Part shown: piece by piece, positions 1 through 64,000 of the stretch
Numbering within the stretch: position 1 is the first letter of the stretch
How the letters are laid out: every line of letters starts with the position of its first letter
Assembly: GCA_964304625.1 (NCBI GenBank)
Contig: OZ199838.1
Location: forward strand, 9,203,245 to 9,267,244
From: Kudoa neothunni
Taxonomy: Eukaryota; Animalia; Cnidaria
Reading direction: 5' to 3'
DNA length: 64,000 nt
Notes under the pieces: generated by a model
Databases searched by the model: none
Told to the model about the DNA's origin: nothing
Seen by the model: the letters and a program-made list of their open reading frames with translations, nothing else
Made by a program: the position numbers and the translations under genes

Positions 1-1
1 T

Positions 2-200
2 AGTACCACGGGGGCACATACAAACACTATTGATGGAACCTGGGGTGCTATCAAATATAAAATATCACGGAGGAACAGGACATCTTCAGTTAATAAAGAT
101 GGTTCTGTGAGTATGTATGGGAACAATGAATTTTTTGGTGAATTTCAATAGAGAAGAAAAAACAATCACGATTTATGGGGTGGCATTATATCTTCATTAA
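2..200 (+). pseudogene. Merlin/ISXO2-like transposase C-terminal relic (cut by window start)
   Basis: Frame from base 2 reads STTGAHTNTIDGTWGAIK...EFFGEFQ*RRK, matching the HTNTIE-x-W motif of IS1016/ISXO2/Merlin transposases; one in-frame stop. Confidence 0.7.
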
Positions 201-269
201 AAAAATCGGAAGGTTCGCCGGTACCGAAATGTCTGACATATCTGTGATAATATCGAAAAGGAATAAAGA

Positions 270-1780
270 AATGATTTTATATATAATTATGATTCAAGAA
301 CAAAAAAGGGACTTAGTTGGAGATGCCGTAACCGAGGATGTTGCGATAGAATCTATACATGTATTGAGAAAAAGAACGTGATTGATGAGATTAGTCACAC
401 TCACGAAAATCATAAAAATGAGATTACCAATTTGAAAATTCGCGAAAAGATCAGACATCAAGCGATTACTACTCCATTACCACCTTCTGGTATCATCATC
501 AAGCCCTTCGAAAATGAAAACCTGGATGAGATTAAAATTATCAACAAATACGAAAGTATCTCCGATTCAATAACTAAAATTAGGCGGCAAATGGGTATTA
601 AACATATCTCTAAATATGACGATATTCCAGAAAATTTCAAGAAAACACTCTCTGGTCAGCAGTTTTTGTATTTCGATAGTGGTGTTGGCTCTATTGATAG
701 AATCTTAGTATTTTACCATCCTAAAATAATCGAATTTTCGAATAAATCTTTGGTATAGTATGGTGATGGTACTTTATGGATTATGCCCCGAGACTTTTAC
801 CAACTTTTTACATTACGCGCTCAAATAGGAGCACATGTATCACCGATAGTTTTTTGCTTGATGCAAAACAAAAATTATGAAACATATTCTACTTTTTTCA
901 AAATGATTTATGATAAAGTTGGCCCCTATGAACCCAAATACTTTTTTTGTGATTTTGAAGTAGAAATTAGGAAATCGTTTAATGAGGTTTTTAAGAAAAT
1001 TGAAATTAAGCACTGCCATTTCCACTTCGCCCAAACAATATGGAGAAAAATACAAAATGTAGACCTGGTAAGTCTTTATAAGCAATCGAAGATCCTAAAA
1101 TCCTACATTGAATCAATAATATTATTATGCTACGTTCCAGAATGTGATGTTGTCAGGATCTACGAACTCTTAAAGGATACATTCAAAAATAAACTATGTG
1201 GTATTAAAATTGATGAATTCGATAAATTTTTAGAAAAGGAGTATATTTACACAAAAATTAATACAAGCATTGGATTGGTATCGTACGCGAAATTTTGGTC
1301 TGTATATTACCCTGTTCTTGGGGGGTATGGTTCCACAAATAATGCACTAGAACAGGGGTTCCCAACTGGGGGTGCCCGCACCTTAGGGGGTACGAACTTT
1401 GGTTTCAGGCAGTGCGAGATCCGATCAAAATTGAAAATAATTTTTGATAAATTTTAAGTCAGTTACACCTTATCGTATGCAAAGGGGTGCGAGTCCAGTT
1501 TCAGTTGGGAAGCGCTGCACTAGAAGCTTGGCACGGTTCACTGAAAAGAAAGACTCGCTCGGCGCATCTTAATCTAGGCAAATTCATAACGCTGTTACAA
1601 AAAGAAGTGAGGGAAACGCAAATAAAAACGAATAATCCAAGAAGTATTACAAATTTATCCGGTAGAAAATGTCTAATAAGCGAAATTGTTAGAAATTACA
1701 ATTTATATGATGGGCTTTCATACCTTGAAAGTTTAAGCATGTATTTTGGATTTAATTTGGACCAAAAAATATCAATTTAA
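270..1780 (+). pseudogene. MULE (Mutator-like) transposase pseudogene
   Basis: FLYWCH-like start (YIYNYD..SWRCRNRGC..H), V*YGDGT (stop at 756-758), CDFE, CHFHFAQ, and TNNALE|AWH split by a MITE; ORFs 378-758, 783-1457 and 1487-1780 are pieces of one gene. Confidence 0.85.
1353..1517. mobile_element. 165-bp hAT-type MITE
   Basis: TIRs CAGGGGTTCCCAACTG / CAGCGCTTCCCAACTG (reverse complement); perfect 8-bp TSD CACTAGAA at 1345-1352 and 1518-1525. Confidence 0.92.
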
Positions 1781-2104
1781 TATTGATACTTCTTTTAAAA
1801 CTATTATTATCTTCATTTAAAAAAATTTTGTTGATTACCAATTAGATTTGTATTTTGTGTTATTTTTCATAGTTTTTTTGTATTGCACTAATCCTATATT
1901 AATTTGGGATTATGGGGTTTATGTTAAAGTTCAGCCTTAAAAATTAAATATTTACAACAGCATGTTACAAATTAAACCAATTTTACCGTCTGGGGTCCAA
2001 TGGACCCCAGACGCGCACTCGAGTAATATTTTTTGTTTGTGCCCAGAGGGCTAATAAATAATTTTCTAGAACTCATAAATAGATTTTCCTACGTTAAAAA
2101 TAAA

Positions 2105-2107
<3 letters not shown>

Positions 2108-2147
<40 letters not shown>
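2108..2147. repeat. (TA)20 microsatellite
   Basis: Direct reading. Confidence 0.95.
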
Positions 2148-2150
<3 letters not shown>

Positions 2151-5099
2151 TAATAGTTTTGGTAGACCCAACTTAATCCCACTGCATCCAATAAACATTA
2201 TCAGGATATTAAAAATTCTCATCAAGAAAAATTCAAATACGCTCTCAAACTTAATTTTATGGGACATCGTATGCGTATCTCAAAAAATACAAAAAACTAT
2301 GTATACAAATGAAGAAAGGACATTAAATTTAGATGTTAAGGAAAATGTTTATTCTTCTAATATGTTTTAAATATAGTACAGATCCAAGCTGACACCATCA
2401 TGAATTTCATCTATACAAAATTAAATTCGGTCACAATAAAACACATAATATACAGTCGTCCAATGTGACATTATTTTTCAAAATTATATTCCTAAATGAA
2501 GTTATTATTGTATTAATAATACAAATTAACTGTTTCTTCAGGGAAATTCTATCATAGTTGGTACCAGTTTGTAAAGAAATCAACTTTTTCAAATCACCAA
2601 TTGAGTCGCTTGGCCTAAGGAATAAAGAAGTTTAAAAACATAAATTATTGCGAGATTAAATCACTCGCATTTGACTCTAACTTTTTTTCCGATTCTGTCG
2701 TTTACAATAATCTCAATCATTTCTCACTGCGTGCGTCTCTATCAGATATTTATTGTTACAAGGCGTGCGCTAAAAAATCCCAGGTGTTGAATGTGTCTGA
2801 CTAATTCGGACAGCGCGCATGTGGCACGGGAGTCTTACCATTGGACTGTAACTTCGAAAATGATTAATCCAATCCAGTACCTCCTTAAAAGTATTGCTTC
2901 TGCACTCTGCGACTCTATTACCTAATAGAAGCTGTTTATAAAGTTTCATGTGTATTTGTTGCATGTGGTGCATCGATAGTAATACAGAGGGTTGTACATG
3001 GTCCTTAACTTTGGGAATTTTGTAAAAATAAAACGGCTGTATGGTAGCAGACGCCTCCGAAAATTAGCGTACTTCTAGCGATCGTATCCCTTCAAAAATG
3101 CACCAATGTGTATATAACAGAAAAAGAATACTGAGAAATTATAGTGAGCATAAATATTTCGAATTAAAAAATTTTGCTTTTTCCCATAATCGTTCTAATT
3201 CGTGAATCATTTTACTGTTTATAATCTGGATTATGACTACACGAGGCAACAATGATGGTCGAAGTTAAGTTGCTTCGTTTTTGTCAATTTTACTCAATTA
3301 TGCATACGGAAAACGTTTTTATATGATTTAAAAACTTTTTCAATATAATTTTGAAACTCTTCTTGTACATTTAATATCAAAATTTACGCTAATTTCGACT
3401 CAAATGGCTGTGTGGCACCTGTAAATCATCTTTTGTCTGGTTTTCCATTTTTTTATTATGTTTCTTGTAATAAAATGGAACTCCAAGTACTAAAATTTAT
3501 ATCAAAATAACAAACTATTAAGTTTGACAACTCATCATCTGAATAGTGTCGGGTGCAGGAGCAATCTACACCGTGCAAAAATAAACATTGAATATTCACT
3601 TGTTTTTCAATAAAACCATACTTTTATGATTTATTATTGGCACTAATAAATCAGTTTCTTAATTTATATAACATATAACTTATTAAATGAAATAATGAGT
3701 TAGCTTAACACATGTAAAGGAAATGGTTTCATCGATGTTTAAATTGTTATAATTTTAATAGAGATTTCAGTAACAAAACGCAATAAAATTTTTTACCTGA
3801 AAAACACCCGAATGAAGATTTCGTTAGTATATAATTCTTTAAATATTCCTAAAACATTCTTAGACGATAAAAATCTAATTTAAGTACAATATTTTTATAA
3901 CTACAAAATGAATACATAGATAAGACAGTGACATGTTTTTAAATTATCCAATATTCGTAACAAAAAAAATTATTGATAAATCTATTTATTGATCACAAAA
4001 GTTAATAAAGTAATTTTATATAATAAACATTAAAGTGTTATTGTGAAATGTGTAAATAGTTTATTTTCGAAGTTTTTCAATTGTTAGTTTCTAGATTTAC
4101 ATTATAAAAATCCCAGGTACCAATAATAAAAAACTTTTGAGCCATGAAATTATTAAGAAAATGAGAATATTTAGTGTTTTGTTGAATCACGATGCAGATA
4201 GCACGTGTATCCGGCAATGATCGGATGAAGAGTTGTGGTCTCGGTATTATTTTATCTTATCATAAAAAATCGCGAATAAATAAAAAAATAAAACGCACGC
4301 AAGACAGGATGGTGCATTTCATTTTCCGCGCACTTCCCCATTAACATTTTGACCTGTAAAATAATTGAACAGTTATAATTATAATTAATGTTTTTATTAT
4401 GTTAAATATTTTTTTAACTAAAAATAAAAGAAAAGAAATAAATTTAGAAGATAAGGAGTGTATTTCCAGAAGTTATTAATTTGAACCATGGTAAGGTTTA
4501 CGATTGTGTAGTTGAGTTAAATAAAATTTTGTATTTTTATTATTTTGATGGTATCATAAATTGATTAATATTTATTAGGTCTTATCTTAATAAATAAAAT
4601 AATGCTGTATTAAGGGAGTATTTGTTAACCAAAATATAAATCATTACGCTAAACAGGTAGAAGTTGTAGGTAACACTATGGCTGAGTGGTTAATGTCAAA
4701 AAATAATTCGAATAAACCCGAAAAGTCATTTAAAATATAATAGAGGGATTTATTCGGTGCTATAATAGATACATAATATTTTACATCATATGCTTATTAT
4801 TAACAATGAGGACGTACATTAAAAATATTAAATTACAAAAATAATGTACAAAATAAAAGCATAATATTTGTAAACTAAATTTTTAAATTTTCAAAATAAA
4901 AAAGAGATTAATATATTTCAATTTTAATAAAAAATGATATAAAATAAGTAATAGTTCTTTTCCAACAATTAACTGATCTTAGAAATAACTTTGAAATTTT
5001 TTGATTAATTTTAAAACCTTTATCAGTCCGTATGATATTCTGATATAACAAAATAAATTCATCCTAAAATGGCAACAAACGACGTATCAATTGTTATAT

Positions 5100-5830
5100 A
5101 GTTTGAAAATAAGTTTCTTTTATAATGTTTAATATATTATTCAATAACGATAAACGTTTCCCATATTTTTTCCTGAACCAATGTTCACACAAATGTGGGA
5201 ACAAATTTTTCCAGACACACCTCTTATTGTTTCTAATAATCTTGTTTTAAGATGTGTCCAACTATCTTTCATGCTGTTCGTTTGATCTCCCTGAGCGTTT
5301 ACATATGTAATGGAGTAATCAACTTTTCGGTATTCAAAACCGAGCTCTATTAATGGGTTGTACGCTGGTCAACAATCATTGAAAATTGTGGGATTTTGCA
5401 TAACCTCATTTTTGATAATGGGACTGAGTGTTTTAATATCCCCTTTTTGAGCCACAAATAAACTAATTTCCTCCACTCTTCTTTTTTCTCAAGGATTATG
5501 CATAAGCGTAGACCAAAGACTCATGGCCCATCAGTTCGATTGTTGTAGCGTTCTTTTTTCTTTAAACAAACCAACCAAATGTTATTTCCAATAATGAAAA
5601 TTTTACGATCAGAAGTGGATTCGTCATTTTCAGATTCACTTGGAAAATAGCTATCGTCTGATTGTATTAAAATACATCAAAGTTGGAAACAAAAATTGAA
5701 ATGACATTTATCCTTACGTAGATATCTTCCTCGATTATATTTCCGTTTCCCTCTCAAAAGAGACTCATTTATTTCGATTATGTAACCATCATCTTCAAAT
5801 TTTTGTCCTTTATTAAATTCATCGACGCGA
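5100..5830 (-). pseudogene. Merlin/ISXO2-like transposase relic
   Basis: Minus strand gives IIEINESLLRGKRKYNRGR, GP*VFG, TL.PII...IFND..AY and QTNSMKDSWTHLK, with several stops and frameshifts; boundaries approximate. Confidence 0.7.
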
Positions 5831-5880
5831 ATTGACCAAATCTTCGAAAGCTAAAATTGCGTGGTTTTTGTTGGATTTAA

Positions 5881-7890
5881 CCTTCTAAAGACCTTGGGGT
5901 CAAATTGACCCCAAATCGAAATTAATGAGCTCGTATCTTTATTTCTAATTTTCATTACCTCATTAAAATTTATGTATTCTCCTAACTTGTTATAAGGTAT
6001 ATTTTACGTAAGTATTATCTAATAATAAAAATCCGAAGTCAAAATAAAAAATTTTTATCTTCCAAAGACCTTGGAGTCAATTAGATCCCTGATTTTTTTT
6101 AAATCAATTTATCGAAAAAAATCTATATAATTGAACGACAAAATATTTTTAAAATCTATCAGCTATATTCTGAGTAAAACAGTGGTAAATGTAGAAGATA
6201 ATCCCATTTAATCTGGCACGTGTTGTTTCGGTGAAAACCCGCGTCTTGTCGCGTAATTAGCTTAATTTTGAGATTCACGTTTTTACAATAAAAAATAACA
6301 ATGATTTATTTTTCAACAATGAAAACACTTCAGCGTTTTATACAAAAACGTAAATTTTTGTTATACATTATTTTGAACGGTTATAACATCTATTCGCTGA
6401 ATGGGTTTGACAATAAAAGCAAAGACAATTTGTACAACGTGCTGAGGTTTTTTTATCATTTCCACGCGAACAAAAATTACAACGAGATCTTTTATCCTTT
6501 GTGAATTATAATGATGTTGGTATCGAAAGCGGTCATTTTCTTTTAATGATTCTTTTGTTATTATTATGTTTTCATATAATGCAAACTCATTTACCTATGA
6601 TAAATCCAGCATGTTAAAGAAAACAATCATTGGCCATCTTCTATTGGATCTCCTTACAGTGACAGATGCCAACATTTTATCAACTGAATCGACACCACCT
6701 TTCGCTTTATTATTAGCTAACAATAACATTAGGTTTTTTATAGTGTCGTTCCAGTTGATAACAAAATGACAGATTTATTTTTCTTATTTACATACGACGT
6801 TAGCATAAATTTTTCATAAAATAGAAAAGTTGTACTGAATACCTCCCTCTTTTATTGTGGCGTATAGTACCCAAATACGTTAGACGTTTACGTAACAACT
6901 TTGATGCGAGTGGGAGAGATGTAAAAAAGTTGTCTGCTACAATATTTCTTCCAGAATCAAATAATAGTTCAGACAATGCCATGACTATAGTTTCCCCAGC
7001 ATTTGAATTACGGACGTTGTCAATCCCATTTTTTCCGAGATACGGCGCAACATTTAAAACATATTTTTCCTGTTTGGAGGCAAATACTGTCTAAATAAAC
7101 ATTTCGCTCTAAAAGCGACCAACGGCGCTTATATGGTAACATCTTGGTTAGGATGAAAATATTGTTGTAACTGTTTCACCCATATTTGCCAAAAACTGCG
7201 GATCGGACAAAAGTTATCTGTCTCTCTTATTTCTGTTCTTGTCCTATAATCATCAAAATGAAGGGCTTTGGTGATTGGTTTAAATTTATTCTTCGAAAAA
7301 ATTTCTCGATAAATTTCCTTGCCTTTGACTAAACTAAAGACTTCTAGCAAAGGTTCTTTTCTATCTTTATGTACAGCCATAAGGATGAGAATATCCAAAT
7401 ATCCATTGAACTAAACGATATCAATATCAGTCCAGTCGTCTTCCAAATATTTCCTTCCAAATAAATTGGTCGATTTAATTATTTTTTCTCATATGGTTTT
7501 GTAACAATTATAAAATAACAATCTACATGATTTTGTACACGTTGTATACAATATGCCGTTACACCGGGATAGGAATTCATAATATTTTCGGCCACAGTTT
7601 TAGATGGTGTAGGTTGTTTGACGCTCCAAACAGTTCCATTTTTTCCTATAGTTGGATTTCCAGTAACATCAACTGCTAAGGATTCCTCCGAAGTTTCAGA
7701 AGATTTGGATAAAAAGTCATCAAATTCACTTCTTGATGATAGTAAATCTTCATTATATAACTCAGACTCTCTCAGAGACATTTTCCAAATAAAACCGCGT
7801 GCGCATATGTAATAAGATTCAAAAACACGCTTCTTAGAGATGTAATATAATTTAACGTAATATCAGAATTTTGAATGCCAAGAAACGTTA
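5881..7890 (-). mobile_element. Decayed piggyBac element A
   Basis: TTAA (5877-5880) followed by a CCTT terminus that is repeated about 180 bp inside; transposase pieces 6800-7781 with IVADNFFTS, LTYLGTIRHNK, LHFDD and GGVDSVD; acidic N-terminus; 5' terminus not found. Confidence 0.85.
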
Positions 7891-7896
7891 ATTTAA

Positions 7897-10119
7897 CCCT
7901 CTAACGGATTTGGGGTGTAATACACCCAAAACCACATTTAATCCGGAATAACATTTTACGACCTCATATCAAATCGAAATTTACGCTATTCTTCTATATT
8001 TATAAAACGTGCAACATATCAAAAATTTGGATAAATTATAAGTTCTAGTCATGCCGAAAAAAATCCATCCTTTAACGGGCTCGGGATGAAAAACACCCCA
8101 TTTTTTTTTCTGTTGAGTTTCCTCAAAAAATTATTTTGAGTTGATTTATAAATTTTTAGAAAATTCTATCGACGAATTTCGAAGAAAACCTGCAACTATT
8201 ATATTACTACTTCAATTCGATGCCGTTCGGTGATTTCTCGCAAATTTCCGTGCTCATAATATTAAGGATTTCCTATCATGCAGATTTAGAAACATCGATT
8301 TTTTCGGACATATCAAATTGTATTAATTATCATAAATATATTTTAGAATTATAATGTTGATGAATGCTCCCTCTGAAATTTCATTTTTTTAATTATGCGC
8401 CAATTTGGGGTATGTGAACAAGCGAGATTATTTGAATCCAAAGATTTCACGTGTTGGGCTATTCTGGTAGTCGAATCACAATGAGCACTTCTGATGAGTT
8501 TTTTGATGACATCCAATCTAATGGAAGCGAAATAAACGATAATTTGTTCGGATTATCATGCAATTCTGATTAAATATCCGAGAATGAAGGTGCTGACGAC
8601 GATACAACTATTAAAAGAGGAATCCTCTGGACATTGAACAAGCCAACATCGTCAAAACGTCGATTAAAAACATAATGGATTCTCACCCTGGCCCAACGGC
8701 ATATGCCTTACAAAGGATCCAAAATATTGTAGATTTTTTCGTTATTTTTTTTACGAATCATATTTGTCAAGAAATTTTAAAATATACTAATCCATTTGGA
8801 AAATCTCAATTTCGTGATTCTTTGATTGATTTAGATGAGACAGGATTCAAAGGATTTTTGGGGGTTCTAGCATTGATGGCTATCCATAATGATAGAGAAG
8901 AGCCTCTATTGGGACTTTTTAATTTAACTGAAGGAAAACGAATATATCGCCAACTCTTCACTTTGATGATTTAACCACAAGAGCACAAAGGAGAGAACGA
9001 GGCAAATTTTGCTCTATTCGCCATTTATGGAGCATGTGTATGAAAATACTTCCAATGCACCATTCACCTACTGAGGACGTCACGGTTGATGAGCAGCTGG
9101 TATCTTTTAAAGGATGATGTCCTTTTAGGCGGTATATGCCGTTGAAACCGGCGAAATACGGATTGAAAATTTTCCTTCTTGTAGATCCGGTACAAACTAC
9201 ATTATAAATATTTCCCCATATCTTGGAAAAAATGGAGACCAAGTTAGCCGATCCTCCAGCGTTGGTGAAAATATTGTGCTATCGCTGGCGACTCCACTGT
9301 ACCATACAAGCAGAAAAAATGTGTAATTCTCTTGTCAACGGGGACATTTAACGTCGATATATCTGGAAATCATAAAAAACCTCAGACTATATTCCGATAC
9401 AATAAAGAAAGGGAGTGTAGGCACGGTCGATAGAATGTTGGCATCCATATCTGTGCGCCGATTCAGCAGAAGATGGCCAATGATCGTATTTTATAACATA
9501 GTCGATCTATCCTTAATTAATGCGTTTGCATTATACAAAATTATATTTAATCAACCAACACAATTAAGACGTACATTTTTGAAGGAGATGGCGGGAGAAT
9601 TGTATCAACACCTAATTGATAAAAAATTAAAGTTAACTGGTTTAAAAAGAACAAAGTTCCAAAGCATAAATAATTTAAAGAATATATCAACCACCCCTAA
9701 ACAAAAGCGTTGTGCCTTCTGATTTCGCCAAAATGATAAAAAAAACATCTAGCAAATGTTCAAACTGCGAACGTTATTATTGCCAGCTTCATTCATCTAG
9801 AAAATGCTATAATTGCAATCAATCGTAATAATTATCTCTCCTGAAAATTTTAAAATTATAAGATTTGTTTCAAACTTGTTTTTTTACGCTACTTACATTA
9901 GGCTCTATTATTAGTTGTAGGTAGGTCACGAACTTTTAGCCGAACTGGATTAAGTTGAATGATAAATGTAAATTTACTTCAAATTCTATGGATAGAATTT
10001 TCTAAAAATTTATAAGTCAACTCAAAATAGTTTTTTGAGGAAACTTATTAGAAAAAAAAGACGAGGTGTTTTTCATCCCAAGCCCGTTAGAAGATGGAAT
10101 TTTTCGATAGCTTAGGGGG
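7897..10119 (+). mobile_element. Decayed piggyBac element B
   Basis: TTAA|CCCTCTAA ... TTAGGGGG|TTAA; about 105-bp subterminal inverted repeats (about 8066-8170 vs 9991-10096); relic transposase from about 8481 with VTVDEQL, PAKYGLK, RRWPMIVFYN and a Cys-rich C-terminus. Confidence 0.88.
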
Positions 10120-10246
10120 TTAATGAAAAAAATTTTTTTTAGTTACGATGTGAAAATGAATAAACATCTGGATTAGAATCAGACATTAACTCTAACTTTG
10201 TTTAGCCATGATGTTTAAAATAGTTGTCAAGCTTTTTTAAATGAAA

Positions 10247-11509
10247 CTAGCGGGAACTACCCAGCGTTGCTTGGGGAAGATTTCGCATAGACACGTTTCT
10301 TAACAATATTCGAAAAATAATTTTAAATCTAAAATTAACCAATAGATGTAAAATAACTAAAAATTTGTAAGCAATAAATTTTAACGATTTGGATTATGAA
10401 GTTTAAATTATGCTCATTTCTTTGAAGGTGTGTTCCAATTCTGGCGTTCATTTAAAATTCCGTGACTCGGCACCAACGCTAAATAAGTTAAGGTCAGCAT
10501 CGTATTTTTTTCATTCCCGAATTACTTAAATACCGTTAAAGTGTTATCTAAAACGTTATTTTTTGGACGGAGGATTTTTAAAAGTCGAATTTTGGCCCCG
10601 CTTGATAACTGTGTGTACCACTAACTTTTTAAGAGATTGTTACGGATTAGTTATTGTTTGTTATTTTATTCAATAAAATAAAAAGAAAAAACAACACGGG
10701 ATAATTTGCATAGTCGGTATTGTTGTTACATTAATAAGCTGTATTTATAACACGCGGCTAAAAATATCTGACAAGATAAAAAAATGGAAAAAGTAATAGA
10801 AATAGAAGAAAACGTATGAAAATTAATTGATATTGCTAAAATTAATATCCTTTGGTCTGCAAAAACTTTAATGCGCTTTTTCTAACAAATAATTTAAATA
10901 ATCGGATGAAGTAACCAAACAACCATCTGCACTGAATTGAATCACTGAAAGTTCAACATAACGGACGGTTTCAATGAGATCTACGGACGCGGTACTTGCG
11001 TTATAGTGCTTCAATCTATCTGATTATAACACGCATAACCAACTAAATAATAATGCAAATATTGACATTTTTTCGTATCTAAATCCACTAATAGAGCTTG
11101 CAAAATGTGTTTATCAAGTCAATCACATTAAAACTCCCGATATAAGGAAGTTATTTGAGCAAACAATCAAATAGACGCACAAATCTTATACGTAAAGACA
11201 GATGGCATCGTTCAATTAACATATGATAGAATATATAAGGGAGATAGTTAATTTCAACCGACCATCACCATGACATAAGCCGGGCTAATCCTATAGTTGA
11301 ACTCATGTAATCCGACAAAATCACTATTTCATAAATACCTTTTGGAAACTGTAGTAGTGCGAAAACAATTAAACAATTTTTTTTAAATATCACGAATTTA
11401 TAAAAATTTTATATATTGCTCTCTATAAGGAAAAAATTATCCGCACATGCGTACTTAGGGGCATACACACAAACAAACTACCGGCAGTCCTCTTTATATA
11501 TATAAAGGA
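10247..11509 (-). mobile_element. Non-autonomous Helitron, copy 1
   Basis: On the minus strand A|TC... start, 3' hairpin (CCCAAGC-AAC-GCTGGG) then CTAG|T; no TSD; homologous along its length to 21570-22732. Confidence 0.78.
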
Positions 11510-12189
11510 TAAGGCCATCTCTGAAGGGCTCAATTTTTTAACAATAAAATCATCGTCCGTTTTTGAATTATTGGGGAGGGACTATCATTGCGCCATTATT
11601 ATTTCTATGAATTAGAGAGGACATCATTATAAAACACATTACTATATATCTACAACATGTGTCTATGTTTATCCTTCATTTTTCAATTAGCTACCACATT
11701 TATATAACTATAAAAACTTACGATTTGTTTAATCGTGGTAAAAAAAAAGAAAGAAAACGATTAATTTAATCACACAGTCAAAGCAAAACGGCATGTACGA
11801 CCGATCCTCACGTGACTTTTTATTTTTCGTTTTTTCGTAATAATTATGCGTATAAATTATTTAAAGCGAGTAATAAGAACATTAAATAATTTTTGGAATC
11901 ATTATAAATACGTGAGAACGTTTTAATATGTAAAATAACTAATGTACGTACGACCGATCTATTATTGTAGTCTCATTGGACGTCTGGTCACGTCCAATTT
12001 CGCGCACTTGCGTGTGCGATTATTTCAGAAAAAATTGACATTTAATATTGATTAAGTTGCATTTAAAAAGGCCAGTTAACTATATGTAAATTTTTAAAAG
12101 ATAATTAAAACTCGAGAAGCGTGTTAACAACATTAAAATATTTTTCAACTATCTATGAAATACTCCCCCTGTTGCTATCGATAGAATAA

Positions 12190-12713
12190 GGCAATTGCGT
12201 CTACGTTGTAAATAAAATTTTCAGGGTATCTTTTAAAAAATGTTCTGATTTGATTGGTCTGCTCTGAAATGGTTTCGGATGTAGCATCAACAGATTAGCT
12301 AATAAAATTTGATTCTTTAATGTTGGACATTTTTTAAAACAACGAAACCCTCAAAGAATTGCACATAAAGGTAAACCTTTATCTTTGGCTAGTTGATTTC
12401 TCTTTATGATTATCGTGACGACGCTTGCTACAATCTTTTTGCTTCGTGTCCACTCAATCCACTCATATATATCTTCATCAACAGAATTAAATTGTCTTTC
12501 GTGCAAATAATTTCTATTTTTCGATTTTAAAAACACTTATAGGTTTTGATTATTTTATTTTTCATCTCTAGGATGCCATTAGGAGTCGAATTAATAGATA
12601 TTTTAAAACGTGATGTAATGACAGTTTTTGGGTCATTAGATTGGAGACTTTCATAATAATAAATAATATTGTACTTTTCGACAAAAGGTATAGTTATAGG
12701 AGTTTTTTGGCAT
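12190..12713 (-). pseudogene. pogo/Tigger-like transposase N-terminal relic
   Basis: HTH-like start and CENP-B-type segment VDEDIYEWIEWTRSKKI...; similar to 30850-31434. Confidence 0.55.
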
Positions 12714-14635
12714 AATAATTGACTTTACTGACTAATAAACAAGAAGTATCCAAAAAAGTACTTGAAGTGGGGAAATCACGTGAGTTTTAGTTACATTATT
12801 TATCAACCTTTTATAAGAAATTTTTATAAAATTTGTGATTGAAATATTATAAGAAACATATTATATAAACAATGACCCAATCAATATTCGAACTAAATAA
12901 GATTTTAAAAATGTGATAGCAATTGGTTACTTACTGTATTTTTAATAATGCAGCCCTTGGCTAGTTATGACACAACACTCAAGACCTCGTACAGTAGTGG
13001 CCAGGTACCTATATGACCGGAAGGGCCAATTATTGATGGAGAGAAAAATTTTTCTACTTTCGGAGCCGCACATCAAATATAGACTCGAAAATCAAAATAT
13101 GTACCTTTTAAATCACGGAAACATACGTTTCAGAAAAATCCGAGGCAAATTATCCAATTAGTCTATCTATGCGCTTTTCAATAGCCAATCAACCCAATCA
13201 ATTAATTATTAATATGTTTAATATAAGAGGAAATAAAAATATTACAAGTATGCACTTGAATTTGTCTGATTGCTTCAAAAATTATTGTAATTTCATTTTC
13301 AATAATTTCCATTATGATGAATTAGAAATTCTACGATTAATTTTTACACAACAAATATACGATAAAAAATCTATCTTGATGAGTATTGTCTTCAATAAAA
13401 AGAAAATATCAACCGTATAATTTAACCTATTAAAATCGCAAGAATTACCTTCTAATGTATTTTTAATAATTTAATTATTTTTAGGACATTTTTACAGGGG
13501 TTCCCCTGTAGCAAAAATAAAGGACGTTAAATATTTCAAGAGAATTCTTTTTAATGAATAACATTAAATGAAAATGTATGTATGACTACATTTTTATTAA
13601 AAAAGTTGACTCAGAAAAATTTTTAAACTGGAAAAACCATAAACACTTCATAGATCTAATTTAAAGGTTTAAAAAAAGTTGAGCATATAAACAAATGAGA
13701 CGTATTTTGTATAATACTCGAAAAATTTATTTTTAAGTAGTTTCAATTTAATAATAACCTTTTTATTAAGGATGAATTCTGATTTAGGACAAAGAATAAT
13801 TTTTTTATTGAAACTGTGGATAAAATTGGGGAGCATTTATAGTTATTGTACCTTGTCAATAATTGCAGATGTATTGGACAATGTTCAATGAGGAATTCTT
13901 AATATTTATAAGTTAATTGTTTTTGTTGAATCTTTCATTTCTATATTTGACTAGTAAGTTGCAAATAAAGGAAATTAATTCAAGTTGGTGAAGTTGGAGT
14001 ACCACACATTTTTTCAATACCAACATATTTCCAGTAAAAAATGATTTACATCTGATGAAAATTCTAAATTTTTAACGTAATAATGATTTCAGTGACTAGG
14101 AATTATACGATTTCTTTTCGTTTTAACCTTAAATATTGTAGTTTATATTATGCACGTAAGGTGGGGAGCAGCACTTATACCCTCAAAGAGACGCAGATTG
14201 CCGATCCCTGTCCTACAGCAATAGTGTTTCTATTGGCATTATCTGTCACACCAATCAATATGTATTGAGATTTTATCAATTGTATTCTCTTTCGTCAAAA
14301 CGTCCGATTTCCATCAAAACAGTATGAAACATGTTTTAATTATTGCAATAAAAACACATGAATATATTATACCATTACCTTTACGATGTCAATAAGTTAA
14401 ATATATTCTCATAATTTTAATATAATATGTATTGATATAGAGATAATGGATGATCGATTTAACTATGGAATATATTTAGTAGTTTTGGACCTTTGGAATA
14501 AATTTGAACCAGAACCATTTGATTATATATATTTTTTATTATATCATTAAAAGGTAATAAATGTAAATCCAAAAGACGGATTAGTGTGAGAAAATTAGCG
14601 TAGAATAGACATGTTAAAGTGGAGAAGCAAAAACT

Positions 14636-17086
14636 TCAGGGCATCGTTTCTCGGCCGGTAAAAAACGATTCAATAAGATTCCCTAACTCATAGAGAATGT
14701 CTTCTTTCCACCAAGATGCCTCAAGTTGAACAGCAACAGGAAGATTTTCTTCAGTGGTTGTGTCTATGTGTACGATGAGAGCTGGAATTCCTGTTGCACT
14801 AGAAAACGGTGCATACCTAAATTATTTCATTACGTATACAAATATTTGATGTGTATAATTATTTTAGCTACAATGATATTCTCGCTGTGGTAACATCATC
14901 TATCACACCATTATCGTCGTCTCCATCGACGATTTTCTGAGGCAAAACACCAGTTGCTAATAATTCAATTACCAATATTCGTCATATCAGCAGGAAACTC
15001 ACCTGGTGTAATAAACACATCAAATTTAGAAAACATGTCCTTTACAATGAGTTGAGCTCTTCTTCTTTGACGAAGTGCCTATAGATTCACAGAGTGTAAC
15101 AAACAATGTATGAATTGATTCAGTTTTCGAATCATTTAAGAAACTAACCTGATTGTATTCTTCATCAGTTATATCATATCCAAAACTATTGATCAAAGTA
15201 GCATTACAGCACGGCTAAACTCAAAAAATCAAGTTATGATCTTCTTCGTCTATAAACTATACAAATTTTGCAGTAGCAGCATCCTTCCCAATCACTTTAG
15301 CCATACTTGTTGCAGCATCCTTAATGAAAAATGCTCTAGTAGCTGCTCCTATTCCTAATTTACATTACGATATTGAACAGATTAAATAATCAACCAAGAT
15401 ATGTTACTTGCATTTCTGGTATACAATATTCGACCACTGTAAAACCCAAACCCTTTAGACGTTGAATTGTTGAATCTACCGCTGATACAATACGTTTATC
15501 GTGTGCAAACTACAACCAAATAGAAACTCACAGCTCATATTAACAGATTACTTAGTTAGACTAGAATCATAGCCTATTTTGATCTTTGAAGCCAACTCAG
15601 ATGGAGAACCTTTCAAGTTAGGCAAAACAACCGATGGCTGATACAGCGTTGATGGATGAAGGTCATCTGGACCAGCTATTATACCTAAAAAAGTTTAGAA
15701 CAGTACACAAACCGATTTTCAAACTACCATATATAATTGCATGATCTCTAACATTGTTAGCTATGACTCCTAGAAAAATAAGCACTTATTTCTACACAAC
15801 GTATACCAATAATAGTCGAGCCGGAAGATTCGTATTTGGTGCCCCCATTTGAAACTCTAGAAGTTGTACCTATACCAATATAAAGATTACATGAAGACTG
15901 ATGTGAGATCGAAGCATTACCTCTCATGCCAACAACTCCAGTGAATGCTGGAGGAATTCGATTTGATCCTAAACCATCCAACCCAATGGAAAAAGGCACT
16001 AACCCTATATTGGATTTTATACTTGTGAAATAAACTAAATACAATAAAGAATGAATTACCACTGGAAACTACAGCAGCAGACCCATTACTACTTCCTCCA
16101 CAATAGTATTTGATGTTGTATGGATTTTTGACATGTCCATGAATTCTAAATAATACAATGGTTGTCGAATAGAAGTAAACTCACAGCAGCAGAGTTATTC
16201 GAACGAATAAATTTACTTGGAAGGATTGTAACCAATGACATTAAGGCCTGCACATACCATGTTTGCAGTGCCAATAACAATAGCTCCAGCTTTCAACAAT
16301 TTTTTGACTACTGTACACGTAGCTATACAATGTTTATCCAACATTGAAGAACCGAAATAAATGTGATATCCATCCTAGTATTTTTAGTAAGCTACAATTT
16401 GAAGATCCATTCAATATTTACAATATCAATTTGATCCTTAACAAAAAAGGGAACTCCGTCGATCACAGAAAAGGGCAAATTCTTTTGAAAGCGTTCAGTT
16501 GAATCTTTGGCCGCCTAAATTTCGAAATTTTGGAAGGCATAGATATTTCCTATTAAATACTTGCATTATTTCATCTTTGTGGACTTCAATAACGGCACCC
16601 AATTTTTTTATTTCATCACTTTCCATGATCTGAATTAACTTTGTGCATACTTCGGTAGGAGTGGTTGATTTTGATCTAAATTCCATCATTAGCCCAATGA
16701 TTAATCAATATAAAGATTCTTCTCAAAAATTCCAGATTAGGGTGTAGATAAATAAATATATCTATTACAACTGGAAAAACATACCTATAAGCATCATAGT
16801 AGTCACTGAGGGTTTTGTATGGAAAGACATCAACTCTTAAAAATAATGTTGTAAAATTCCACCTCGACAACAATAACTACCTGTCCTCAATCAACCTTTT
16901 TAATGTTTCCATAGGAGGATCAACCAAAGGATGGGCAACTTTGATAGCATAGACTTCATTGACTTTAATCAATGGCTCATCTTCGATTTTGTAGGACATC
17001 AATTCATTGAATCCATAGTTCCTATTTGGCAACTGCTTAACCAAATTAGAAAACCTGAATAAAATACTTCTTAAGTTTCTCCACAT
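14636..17086 (-). CDS. Amidase-signature enzyme, fatty acid amide hydrolase-like, multi-exon
   Basis: Spliced product has DGVPFFVKD (catalytic Lys), NPY..CGGSSNGS, IGLDGLGSNRIP (nucleophile Ser), TGIPA and LPVAVQL; many GT-AG mini-introns. The stop may instead be the TAA ending at 14614 if the A6 run at 14660-14665 is one base too long. Confidence 0.85.
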
Positions 17087-19227
17087 ATTCTAATTTAGTT
17101 AATGGCTAAATAAATAAAAACTTGGCATAATACAAAAACATATATCTACTTCTGTCGCTGCCTTAACATTCATCAACGCAGCAGTTCCATTCAGTCGGCC
17201 GGTTTCCTACATCAATATATAGATGACGCTGGAACATTTTTAGCGAAATTACTGATGGGTATTCCTTATAATTGGTAGATTTAGCAGGTTCAATTACTCC
17301 CAGCAATCTTAGTAACCATAATTAAAGATTTCTGATTCGCTTATGAGTTAATCGTACGCGTAAATGCTTTGAAGGAGCGATTCTTCCGCATTAATCCGAT
17401 AGTTTTAACTCCCCTTAGTATAATAAACCGCCAAGCTTACACCAACAATTATTTAATCTGGCAATTTTGATAGATTCTAATTATGTTTATGAATTTGTTT
17501 TTTAATCTAGTTTGATTGAACTTTCTCCCCATGGCGTAACATCCCATACTAATTCACGGATTCGTTGGAGTAGATTTAAGGAGATCAAATTCAAAAAATG
17601 TAACCTAGAGAAAGAATTTTAAAGCATTTATTAAACAAATAATTAATCGATATATGATATTCCGTCATTGTCCGAATCAAAATAATGCAATTACAACTAG
17701 GATCTTAGTGATTATTCATAAGTAAATGTTATTTCATCGCTCAAATAAATTTACAAAGTATTAAGCACCCGATCTCATAAAAGTATCTTAATTATCATTC
17801 AAAATAGCATAAAAACATCCGCGAAGTTTATTTCAATTTGAATACCCAACATTTATTATCCCCTTAAGACAACCTTAACGTGAAAATATTTCCATCTCAA
17901 CTAAATATATTTCAGCATTAAGTTAAAAAATAATATAAAATCATTTATTAGATTTTATAATTAAACAAATCAATGAAATAATCAAAATGAAACCTTTTTG
18001 CTTCACAGTCTCAATAATAATTTTACATTTGAACAATGTGGACAAATTTATATGTACCATTAAACTTTAAAGAAATTTGTTCTATAACGTTTCTCATAAA
18101 AGACTTTTACTTATAACCATACAATCCAGTTAGTTTTCTGGTCGAGGCAAATCTATATCCGATCGGGTTACATTTTAGAGATAATCAAGTTATTGAGCCG
18201 GTCAATACCGGGTTTTACAACCAAAACCGGACACTGTATATATTTAAGAAAAAATTTATTTACGCTGTATTTCAAATGAAAAAACAATAACTCAAATATA
18301 TTTTATAGAAATTAATGAAGATTGTAATAGTTTTTAATTTCTAGGAATGTCATCTAAGATGCGACACAATCCAAGAAAACTTTCACTATGTTGAAAGTAA
18401 TTCTTTAAATTCTCCTCAGTTACAGATTGAGAGGAAGTTGTCATTCTCTCTATTAAATCATTATGTCCACAGATAGGGCCATCTTTTCTAGTTTTCGATT
18501 TAATTTGAGAAGATACCTCCTCACAAGGGTTCAAAAATGACGAGTATCGAGGTAGATATTTTATCTCATAAGGATAGTCGTCAAAAAATTCTATATTAGA
18601 ATTATGGAATCTGACGTTATCCACGACAATAATGTAGTCTCCATCATCCAACACATTTTTTAACTGGTTTAAAAATTGTTGAAAAATTTCACAATTTACG
18701 CCCCTGGTAATGGCTTCACAGTAAACTACGCTGATAGCACTGACAGCCAGGATCATGGTTACGTTCGGGTCCTCTGCTGTTAGTCACCACTGGATTGGGA
18801 GTTATTCGAATAGGAGCGCGTCCATGAGAGCGTAGTAAATGGAGGAAACGGGGCTTTCATCGACGAATATCACCTTTCCATGCCGTACATTTATTGGTAA
18901 GTTCGTGTACCAACTGGCGTATTCTCTCCGTTCTTGCTTTACATCAGATGAATTGCTGCTTTGAGGTATCTGTCTTTTCATTTTAAATGATATGTTCATT
19001 TGTTGAGGCCATCTCCAAACGGTTATTTGACTCACATCCAAATTGAGTTTTTGGATCACAGACTGTAAAGTTATGGCACAGTTGTCCTAAATAAGCTGGA
19101 GAAGTTGGCGTTGACTTCCTCAGTAATCTTAATTTCCCTTGGGCCGCCTCTTACACCTTTTGTCTAGGTTTCCAATGTTTTATACCTTTTAACCATGCCA
19201 TGCAGGGTAGATTTTGGTATTCCTAAA

Positions 19228-21174
19228 GGCAGTGGCTATTGCAGCGGGAAGAAATAACTCAAAAACTAACATGTCTATAAAAATTTCAATTTCGTTTTTA
19301 TAACAAATGATTTTTTCGCCAAATAATTTCAAATTTGGGGGGAAATATAATATGGTGGAATTTTCAAGGTTGTTATTGAAAATTAAATAACTTCATAATG
19401 TCATTTTGATTTGATAGATCGTAGGAATACTAAAAAAAGCTTTCTAAGACAACAAACTTTCATAATTGCAAAAATTTTATGTAAATCGTATGCTTTCTAT
19501 AGTATGAATTACCACGCTCAGGAGTCCGCGCTATTACGTAAGACTTAGTTAACTAGTTGCACTGGTTCTTTCGTTGGTTAACATCCCTCTGATTCAATAC
19601 GATACATGCTATTATGGAGAATAATTATCACATTAATTAAAAAATTTTTTCTCAAAATTTACAATATGAATAATGTGTATTAATGTATAACTCATTGTAT
19701 TTAAAGCTGTCTCAATCTGTGAAATAAACACAAATCTATGATTTCGAGTTAGATTTATTTATACTATATATAGGACTTTGAAAATAGATTATTTGTTAAA
19801 GATATGGTAGTTTTTAAGGAATAATGTGTCATTTCCTTGATTCGATGTTACGTAGCAATAATTTGAGGGTAATGGGTAATAATTCTCTACATAAAAACAA
19901 AAATATGATTATCATAATAAAATCAAGATCCTTTTAAGACAGAGTTCGACAACGACCGGCCCCCGGACCAAAATTTGGCCCAGGAGCTTTTCTAATCCGG
20001 CCTGCAAGGGATGTCATTGATAAAGTTAATTTTTTTGACGGTGCTTATATAATTTCCCCGACTTTTAAATTCGATCTCTTCAGCATATAGATAAGCTTAA
20101 TAGCAATGTGAACTATGTTACTTAAGTATTATTCCCTTTTTGAAACATAAAAGTGCTTAAAAAAAAATTAAAATTTTTCCCCGAGTAAATTCCTTGCTTA
20201 TTTTTACTGATTATACGATATTAGTTTTATTGTAGCTAATGGAAACGTTTAATTATTGCTCTTCACGATTTAGAACAATAATTTGAATATATAAACGTTT
20301 AAATTCAGCACCAAAAATATCAGGGTAAATTATGAAATTAAAAATTGTATAAAACCAGTAATTCCTTCATAAAAGTATCAAACATTCACGTTCGTTATGT
20401 TTCTTTTTCTCGTTAAAATAAAAATATATTATTTTAAATTTCAAAATATAAATTTACTAATCCAATTTTCAATTGTATTGTGAAAAATCTATTACATCTA
20501 CTGGATTTAAATATATTCTGGCCTTCCTCCTAGTTTGACATGATTATCCGGCCCGGTAACCTAATAGGTTGCCGACTCCTGATCTAAAGTAAAGAGTGTT
20601 GGGTGTCCTAGAAAAAGAGAGCAGGATAAATAATAAAACAATTAACTATATAAATGAAACAATTAATAGATGGAAATCAAAAATTTTCTTCATGTTATTA
20701 ATGCCCAAACAAATTGTGGTATAATAAAGCTAAGTTGTATCTTTATATAGCGAAAAGATAGATCATTTAATATGTAGAAAATTTGGATCGCGAAATAAAA
20801 AGATCTAACATTTTACGCGATATGTTAACAGTGCATTATTATTGTCTTTAGCGTTATAGCGTTGCTTCATTCATGCGCAAGTCCGGTGAATTTGCATTAG
20901 TAAATTTGGGTCTTTTAATTGAAACAATTTATATTACTCTGAATTATGGAAAAGATAATAACGTTTATAAATTATAAATCGCTAATTAAGGACTTAAAAT
21001 AATTTTTAACCTCTGAATTCATTGCCATTAAAATGCGAAAATTTGTTATCTTGGAATTCTTTTAAAATAGTTTAACATTTTGGCAAAAAAATCATTTATT
21101 ATAAAAACGAACTTGAAATTTTTATAGACATGTTAGTTTTTGAGTTATTTCTTCCCGTTGCAATAGCCACTGCC
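19228..21174 (+). mobile_element. TIR element with GG termini, probably a decayed Merlin
   Basis: About 95-bp TIRs starting GGCAGTGGCTATTGC; perfect 9-bp TSD ATTCCTAAA at 19219-19227 and 21175-21183; only faint internal ISXO2-like remnants, so the superfamily is less certain than the boundaries. Confidence 0.8.
19940..20581. mobile_element. hAT MITE, about 640 bp; same family as 33380-33985, opposite orientation
   Basis: CAG...CTG termini with a GGTTGCCGAC motif; interior closely matches the reverse complement of 33380-33985; TSD not intact. Confidence 0.85.
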
Positions 21175-21569
21175 ATTCCTAAATCGTGAACTACCACGGA
21201 GAAAGATTTTCCATCAACGATTGCAAGCTTAATGGTGCGTTTTCTTAGGTCATCTGAAATATTATTTCTTGACATTTCGTTGTATTTAAATTTATTCGTT
21301 GCCTCCCTTTTCTATGCTTAATAACGCGCAGTTCGGTTTTGGATGTAAAACTCGGTAAGGAAGACTATATTTATGTATATACAAAAAATATTGACTTATT
21401 TTATTATAAACTTAACATGCTAATAAGTAAATATTAAAATTTTTAGCCATACAAATGTTAAGAATCATGTAATTTTCAAAAGCTGTTTTTTTAATAATTA
21501 ATGCAATGAGTGTAATTTATTAAACAACCTAATTATTTGTAACAGTCTGTATCGGGTTTATTTTAGTGA

Positions 21570-22732
21570 TCTATCTACTCCTACTGGCATACATAAAGCT
21601 GAAGTGTCCGTGTGTGCGTCCCAATTTTTTCCTTATAGAGAGGCTTACATGAAATTTTTTAAAAATTGCAATGTTTCAAAAAATCTTTAAATCGTTTTCA
21701 CGTTATTAAATGTCTCTAGAAGCGTTTAGAAATGGTGATTTTGTCGATTCAAAGTTTGTTAAACGGATTACTTGAGTTCAACAATAGGATTGACACCTGC
21801 TCATGGACCTGCTGAGGGGTCGGTTGAAGTTAACTTTCCTCCTTATATGCTCAATCAAATGTTCATTAACTGCTTCCATCTATCTTTATGTATAAGGTTG
21901 GCGTTTCTATTTGGGTGTCTGTGTAAATACTCTCCTTATTTGTGGAGTTTTAACGTATTTGACATGATAAACACATTATGAAGGTCCTATTAATGATTTT
22001 AGATGTGATAAAAATCTATATATGTTTCATTAGTAATTATTTGGTAAGGAATTCTATAATCAGATAGATTGAAGCTTTATAATACAAAAACCATGTCCGT
22101 AGAATTCATTGAAATCGTCCGCTATGTTGAACTTTCAGTTATTAAATTCAATGCAGATGGTTGTACTCTTACTTCCTCTAATCATATAAATTATATTCAT
22201 GCTGATTCTGAAACGATTTTTAGCTGTTTGTTTGGGAAAAAATGCATTAATGTTTATGCCTGGCCAAGCTATGCTAGTTTTAGCGATATCAAATAATTTC
22301 ATACGTTTTCTATCTCTATTACTTTTTCTATTTTTTGTCTGTTAACAACTTAGCGGTGCACACGGTTTCCGATCCGGGGACAAAATTCAATGTTGAAAAA
22401 TCCTCCGGTCAAAAAATAGCGCTTTAGATAATATTTCAACGGGATATATATATAATTCGGGAATGCAAAAAAATACGACACTGACAATAAATTATTTAGA
22501 GTTGGCGCCGGACCACGAAATTTTTAAATGAACGCCGGGATTGATACACCCCTGCACAGAATTGATCATGATTTAAATTTCGAAATCAGAATCATTAAAG
22601 TATGTTGTTTAAAACTTTTTAATTATTTTATTTCTATGGGTTAATTCGAAATTTCAATATATTTTTTGAATGCTATCAAAAAGTGTTTCTAGGAGAAATC
22701 TTCCCCAAGCAACATTGGGAAGTTCGCGCTTG
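21570..22732 (+). mobile_element. Non-autonomous Helitron, copy 2
   Basis: A|TC start, 3' hairpin CCCAAGCAACATTGGG then CTTG|T; 22106-22162 matches the reverse complement of 10921-10977. Confidence 0.72.
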
Positions 22733-25069
22733 TATATATATATATAAAATTCTTGTGCCTATCAGTGTGTCTCAGTTTGCATCAGTATCCAGGTGCCATG
22801 GAGAAACTTTTTTAAATACAGCTTTTAGAATACATTTAGAAGGATGATACTACTACGAAAATCGCTAATTCACTTATAATTTCTTACATAATAAATATCG
22901 GTATCAGAAGTAAGGAATTTTCTGATTGCCAATATCAATAAGCAGATTAAAAGTACCTGGATAATATTGATATTGGTTTACTTCGGAGTGATAGTCAATT
23001 AAAATGAAGTTTCACTCATTATATACAAAGAGAATCTTTTAATTATTATATAGAATGTGTTAAAAATGTTATGTATGCCGTTTGGAGTAATTTTAAGACA
23101 AATAAAACTATTAACGTCACATTTACTAGAGTTGTTTCATTTCCCCTAAAATTTGAAACATAACCAAATTATTTAGGATGTATTTCACTTTTTAAGCGTT
23201 ATGGATATAGTTAAGCGAAAAAGACTATTATCAATTGAAATAAAACACAGAATTCGAGATTAAAGTTGTTGCCATGTTGGAATAATTTAGGTCTCTATAC
23301 GGATTCTAAAAACGATATAAGATGTGTGTGGTGTTTTCAACTAATTAAATATTTGTGAAAACTTCATTAAATGAAAATTTCTTTTTATCAACATCGATTG
23401 AGATTGAAATTATATTCGTCTTTTCGATAAATTTTAACTCATTTTTTGACTTCCGAAACCTTCTGCAAAACGGCCGTCATAACTAATTCAATAAGTTTCT
23501 ATATTTTATGAGATAATTTTTAAAATAATGCCTAAGTTCTTAGCAACATAATTATTCCTTACCTCCAGCCAGACCTTAAGGTTGATATTCAAATCAATAT
23601 ACTGTTTTCTTTAGGCTCGCATTAATTCATTTTGATATAAAAGCTGCATGAAAATACGCGACATCGCTTTCTATACGTAATTTAAGAATTTATATTCACG
23701 ATTACTTTTACACAAAATACAGTCCCCTCTCAATACGTGCCGTGTAAGTTAATAAGAAATTATTGGTCTATTCGATCTAACCGATATTTTCACAAAGTTT
23801 TCGTTAATCTAATAATAGTTCAATACAAATATATTTTTTTAGGGAAAACAAACGGTACATTATTTTTAAAAGGGTGCACTCCTTCGAGAAAATCAGTTGA
23901 TATTTAAGCATTACTGTAATTTCTCAAACTAAAAACACCTTTACATTTTAGATTTATCGTATTTAATAATTAATTTTATATATTTTTGAACTAGTAAATA
24001 TTTTTGTTAAAAACAAAGATTGCATTTATTAAAAAATCGGGGAAATGACGCTAAAATTGTGAGTACGTAAGTTACCGCCCACAGCGTTTTTAAAACATCA
24101 TTATCGTCTTTTATACAATTGAAAAAAGGGAGTAAAAAATTATTTTTTTATCGTTTTGTCCGATTAATAATACATTTAAGAACCAGAAGGATTAATTTTT
24201 TTATCGCAAAATTTTGAAATGAACTAGAAGTCCTATTAGTGTTACTTAATGATTTTATTTAATGAATAAATGAACTTTAATCGTTAACTAAATTGCTCAT
24301 AAAATTAAGGTCATATTTTTGGTCAATAATTTGCCATTATAAATTTGAAAATACTTATTAATTTCTCTCAATACCTCTATTTATATTTGAATGTAAAGTA
24401 CGCACAGAATTTTGTTTTTCAAAATCATTATATTGCAAAAATAATGGCAAGCTTTAAAGGTAGCAATTAAAATAGAAAAATAAAATTTACAGGGTTTAAC
24501 GTGCTAACTGGATTAAATCTTCCATAGAATTTCTCCATTCAAAAATAAAACTAAAACTTAAAATTTCTCATCACATGATACCTACCAGGCAAAGCCGGGC
24601 ATTAGAGCTATTTACTTAAAGATCAGAGGTTTTAATATGCACCAGGTTTTAGCCTACTTGGCTAGGCAAGGACGCCTTCGCCAAGTGTAGCTTTTGCGCT
24701 AGTTGAAAGTAAAACTTTAAACCAGTGTTTCTTAAACCCTCATGCCTACGTGTCTCCACGTACTCGATGGACCTAACGTGGGCCCCACTTTGCCTTAATA
24801 CATAACCCCGGCGTAAATATAAATACCTCAAACTATTTATTTAATATCCAAAATTTTATTAAAATCCTTTTAATATACAATTAATTATTTTTACGGTTTT
24901 GTTTTAAAATACACAGTAAATATTTTCAATCACTAGGAGCCGAATTAATTTAGATATTAAAACAAAAAATTAACAACTTCAAATATATCCCAATAATTCT
25001 GGTTTAAATAAAAAAACTTCGACTAAACATAGACAATGACATATTATAATACACACAATCGAGCCTTAT

Positions 25070-25192
25070 AAATATATCAGCTTTTAGATCTGCAATTAGA
25101 AACTGCATTGACGTGCAAACTGACAGAAAACTTGCTATACCAAACATTCTATTGTGAAAGGATGGAATCCGCCACTTTTAGAATATTTGGAA
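25070..25192 (-). ncRNA. Candidate box H/ACA snoRNA
   Basis: Hairpin 1 (25190-25140), H box ATAGCA (25138-25133), hairpin 2 (25124-25076), ATA box (25075-25073); 14-15 nt from pocket to box; pocket TTTGCACGTCA. Confidence 0.72.
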
Positions 25193-25259
25193 AGAACGAA
25201 AAACAAACACATTTAACGGAAATCAGACATATGATATCTACGATTTGGTTTCAATTGTT

Positions 25260-25852
25260 CTAAAATTTGGTAAATTCCTTCTTTCCTTCAGTTTTGGAAA
25301 CTACACGGATAACATTGAAACGAACAGTTTTACTGAGAGGTCTGCATTGACCAACAACAACTTGGTCACCGACGCTCATTCCCCTAAAACAAAATGAAAT
25401 CAATCATGTAACTAGGTGTACCTGAAACATGGGGAAACATGCACAGAAATGTTCTTATGTCTTTTCTCGTAACGTCTATACTTCTTGATGAAATGAAGGT
25501 AGTCGCGTCTGACAATGATGGTGTTCTTCATTTTCATTTTGAGCACAGTTCCAGTGAGTATTTTTCCACGAATACTAACAGTACCGGTGTACGGGCACTT
25601 TTTGTCAATATAATGTTCATTAATAGCCTAAATACGAGAATATTTAGCTTATACATTATCAAAAATCAAACCTCTTTGGGTGTTTTGAAACCCAAACCGA
25701 TGTTTTTGACAAATCTAGTGGCTCTGGGTTTCTTTTCAGTTCCCAGCTTTTTATGGTTAAGAAATATCTGGGGTTGCTTTTGAAAGGCTCTCTCGGTCTA
25801 AAATAATTATATCCAGATTGTGAAATAGATAAATGCAACCAACTTGCTCCAT
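25260..25852 (-). CDS. RPS11: 40S ribosomal protein S11 (uS17)
   Basis: Exons 25852-25844, 25797-25672, 25627-25422, 25383-25260; [12 protein letters not shown]...GLGFKTP...DKKCPYTG...KYRRYEKRH...[12 protein letters not shown]; introns 46, 44 and 38 nt. Confidence 0.97.
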
Positions 25853-27463
25853 CGTCGTCGACAATAACCTCCACGCTCACGAACACACACGAGAATGCTC
25901 CGCACAAGTACGACAATGTTTCCGTGTTGGGGTATCAGTGAACGCTTTCTCTCAGTTAAAAAATTTATGTCAGAATTTTTAGAGGGATCAAAGTTATGCA
26001 AAATGTAAAACTTTGGCCTGAAAGTCTCGTTTGGGGGCTTTTAATTTTTGCCTCATTTATTTCTATGTTAGACTTTAATAATTTCACTTGTTTTTTTGTT
26101 GTTTTTTCATTTTATTCCCTGGTTATGTTAGTTATCTATATTATTGTTTCTATAACACATAGCCATTGATTAAATTTTTATTTCGAACATAAGTTGTTTT
26201 TTACACATTGTGATTCTGTATCCGCTCACAGTGCTGTAAAGCATGGTTAATATGATGCCACGTGACGTTAATTTGTATTTCTATTTTATTTGTCAAATCG
26301 ATAGGTTATTATTGTTGTTTGATTTAAATATTTCTCAAAATTACTTTCTATTGATGTCGAATATCACCACCCCCTCCCAATTGGGAAGCATTGATCTAGT
26401 CTAAGATACTGCATAATATGTTATGAATGAGCTAAATTTCGAGGTCGTCAAAGTTAAGAAATGTTGAGAATTTTTTGTATTTTTTTAACCAACATAAATT
26501 GTGAAGTTTATAATTCAAGGATAACCGAATCGCAATATTTAAATAAATACGTAACAGAGTGTAACCTCGGACATCGACCTAATCCGTTTTAGAAGTGTGT
26601 TCGAACTCGGAATAATTTTTTCCCGCGAAAAATAAGGAAAATTAGTTTAATCCGTTACCGTGCATTAAATAAATCACTATTTTTATTCCTATTTATTAAA
26701 AAATTTGCCTAATGTTTATAAAATGTAACAAATAAATATTACATATAATAATAAGAATGAAATATAGGATATTTTTTGGTTGTCATACGATAGATTATGA
26801 AAGCTTCTCTTTGGATGACGGTCGCACAGTTTGATTGAGCGACTCCTCTTCTATAATTTCTGTTCTTCTCTGTTTTTTGTTCCAACTTTATTTGTTCTGA
26901 ATACCCTTTCTATATGTGTCCGTATCGAAATTGGGTTTGTCGTGAAAAATGCCACAAATTCTTCAAAAAGCTATCAGTATTTTACTGTAGGACATTATTT
27001 CTTGGCTAAAAAGACTCTCTTCTATTTAATCATGTAAAAGTTAGTGAATGCTGATATTAATATTTATTGGCTTATATTTATTACATATTTGTGTACATGG
27101 GCCAAGTTATGTTGAATGTTTAATGTCCTCTATAATATTTCTCGATAATTAACATTATCAGCTAGTTAACAATCAAACCTTCCATATTTATTTATTTATT
27201 AGTTCATAGAAATTGGAAACTATAAATGTAAATTTCCCACGGAGACTTGTACACATTGTTAGGGAATATACCATTATTTTTAATAGTTCCAATGAAATAG
27301 TACTCCATTTAATCATCCGAATGAAAAATTGCAAAATACTGGCCGCATTTAACGACTAAAGATTATAGTTAGACAGATCATTAATCCCCAAACTATAAAT
27401 TAGAATTGTGTGACACGTAGGTAAACAATTTCTGGTAGGAATGTCTGTTTCAACCTATAATTT

Positions 27464-27490
27464 TTGTTGTTGTTGTTGTTGTTGTTGTTG
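27464..27490. repeat. (TTG)9 microsatellite
   Basis: Direct reading. Confidence 0.95.
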
Positions 27491-28304
27491 TAACGTTGAA
27501 TTTTTTCTACATTTGAACAACTAATGGTTTATAAATTATTCATTTCCTATTTTTATAGATTCCTGAAATTAATAATAGGCAATAGTTGAAAAGAAATCGT
27601 GATAACGCGTACAAATCATCAGTAACACTTAACTTTTATAATACGTAAAGGGCGTTTTACGCGATTGAGTGTTATGGTCCATATAAATGACTGCGAGGGG
27701 CTACGAGATATAAAATAGATTACAACAACTAGCATGTATAACAAATAGAATATTCAATATGAGGTCATATTGCACCAAATACTAAAAAACAACAAACATA
27801 ACGTAATCAGTGCTGTCGCATTTTTTCGTTATCGCTGATTTGGATTACGGCCACTATTCTACATTTTAACCAAATCGAGTGTGCTTAGGGCCTAATGAGA
27901 TTAGTTTTAGTTGCTAACAACAGCTACTGAATCTGTTCTCTAAGTCTAATACTGCATACTCACAACAATAAACAATGTCTATCAGTAAATAGAAAATACC
28001 ATTTAAAGCCATGGGAATATGGATTTCGTCCACACATGCGCTGACATTAAAAAACAAAATTCATACTTATTATTAAGCACTAACAAATTGTGTGATTTTA
28101 ATTGAAAAATATAAAATCTTAAGTGTTTAAATTTAATCTTGTTCAAACAATTCAGTGAGAACAAACGAACTGCCCAATTTTGACCGCTTCCGGTTTTTAA
28201 ATAAGCACCAATGGTAACTACTAGGTGAGAAATAGAGCTGTTAATATGTGATTGAATTTTGATACCTTTTTATTTATCTATATAAGCTTGCTAAGCAATA
28301 TTTT

Positions 28305-30348
28305 ATGAAAGATCGAGACGGCCCCATCACGAACGACTCATCCGATTCTTGTGATAAATCTTACACACGACGAAGTATAGTCGACGAATTATTGAGACGA
28401 TTGCCACCAAATAGTTTTTCGATGTAAATGTGTTGTTTTGCACATGCCAACCCTTAATTTGTATTCAATTAGGAATGACTATAGTAATACCACCAGTGAT
28501 GAATCTAACGAAGCCCCACCAACTTCTTCTACCTCCTCTTCTAATTACGTAAACAGTTTTTTCTTCATCTTCAAATAATCTCCATAGGGCTACATTAACA
28601 CTTTATATAATTACACATTTGGTTGGCTGTTCAATTCATTGTATAATACATGTGTAGGAGTAGTTTATCTTTTACGTAATTTTTCAATACCACTGTTTCA
28701 GTTGCATGATTAAATCGCGGTATTGTTAGTTATAATTTTATTCTCTTTGCATTAGGTCGAATACTGTGGGGTGCACCTAGCATACAACAACGAGCATCAG
28801 GTAAACGAATATAACTTGTCGCTTTGGCGATGTCATAACTATATGATATTTATAATCAATGCTTGTTGCTTTGGTTTGGATTTTAAATTGAGATTTCATT
28901 ATTATTATTAGAAGCTGGGGTTTCTAATGGGAAAACCAAAAGCCATTCTTATTTTATTGAACATTTCGAGAGCAAATATGGAAAAGATCACGTCAGATTT
29001 CTACCGGGGCCAATCATTCAAGTGCCTTATAGCACAGTTGTTCTTTTCGGTTATCTAAATGTAGGCTTTATATGAATCCTTCTTATGTCAAAAGCCAACG
29101 TTAGTTTTTCTTTACGAAACTGATTCTGAAGATTCCGCTTTTTTCTGCAGGTACAAAATACATTGTTAAAAATCACTGTAGAAGAGTAAGCAAATTAAAT
29201 TTTTTTTATAGAGAATATTTTTCAAATCCTGATTGTATAAATTCTTTAAATTCTCGCTTTATAATTTGGGCGGCTGACAATGTATCAAAAGAAGCCGCTA
29301 AAGGTACTAAATTTTCATTACCTTAAGTTTCTATTCTTAGTTATACTGAAGCACGTCAAAGATATGAATTATTTAACTCATATCCAACTGTGCTTTACTG
29401 CTCAAACTCGTCTTCAGATCTTAAAGTTTATACGTTGAAAAGTAAGTTTTCATTTATTTATTTGATCACAATATCTATTTTATGGCATAGCACGAGAGAG
29501 TTACGATAATTTCATAAAGCGCTGCAGCGAAGAGGGAGTTTTTAATTATTCGGAAGAAAAAGTACCTATCCGTGAAGAGAGTAATCATGTAAAGTAAGCA
29601 CAATACTAATTTATATTCACCCATCATCTTTAATCTTTGATAATCCCTCTTATTTCATCCAGTGATGCTTTTATCGGAGCTGCCAGCATTATTCAACAGC
29701 AAAATGAAGACTACGAACAACTTCTGGAACAGGAACTAAAAAAAGTGAATTTATTTTCGACGAACCTTCAATAATAAATTGTTGCTAGCAAAGCATAATC
29801 CAAAAAAAACTTGATCGTATGAAACAAAAACAGACTTCTGTAGTTCTTATTAAAGAAGTAACCTTATCTTTACTTAATATATGTTATTTTAAAGTTGTGT
29901 TATTGATTCTTACTTTTTATAGGAATTGTCGAATCGTGCGGAACAATCCAAAAACGATTTTCACGAATTATGTCAATCAGAAATAGAACAGCTTGATCCC
30001 TCCAAAATGATCAATCTTCGTATCTACTATCCTAATAGAAAGTCCACCCAAGTAAGTTGCGTGAAAACCGACCCCATCAAAGTAAACACCATCGTTCACT
30101 TTGAGATTTGATTTTTCGTAGAGGGTGATTGATCATATTTTTGTATCCAATCCTGATATTTCGAAAAAATTTACACTTACACTTCCTTTGAAGAAAAAAG
30201 AAGTTTTAGGTTTGGAGATAATGAAGAGGTTTCTTGTGAAAGCTGCTCTCTCGATTCTTCTTATCGAGTCACTCTCGACTATCTCTCTAGTGAAGAATCA
30301 AGCGATGAAGAACTAGCCTCCTCTGACGAACACATTTCAGGGAAATAA
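28305..30348 (+). CDS. FAF2: FAF2/UBXD8-like protein (hydrophobic hairpin, UAS, coiled coil, UBX), multi-exon
   Basis: FIEHFESKYGKDH...QALYES...LVFLY...FCR...RFIIWA matches the FAF2 UAS region; IIQQQNEDYEQ coil; INLRIYYPN UBX start. The best-matching C-terminus needs one frameshift near 30190-30210. Confidence 0.75.
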
Positions 30349-30849
30349 TTGCATTATTTGATAATTTTATAAAACCGACCCAAATACCAAATTAGTTGCT
30401 TTTGTTTGTATTTTATTTAACACGAATACGTCAGTTGCTTTGAATTTTTATGATTTGTTCTTTTCTAACAGCTACCAAGGATGCCCATTAAAAGTTTAAC
30501 TCTCGTACACGAGACGACAGAAGGGATTATTTGTGAGTCCTCCAACCTGCATAGTCCTTGTTTTACTTTTAAACTACTCTCAGTAAAAAGGGTTAGATTT
30601 CTATCCCAAGTGAATCTTGCTAAAGTCGGTGACCAACAATTCGTAATAGTTTTTGTGTGCGCGCGCGATAAAAATACAATAAAAATCTGACCTTTATTGA
30701 TTCATCGATTTAATAATATTCATAATTTTGATCAAAACTAAAAAATAATAAAATACTCTTTTGACGCGCAGAAAATAATTTTTATAATGGAAGTAATATT
30801 AAAAGTTTTGGGGTTCCATTAAATGTACGGAAAAACAATGTATTGGAAA

Positions 30850-31617
30850 CAAAAGTAACCATGTTTAAGAATCATTTGTGAAGCGCTAATTGATAGAACA
30901 GCGCGGTCCCGCCGACATATTATATTTTATCCCCCTTATAATTTTCAAGAATTTAAAGATGTTGAGTGTTCTAATCTGTAATGATTCCTATGGGTACCGT
31001 GCATAGCTTCGCCGTGGAAACCGATTTTTGTTAAGTTGAACCTATTTTTAAAGCCATGAAATTATCCATAGTTAACACTTCTGAAATCACTGTCAGAAGA
31101 ATCAATCTCATTTCTTTTGTTAATTATTTCGATGGACGATAATTCGATACTTCTCCACCTCATCCAAACGAACTACTCATACACACGTTGATCAGCGTCT
31201 CTATGTTTTCCTTTCCACATTGATCTTTGTGTTTAGCTAGAAGCAATTGATTTTCAAATGCCTGTTTAATTGGAGCCTTTTTTCTAAAATTTCATTAAAA
31301 GTTGAAATATAACCTATTTTGTAGTGTTTAATAGTTTCCGTCTTTCTATTTACGGGCGATAAACTATCATAATATTTAATTACATCATATTTCCCTTGAA
31401 GCATTATGAATTTGTGAATTCTTTGTTCGGGCATTTAAAAATATTTACGAATTTTCGGTTATTACGCAGTTATAACACTTTTTATTTCACACAATAAAAA
31501 AAACTCATATTTAATTAAAAACTCAAAATACATGTAATTTGATAAGTTAAACCGGATGGATAAAATTTTAAGGAATGTTACGAATTATTGGTCCTACGAA
31601 CTAATGGTCACCTACTG
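30850..31617 (-). pseudogene. pogo/Tigger-like relic
   Basis: ORF 31237-31434 followed by DADQRVYE*FVWMR...FHGFKNRF (CENP-B HTH-like); TA|CAGT-type terminus near 31617. Confidence 0.55.
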
Positions 31618-32712
31618 TAACAATATTTAACATATTATTGGAATATAATTCCCATCCAGTTTTTTAATCTTCTATATTTATTAAACATTCAGAAAACCAA
31701 TCTGAAATTTTTTTAGTCGTATATCAAAAAAGGTAATGAAAATATACACTCTAAATAAAAATGGGGGAGTGTCCACCTCCAAAAATTCGTCTTTTTGCGC
31801 GTGTGCAAACCTTCCGATTTTATAATGAATAATCTGTTTACATTTTTTAAATATGGAATGATCACAAATATCTTTAAAAATATCAGTTAAAAAAATCAAC
31901 AAAAATGCAGCTTTGGCCATTACCGTAGCGCGCGCACAACTTGCGCTATTTTTATGCTGTATTTCCCTAAGTTTCCACATATATACAACGTTGAGACTAT
32001 TATTATGTTAAATTTAATTACTTTTTGTAATATTATTATAATTATCAATAGATCTCTACTTTGGTTCTACATTTTAGGTATTAGATATAGTTTTTGTGAT
32101 TTTAATTATTAATTTGAGAAATTTTGATTAGAGCTGAATTAGCGAGTTATATTTAAAAATTTTCTGAAACAAGCCACTGACTGAAGCTTAATAACGGTAG
32201 AATTTAAGTCACAACGCCAGTTTTACAAGCTGCTTCTAGATTAAGAAATCTTGCGATACTTCTTAACCGAGAAAGGTCTGTTATAGGAAATGCTGAACAG
32301 ATGTAAAAATTGTCGTAGGTAGAACACCTAGAGATTAAAGATTGAACGAAGGTTAAAAACCGATTCCACAGACCTACAATTTATTTGCGTATTTGGATTT
32401 AATATTCTCCTCAATTTTAGGAAATTAATTGCGGTTTCTCGTGTGTCAACTCTTCGAAACAACGTGTCCAAATCCATTACCGTACAAGATTTGCGCTCAA
32501 GATAATCTTTTTTAATATTTGTGTTTGAAATAGTAGAGTAATGCCATCCTCTTATAATGAAGGTTAAGAAGTGATACTTGTATCAGCGCCAAGTAAATTC
32601 TATACAGTTTATGCTTTCTGTTCAATATTACGCTGCATTGCTTAAAATAAGATATATTAATTTAATCTTCCGAGCGCCTCAGAATCGACTATTCACACTT
32701 AGTGCTTTTGGG

Positions 32713-35077
32713 GGTAATAGTATAGGATGTAGCACCTCAAAAACACCCTTCTGCGCATAGTTTTTTCGCCGATTCTTCCATGAATGTTCATAATAAAATA
32801 AAAGAATACCGAGAGGAAATGTTCAGATAATTATGGTAACATCTAATTTTGGTGCAAAATTCCCAATACAACACCGTTGAAACACGTGCGATCCTCGTTA
32901 AGTTTCCAATAACCAATGAAAACCCACCGTATTTTGCACACATTAACTTCTACATTTATTACACGCCTTAATAACATTTTTTGGAATGGGCTGTTCCAAA
33001 ATTATACGTCCCAGACGTTTAATTAAACCTTACACATCTTATTATAAATTATATTCTCTATCATTCGTAGTATATCGATTATGAACCTTTTAAAAGAAAA
33101 TTACAATAAATTATCACTTTTTATAGTTTATATATTTTGTTGGTTAATTTATTTGGACTATAAAAAAAGTTATAAACATTTTATCATGAAATTTTTATAG
33201 CAACATTACAATGAATCTTCAATCTTCATTGCATTCGATACCTATCAAAAAAATCTTTTAACAATTAATTTTTAAAGAAACATTCTTCACTTCATTTTTA
33301 GATATATGTAGTCTTTTAAATAGATGTTAAGTCTTGTTTCATATTTATAAAACTAACGATTATATTTTAAACCTTAGATCAAGGGTCGGCAACCTAGTGG
33401 GGTTGCCGGGCCGGATAATCACGTCAAACTAGGAGGTAGGCCAGAATATATTTAAATCCAGTAGATGTAATAAATTGTTCACAAAACAATTGAAAATTGG
33501 ATTAGTAAATTTATATTTTGAAATTTAAAAGAATATATTTTTATTTTTAACGAGAAAAAGAAACATAACGAACGTGAAAGTTCGATATTTTTATGAGGGA
33601 ATTACTGGTTTTATACAATTTTTTATTTCATAATTTACTTGATATTTTTGGTGCTGAATTTAAACGTTTATATATTCAAATTATGGTTCTAAATCGTAAA
33701 GATTAATAATTAAACATTTCCATTAGCTACAATAAAACTAATATCGTACAATCAGTAAAAATAAGTAAGGAATTTATTAGGGGGAAAATTTTAATCTTTA
33801 TTTTTTTAAGCACTTTTATGTTTAAAAAAGGGAATAATACTTAAGTAACATAGTTCACATCGCTATTAAGCCTATTTATATGCTGAAGAGATCGACATTA
33901 AAAGTTGGGGAAATTATATAAGCACTGTCAAAAAAATTAACTTTATCAATGCCATCCTTTGCGGGCCGGTGGTTGCCGACCTCTGCCTTAGATGATATAA
34001 TTTACTTAATTTTTGAGGAAAATTTATAAATAAAGATGTTTTTTATGTTTCTAAGGTGTTTTACTATTTTACCAGTTGGCTTAACATTAGATTATCTAAA
34101 GTTTAACATTAATTCTTTGGTTTCGGTTGTCTTTCGAAAATCTCCCTTTTAATATCAGCCTCGATTGTGTTTGCGCTTTCAGCAAAGAAGCGTCTCATCA
34201 ATCTCAATAATATACCCTTTGCCACTAGATGGTTTTCGCAGAAGAAAATTAGAAGTGAAAATATTTCTTAATGTTTGAAACCATACCCCCGCTGTTTTTG
34301 TGATTAAATTAATATTTTCGGAGGTAGAGAAATAGTCTTATCCAAATTCCAATTGTAAATAATTTATATATTTTATTCACCATTATGTTTGGGGAGGGAT
34401 GAAACAAATTCAAACCTGAAAAGAAAGTTCCACTTCGAGGAGATACCTTAGTTTTACATCTTCGAATTGTGGGACGAGTATCTGGGTATAAAATAATAAC
34501 TGAATGAATAATCCATATCATTCCTTTCATGCGATTTAATTTTAGGTATTGGCCTTTGAACGTTCAAATTTCTTTTGGTGAAGGAAAAACAATTGAATTT
34601 GTAACAATTGTTACGCCTAAAATGAATAGGGAGCAGATACTATTTCTCTACAAGTATATTAAACAATTTAATGGGATTATTAATCAATTAAAAAGTTGCC
34701 ATCGTTAATAAAACTCAATGAACTCACTTTCTCTATCGCGCGAGAAATTTGACGAATTACTCGCTTAAATATTTTATATTTTGTTATTTAAATCAAACGT
34801 TTCATTCAAAAAATGTTATTAAAATGAATAATAAATGTAGAAGTTAATGTGTGCAAAATACGGTGGGTTTTCATTGGTTATTGGAAACTTAACGAGGATC
34901 GCACGTGTTTCAACGGTGTTGTATTGGGAATTTTGCACCAAAATTAGATGTTACCATAATTATCTGAACATTTCCTCTCGGTATTCTTTTATTTTATTAT
35001 GAACATTCATGGAAGAATCGGCAAAAAAACTATGCGCAGAAGGGTGTTTTTGAGGTGCTACATCCTATCTTATTACC
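32713..35077 (-). mobile_element. Merlin-type element with 248-bp TIRs
   Basis: 32713-32960 and 34830-35077 are inverted with about 3 mismatches; GG termini; perfect 8-bp TSD CTTTTGGG; internal remnant RCKTKVSPRSGTFF. Confidence 0.9.
33380..33985. mobile_element. 606-bp hAT MITE
   Basis: TIRs CAAGGGTCGGCAACC / CAGAGGTCGGCAACC; perfect 8-bp TSD CCTTAGAT. Confidence 0.92.
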
Positions 35078-36568
35078 CTTTTGGGGTCTATTAGAGCCCA
35101 TCTTTTTATTTAATAATATGAGTTTACGTAATTTTTAAAACTTCGTAATGCAAAAAAAAAAATTCTATCGACAAAATCGCACAATATTGGCGGAAAACAG
35201 AACTGTGAAATTTTCCGATACCGCCAAAGCAGTGTTAAGGGCTATATATTCTTGTTAAATAAATTTTGACGAATTATTATTTAACAAGAACTTTCAAAAA
35301 TATTTAAAATATTGTGTTATAAATTATCTCGTATATAATTAATTAGATTAAAACTTTACGGCATAACAATGTAGTTATCCACAAAATGGGCTAAAAAGGT
35401 CTCCAATGTTCAACTTAAACGCATATATCAATTTAAAAGTTAAAATTTGCATTCAGTGACCTTCCCTATTATTATCTGTGAGTTTAAGTGAACGGAAGTA
35501 TCATTATTTATACCAGATCTACAATAAAATCGATGCTCTGCCGCTAATTAACAATTTATTATCTAAGTCAAAACGGAAATCACACATCGCAAAAATATGA
35601 AATGTATAATGTAATCCAAACATTTATTTTTGTCTAATGAACAGTTAAAACAAGCACATTCGTGATGTTCTTCGCAAAAGTGTTTCTTGGGCTTACAGCA
35701 CATTGTTTGAGGAATTTTTTGGAACAATAGTGGTTCGGTTTGGATTTTCTTCTCTTGGCTTAGATACTGTTATGTACATAATCTGTTCCTAGCTACGACA
35801 AAATCTTGGAAGAATCCTATTAGCCCTAAGTGTTCTAACCATGGTAAGAACCATTTTCATTAACTGAAAGATCTTTGCAACAATGATTATAACAATGAAA
35901 GTCAAACATATTGGCATTACACGCAACATTTCTGTAAAAATTGCCATTCAAAAATAAGTCAAAAAATCAGTTATATGAAAGATTCTCTGAGCTGTAACAT
36001 TCGTAATACCAGCGGACTTATTCCAAAAGTTTTCTTTTAGTATTTTAGAGGTTTTTAAAGCTTCTGCATCCCAGATAAGGTTATTGTCATCATATACAGA
36101 TAAATCAGTGGCAGAATCAATAAATCCGGAGGAATCGTTTATTTCACTGAAGTTGAAATTATAATCGGTGGAATATATTTCGTTAAAGGCCTCCATGTAG
36201 ACAAATTTCCGTAATAAGCGCAATTCGCGTATAATCATATAAACTCGATGACAAGTATATCTCATTTTTCTCTTTATTTCGTTGATAGATTTTTCTAATA
36301 GCCTCAATTCCATTTTATTATAATTTTATTCATAAAATTATAAAATAACATAGTGGAGTCTATTAGACCCTAAAAGCACCAAGTGTATAATTCTATTTTA
36401 TTTTTCATTCATTAATGAAAAATTCAAACTTATTTAACAGGCATACAGTGTAAGAAAATGTACAAGAATAGGCCAAGTTTTAGAAAATTTAGATAATTGG
36501 AAGGGGCAAAAACTAATCTTTAATATGACATGGGGTCTAATAGACCCCAAAAGCACTCGGAAGGTTAA

Positions 36569-37000
36569 AGTAAAAATTAGCAAATATTGGAATTGTTTGG
36601 AAGAATAAGAATTTCCTATATTCCATAGTACGCATAAAAAAGTTAATGGAGATATCTTTAAATATTTTTTTCTGAGATATTGTATATCGTTGGATATAAC
36701 GAAAAAAATCAGCTCTGCTCTTCTCTTAACAACTCTTCATAGATATGCGAATATTGATTAATAGATGCGAAACTTTTGCGTACTATGATTCTGATATAGT
36801 TGGTGTTTCAATTGTTAACCAAGTTATGAGGAATTCTTCATTTAAAAGAAAATTAAAGTGGCCAATGGTCATCTTATATAATACCTTCGATATTGTCTCA
36901 GTTTATCATTATTTATTGTACTGCGAGAAACATGCTTTATTGTTAACAAGTAAAAGAAATAAGCAGAAAGATGATTTATGGAGCTACTGAAAAACAAGAA
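36569..37000 (+). pseudogene. piggyBac transposase C-terminal relic (older outer element)
   Basis: IGIVWKNK and YYDSDIVGVSIVNQ...RKLKWPMVILYNTFDI resemble the piggyBac GTVRKNK and GGVD..D..RRWP regions. Confidence 0.6.
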
Positions 37001-37727
37001 CTTATCATCTAAAATTCTACTTGACAATATGCATTTTATCACCAAGCCAAGATTTCACAAGAAGGTCCTGGGAAACGACTACAAATTTTTAAAATTTCCA
37101 AAAAATTGATTGAAAAACAGATCCGATGGTAAACTGAAAGATCACAAAAAAAAGAAATAATTAGTGTTAACTGTTTAAATTATCTCAAGCGAAATCAAGT
37201 TATTTAATTTTTATAAATATCCCAATTTTTTATTGTTTTATTATTAATGTTCATTTTTTGAGTTTTACACTAAAACTAAACGATGTTTTATCTGTTACCA
37301 AGTTAAATGATTCTCCAAAGGAGGAGGCTCTTGGCACGGTAAAATTTAATCCTGAACGGCATGTCCGCTTGCGCAATGAGAATTTTTAATCTCAGCAACT
37401 TCAACTTACAAGTTGGGTATAGATTTAATTAAATATAGTCAAGGCTAGTGTCACCTGAATATTATTTACAGTGCCAATAACCATTTCCATCCCAAATATT
37501 TTTAATAGTTCATATACCGGATAACCTAGTAATACAGAGATATTAAAATATATTGATAACGCCCTCTTTTTCGCTTTTCAAGCATAAAGAATCGGTAATA
37601 GATTATAACCAAGGATTCAATATCATTGTATCATCTATTCCCATGTGAATTAGATTCAACTAATAGATTTAAACGAGTTAAATGTTTATTTTGCTGCTTA
37701 GGCAAGTCGCGCAGGGAATCGCGTTCA

Positions 37728-39209
37728 ATGGCGGAGGTAATTCAAAGTCAAACTCACATTGATCCTAACACTTTAGTGGAAAACTCATTGCCATGGTTAA
37801 TATAAGAATTAACGCATTGTGACTGAAATTTATTAGGGTTGAAAAGTATAGACCTAAGTCACTGGAGGAGCTGGTTTCGGTGGATCATGTTGTTGCCAGT
37901 TGTATGTTAAAGATGTGTTGTAGGTGCAGGGAGTGGTTTTTTTAATTAGTGAAAACATTTATCGAACGCGGTGCCATGCCACATTTGCTGTTGTATGGTC
38001 CACCTGGAAGCGGGAAAACATCTACTGCTTTGGCACTGATTTCCACCATATATAAAGGCTCGATTCATCGTTCCAGTGTTTTGGAGGTATTTATTTTACT
38101 TTAAATTCAACTAGTATACGATGACTGCGCTCTAGTTGAATGCATCTGACGATCGGGGAATTGGTATTGTACGAAATGACATTATCACATTTGCCAGCAC
38201 AACTTCCTTTTTTGGGTAGACTTTATGCGTGGCTGTCTTAATTATCCTATTCTAATGTATCGTAGCTCATCTTACAAGTTTGTTATATTGGATGAGGCAG
38301 ATGCAATGACGAATGACGCTCAAAATGCTCTCAAACGCGGTATCAATGTTTTTTATCGATGCCAGAATTATATAAATATAGTGGTTGAGAAATTCTCGAA
38401 GAATGTTCGATTTTGCTTTATCTGTAACTATCTTTCCGGCATTATTCCAGCAATACAATCAAGGTGTACTAGATTTCGATTCGCCCCGTTGACTTCTGAC
38501 GAAATAAAAAATCGTCTTGAAATTATTATCCGAAATGAAAAGTAACTTATTTCTCATGAAATGGTTACTTTTACATTGCGTACTGTAGTGTCCTCATCAC
38601 AAACGAAGCCGTCGACACTATAATTCGTTTGAGCGGTGGTGACATGAGAAAATGTCTCAACGTCCTACAGGTTTTTGACAAAAGTTCACTCATGGCTAAA
38701 TTTCCTTCCTTCTAGAGCACGTTTGTTAGTCATGGAAACGTCACCGAAGAAAATGTCTATCTTACTACAGGTCATCCAAGTCGTCAAGACATCGATCAAA
38801 TGATTTATTGTTTGATGCATGATGGTCTTGCTGATGCGTTTCAAAGTTTCATTTTTGTTTTGTGTAAAGTAGAAAGCCCTAATTTGAAATTACAGAGATT
38901 AACTCTATAAAAACCGAAAAAGGAATTGCCCTTCAAGACATTCTAAGCGAGATTCATATCGCGCTATCACATAATAGTATACACCAACCATTTCATCATT
39001 TTTGAAATGAGTGCTGTTTTAGATTTTCTCTCTCAACAACAAACTTGTGTACATATACATTAAAATGGCTGATATCGAGTCAATAATCATTAAATATGGT
39101 GTTCCATTTATGAATGCACATTTTTTAGAAAACGAGTGGCAGATAGTGTAATGAACATATCCATCTGGCAGCGCTTGTATCGGCCTTTGTTCAAGCTAGG
39201 ACTCTATAA
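37728..39209 (+). CDS. RFC5: Replication factor C small subunit (RFC5/Rfc3 type), multi-exon
   Basis: LPWVEKYRP, Walker [56 protein letters not shown] and KMADIE; two apparent 1-nt frameshifts in the last two exons. Confidence 0.93.
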
Positions 39210-40029
39210 CATCTATTATTATCATTAGCTTTCGTGTTTATTCAGTCATTGTATTGTTTCTCAAAGCTCATTAGGAAATATCATATTTTTTATTGAATGC
39301 CAACCATTATAAAATTTATAATTTAACAGAATAATAATCCTTCCTTTTCTTGAAATGTTTAAACGTATTCAATAAACCCCCAGCTGTGTCTGGAATAAAT
39401 TATTAAAATCGTAGTTTCAAAAACGTACTGATATCAGTCATTCATGTTGGTCGGCAGTGGAGTACTGATTAACGAAATTTTAGATAGTCGCTTGATTTTT
39501 CAATCCCAACAAAATTTTTTCTGAATTGAAGAAATTTCACATCTATACTTTTAATTTTAATGCGATAAGCAATTTAGCTGTCAACTATAATTCACGCACG
39601 CATATTTCTCCTCAACAAACACTCACGTTACTTGTATAATTACATTTCGTTGTTTCGATCTATCTGATAATAAGTAAAGGATGAAATAGATAAAAATGCA
39701 GCTGTTGACATCTAAAAGAATAATACCAAATACAGCTCTTTTCTGATAATTTTATGAAGGGACTTAATTTGGTTTTAACTAAACATCTGTGAGCGAGAAA
39801 TTATAGTTTCGTGATTTTAATACGCTTTTAAAACTTTCAAATAAATCTATCTATTCCTCTTCAGACAAAATCCTTTCCGTTCAAAAAACCAACCTAATGT
39901 AAATATAAAATTGGTTTTCTCGAAGAATGACTCTTGTTTAAAGATAAACTGAAAGGAGAAAACTGGTCAACGTGCGCCAGTACAAACACGCGTGTTGGGG
40001 TTATAAAGTCGGAGCAACTTGGTGAATCT

Positions 40030-41340
40030 AAGTATCGAATAACCAAAACTCCAAGAAATTCTGAAATGCTTTTTTTATCGGAATTACTTTTACACTAAAT
40101 ATCACACGGGTAAACTTCACAATTCTGGAGATGTCAAAACAGGAAGTGCCCTGGAAAAAATTCGACGTTACCATGGGATCAAATTGATATGCTCGAAAAC
40201 ATCAAAGAGCATAATCATATTTTATCCAACAACGATATTTTAAAGATGTTTTTTTCGGCCAATATTAATAATTTATCGGAAGTTAGTTCGTATTCCACCC
40301 ATAAAATTTATTCATTAGCAACAAGCAATGTAAAATTGTACGATCTACCAATCTTAAATAAAAATCAAATCTACAAAAAATTTTCTGGAACTTCAAATAA
40401 AGACATTTCGTGGTCAAAATTTTTGTCTGTTTGACTCAGGAATGGAAACCCCAGACAGAATAGTACTATTGACTACTGATGAGAATCTTGAACATTTAAA
40501 AAATTCAAGAGTGATGGTTGCGGATGTTATTTTTAAGTTCTGTCTGAGAGAATTTCTTCAACTATATGTTATAGTTATACTTGGAAAAATATTTTCGAAT
40601 GTTTATCCATTGGTATACATATTGAATACGAAGAAAGAAAGTTATTATTTGAAGGCAATAAACATCATTAAAAGTAAATTTGATAACAACTTCCCAGATT
40701 ACATAATTATTAATTTCGAGGTGGCTGCATATGTTGTTTTTTTAAAAGAAACAAAATCTAAAATATACTTTTGTCTATTTCACTTTAACCAATGTATTTT
40801 TAGAAAAATCCAAAATTTAGGCTTAGCTAATGATTATAATCAGAATAACGAATTTAAATTTTTAGCTAAATGTCTTACCTCTATAGCATTTGTTCCACCC
40901 GAATATGTAGAAATGGAGTATCAGAAGGTTCTAAGAAAATCATAAGAATTTACAAATATTAGTCTTGTTCCGTTTTTCAACTATTTTGAAATAAAATTTT
41001 TAAAAGGGACCAATTATCCTATCGAGTTTTGGAACGCAAATGAAAGAGTTATGGAAGATATACCCTTAACTTCAAACAACGCAGAAGCGTTTAACCGTCC
41101 TTTTCGCGATAAATTTGATTCATGTCACCCAGATCTTTCAGAATTTTTTGAAACATTAAAGGTTAATCAAAGTAATGTTGAGAATGACATCGAACGCCAC
41201 ATGCTTAATGTGACACGCATTACCGATACTACGTATACTACGTATAGGCGAAAATTAGGATCTCTTAAAGAAATTTGCAAAAATTATCATGCATATTATA
41301 ATATGATATACGTTTAACTTAGAGCAAAAATATATACATG
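40030..41340 (+). pseudogene. MULE transposase pseudogene
   Basis: FWRCQNRKC (FLYWCH-like), ADVIFKF, INFE, CLFHFNQ, TSNNAEAFN; stops and frameshifts between ORFs 40189, 40442 and 41051. Confidence 0.85.
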
Positions 41341-41469
41341 AAAATTAACTGATTAACTTATGTATAGTTCATCTATTATCGTTCAAAATATTGTGTATTT
41401 ATTTGTGTATTTAAGGTTGGCCAGTTTTCTCTGTATGATACAACTTTTACATTTATTTCCTCACTATAA

Positions 41470-42260
41470 TTTTACATTAATTTAATACATAAAATAAATG
41501 TAGATATAACAATGTGAAGGCGGTGGGCAGCACACCTGGTTATGTTGGACTCTCTTAGATCCGATAGATTCTTTACGGCGGAGTCACAAACAATTCTTAG
41601 ATCAGATTTTTTAAATGAAAATTTACTACAATATTCCGTGCAGATTTTATTTATATTTTCTTCAATGTGTTTTACAAGAAAATAAATCATGTCATATTGG
41701 AAATGTTGAAGAGTGAAATTTTAAACAAATAATACTGATATATCAATGAAGGAATTGATTTTGGCATTGTCAGTCCAAATATTAACGGTTAGGAAAACGC
41801 TATTGTGATTAATTGTTTGTTTTAATTTATCCATTTTTAAATATATGCGCTCATACTCATTCATAATTATTTTTTAAAGCATTTTTTGGATAAAATCTTA
41901 AGCCTAGCATTACGTTCGTTGAACTTTTTGCTTATATTAAATGAAAAGTTTATCATCTCTGTAAACGATTCATTTTCCGTTATTGTAAACAGAGAGATTG
42001 TTTCAGCTATAAAATTAGCAATTTTAGTGTCAAACATTACCGACCTGATACACTTAAATTAACAACAGAGGGTGGTGAAACAATAATTCGTTAATTTCTA
42101 TATTTTTATTTGTTTGAGTATGTAACTTATTATGAGTAAGAAGTTTACTATTCCTGTAAGACGACTTATGCGGGAATGCTTTGTTGCACTTTATGCAAAC
42201 AATAAAATCAAATAGGGATGTTTCATCCCCGTCTTTAGTAAAGATAGAACAGCAATTGTC
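41470..42260 (-). pseudogene. hAT transposase relic
   Basis: IVCDSA..N...RCAAHRLHIV (hAT CxxH motif), LTVNIWTD and a BED-like CIKC segment. Confidence 0.65.
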
Positions 42261-42425
42261 TTATTCTTTAGAACGTGAGGTAGATTTTTTCATGGAGAAA
42301 AGTCTACTAGCTTTCAAAGCCTCCTCAGCACTTTCCACACTCCAGTTTGACCTAATGTAACTAAAAGCGGACACGAACACGAACAAACAAAATTTGCACG
42401 AACGAATGGGCATTGTCTGAATTAA

Positions 42426-42673
42426 CCTTTTGAGGACAACCTTGGGCTCCACGCGCCCACCTTAATATTATTTTGACATTAAGTTGGTTACATTTTGAGT
42501 ATTTTCGCCAGAACGTTTGCCAATTTTGTTACATTAATCAATAAATTAAACTTTTTTACGAAGTAGGTAAAATTCCAGCGAAAATACATGAAATATAACA
42601 AATTGATTAACAACATTAATTTTAAAAATAATAGAAAGATGGGCGCGCGGAGCCCAAGGTTGTCCTCAAAAGG
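42426..42673. mobile_element. 248-bp piggyBac-type MITE
   Basis: 36-bp TIRs (CCTTTTGAGGACAACCTTGGGCTCC...) with 2 mismatches; TTAA on both sides. Confidence 0.92.
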
Positions 42674-42926
42674 TTAAACAGGTCCGTCGCAATAGCTAAT
42701 GCCTAGATTAGAATTAAATATTGGTATTAAACGAAATTGTTAACAAATTTTTGATCTTGTTATAAAAAAAGAAATAAAAACCTTAAATTTAATATTTTCA
42801 TAGGTCACATTCTAGAATAATTTCTCTCCGAAAACTCAATCCTGGAAAGCAATGAGGCTTGGTTAGTTTCTACCACATGTGATTAATAATATGAGAGTAT
42901 TCTGTTTCTAATCCCATTTTCTGAGA

Positions 42927-43509
42927 CAGAGGTCAGGAGTTCTTTTGACCAGAGAGCCACACAGACCTCATATTTTGAAAAAAACTAATTTCATGAGAGC
43001 CATACAACATGTTTAAAACAAAAAATAGAAATACACGTGCTCGTTTTATATATCTCCAACACTTTAAAGTAAAAAAAGTCACCAACTTCTTTTTAATAGT
43101 ACTGTTGCATTAATGCTAATCAAGGAAGAATATTTCTCATCATCGACGTAACTTTCGGGTGTGCACGATTTTTCAGGTGACTTTGTAGTGTGATTGATAC
43201 GTAGTAAGATTAAGCTCCGTGCAGGCGTTGAGACTTCGATCCGTTAAACATGGCTGTAGTTTGATCTTAATGTCTTTTAGACATTGAAAAACGACTCACA
43301 TGCATACGTAGAGCCTAGCATTGTCATTACAGCAATACTCGCATGCTTCGGCGTGTGATACAGTAAGTAACCGATTTTCAGTATTGACCGTTTCGCATAT
43401 TGACAAAGAAGTTTTACAAAACACTTTTAATTGAAAATTTGTCTGTGAGTAAGACATAGCCATCCAAAAAACCACATCTGACTCATGAGCCATAGGTTCC
43501 CGACCCCTG
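42927..43509. mobile_element. 583-bp hAT MITE
   Basis: CAGAGGTCAGGAG ... GTTCCCGACCCCTG; perfect 8-bp TSD TTCTGAGA. Confidence 0.9.
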
Positions 43510-44122
43510 TTCTGAGATGACAAATAACCCCATTCAATTTTTTATATTTTTTATGCGTTCGCCTCGCATTTATCATCGTAATTTATTGCAACGATCGTTT
43601 GTTTCTACAATTTATGTTAATGCAAAAGCGGTTTACTTTATGTTTGAATGTCTTCAATAATAAAATTTAAATAGGAATAATTAAAGTGGACCTACCATGG
43701 ACTATAAACAAAAACTTATCTTGGTACTCGAAATGAATTTAATTGTAAAGTATAGGGGTATATGTTTTTAAAATAAAAATCAAAAAATATTTATTAATAG
43801 AGATGTTAATGTTTCTATGAATTTTGGTTTGAACCAAAAAACTGTGGAGTTCAATCGAGAAACCCCATATGCTAAGACAAGGGAACAACATTCAAAAATG
43901 GCTTTTACACTACAATTAAAATGCAAATAGAACAATAATTTTTTATTTTAAATTAATTCATTTCAAATCGAATAGATGACATCACTTTAGAAAATATTTT
44001 TACGCAATGAGAATAAAATACATAATGAATATTGAGTAATACAAAATTTTTCCGAGATTCTTCATGAAAGAGTCATGGCCGTAGTTTGCTCCCCCTTATG
44101 TGGTTGGAACCATGCTTTAACA

Positions 44123-44912
44123 CAGAGGTCGGCAACCTACGAATCATCAATTATCTCTATCTGGCCTGTCATGCATTGACTGACGCAAATTTTTCTTAAT
44201 CTCCTAAATACTTAAAAGATTTTTAAGTTTTTTCTAGATCGTTTTTGCATATGTTAATATGTTGTCAATACAAACCTTTTAGTCCACCAAAATTAATTTC
44301 CACTAAATCGGAATACCGGAATAAATTAAACTGTCATAATAACGTTAAAATTATTTTAATAAAAGTATAATATATTTTTAAAAAGGCATTTAGATACATC
44401 TCATGTTATTTGACCTAGTCCAATAAATTGTTCGTTTACAAGTTTAGCACGAGTTTATTACACCTCAAGGGAAAGTTATTTGAATTTAATACTTTTGACG
44501 TAACGTAATTTTATAGTTTAAACGACTTTTACAAATTCTTATTTATATGATTAAATTCGAAATTTGAATTAAGAATAATTTAAAATTTTCATAAATTAAT
44601 TTTAATACAGCCGCATTAGGGTTAGAGCAGTGTTCCCCAACTTTTTTTGTATCGCGCCCCACTTTTCCAAAAAAAAGTTTCGTGTCCACCTTACTCGAAA
44701 TTTTTTGTGGTGTTAATCGCTACTTAAAAATTAACGATATCTAAAATTGCGATATTGATTTTAAAGTACGTCATTCTGACCAATTATCTCATCATCCGTG
44801 TCACACCAGAGCGATTCATTAAAAGTTTAAAAATTTCCATGTCCCACGTTGGAAAACATTGGGTTACAGTATGTCGGTTAGGCCTGTTTCTCAAAAAGGT
44901 TGCCGACCCTTG
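44123..44912. mobile_element. hAT MITE with a nested MITE
   Basis: CAGAGGTCGGCAACCT ... AGGTTGCCGACCCTTG; TSD CTTTAACA/CTCTAACA. Confidence 0.85.
44628..44861. mobile_element. 234-bp hAT MITE nested in 44123-44912
   Basis: CAGTGTTCCCCAAC ... GTTGGAAAACATTG; TSD GGTTAGAG/GGTTACAG. Confidence 0.82.
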
Positions 44913-45100
44913 CTCTAACATATATATATATATATATTCTGGTTTTCTCAAGTTAAACAAATTAATAAGAACATTATAACTGATATGGGGATTAATATAA
45001 AGAGCATATTTTCAAGATAGGGTCATATCGTGTTTCGCATGCGCGTTGATTATTTCCTGGTTTGTTTATGTACACTTAAATAGATTTTTAAAATAACACT

Positions 45101-46692
45101 ATGAATATGGCTAATATTGTAGCAGCAGGCTCTTTAATCGCGCTAACTTATTGGTCGGAGAGTGTGTTTGACAAACTTGGTCGTATTGTTGGATTTTGTG
45201 TACGTAAGCTGAAACAATGCACCTTCCAAGTCACAATGTATACTAAAAATACCAGTTAATTATACATGAGACAACTTTCTCAGTAACATTTTGTCTAGCT
45301 TTGGGGCTTCCAAATTACGGAAACAATTGTTATATAAATTGTATTCTTCAAGTAATCTCTGGTTATGATAATCAAGATTTGCTGATATAACCAATCTCTG
45401 TTAGGGTTTATCATCGTTAGAGGGGGTAGATGAGTGGCTTAAACGATCCTATATAATAATTGGTTCTGACGATGAGATTATTTGGAATTTATGCAATATC
45501 AACCATTGTACGAATTGTTTGATTGATTTCTATTCAAAAATGTATAGTTATCAATGGAAGATCTGCCACTGATTTTAATATATATTCTGTTTATTACTCG
45601 TTTCTAATGCATCTACATTATAATGGTGTGTGGTGTCAAAACTTTAAGCAAGAAGTATTCTCAAATAATCTCTAAAACGGTTGAAACAATTGAGCATTAA
45701 TCGTTATATTTTTAGGATGCGTTTGAGTTTTTTATTAAAATTATTGATCATTTATCAACAACTATGAAGGTAGTCTGGAGTGTTCAACGCAAAATTATAG
45801 GTAATGATCTAGGCTGGTTGTCTACAGAAATATTTGGCTGATTCCGAAAATACATTTTTTTACTATAAAAAAGTTTTCGTTTCCAAACTATGGGCCAACC
45901 TACCACAAACCTTCTATAACCCTTTTGTGTTAACCATCGCCCGTTCAATGAGTTGTTCTTTGTGTTGTGGTGCAAAATATGCGACAAAATTCGAGCGTTC
46001 GAACTATCTAAGCCTCTCCTTGACTCCTGCTCTCAACTATTCTACTGATATTACCATCGAATTATTGTTAAGAAAATTATATGTGGAGGAATCATTAGCG
46101 GATTTTCGATGTAAGAATTGTTCAAACACGTCCATTAAATTAAAATCTAATATCGCTCAAGTTGGTTTTTAGTATTTTTCTCGTTTTTCAACTGGTTTTA
46201 GCTTCCGAAGAGTCTTTGTATTTACATCAATAGAATATATTTCTCAACAAGTGGGCACAGCTGTAAAATGAATTATGACGTTATAATTCATTCGTTCCTT
46301 GATTTAAATGATTTTGTCCATCACTTTGATAGAAAAATTTTGCCTGGAGCTAGGAAGTAATGGGAAGCAAGTGGAGGACGTATAAACTTGTTGTTATAGA
46401 TCCATTAAAAGTTCAAAGTACAAACTGAAGGCTGTAATAAATCACCACGGAAACGATTCCAACACGGGACACTATACTTGTACAAAACTTGGGCCTACAA
46501 AGTATTTTAATTAAAAAAAAATTTTCGTTTGATCACACAACATTTAGTGACAATTGTGGTAATATAACCAGCGGTTCTACCTCCGTCATGGAAATGTCAG
46601 ATGAGAATTGTAAAATAGTAGGGAAAAAGTTTTCTACAATAAATTCAAGCACTGCCTGCATTTTGTTCTATGATAAAATTGACACATTATAA
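45101..46692 (+). CDS. USP30: Ubiquitin-specific protease, USP30-like, multi-exon
   Basis: N-terminal hydrophobic anchor, Cys box GLPNYGNNCYINCILQ, QE|DAFE, CxxC pairs, LPKSLCIYINR, His box HHG..TGHY, MSDE (Ser at the third triad position) and ACILFY; frame intact after splicing. Confidence 0.78.
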
Positions 46693-46941
46693 TACGAATT
46701 AATGAAATAATTGTTTCTATTTTATATTAGAAATTCAACAAGCTCCTTAAAATTGTTTCTTATTAATATAATTTATTCGATTACGAGACATTTAATTAAT
46801 TTTTTCATTAATAAAAATGTTTATATTCAAACCGTACTTGAAACAATTAAATTTGCTAGGCGGAAAATAATTGATACATAAAAGCAAAATATAAATTAAT
46901 TATAATAATTTAACTACCGTCAAAAATTCGACGAACTACAG

Positions 46942-48296
46942 CTATGGTCTGAGACCAATCATCATGATTGAATCTTTTGTTAATCCGATATTATCTAGTT
47001 GAAGTTTTACTGGTTCTAGTTTGGGTTCATTTTTCTTAGGGTATTCATAGATTATATCGCCAAAGCTGCCGTGTTTCGACTTTAGATTAATTTGCCTTGG
47101 GCGAGAACTGTAAAGTATAATAAAACTTTTATATTTAGTTTTGCTGGTGGAGTCATTTTTTCTAATTATGTAATAATCATTTTGTCCACCACTAGATGAG
47201 GTTGGGAGGCGTTCTATTGTTGGTTTTCCCAATGATTTGTAATAGCTGAATTGGTTTTTAAGTCGGCAAATCCGTTTTAATTCATCAGCCACATTGTCGA
47301 TGATGGTGATGGTGGATTCCGAAACTTAGTTGATAAAAATAAATTCCGCTGATTGGTAAAATGGAGATGAGCATACCTACAAATAATCCATTTTGTTTTA
47401 TGATTGCTCCCTGGTCATATAAACTAGACACCAAAGTCTTGTACGGATTTGGAGGTGCACTGGATTCTTCTATATATTACAATGAATCGAACAAAAATCG
47501 TCAACAAGAAATACGTGGAGTGTAGATCACATCCTTTGTGGAATAGAAGTCTCTACTGGGATGTAAGTTACCATCTTCTAAGGCTGAAAAGGGGATCAAA
47601 AATATATCTGCCACAGAGGTGATGGTTTTCCATTCATTCGCCACTTGTTGGAGAATGGTTTTGTCTTCAAACTTAAGCATAAGTTTTCCCTCAACTGGGT
47701 GTTGAACCAATTTCATGATGCTATGAAAAGCTTCCATTTTTAGTTTCGAAAATGTTTGACCTTTGAATTTAAGATTAAAATGTTTTAAACCATTCACATC
47801 AACTACCATAACTAACAACAAAGCCATGCGCTCCTATGCCCAAATATTTATTTATTTGATCGAGTTGGCTGGCTTGAAGTTCGACAAAGAAACCTATTCC
47901 ACGAAATCTTGTGGTTTTTACGAATAATGCGATATCTTGTTTGGTATTTCCTGGGCTTTCCCTATTAAGTACCAAATTCTTCACTATTATAGTTTGTATA
48001 CCAATCGACACAAATTCATTGGTGAGATTGCTTAGAAGATTCAACGTCATTTTCGTCGATGATGATGGTAATGCTTGCTCCAAATCCACCTCTAGACATA
48101 TTCCTTTTTTGCAATGTGTTTCGAGCGTTTTACTAATTTTTTCGGTTGTGGCTATTTTGTACGAAACAGTGCACAACAGCACTATTATTATTGCCATTAT
48201 TGTACCCAAACTAATAAGCGATCCAAAATTAGATGAAGGTTTGTTTTCACCTGCATTATCGTTGTTATTTAAGGTTGTGTCACCCGTTTCTGTCAT
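46942..48296 (-). CDS. Type II membrane protein, SLC3A (4F2hc/rBAT)-like degenerate GH13 fold
   Basis: Single TM, then GIQTIIV, GNTKQDI..RGIGFFVEL, YLGIGAHGFVV and C-terminal LQLDNIGLTKDSIMMI; three ORF pieces join in frame through GT-AG introns of about 45-52 nt (for example 47806-47761). Confidence 0.55.
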
Positions 48297-48948
48297 TATT
48301 AACCCCCAATCACACAATAAATCTCGTAAATTAACTCTATATCGATTAGATTTATAAATCTATTCAGTTCACTCATCGTAACACGTTTTTGTAATGGCTT
48401 AACTAGAATAGGATATATGGAATGGTGGATTAATGTAGAAAATAACTGATAGAGTTCTGAACTAATAATTTTTTGTTAATTAAAAAATATTATAATCAAT
48501 TTTACTTCATTTAAATATATCTACTCCACTTTCTTGTTTTAATTTCTCAACTCTAATATTAAAAGTTTGCTAAACGGTGTTGTATCCATTTTTATGTTAA
48601 ATATTCTTCTGTGTTGCATTGCCTTATTTACCAGTTATTGTTATTTTGAGCATAATATAAATTGAGTTATCTCGAGTTCGAATAAACTGAGTTGTTGTCT
48701 ATCGAAGATTAAGCCTATCAGTGAAGAATATTAACTATAGCCGATTTTTCGGGTATCAAAGAATGTTTTGGAAAAGAATCGTCACATCTTTTGATAATAC
48801 ATATTTATAAGAAGTTTTGGTGGTTGATAATATTTATTGTAATAGATAAAACTGAGCCAAAAATTCATATGTAGCATAGCTCTTGTTTGATACATTTGGT
48901 GTGGGATTTTCTATCACTGAAATCAATTAAAAATCTCACAATGGTTTA

Positions 48949-49437
48949 TTACCTTTTGACCAATGCATGCAATGTGACAATAGTAAAACATATTAAACAC
49001 AATGTTTTCAAAATTAGAAGGATCACTGCAACACCTACTAATTTTTTGTAACCAAGATCCAATGACTTGCTACTATTCTGAATCCTCCTTATCAATATTT
49101 TTATGGTGTGAGCTACTGAAAAGTTTATATTTGCCAAGTTGAGCAAGTTAACCACCAAAAATAAGACTGGGTTCGACACGAGACCATCGATACAATTGAG
49201 TATCATTTTTTCGTTCGATAGTGAAGTAATAATATCGTAACCAATAAATATAAATGAAATTAAAGAGGTGAAAAAAACCTGCAAAAATATGTATCTTCCT
49301 GTAATAATTTTCATCCAGTAACAATACACCAGCAGTATCAATGTGGTACACAGACTAACAGCAAGACACACATCTGACAAAGTGTCGTATGAGAACTTGC
49401 TACGGCAGTTTTTCACATATTTCCTCGAAATTTCCAT
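48949..49437 (-). CDS. Multi-pass membrane protein (four hydrophobic segments); probably a first exon or fragment
   Basis: 162-aa ORF ending at an AG|GTAATA donor-like site; no downstream exon could be kept in frame. Confidence 0.4.
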   Translation of the reverse strand: MEISRKYVKNCRSKFSYDTLSDVCLAVSLCTTLILLVYCYWMKIITGRYIFLQVFFTSLISFIFIGYDIITSLSNEKMILNCIDGLVSNPVLFLVVNLLNLANINFSVAHTIKILIRRIQNSSKSLDLGYKKLVGVAVILLILKTLCLICFTIVTLHALVKR

Positions 49438-51832
49438 CGATATTTTTTGGAGTATATCTACCTTAGAGTTTTTGTGTTATAGATACTATTAGATTAACAG
49501 TAACCGGAGGGAATATTTCAACCCCAAATGTGTCGTTTATTTTATCCTATCGTAAAAAAGAGATTCCAGGAGGAGAATATCTAAGTTCTAAAGTCTCTAA
49601 ATAACATTTTTTTTCATCTCAAAATAAAAATTATTTTTACCATTATATCCATGTATCCTATTCATCTATTGCATTAAATTCGGTTCTATGATTTGACCAA
49701 TTTAGCCAAATTAAATGTAAAACAGATGGTGCAAAGCGTGTATTAGCACATAGCTGATGCTTTGTAATCAAACAATCAAATTATTAATTCTCTGATAAAA
49801 TCATGTTTCGTAACGTTTCATATCGATTAAATTTTTACCTAGATTTGGATGCATTGATTTATTTGCGTTGTATGATTCGCGAATTCTTTTAGGAATCCTA
49901 GAAAGGCATCTTTATATTTAAAAAGAATTAATATTTTTACAGTAGTTCTTTTACTGAGAAACACTGAACACAAAGAGTATTAAAAGGTCAAGAAATGCAA
50001 TGGTTGAATGAACCGATAGAGATCTCGATATTTCGTTCGTACGTTCACTTATTACGTGTCAAGAAATTAGACAGATTCGTTAGGGTCACATAAAATGATT
50101 CCATTTGAGTATCTTAATGAGTGCTAAAAATACCTATCTTATAATGGTATTGATCCGAAGAAGACATTGAAAAACACAAAAATAAACAAAAAGTTTAGTT
50201 GAAAATTCCCGATATTTAATTTATTCTGTTTATTTTTTTGGAACACACTTCCACAAAGCTACAAAATGCATGCATCGAAACGGATACCATTTAAAATTCA
50301 ATCAAATTTCAATAAACGAGGAATAACACCACAACCATGGCGGTAGGCATTCAATTAATTAAAAATATTCACAGCAAATCATTATTTTAGGAAATTACTT
50401 CGACTAAAAGAGATTTTTTAGCGATAAAATGCAAGATTATGTCTCATTGTCCTAAAATTTTACTGAACGATTTTCAGCATAAACTTAAACTCGAAGATTT
50501 TCTCAAAATTTTTATTAATCATGTTATTGAAAGCAATCAAATTTGACAAATGAAATTTCCCAGGTCATTCTTCAATAATCAAATATTTCAAAAGAAATTT
50601 CAATCTTATGAACAAATGAAAACTAAATTATGTTTATTGATATCCATTACTTATTCTTGTCGAATTATGAATTTTTTTAAATTGATGTATGGAATGTTAT
50701 ATTGGTTTAGGTATCGTTTATTAATGAATAAGCTTTATCCTCCTTTAATTTAATCCCTATTAGGTAGTTTTGAGAATGCCTGATTATTTATTGCAATATA
50801 AGAATAGAAATGGGTAGAAATAATTAAATTTAATATATTTTGAATAAATAATAGTGCCTATCATTCATAAATAAGATTATTTGGTATTAAAAAAAAGTAA
50901 TCACACAGCTGCACATTCCATTTACGATTTACTAAAAATCCAGAATAGGAGCAACCAATTTTAAATTCCTTATAAAAAGGTAACTATTATCATCGCGCCT
51001 AGAGGAAATTAATAAATCATATTTTATACCAGTAGTTCTTAATCTTTCTTGTTTGCAGACCCCAAATGTGTTCATTGGACTAAACACGAATCCTATTTTG
51101 TTTTCATGCATATACATTTTTAACGTAAATTATTTATCTTATGTTCCTAATTATATTAAAATATACTTGACGTAAATAAATATTTAACGGTTTTGTTTTA
51201 AAATATATATGAACAATTTTTAATTTTCATCAAATAACCTAATAAATGGCTTTTGTTTTTTTGGCCTTTTTATAAAATAAATAGTAACACAAAGGAATTC
51301 TATAACAAATATAAAATATTTATAAGAAACAATAAAGCAAGGATATATTGGATTTTTTTAATAATCACACTAATATTAAAAAATTCTGAATTATATGCAA
51401 TGTATGTTGATAACATTAGAATCAAGCTTGATTAAAATCAATCGCGAATTATTTTGAATTTGTCCAAGGACCCCCAAGTAGAGAACCGCTGCTCTATAGT
51501 TTACACAATTCGTTTGGCTATATTATTCAAAATTTTTAGGGCGGAAAAAGGAATTCTATTTTATAAAACAAACGGCCCTTTATTTAAAGAAGAACAAAAA
51601 CAAAATGTTGAGTAACTCACACTCGAGAAATTAGTGAAAATAAGATTATGCTTAAAGACAACAATAGTAAGCTTTGGAATATTAATTAAATTTAATATTT
51701 AAGCGAGATTTTCTTGACTAAAGTTCAATTAAATTCGGAAACCAATCACGAAATGGTGAGAAAAAGATTATTGCACAATAGAACAAAATCATTCTGCTGA
51801 TGTCAAATGTTCCTGAACGGTGTAATTTCTAA

Positions 51833-54800
51833 TTAGTTAGAATTATTATATCTCGTTTCATCAAAAAGAATCGCGGCCATCAGCGCCATTCTCACAAAAA
51901 CGCCATAACGGACTTGTCTAAAGTATGCCGATCTGGGGTCACTATCAATCGAACAGCTAAACGAAAGTTTTAGTCTCAGATAATAACACATATGGATACT
52001 GGATTTCATCTACACGAGGCAATGGATGCAAAACGACCATGTTGGATTTGGCTTTAGTTAGAAGCTTATCGTCGATTGTGAAACAACCTTTGTGTTTGTT
52101 GTATTCGTCCTCAGAGGAGAACCTTTCTTTTTGGATACGAGTCATGTATAGAACATCACATTTGGATATCACATCGTCAATATTGTCACACTCGATTTGT
52201 TTGATTTGACTGTTCTGAGAAACATAATTTTTGATTTCCTGTGGCATAGCCAACTCTTTAGGTGAAACGTAGATCAGCGAATCTGTTTCATACTGAGTGA
52301 GTAGTTTAGCCAACGAATGTACTGTGCGACCATTTTTCAAATCTCCAACAAAAGCAATTCTCAATTTATTCACTGTACCTATTTCTTCTCGAATGGTGAA
52401 GCAGTCTAATAAGGCTTGCGATGGGTGTTCTCCAACACCATCACCTGCATTTATCACAGGTATTGTCATGAGAGAATTAGCCAACTTAATTGTACCAACT
52501 TTGGGATGTCGAAGAACCATAGCGTCAGCGAAACTAGAGAGAACTCGTAGAGTGTCTTCCAAAGTTTCGCCTTTGGTCATTGAGCTATCTGATGGGTTGA
52601 AGCACAACACACTACCACCAAGACGTTGTATTGCACTTTGAAACGATGACATTGTACGGGTGCTACTTTCGAAGAAGGCCAAAGAAATGACTCTACCGCG
52701 AAGGAGTGGTGGTACGACACCATTGGAATCGGTGATTTTTTGGAATTCAGATGCCAACTTAAACAAAAATCTCAGATGATCTCTGTTGCAAGCTTCGCTA
52801 CTCAGGAAACTTTTATTTTGAAAATTAATCCTGAAATTTGACCTTAAAAGTTGAATAATTCTCAATGATGAACCTTGGACAGTATCGATATTCATGTTGG
52901 ATGCGATGAATGCATTTTCAGACACATGACGGATTCGTAACGATGAATCATTATCCAAAGTGTTTTTATCAGTAATAATATTTTTTTTGTGCGTCTTGTG
53001 TGATTGCCACAGTTTTGAGTTGTCAACAGCCGAATCCTCCGCTGTAGTTTCGGCCCAAATTTTCGCGTTAATACCAAAACCTGGATCAACAAAAATTTTC
53101 CCTGCCACCATCACCATTCGACCTCTAATGAATACTCTCAACACTTTTGCACACACAACTTTTCCATCGAAAGGAGTCCAGCCTGCTTTAGTATATTGTT
53201 CACTGGACTTGATTGTGTACTCGGGCCCGAATTCGATATCCACAAAAGTTGAAGGTTGGTCCGTTAGGTGGAATATTCTCTTTGGATTGTCGTGCAACCT
53301 GATTACGATGTCCTCAATAGTTAGTCTGCCTTCTTTCACAGCAGTGAACAACAAAGGGAGCATGGTTTCAACACCTGGGAAGCCTGGAGGGGGCGAATCA
53401 CCATCTTTTTCCTCTAGCAAATGAGGTGCATGATCAGTGGCAAAGCAATCAATGTATTCGAGATTGGCCCATAAGGCATCCTGATCTTCCTTACTGTTTA
53501 AAGGTGGTTTCACTGTTTTTCTACCGTTGCAGCATGACGAAATGGGAGATATTGTCGAAATATCGAAATCTTCAGCGCACAAAAACAAATGATGAGGTGT
53601 AACCTCACAGGTGATTGGAAGTCCTTGCTGCTTGGCGATTCTGATCATGTTAATTTCCTCTTTGGTGCTGATGTGACAAATGTGGACTGGCTTTTTGTAG
53701 ACTGAAGCCAAAAAGAGAATAGCAGAAAGTGTTGCACCTTCCGCATGACACAAGATTGGCACTTTCCATCGTTCATCCCAATTCTCAAAGTGTTTAATCC
53801 ATTTCTCAAATGATGCCATTTTCAGAGTAGAAAAAGTGTCATTGAGATACATTTTCATACCGAATGAACGAGAAACCAGCTCGCTATTGATTACACAAAC
53901 GTTATTTTCTGTTGCACCAATGTAGAGACCAAAATCACAAAAAGTTTTTGAATTTGCTAATTTTTCAACCATTGACAACGTTTCCATATCAACAACTGGT
54001 GGGTGGGTGTTTGGCATACACAATACACAAGTAATGCCACCCATTATGGCGGCCTTAGTGCCAGTGGAGAAATCTTCTTTGTGCTCGCCACCGGGTTCTC
54101 TCATGTGTGTGTGGACATCAACAAGGCCTGGCAATCTTATGATATTTCCTGAAAGGATCGTATCAACTGTAGGATCCACAGTAAGTGAACAATGGTAATA
54201 TGCAAGTGATTTGGTAAACATTCTAATGTTATTTTTTTCAGTTATCAATGGTATCGAATAATCCACTGCGGCTCTACGAATTTGATAGCCAAGTGTGTCA
54301 AAGTTGGCATCGGACTTTAGGTAGTAATTCATTGGAACATTGATAATCAAGTCGATATGATGTTGCGTGAAGAATTTTTTAACATCAAACAAAAGCGAAT
54401 GTTGTCGGTGTTTGGACCTGATGCTACCATCTGTGTTAGTTGAGTCGGGTCGTTCATCCAACGAGAACACACCCTTTTTCATATTGATACCATGCTCTCG
54501 ATAGAAATCAACCGTGCCACTCGATCCGTACAAGGTGTAGCCATATTGTTGTAGTTGATAGAGAGACTCAACCAAGTCTAACTTGGTTTTATAAGGACCA
54601 ATAGAGACAAACACATGTTTCTTTTGTGGGATTTTAAACCCGGTAGAAACAAGAGCCTTCAGATAGGCGTCATAATGATTTTTACCAAAGCAAGCAACTT
54701 CGCCTGTGGATGCCATTTCAACCCCAGTTCTAACGTCTGCGTATGTGAGTTGTGAAAATGAAAACTGTGGCACTTTAACTGCCGCCCTTATTTTTGAATA

Positions 54801-57800
54801 ATCAAAAACTATCGGCTCCACGCTTATTCCAATGAAGATCTGGGTCGCAATAGCCATGAAATCGCAATTCAAAACTTTGGAAACGAATGGAAAAGATCTA
54901 GACACCCGCAAATTGCATTCAATCACTCTCAGTTGGTTGTTGGAAGCGATCAGCTGCAAATTGAAAGGACCAGACACATTAAGAGCCTCCGATATACCAA
55001 ATGTTATTCGATAGATCTCATCTAGAGTTTCGGTGTTAAGATTTTGCGGTGGTAACAGCAGAGACGCGTCACCAGAATGAGTACCAGCATTTTCTACGTG
55101 CTCAGAAACTGCTATGCAAATTATTTTCCCATTGGAAGCTACTGCATCCACGTCAATCTCCTTAGCATTCAAAATAAACTTTGTAATCACCACAGGATAT
55201 TCTTTGGAGACAGTGACTGCATTAGACAAATAGGACTTTAGTTCGTCATCATTTGAGGCAACATTCATAGCTGCTCCACTTAACACATACGAAGGACGTA
55301 CCAAACATGGATAACCAACTAGCTTGCAAAACTCCTTGGCTTCATCAAGTGTGGTCAACTCTTTCCATTCCGGTTGCTTAATACTGATACTGTCGATGAG
55401 GCGTGAAAATTTAAACCTGTTTTCTGCAGTGTCGATCATCTCGGGTGGAGTACCCAAGATATTGACACCTGCCCTGTGCAGTCCCATTGCAATATTATTT
55501 GGGAGTTGGCCGCCCATCGACAAAATTACACCAAACGGTTTCTCAAGTGCATATATATCTAGCACGACTTCCAATGAAATTTCGTCAAAATATAACCGAT
55601 CGCATTCATCATAATCTGTGCTCACAGTTTCAGGGTTAAAGTTTATCATAATGGGTTTCCAACCTTGACGTCTAAGCTCTTTGATACAGGAGACAGAACA
55701 ACAATCGAATTCGACACTACTTCCAATACGGTAGACACCGGAACCCAACACAATTATACTTTTTGAAATAGCTCCATTCTCAAATTTCACGTCATGTTCC
55801 TCAGAAACATAAGTTAAGTAGAGATAGTTGGTAGTTGCTATGTATTCGCCGGCAACGGTATCAATCTGACGAACAAATGGAGTGATTGAATTTTTATGAC
55901 GATAATTGCGAACGGCTACAGGTGTAGAACAGAAAATATCAGCCAACTGAATATCAGAGAATCCCAACTGTTTCAACTTTCTAATATATGACACTTCAAG
56001 CGAATCAAATGAAAAGTTCGGACTTTGTTCAAAGAGTTGTTTGGCTCGCTTCGAATGCTCCACAACATTTTTCATACGATAAAGAAACCATTTGTCGATT
56101 TTAGTTAAATTGTGGATATGCTCAATTGTTTGGTTAGCGTCTAACGCAGCTGCAACAAAAAATATTCTCATATCTGATGGATGACATAACTCGTCATCAT
56201 TAGGTGTAAGTCCAGCTCCATTAAAACCTGTGGCACCAACATCCACCATTCGGATTGACTTTTGTAGAGCCTCTTCAAACGAGCGACCAATTGCCATAAC
56301 CTCTCCAACACTTTTCATAGAGGTGCCAATTCGTGTGGAAATTTTTGAAAATTTACTCATATCCCATCTTGGCATTTTAATCACAACATAGTCTAAACTT
56401 GGTTCGAAACAAGCACTAGTCCAAAATTTTGTGCCATCAATCGATCCAGAAGTGGCAGTGTTGGCAAGATTAGGTAGTGAAACTCCAAGAGACAGCTTTG
56501 CTCCCACATAAGCTAGGGGATATCCGGTGGCTTTGGATGCCAAAGCAGAACTTCTTGATAATCGAGCATTCACCTCAATAATGTAATATTGTTTGGAATA
56601 CGGATCAAGCGCATATTGAATGTTACACTCACCAACAATCTTCAAATGACGTACCACCTTTATTGCTACTGCTCTCAGGGTGTGATAATCTGAATCGTCC
56701 AATGTCTGACTAGGAGCAATTACAATAGATTCACCAGTGTGAATACCAAGCGGATCAATATTTTCCATATTACAAACGGTTATACAGTTATCGTTCGCAT
56801 CTCTCACCACCTCATATTCCAATTCCTTCCAACCAATCAGCGATTTATCAATTATTATTTGCGGGGTGCACTGAAGAGCTGTTGACACCAATGATTCTAG
56901 TTGAGAGGGATTGCTTGCGAAGCCAGAACCTTTGCCACCAAGTGTGTAAGCGGCACGAATCATAACTGGATAATGGAGTTGCTCAGCGGCAGACAATGCT
57001 TCTTGAACGCTGGTAGCAGTGATACTTGGGGCCACAGGTTCGCCGATTTCTCTCATTTTATTGGCAAAAATCTGCCTATCTTCTGTCCAACGTATTGTCT
57101 CCACATTGGTACCCAATACGGTGACATTATATTTGGTTAAAATGCCCAAACGATCTAACTCTAAGCCACAATTCAAAGCGGTTTGTCCACCGAATGATAA
57201 CAATATCGCATCGGGACGTTCAAGCTCAATCACTTGAGTAACACATTCGGTGTTAACGGGCACAAGATAAACTGAATCAGCCAAACCGCGCGTAGTTTGA
57301 ACAGTTGCCACATTCGGATTCACCAATATAGTGTAAATGTTTTCTTCCTTCAGTGCTTTGATAGCTTGTGACCCTGAATAATCAAATTCACCAGCTTGGC
57401 CAATACACAAACCACCGGAGCCAAGTATTAAAACGCGTCTCTTATATTTCGTGTCTGTAGGCAACTGTTGCCATGCAAGAATGTTCTCTGGAACTTTGGA
57501 AAACACACCTCGACCACCAAGGCAATTTTTAAAAGTCTCCTCAAAATTTGGAATATTATTAGCGATCTTGTTATTCGATCGACGCGACTTTGTGTAAGAT
57601 GAGCACATATTCTCAAACACTGTGAACAAAAACTCAGAACCTCTGGGACCGGCAGAATGTTCTGGATGGAATTGGACAGAAAAATATGGAAGCGTTTGAT
57701 GATATATGCCTTCAACTGATTTGTCGTTAATATTTTGGTAGAGCATTTTCCACCTGCTGTCTACCAATGATGTATGTGGCGTTAGGGAAACGGCATATCC

Positions 57801-58791
57801 GTGATTTTGAGAAGTAATCACACAACTATTGCAGATGGTGTCAACACATGGTTGATTATGTCCACGGTTGCCATACATCATTTTATAGGTTGTGAAACCA
57901 GCCGCTAAACACAATATTTGATGCCCCAAACAGACGCCCATAATTGGGATGTCGATTTCGTTTTCAATAATTTTTCTAACATTCTCAACCAATGTCATGT
58001 AATCTTCAGGATCTCCAGGTCCATTACTCAGGTAGATCGCATCATATTTATGGGAGAGAATTTCATCCGTGAAATCATAGTTTAAAGGAACCATTCTAAT
58101 AGATATACCATTCTGGAGGAGATATTTCAATTGGCTGAATTTAATACCACAATCCACCACAAGAACATTCAATCCCTTGTCACACTTTGATTTATAATTG
58201 CAAATATCCTCGTTCATTTTAAGTTTTTGAAATCGTTTACTAATAGAATCCGGGCTGAGGACAGTTTGATCAACTTTATTATCAAAGCAGCTAGCATCAT
58301 TGTTGGAATGTGAGTCCAAAATAATCTTTCCTTTGGTGGTTCCTTTATCACGTAGATACTTGGTGAAACTTCTAGTGTCTATTCCTTCAATGCCAACAAC
58401 TTTATGATCAGTTAACCATTGGCTGAGAGATTTCCTGGAGAGATGATGACTTTCTTCGCCATTTGGAATGCACTGTGTCACCACTAGACCAGATACCCAC
58501 AGTCTGTTGGACTCGAAAAATTTAGGAAAACCATATTCATCCTTAAGTTCTTCATCTGGAACTCCGTAGTTACCAACTAACGGATAGGTCATAACTAAAA
58601 TCTGTCCAAAATAGGAAGGATCTGATAAAGTTTCAGAGTATCCAACCATTCCGGTCTGGAACACTATCAAGAGAACAATTTATAGGAATATGGCAGTTAT
58701 TAAGCCTACCAATTTCGCCACATGTATTGCCTACATATCCGAAGGGAGTTCCTCTAAATTCTTTCCCGTCTTCAAGCACTAATGTCGCCAT
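51833..58791 (-). CDS. CAD: CAD: glutamine-dependent carbamoyl-phosphate synthetase / dihydroorotase / aspartate transcarbamylase
   Basis: Exons 58791-58710, 58663-52000, 51956-51833; GATase CLGHQ and FHPE; CPSase [10 protein letters not shown] and [10 protein letters not shown]; DHOase DVHTH, KMY, TDHAPH; ATCase [16 protein letters not shown] and [11 protein letters not shown]. Confidence 0.98.
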
Positions 58792-60365
58792 AATTAAGCC
58801 ACCTTGCTTTCTAATCTTCGGAATAACTACAAAGTACTTAAAATTAAATGACAATGAATTCTGGTAGATTTTCGTCCTAGAACTTAGCTCATTTATTAGT
58901 TATTAGCCTGCGTAATAATAAAACTGTTTTTCCGAAACCGTCACAGTAGATTTGAAATAAAATATGGTTGATAAATTCGCGTAACCTTAAGAGCTTAACT
59001 GATTGTTATATTTAATCCTAAAATCTCTAGGTAGCACTTAAAAAAAATCCGGAAATTTCCTATTTATTATAAGGTTGTTAAATGTATGTATAATCTACAT
59101 TAGGTGTTATACACAAGTTTATAGAAGAGAGACATCTTAAGTTCATTACACTGGTCCTATCCTCTAAAAAATAGTCACGCGTTAAGTATTAAGTTTAATG
59201 CAGATTTCAATTCCAACTCTGGCCTGTAAATACTCCGTTTGGTAGAGATTCCATTAGAATCAATATTAAAATTGAACAATTGCAATATTTACGATTTCAC
59301 TAATATAGCGGAATTATGAAAGAGTAAAGAAAGATATTCACATTAAGAACTCACCTATAGCTACTTATTATTCTTGTGACGAACATCGAATTAAATATTA
59401 AATATTTATTTAACAAACACAACGTTTTCTCTCAAATTAGATCCTAGTTATTTGTTCACACGGTAACTACATTACAAGATTAGCGTCATCACCTCATACC
59501 TGTGGAATAATGATGGAGTAGGAAAAATATCCACTTTTACAAAAGCATGCGACCCACAACAGGACTTTGCATTGTGACCCTTGAACGATTTGATACGGTT
59601 GTCCAAAAATAAACTTTCACGCGTGCACAAACGGACTTTAAGTTTTGGAGCTACAATGTCATCAATTTATTATTGTGTGATTTCGAAGTTTTACATCGAC
59701 CTGAGATACACTGCGATGTAAATAAATTAGGTTAAAAATTTGTGGCTAATGTGAAGTGTATGCATGTTGCGGGGGCGCCATATGTCGTAAACCTTCGTGT
59801 ACATGTTATGGTTTAGGATTAAATAATTGGGCTAATTGTATGCTTGTTTTTAGTAAAGTGCATTGATATTAGCAAAATCGAATTATTTGGTACGACCAAC
59901 ATTCGTCGACGCGTGCGTATTGACTGATTTAAATCCTTATAAAATTTGATTATTTTTTTTAAAAAATAGACAACTAAACAAATATATAATGCATAAAATC
60001 AAATTAAATTATAAATTATGATATATATATATATATACAAATCACGACTGGGGTCATTTTCGACGTTAGAACCATAAAAATAATACATTTCCAAACAAAT
60101 TTCTAAAAATTCTTCCCTACTGTGTCACAGCGGATTCTCCGATGCCTAATTGGGAAGCGCCGACCTAACGTAGAAAAATTTGATCTCAGCTAAATCTTCA
60201 TCAAAATTATTTTATTTGTATACACAAAAGTTATTTTTCAATAATATCACAATTTTTGAAATAAAATTATTGGTCTCTGCAGTAGCAATATAAGTCAGTC
60301 TTGCACATCAGGCTCACGAAGAGACCAACCGCGCACGCAGCAGATTCTCGTGGTCATCCTCGGAA

Positions 60366-60898
60366 ATGTCGCAACGTCTTACACTCCGTAGAAAACTCTC
60401 ATATAACACACGCTCTAATAAGAGAATAGCGTAACCAAAATTTTTGACGTTATGCATTGTAATTTACATATTTAGCACAAAGACACCAGGTATGTCTCAG
60501 TAGAGTGAGACTAGTTCGGTTATTGTTGTATTATTAGGTCAGAAATTGGTGTATTTGTATTCAAAGAAGAAATCATCCCCAGTCAAATGTGGTGATTGTC
60601 ATTGTACTCTTCAAGGAGTAAGTCTTATACGTTCAAATGGTTGTTTTGACGTAGTGTGTGTTGTAGGTTGTGGTGAGAAGACCATGCAAAATGAGATCCA
60701 TCTCCAAACGCCAAAAAACTGTCACAAGAGCATACGGAGGTTCGCGTTGTGCACAATGTGTAAAGCAAAGGCAATTTTTTGTTACTAATTTTACATCGTT
60801 TTTATCTAATCATCATCTACTGTTATAATAGAATCCTCCGTGCATTTTTCATGGAAGAATATGCTTTGGTGAAATTGGCCACATCCAAAGTTAAATAG
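60366..60898 (+). CDS. RPL34: 60S ribosomal protein L34 (eL34)
   Basis: Exons 60366-60430, 60476-60489, 60538-60617, 60667-60770, 60832-60898; MSQRLTLRRKLSYNTRSNK..KTPG..CGDC..RAYGGSRCAQCV..RILRAF. Confidence 0.96.
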
Positions 60899-61037
60899 AT
60901 TAGTTTATGGTGTTAGTGTATCTCAATAACTTTGACTATTTGGGTGTGTGTGTTTGAGTTTAATTAACGTGTTTTTTAACTGCGTGCGCACAATTTCCTC
61001 TCGCGTATTACGATTAGGGTAAGCATAAGCAGTCACA

Positions 61038-61918
61038 ATGTCACTCCTATTAGACGGTGAACGTATATCTGGACAAGAGGTGCGCAATCAGAATGGTATA
61101 AAATTTATTACAAGTGTAAGTTAGTGATGTTATAATGTAGTTATGGCTTCAGTTGCTATTGCAAACATTGTTAAAAGCTCACTGGGACCAGTTGGGTTGG
61201 ATAAGATGTTAGTGGATGACATTGGAGTAATGCTTTTTGGGTGATTGTTGTCATGACGATATTTGTTTTTACAGGATGTTACTATAACAAACGATGGCGC
61301 AACTATATTAAATCTACTTGAGGTAGAACATCCTGCAGCGAAGGTGTTGTGCGAACTTGCCACCCTACAAGACCAAGAAGTAGGCGATGGAACCACCTCG
61401 GTTGTGATAATAGCTGCCGAGTTGTTGAAAACAGCCAACGAACTTACTAAAAATGGACTTCATCCTACCACCATTATTAATGGATATCGTATCGCTTGTA
61501 AGGAGGCATGTCGATTTATAAACGAAAAATTATCGGTGAAATCGTCCAAATTGGATAACAGCTACCTTTTGAACATTGTCAAAACGTCGATCTGTTCTAA
61601 AGTGATTGGCAGTGAGGCTGATTTTTTCGCCAAGCTCATAGTGGATGCTGCCAATTGTGTCAAAAAAACGGTCAACAACAAAATCAAATGTCCCATCAGC
61701 GCTATAAATATACTCAAATCACATGGTGGTCGTATGACCGACACTCAGCTGATTCAAGGCTATGCTATCAATTGTGTGGTTGCAGCTGACGGTATTCCAA
61801 AAAAAATTCACCACGCAAAAATCGCCTTTCTTGAATTTGGACTCCAAAAAATGAAAATGAATCTCGGTGTACAGGTTTTAGTTTCTGACCCAGAAAAGCT
61901 TGAGGCTATTCGTGAAAA
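61038..61918 (+). CDS. TCP1: T-complex protein 1 alpha (CCT1), first three exons only
   Basis: Exons 61038-61095, 61141-61226, 61275-61918; KSSLGPVGLDKMLVDDIG, TNDGATIL, EVGDGTTSVV, DPEKLEAIR; the rest of the gene was not found in the window. Confidence 0.95.
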
Positions 61919-62349
61919 GTAATTTTTTATTAAGAAATCTTCGCCATTTTCTATTAAATTAAAAATTTTTTTGCTACTTGTTTCACTGATTTATTGTAAT
62001 TTGGTGGTGAAATTAGGTCGGAGCAATCGTTTTATTAAGCGTGCACTTAATCTTTGTTTGGCACAAATCTTATTTTTAGATTCGTTCGCGCGTTTAATTT
62101 ATACTTATTAAAGCTGCTTTTGGTAATCTCATCGGCACTTTTATCGATTAAACGCTTAAAATAGCTTCTCTGTCAGTTTTGTGGGTGGAAAATTTTATTC
62201 TACAATGTAGTTGTATCATGATTATGATTCGAGGTAAATTAAGTGGAACTTTTTTGCGTTAATTGTTGAGAATTAACTTTAAAATCGTATGCAGCCATTG
62301 AATGTACGCAACAAATTGATAAGGTTGATAATATTTACAAATGAGAATT

Positions 62350-63753
62350 CAGTTTAATTATGCCTTGTTAATGAGACAATAAAGCAATGTTTTCAGAGTT
62401 GGTACGTTTAAGGTCAACGAGTTTTGAGATAGAATTATTATAAGTGCATGTAACACAATGAGATAATGTGTTAGAAGACATGATACAAAGTATCTGTTCA
62501 TATCCCTCAAATAACTCAAAAGTCAAAATGAATATGACGGATTACAATAATTATTCGGCATCGAGCATCAGATTATATTGTATCCCTATTGCATAAGATG
62601 GCTATCACTTGAGCAAGTTATTCATAAAATGCTGGACGGATAGACAGTTCTCACGTTTCTCAAGGTTGGGCCATAAGAAAACAGGGCTAAACCCGCACCT
62701 AAAATATTTGCATCTCTATTTAAATCCGTACATAAAATGTACTATGCTTTTTTAACTTTTTCTTACCTATATTCAATAAATTCACAGTCGAATCACAATA
62801 TGAGAGCTTAAATTGCATAAACTAAGGAATTCCTTGAGAAATATTATAAAAATATGTAATTATTTTTTGAAAAGTCTGATCAAAAAATAACACCTTGTGG
62901 AGCTTAAATCTTAAATACCCCTTAAATTATATTCATCCGGTAAGTTTTATTATGGGTCAAAAGTAAAATCAGGTTAGAATAAAGATACTACTGGAATAAG
63001 TACTCAAGATCTTGTTTGCTTTCTTAACAAATCTCTGGATCTCCATTTATTTCTGACGAAACAGATATTTCAAAGGTTTTTAAACATCGCAAAATTTATG
63101 CCAATACAGTTATTTGAAGCAATGCTTCCTGCAAATGTCAATGAAGGAAAACCCCTCTCAAAGAGATTTCCAATTATTATTGTTGAAGATGAGTATTTAA
63201 ATTTGGATAGTTAATAGATAGAACTTAACCCGTAATACAACGGTCATTTCATTTAAAATGATCCAAAGAAATATTGGTATGTGGTAACAAATGAAGGAAG
63301 AGGAGAAACATTTAAGTATCGATTACTGTCAAAATTAATGCTGTCTTTACTTGCTTCGTATCATTCGTGTTGATCGGCTGACAGATTATGTTCATTAGCG
63401 AATAAAAACAAAGTTAAAACAGATTTATATTTGGAGATGAAACAATAAATGCTCTACTATATACTCAGTGTTTACTAAGAGACGCCTGTTGCATGAGATG
63501 GAATCCATGTGACCAATTGACTCAAACGATGGAAAAAATGGACCAATATGATAAGGACAGTGATAATGAATTAATATTTTGATATAGAAATAGATCCTAT
63601 CAACTATTTTTTCTGTTTCGATTAGTTTAATGTTGATAGAATTATATTATTTGTATTATTTTTGAAATATTGTACCTTTTTTTAAATTTTAGTGCGATTT
63701 TAAATTTGTTGGTACTATTCGGCACGATTTAAAAAAATCGTCTGGCAACCCTG
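62350..63753 (+). mobile_element. hAT transposon relic inside the presumed TCP1 intron
   Basis: KYRLLSKLMLSLL...SADRLCS resembles the hAT C-terminal dimerisation motif; right terminus TGGCAACCCTG ends at 63753; left boundary approximate. Confidence 0.55.
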
Positions 63754-64000
63754 GTGAGAAAGTTTATAATCTTAAAAAATTAGCCTATCTTAAATTCCTG
63801 AAAACAATTAAAGATTTCTCAACAAAATTATTCCAAAACGATAATATGAGTACAAATTCACGGGATTAATATATTTAGAGGTTCGTTTTCATTGAGTTTA
63901 GTTGGAAAGGGGCCCTTGAACCAAAAAGACTGAGAATCATTGCATTGAAGATGTTGTCACGTGATAGTTAATTTTAACACCTTATATTTAACTAGTTTTA

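What the first reader, a model, noticed from the sequence alone, without database searches (positions are those of the whole stretch)
25023..25259. Candidate H/ACA snoRNA just behind the RPS11 stop codon, possibly in a 3'-UTR intron
Seen: about 70 nt after the stop, on the same strand, a roughly 123-nt hairpin-H-hairpin-ATA unit. It has a 12-bp stem CCAAATATTCTA/TAGAATGTTTGG, an H box ATAGCA, and a second hairpin GTCAGTTT..TGCAGTT/AATTGCA..AAGCTGAT, with 14-15 nt from pocket to box in both halves. Recalled knowledge: the pocket strand TTTGCACGTCA is the complement of the conserved LSU rRNA motif UGACGUGCAAA, and the other strand (ATC) would pair if the target reads GAU-UC-UGACGUGC, predicting pseudouridine at the U of UC. 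Inference: the RPS11 coding introns (38-46 nt) are too small to host a snoRNA. A GT at 25231 or 25217 and a TTTAG ending at 25023 could define a roughly 200-nt 3'-UTR intron starting under 50 nt from the stop, so it should escape NMD. This would be a way to keep snoRNAs linked to ribosomal-protein genes after intron miniaturisation.
Basis: partly seen in the sequence, partly recalled or inferred. Interest (0 to 1): 0.78.

Follow-up and report, generated by a model that had tools for sequence, protein, structure and literature searches.

The report
Ribosome guide RNA behind RPS11 stop
A likely small nucleolar RNA gene sits 70 bases after the stop codon of a ribosomal protein gene in what is likely a myxozoan fish parasite; it is predicted to guide one pseudouridine in ribosomal RNA and is likely released from an intron in the gene's 3' untranslated region, an uncommon but known arrangement.

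Summary
At 25190-25070 (minus strand, 70 nt after the RPS11 stop) lies a hairpin-ATAGCA-hairpin-ATA unit (fold z -4.47), the most stable of 17 loose H/ACA-shaped loci in the window. Its 3' pocket pairs 8+3 bp around an unpaired UC, 14 nt from the ATA box, with a conserved eukaryotic LSU site (G[A/G]U-UC-UGACGUGC; 27 of 55 fetched LSU loci); 0 of 300 shuffles match it. The 5' hairpin has no conserved target. Rfam gives no family. A CCT1 tree places the genome with Myxozoa. One error: there is no GT at 25231; the best donor is GTA at 25241. The 3'-UTR intron (25241-25023) is plausible: both spacers are intron-like and no AATAAA/ATTAAA precedes the RNA. It is unproven: myxozoan splice signals carry almost no information, the RPL34 3' flank scores equally intron-like, and no RNA data, relatives or own LSU sequence were obtained. 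RPL34 has no such RNA behind it. snoRNAs behind ribosomal-protein stops (Plasmodium) and in 3'-UTR introns (Drosophila mfl) are published. Verdict: very likely a real H/ACA guide, new member of a known kind.

The parts
25260..25852 (-). RPS11 (uS17) gene, exons 25852-25844, 25797-25672, 25627-25422, 25383-25260; introns 46, 44, 38 nt; 154 aa
   Evidence: Pfam Ribosomal_S17_N and Ribosomal_S17 on exon 3; spliced frame open with a single terminal stop
25070..25190 (-). Predicted box H/ACA snoRNA, about 121-123 nt (ends inferred from structure)
   Evidence: fold z -4.47; best of 17 architecture loci; no Rfam family
25140..25190 (-). 5' hairpin: 12-bp lower stem, 3x2 internal loop 15 nt from box H, two-part upper stem; no conserved rRNA target found
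25133..25138 (-). Box H, ATAGCA (ANANNA), single-stranded
   Evidence: unpaired probability 0.87-1.0
25076..25124 (-). 3' hairpin: 8-bp lower stem, 9x7 pocket, 7-bp upper stem
25109..25119 (-). 5' guide strand TTTGCACGTCA; the 8 nt 25116-25109 lie in the open pocket and pair with LSU UGACGUGC
25087..25089 (-). 3' guide strand ATC; pairs with LSU GAU (3 Watson-Crick) or GGU (one G-U); 14 nt to the ATA box
25070..25075 (-). Tail box ATA (in place of ACA) and three more nucleotides
   Evidence: sequence
25023..25241 (-). Inferred 219-nt 3'-UTR intron, GTA donor 25241 (alternatives 25228, 25217) to TTTAG acceptor 25023; spacers of 51 and 47 nt around the snoRNA
   Evidence: inference; no junction reads
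25191..25211 (-). G/U-rich tract directly before the snoRNA: intron interior, or downstream element of a poly(A) site
   Evidence: TGTGTTTG here and about 50 nt after the RPL34 stop; 8 copies in the window
24836..24860 (-). First AATAAA hexamers after the stop (24860, 24841; ATTAAA at 24874, 24845): candidate poly(A) signals

Best explanation
This is likely a box H/ACA snoRNA that is predicted to guide pseudouridylation of the U in the UC of LSU rRNA G(A/G)U-UC-UGACGUGC through its 3' hairpin, and is likely made from the RPS11 pre-mRNA as part of a 3'-UTR intron (25241-25023). Shown: the fold, both boxes, the 14-nt spacing and the 8+3 bp complementarity to other eukaryotes' LSU. Inferred: dyskerin/NOP10/NHP2/GAR1 bind the nascent RNA; the spliceosome removes the 219-nt intron; the lariat is debranched and trimmed by exonucleases to about 122 nt; the mRNA keeps 18 nt before the junction (inside the recalled 50-55 nt rule, so not an NMD target) and ends near the AATAAA at 24860. 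The 5' hairpin would be structural or guide a site absent from the references. Guide output would thus be tied to RPS11 transcription without needing a long coding intron. Odds that it is a real H/ACA guide by any route: about 0.87.
For: Fold z -4.47. Lowest summed energy of 17 architecture loci, -32.6 against -29.0 for the next. The 3' pocket scores 35, top of 34 hairpins tested (next 31, 30, 29), and 0 of 300 best-of-two shuffles reach it on 6,276 nt of reference rRNA, also when only the open pocket is used. The target form is in 27 of 55 LSU loci; the strings of five high-scoring control targets are in 1-2 of 55. Geometry meets the published rules: about 15 nt, at least 8 bp, at least 3 bp a side. 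Intron route: GTA opens 7 of 10 introns in the window and is the myxozoan consensus; TTTAG closes 5 of 10, including all 3 of RPS11, and 25023 is the first TAG after the RNA; both spacers score intron-like (0.14, 0.12; top 0.4-0.5% of random 47-mers) while the 18 nt before the donor (-0.26) and the 162 nt after the acceptor (-0.04) do not; no AATAAA or ATTAAA lies between stop and RNA. Precedent: Drosophila mfl 3'-UTR introns.
Against: No RNA reads, no orthologue and no covariation data. The organism's own LSU site is unread: 17 of 55 reference loci have A at the target position. The reference set for the shuffle test was chosen to include the GAUUC form. Only 3 bp on one side, the published minimum; the pocket partly self-pairs in the free RNA. 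The 5' hairpin has no conserved target and the tail is ATA, not ACA. Splice-site matrices from 10 introns do not single out these sites (acceptor 25023 exceeded by 36% of all AGs, donor 25241 by 43% of GTs). The RPL34 3' flank, which holds no snoRNA, is just as intron-like (0.15) and shares the G/U tract, which may mark a poly(A) site before the RNA.
Confidence: 0.5

Rival explanations
1. Same H/ACA guide, but not intronic: it is exonic 3'-UTR or lies just past the RPS11 poly(A) site, and is released from read-through RNA by 5'-3' and 3'-5' exonucleases that stop at the snoRNP.
For: G/U-rich tract 49-69 nt after the stop mirrors that about 45-60 nt after the RPL34 stop, where it follows AATAAC as a downstream poly(A) element would. 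Plasmodium has 6 of 18 C/D snoRNAs downstream of ribosomal-protein genes, one shown by RT-PCR to be in the RPL7a 3' UTR. Splice motifs are near chance.
Against: No AATAAA, ATTAAA, AATAAC or AATAAT between stop and RNA; only GTTAAA at 25217, abutting the tract. The spacer after the RNA is intron-like up to the TTTAG and not beyond.
Confidence: 0.31
2. Same guide, transcribed on its own from a promoter within or just after the RPS11 last exon (Pol II or Pol III).
For: One loose A-box-like match at 25142 and a T7 run at 25016 that could end a Pol III transcript.
Against: No B box in 25420-25000; only 69 nt between stop and RNA; same strand as a strongly expressed gene class.
Confidence: 0.06
3. 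Not a snoRNA: a chance or regulatory 3'-UTR structure whose rRNA match is coincidence.
For: Loose H/ACA shapes (17 loci) and conserved-rRNA antisense 11-mers (19 places) are each common here; no Rfam family; no conservation data; 5' hairpin without target.
Against: The coincidence of best fold, both boxes, 14-nt spacing, unpaired UC and a conserved target is not seen at any of the other 16 loci or in 300 shuffles.
Confidence: 0.13

Closest known systems
Eukaryotic box H/ACA snoRNAs (PMC6049503, PMC6800473)
   Same: Hairpin-hinge-hairpin-tail fold, box H ANANNA, 14-15 nt from pocket to box, bipartite pairing of 11 bp around an unpaired UN
   Different: Tail ATA rather than ACA (a variant I recall as common); only one hairpin has a detectable target; no Rfam 15 family matches
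Drosophila mfl/Nop60B 3'-UTR intron snoRNA cluster (PMC1821038)
   Same: snoRNA in an intron after the stop codon of a ribosome-related gene, released from the host pre-mRNA
   Different: There C/D RNAs (DmSnR60, snm60) in several introns tied to alternative poly(A) sites, shown by experiment; here one H/ACA RNA, intron only inferred
Plasmodium snoRNAs behind ribosomal-protein genes, e.g. PFS9 in the RPL7a 3' UTR (PMC2656528)
   Same: snoRNA shortly after the stop of a ribosomal-protein gene in a parasite; that paper also reports a snoRNA that is intronic in one species and behind the stop in others (PFS10)
   Different: C/D class, 367-629 nt from the stop, treated as exonic UTR; here H/ACA, 70 nt, in an animal
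snoRNA-bearing introns kept in intron-poor fungi, RPL7/snR59 and NOG2/snR191 (PMC8476143)
   Same: Guide RNA stays linked to a ribosome-related host under genome streamlining
   Different: Those are coding-region introns kept at full size; here the coding introns are 38-46 nt and the guide lies after the stop

Membership tests
Box H/ACA snoRNA | Two stable hairpins with hinge and tail | tested here: met
Box H/ACA snoRNA | Single-stranded box H (ANANNA) in the hinge | tested here: met
   ATAGCA 25138-25133, unpaired probability 0.87-1.0
Box H/ACA snoRNA | ACA (or accepted variant) 3 nt from the 3' end | tested here: inconclusive
   ATA at 25075-25073 at the right place; acceptance of AUA is recalled, and the true 3' end is not mapped
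Box H/ACA snoRNA | About 15 nt from pocket top to box | tested here: met
   14 nt (3' hairpin), 15 nt (5' hairpin, fold); rule
Box H/ACA snoRNA | Bipartite pairing, at least 8 bp and 3 a side, around an unpaired UN in rRNA | tested here: met
   3' hairpin 8+3 bp with reference eukaryotic LSU; rules. Not met for the 5' hairpin
Box H/ACA snoRNA | Target site present in the organism's own rRNA | not tested
   own LSU not obtained; 27 of 55 reference loci fit, 17 have A at the target
Box H/ACA snoRNA | Discrete stable RNA bound by dyskerin that directs pseudouridine | not testable with these tools
   needs RNA and protein experiments
Described Rfam snoRNA family | Score at or above a family's gathering threshold | tested here: not met
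   0 hits in the window; no H/ACA family at E up to 10
Box C/D snoRNA | Box C RUGAUGA and antisense element directly before a D or D' box | tested here: not met
   no box C in 25300-24900; nearest CTGA is 29 nt after the antisense element
Intron-encoded snoRNA (3'-UTR intron) | Lies between used splice sites of a host transcript | tested here: inconclusive
   GTA 25241 and TTTAG 25023 fit local usage but are near chance; no RNA reads

The most novel reading that the evidence does not exclude
As myxozoan coding introns shrank below snoRNA size, guide RNAs were moved as a class into dedicated 3'-UTR introns placed within 50 nt of the stop of ribosomal-protein genes: in effect a snoRNA set between two minimal-intron halves (51 and 47 nt). 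This locus would be the first instance of a genome-wide solution, and its target a pseudouridine not yet mapped in cnidarians.
Probability: 0.15. Interest if true: 0.65.

Novelty: new member of a known kind. Interest (0 to 1): 0.38.

Why it matters
Animal snoRNAs mostly live in introns (PMC2656528, background), and myxozoans have the shortest introns among animals (PMC13644364, whose main text does not mention snoRNAs). Where their guide RNAs went is an open and cheap-to-test question. This locus gives a concrete candidate, a predicted modified base and a predicted splice junction. It does not by itself show a new mechanism, since both candidate routes have precedents.

Tried and rejected
No whole genome is held, so other ribosomal-protein genes outside the window and the organism's rRNA could not be searched. 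Sequencing runs: no RNA holder listed. One RNA run with the same label laid 0 reads, which is no test. Contigs of 3 runs of one sample cover the gene without any splice joint and so behave as DNA; no other letters were listed inside the snoRNA. Reading the organism's own LSU site from those runs gave no result, so that site stays open. Relatives: 54 RPS11-like loci from metagenomes were at most 75% identical over the full exon (one partial match 79%), and none held the 9-nt guide motif on either strand (0 of 54), so no covariation test was possible. 18 motif matches in viral contigs were not rRNA. C/D reading rejected. Rfam miRNA, C/D and leader matches at E 0.016-8 are far below gathering scores and rejected. 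5' hairpin target: none conserved in 55 loci (strict) or 12 of the longer ones (one mismatch allowed); snRNA targets not tested. Splice-site matrices were uninformative. Five paper searches with the term '3 utr' returned 0 although two matching papers are held, so those blanks say nothing; the target-motif search was also blank. Whether this uridine is a known pseudouridine elsewhere is unresolved: one paper was not held and the Euglena supplement could not be read. Three look-ups in earlier findings returned nothing.

Full report
Observation. RPS11 has four exons and introns of 46, 44 and 38 nt, and splices to an open 154-codon frame ending at 25260. Seventy bases later begins a unit that folds as two hairpins with a single-stranded ATAGCA hinge and an ATA tail; -34.2 kcal/mol, z -4.47, 0 of 200 shuffles as stable. 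The fold is unchanged inside 25259-25023 and the H box is over 0.86 unpaired. Rfam 15 gives no match at gathering level in the window and no H/ACA family at E up to 10.

Organism. RPS11 exon 3 is at most 79% identical to any of the 120 listed hits and CAD at most 65% to the listed, almost all animal, proteins. For CCT1, three named myxozoans are among the top five hits. In a tree of the window exon with 40 rows that I picked from the 120 listed, it is sister to Thelohanellus, Henneguya and Myxobolus (100/97), within a cnidarian-like group that holds Hydra. Branches are long, no non-myxobolid myxozoan was named in the set, and I ran no clade test, so 'myxozoan outside Myxobolidae' is likely, not proven. 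Ten introns located in the window are 38-61 nt, longer than the 22-27 nt medians of myxobolids; Kudoidae are reported to have longer introns (PMC13644364, main text read in parts 1 and 2 of 3, supplements not opened).

Is it more than chance? Each feature alone is cheap. A loose scan for hairpin-ANANNA-hairpin-ANA gave 21 rows, which I collapsed to 17 loci, and 19 places in the window are antisense to a conserved rRNA 11-mer. The candidate has the lowest summed energy (-32.6, next locus -29.0). I fetched 55 loci with an LSU motif from contigs in prokaryote genome bins; the 3 checked by Rfam are eukaryotic LSU. They were selected for the UGACGUGCAAAUCG part, are not independent, and three come from archaeal records. 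The 3' hairpin pairs its 5' pocket strand with UGACGUGC (8 bp, extendable into the lower stem) and its 3' strand AUC with GAU, leaving UC unpaired 14 nt from the ATA. The GGU form pairs too, with one G-U. G[A/G]UUC precedes the motif in 27 of 55 loci; 17 of 55 have A at the target. On 6,276 nt of reference rRNA, chosen to include the GAUUC form, 0 of 300 best-of-two shuffles reached the score, with the full strands (35, maximum 33) or the open pocket alone (28, maximum 27). Among 34 hairpins of the 17 loci it ranks first, with 31, 30 and 29 next; five high-scoring control targets occur in 1-2 of 55 loci, though many loci do not reach those positions. The geometry meets the published rules: about 15 nt, at least 8 bp (PMC6049503, abstract and introduction), at least 3 bp a side (PMC6800473, abstract and first part of the discussion). 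The site corresponds to about yeast 25S U872 by recalled numbering, from no call. The 5' hairpin has only a 3x2 loop and no conserved target. A C/D reading fails for want of box C and an adjacent D box.

How it is made. No RNA evidence was obtained. For a 3'-UTR intron: the first GT after the stop is GTA at 25241, the donor of 7 of 10 local introns and the myxozoan consensus; the first TAG after the RNA is TTTAG at 25023, the acceptor of 5 of 10 and of all three RPS11 introns. The spacers on either side of the RNA, 51 and 47 nt, each the size of one local intron, score as intron-like in dinucleotides (top 0.4% and 0.5% of random 47-mers), while the 18 nt before the donor and the 162 nt after the acceptor do not; the first AATAAA is at 24860. 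Against: GTA occurs in 47% of random 50-mers and TTTAG in 9% of 60-mers; matrices from 10 introns do not single out either site; the RPL34 3' flank scores equally intron-like and carries the same G/U tract about 50 nt after its stop, behind an AATAAC, as a downstream poly(A) element would. So RPS11 may be cleaved before the RNA, which would then be trimmed out of read-through RNA. I put the intron route at 0.50, the exonic or post-poly(A) route at 0.31, own promoter at 0.06 and no snoRNA at 0.13.

The evolutionary claim. The one other ribosomal-protein gene found in the window, RPL34 (60366-60898), is followed after 139 nt by CCT1, with no H/ACA-shaped locus, C/D-shaped locus, antisense 11-mer or Rfam match there: 0 of 1. 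No CCT1 exon was found in the 2,081 nt after 61919, so long introns may exist in this genome. None of 54 distant RPS11 loci held the guide motif. Relocation after intron shrinkage is therefore a hypothesis from one locus.

What is known. Plasmodium has 6 of 18 C/D snoRNAs downstream of ribosomal-protein genes, one shown in the RPL7a 3' UTR and one that is intronic in two species and behind the stop in others (PMC2656528, abstract and passages). Drosophila mfl encodes snoRNAs in introns of its 3' UTRs (PMC1821038, abstract and passages). Intron-poor fungi keep snoRNA-bearing introns of RPL7 and NOG2 (PMC8476143, passages). A search for myxozoa plus snoRNA listed 5 papers, each with one mention of snoRNA and none on the subject by title (listing only); the myxozoan intron paper has no mention in its main text. 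That is the whole basis for calling it undescribed, in a library that lacks most subscription papers. The Euglena modification tables (PMC7672448, two passages seen, supplement unreadable) may bear on whether this uridine is a known pseudouridine.

Verdict. Very likely a real H/ACA guide with a well-defined LSU target, outside Rfam's families, in a lineage where I found no snoRNA described. The 3'-UTR intron is the likeliest route but an even bet. New member of a known kind; interest 0.38.

Noticed in passing
window 60771-60831 (+): The last RPL34 intron (61 nt) opens with GC rather than GT; splicing it gives an open 109-codon frame.
   Followed up: partly
window 60899-61037 (+): Only 139 nt separate the RPL34 stop from the CCT1 start on the same strand, with a TTAG about 20 nt before the ATG; tight enough to ask about operon-like transcription or trans-splicing.
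   Followed up: no
window 51834-58821 (-): CAD (pyrimidine synthesis) is almost free of introns: one open frame of 2,240 codons, a 43-nt intron at 51999-51957 and probably one short intron near the start, in a genome whose other genes have many short introns.
   Followed up: partly
window 61920-64000 (+): No further CCT1 exon found after residue 263: an intron of at least 2,081 nt, or a broken gene. No Rfam match there.
   Followed up: partly
window 24300-24700: A multi-copy element begins about 370 nt past the snoRNA: contig depth rises from under 13 to several hundred, with many diverged copies.
   Followed up: no
window 759-1454 (+), 6803-7410 (-), 8615-9719 (+), 18337-18783 (-): DNA transposon remnants: MULE, two DDE_Tnp_1_7 copies in pieces, DDE_3.
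   Followed up: no
window 24878, 24888, 25390: Single-base indels between the window and the contigs of the DNA runs, suggesting small assembly errors or alleles; none falls in the snoRNA.
   Followed up: no
L019-L073: 55 stretches in bacterial and archaeal genome records carry the LSU motif (about 320 estimated in the collection); the 3 checked are eukaryotic rDNA, i.e. contamination of those records.
   Followed up: partly
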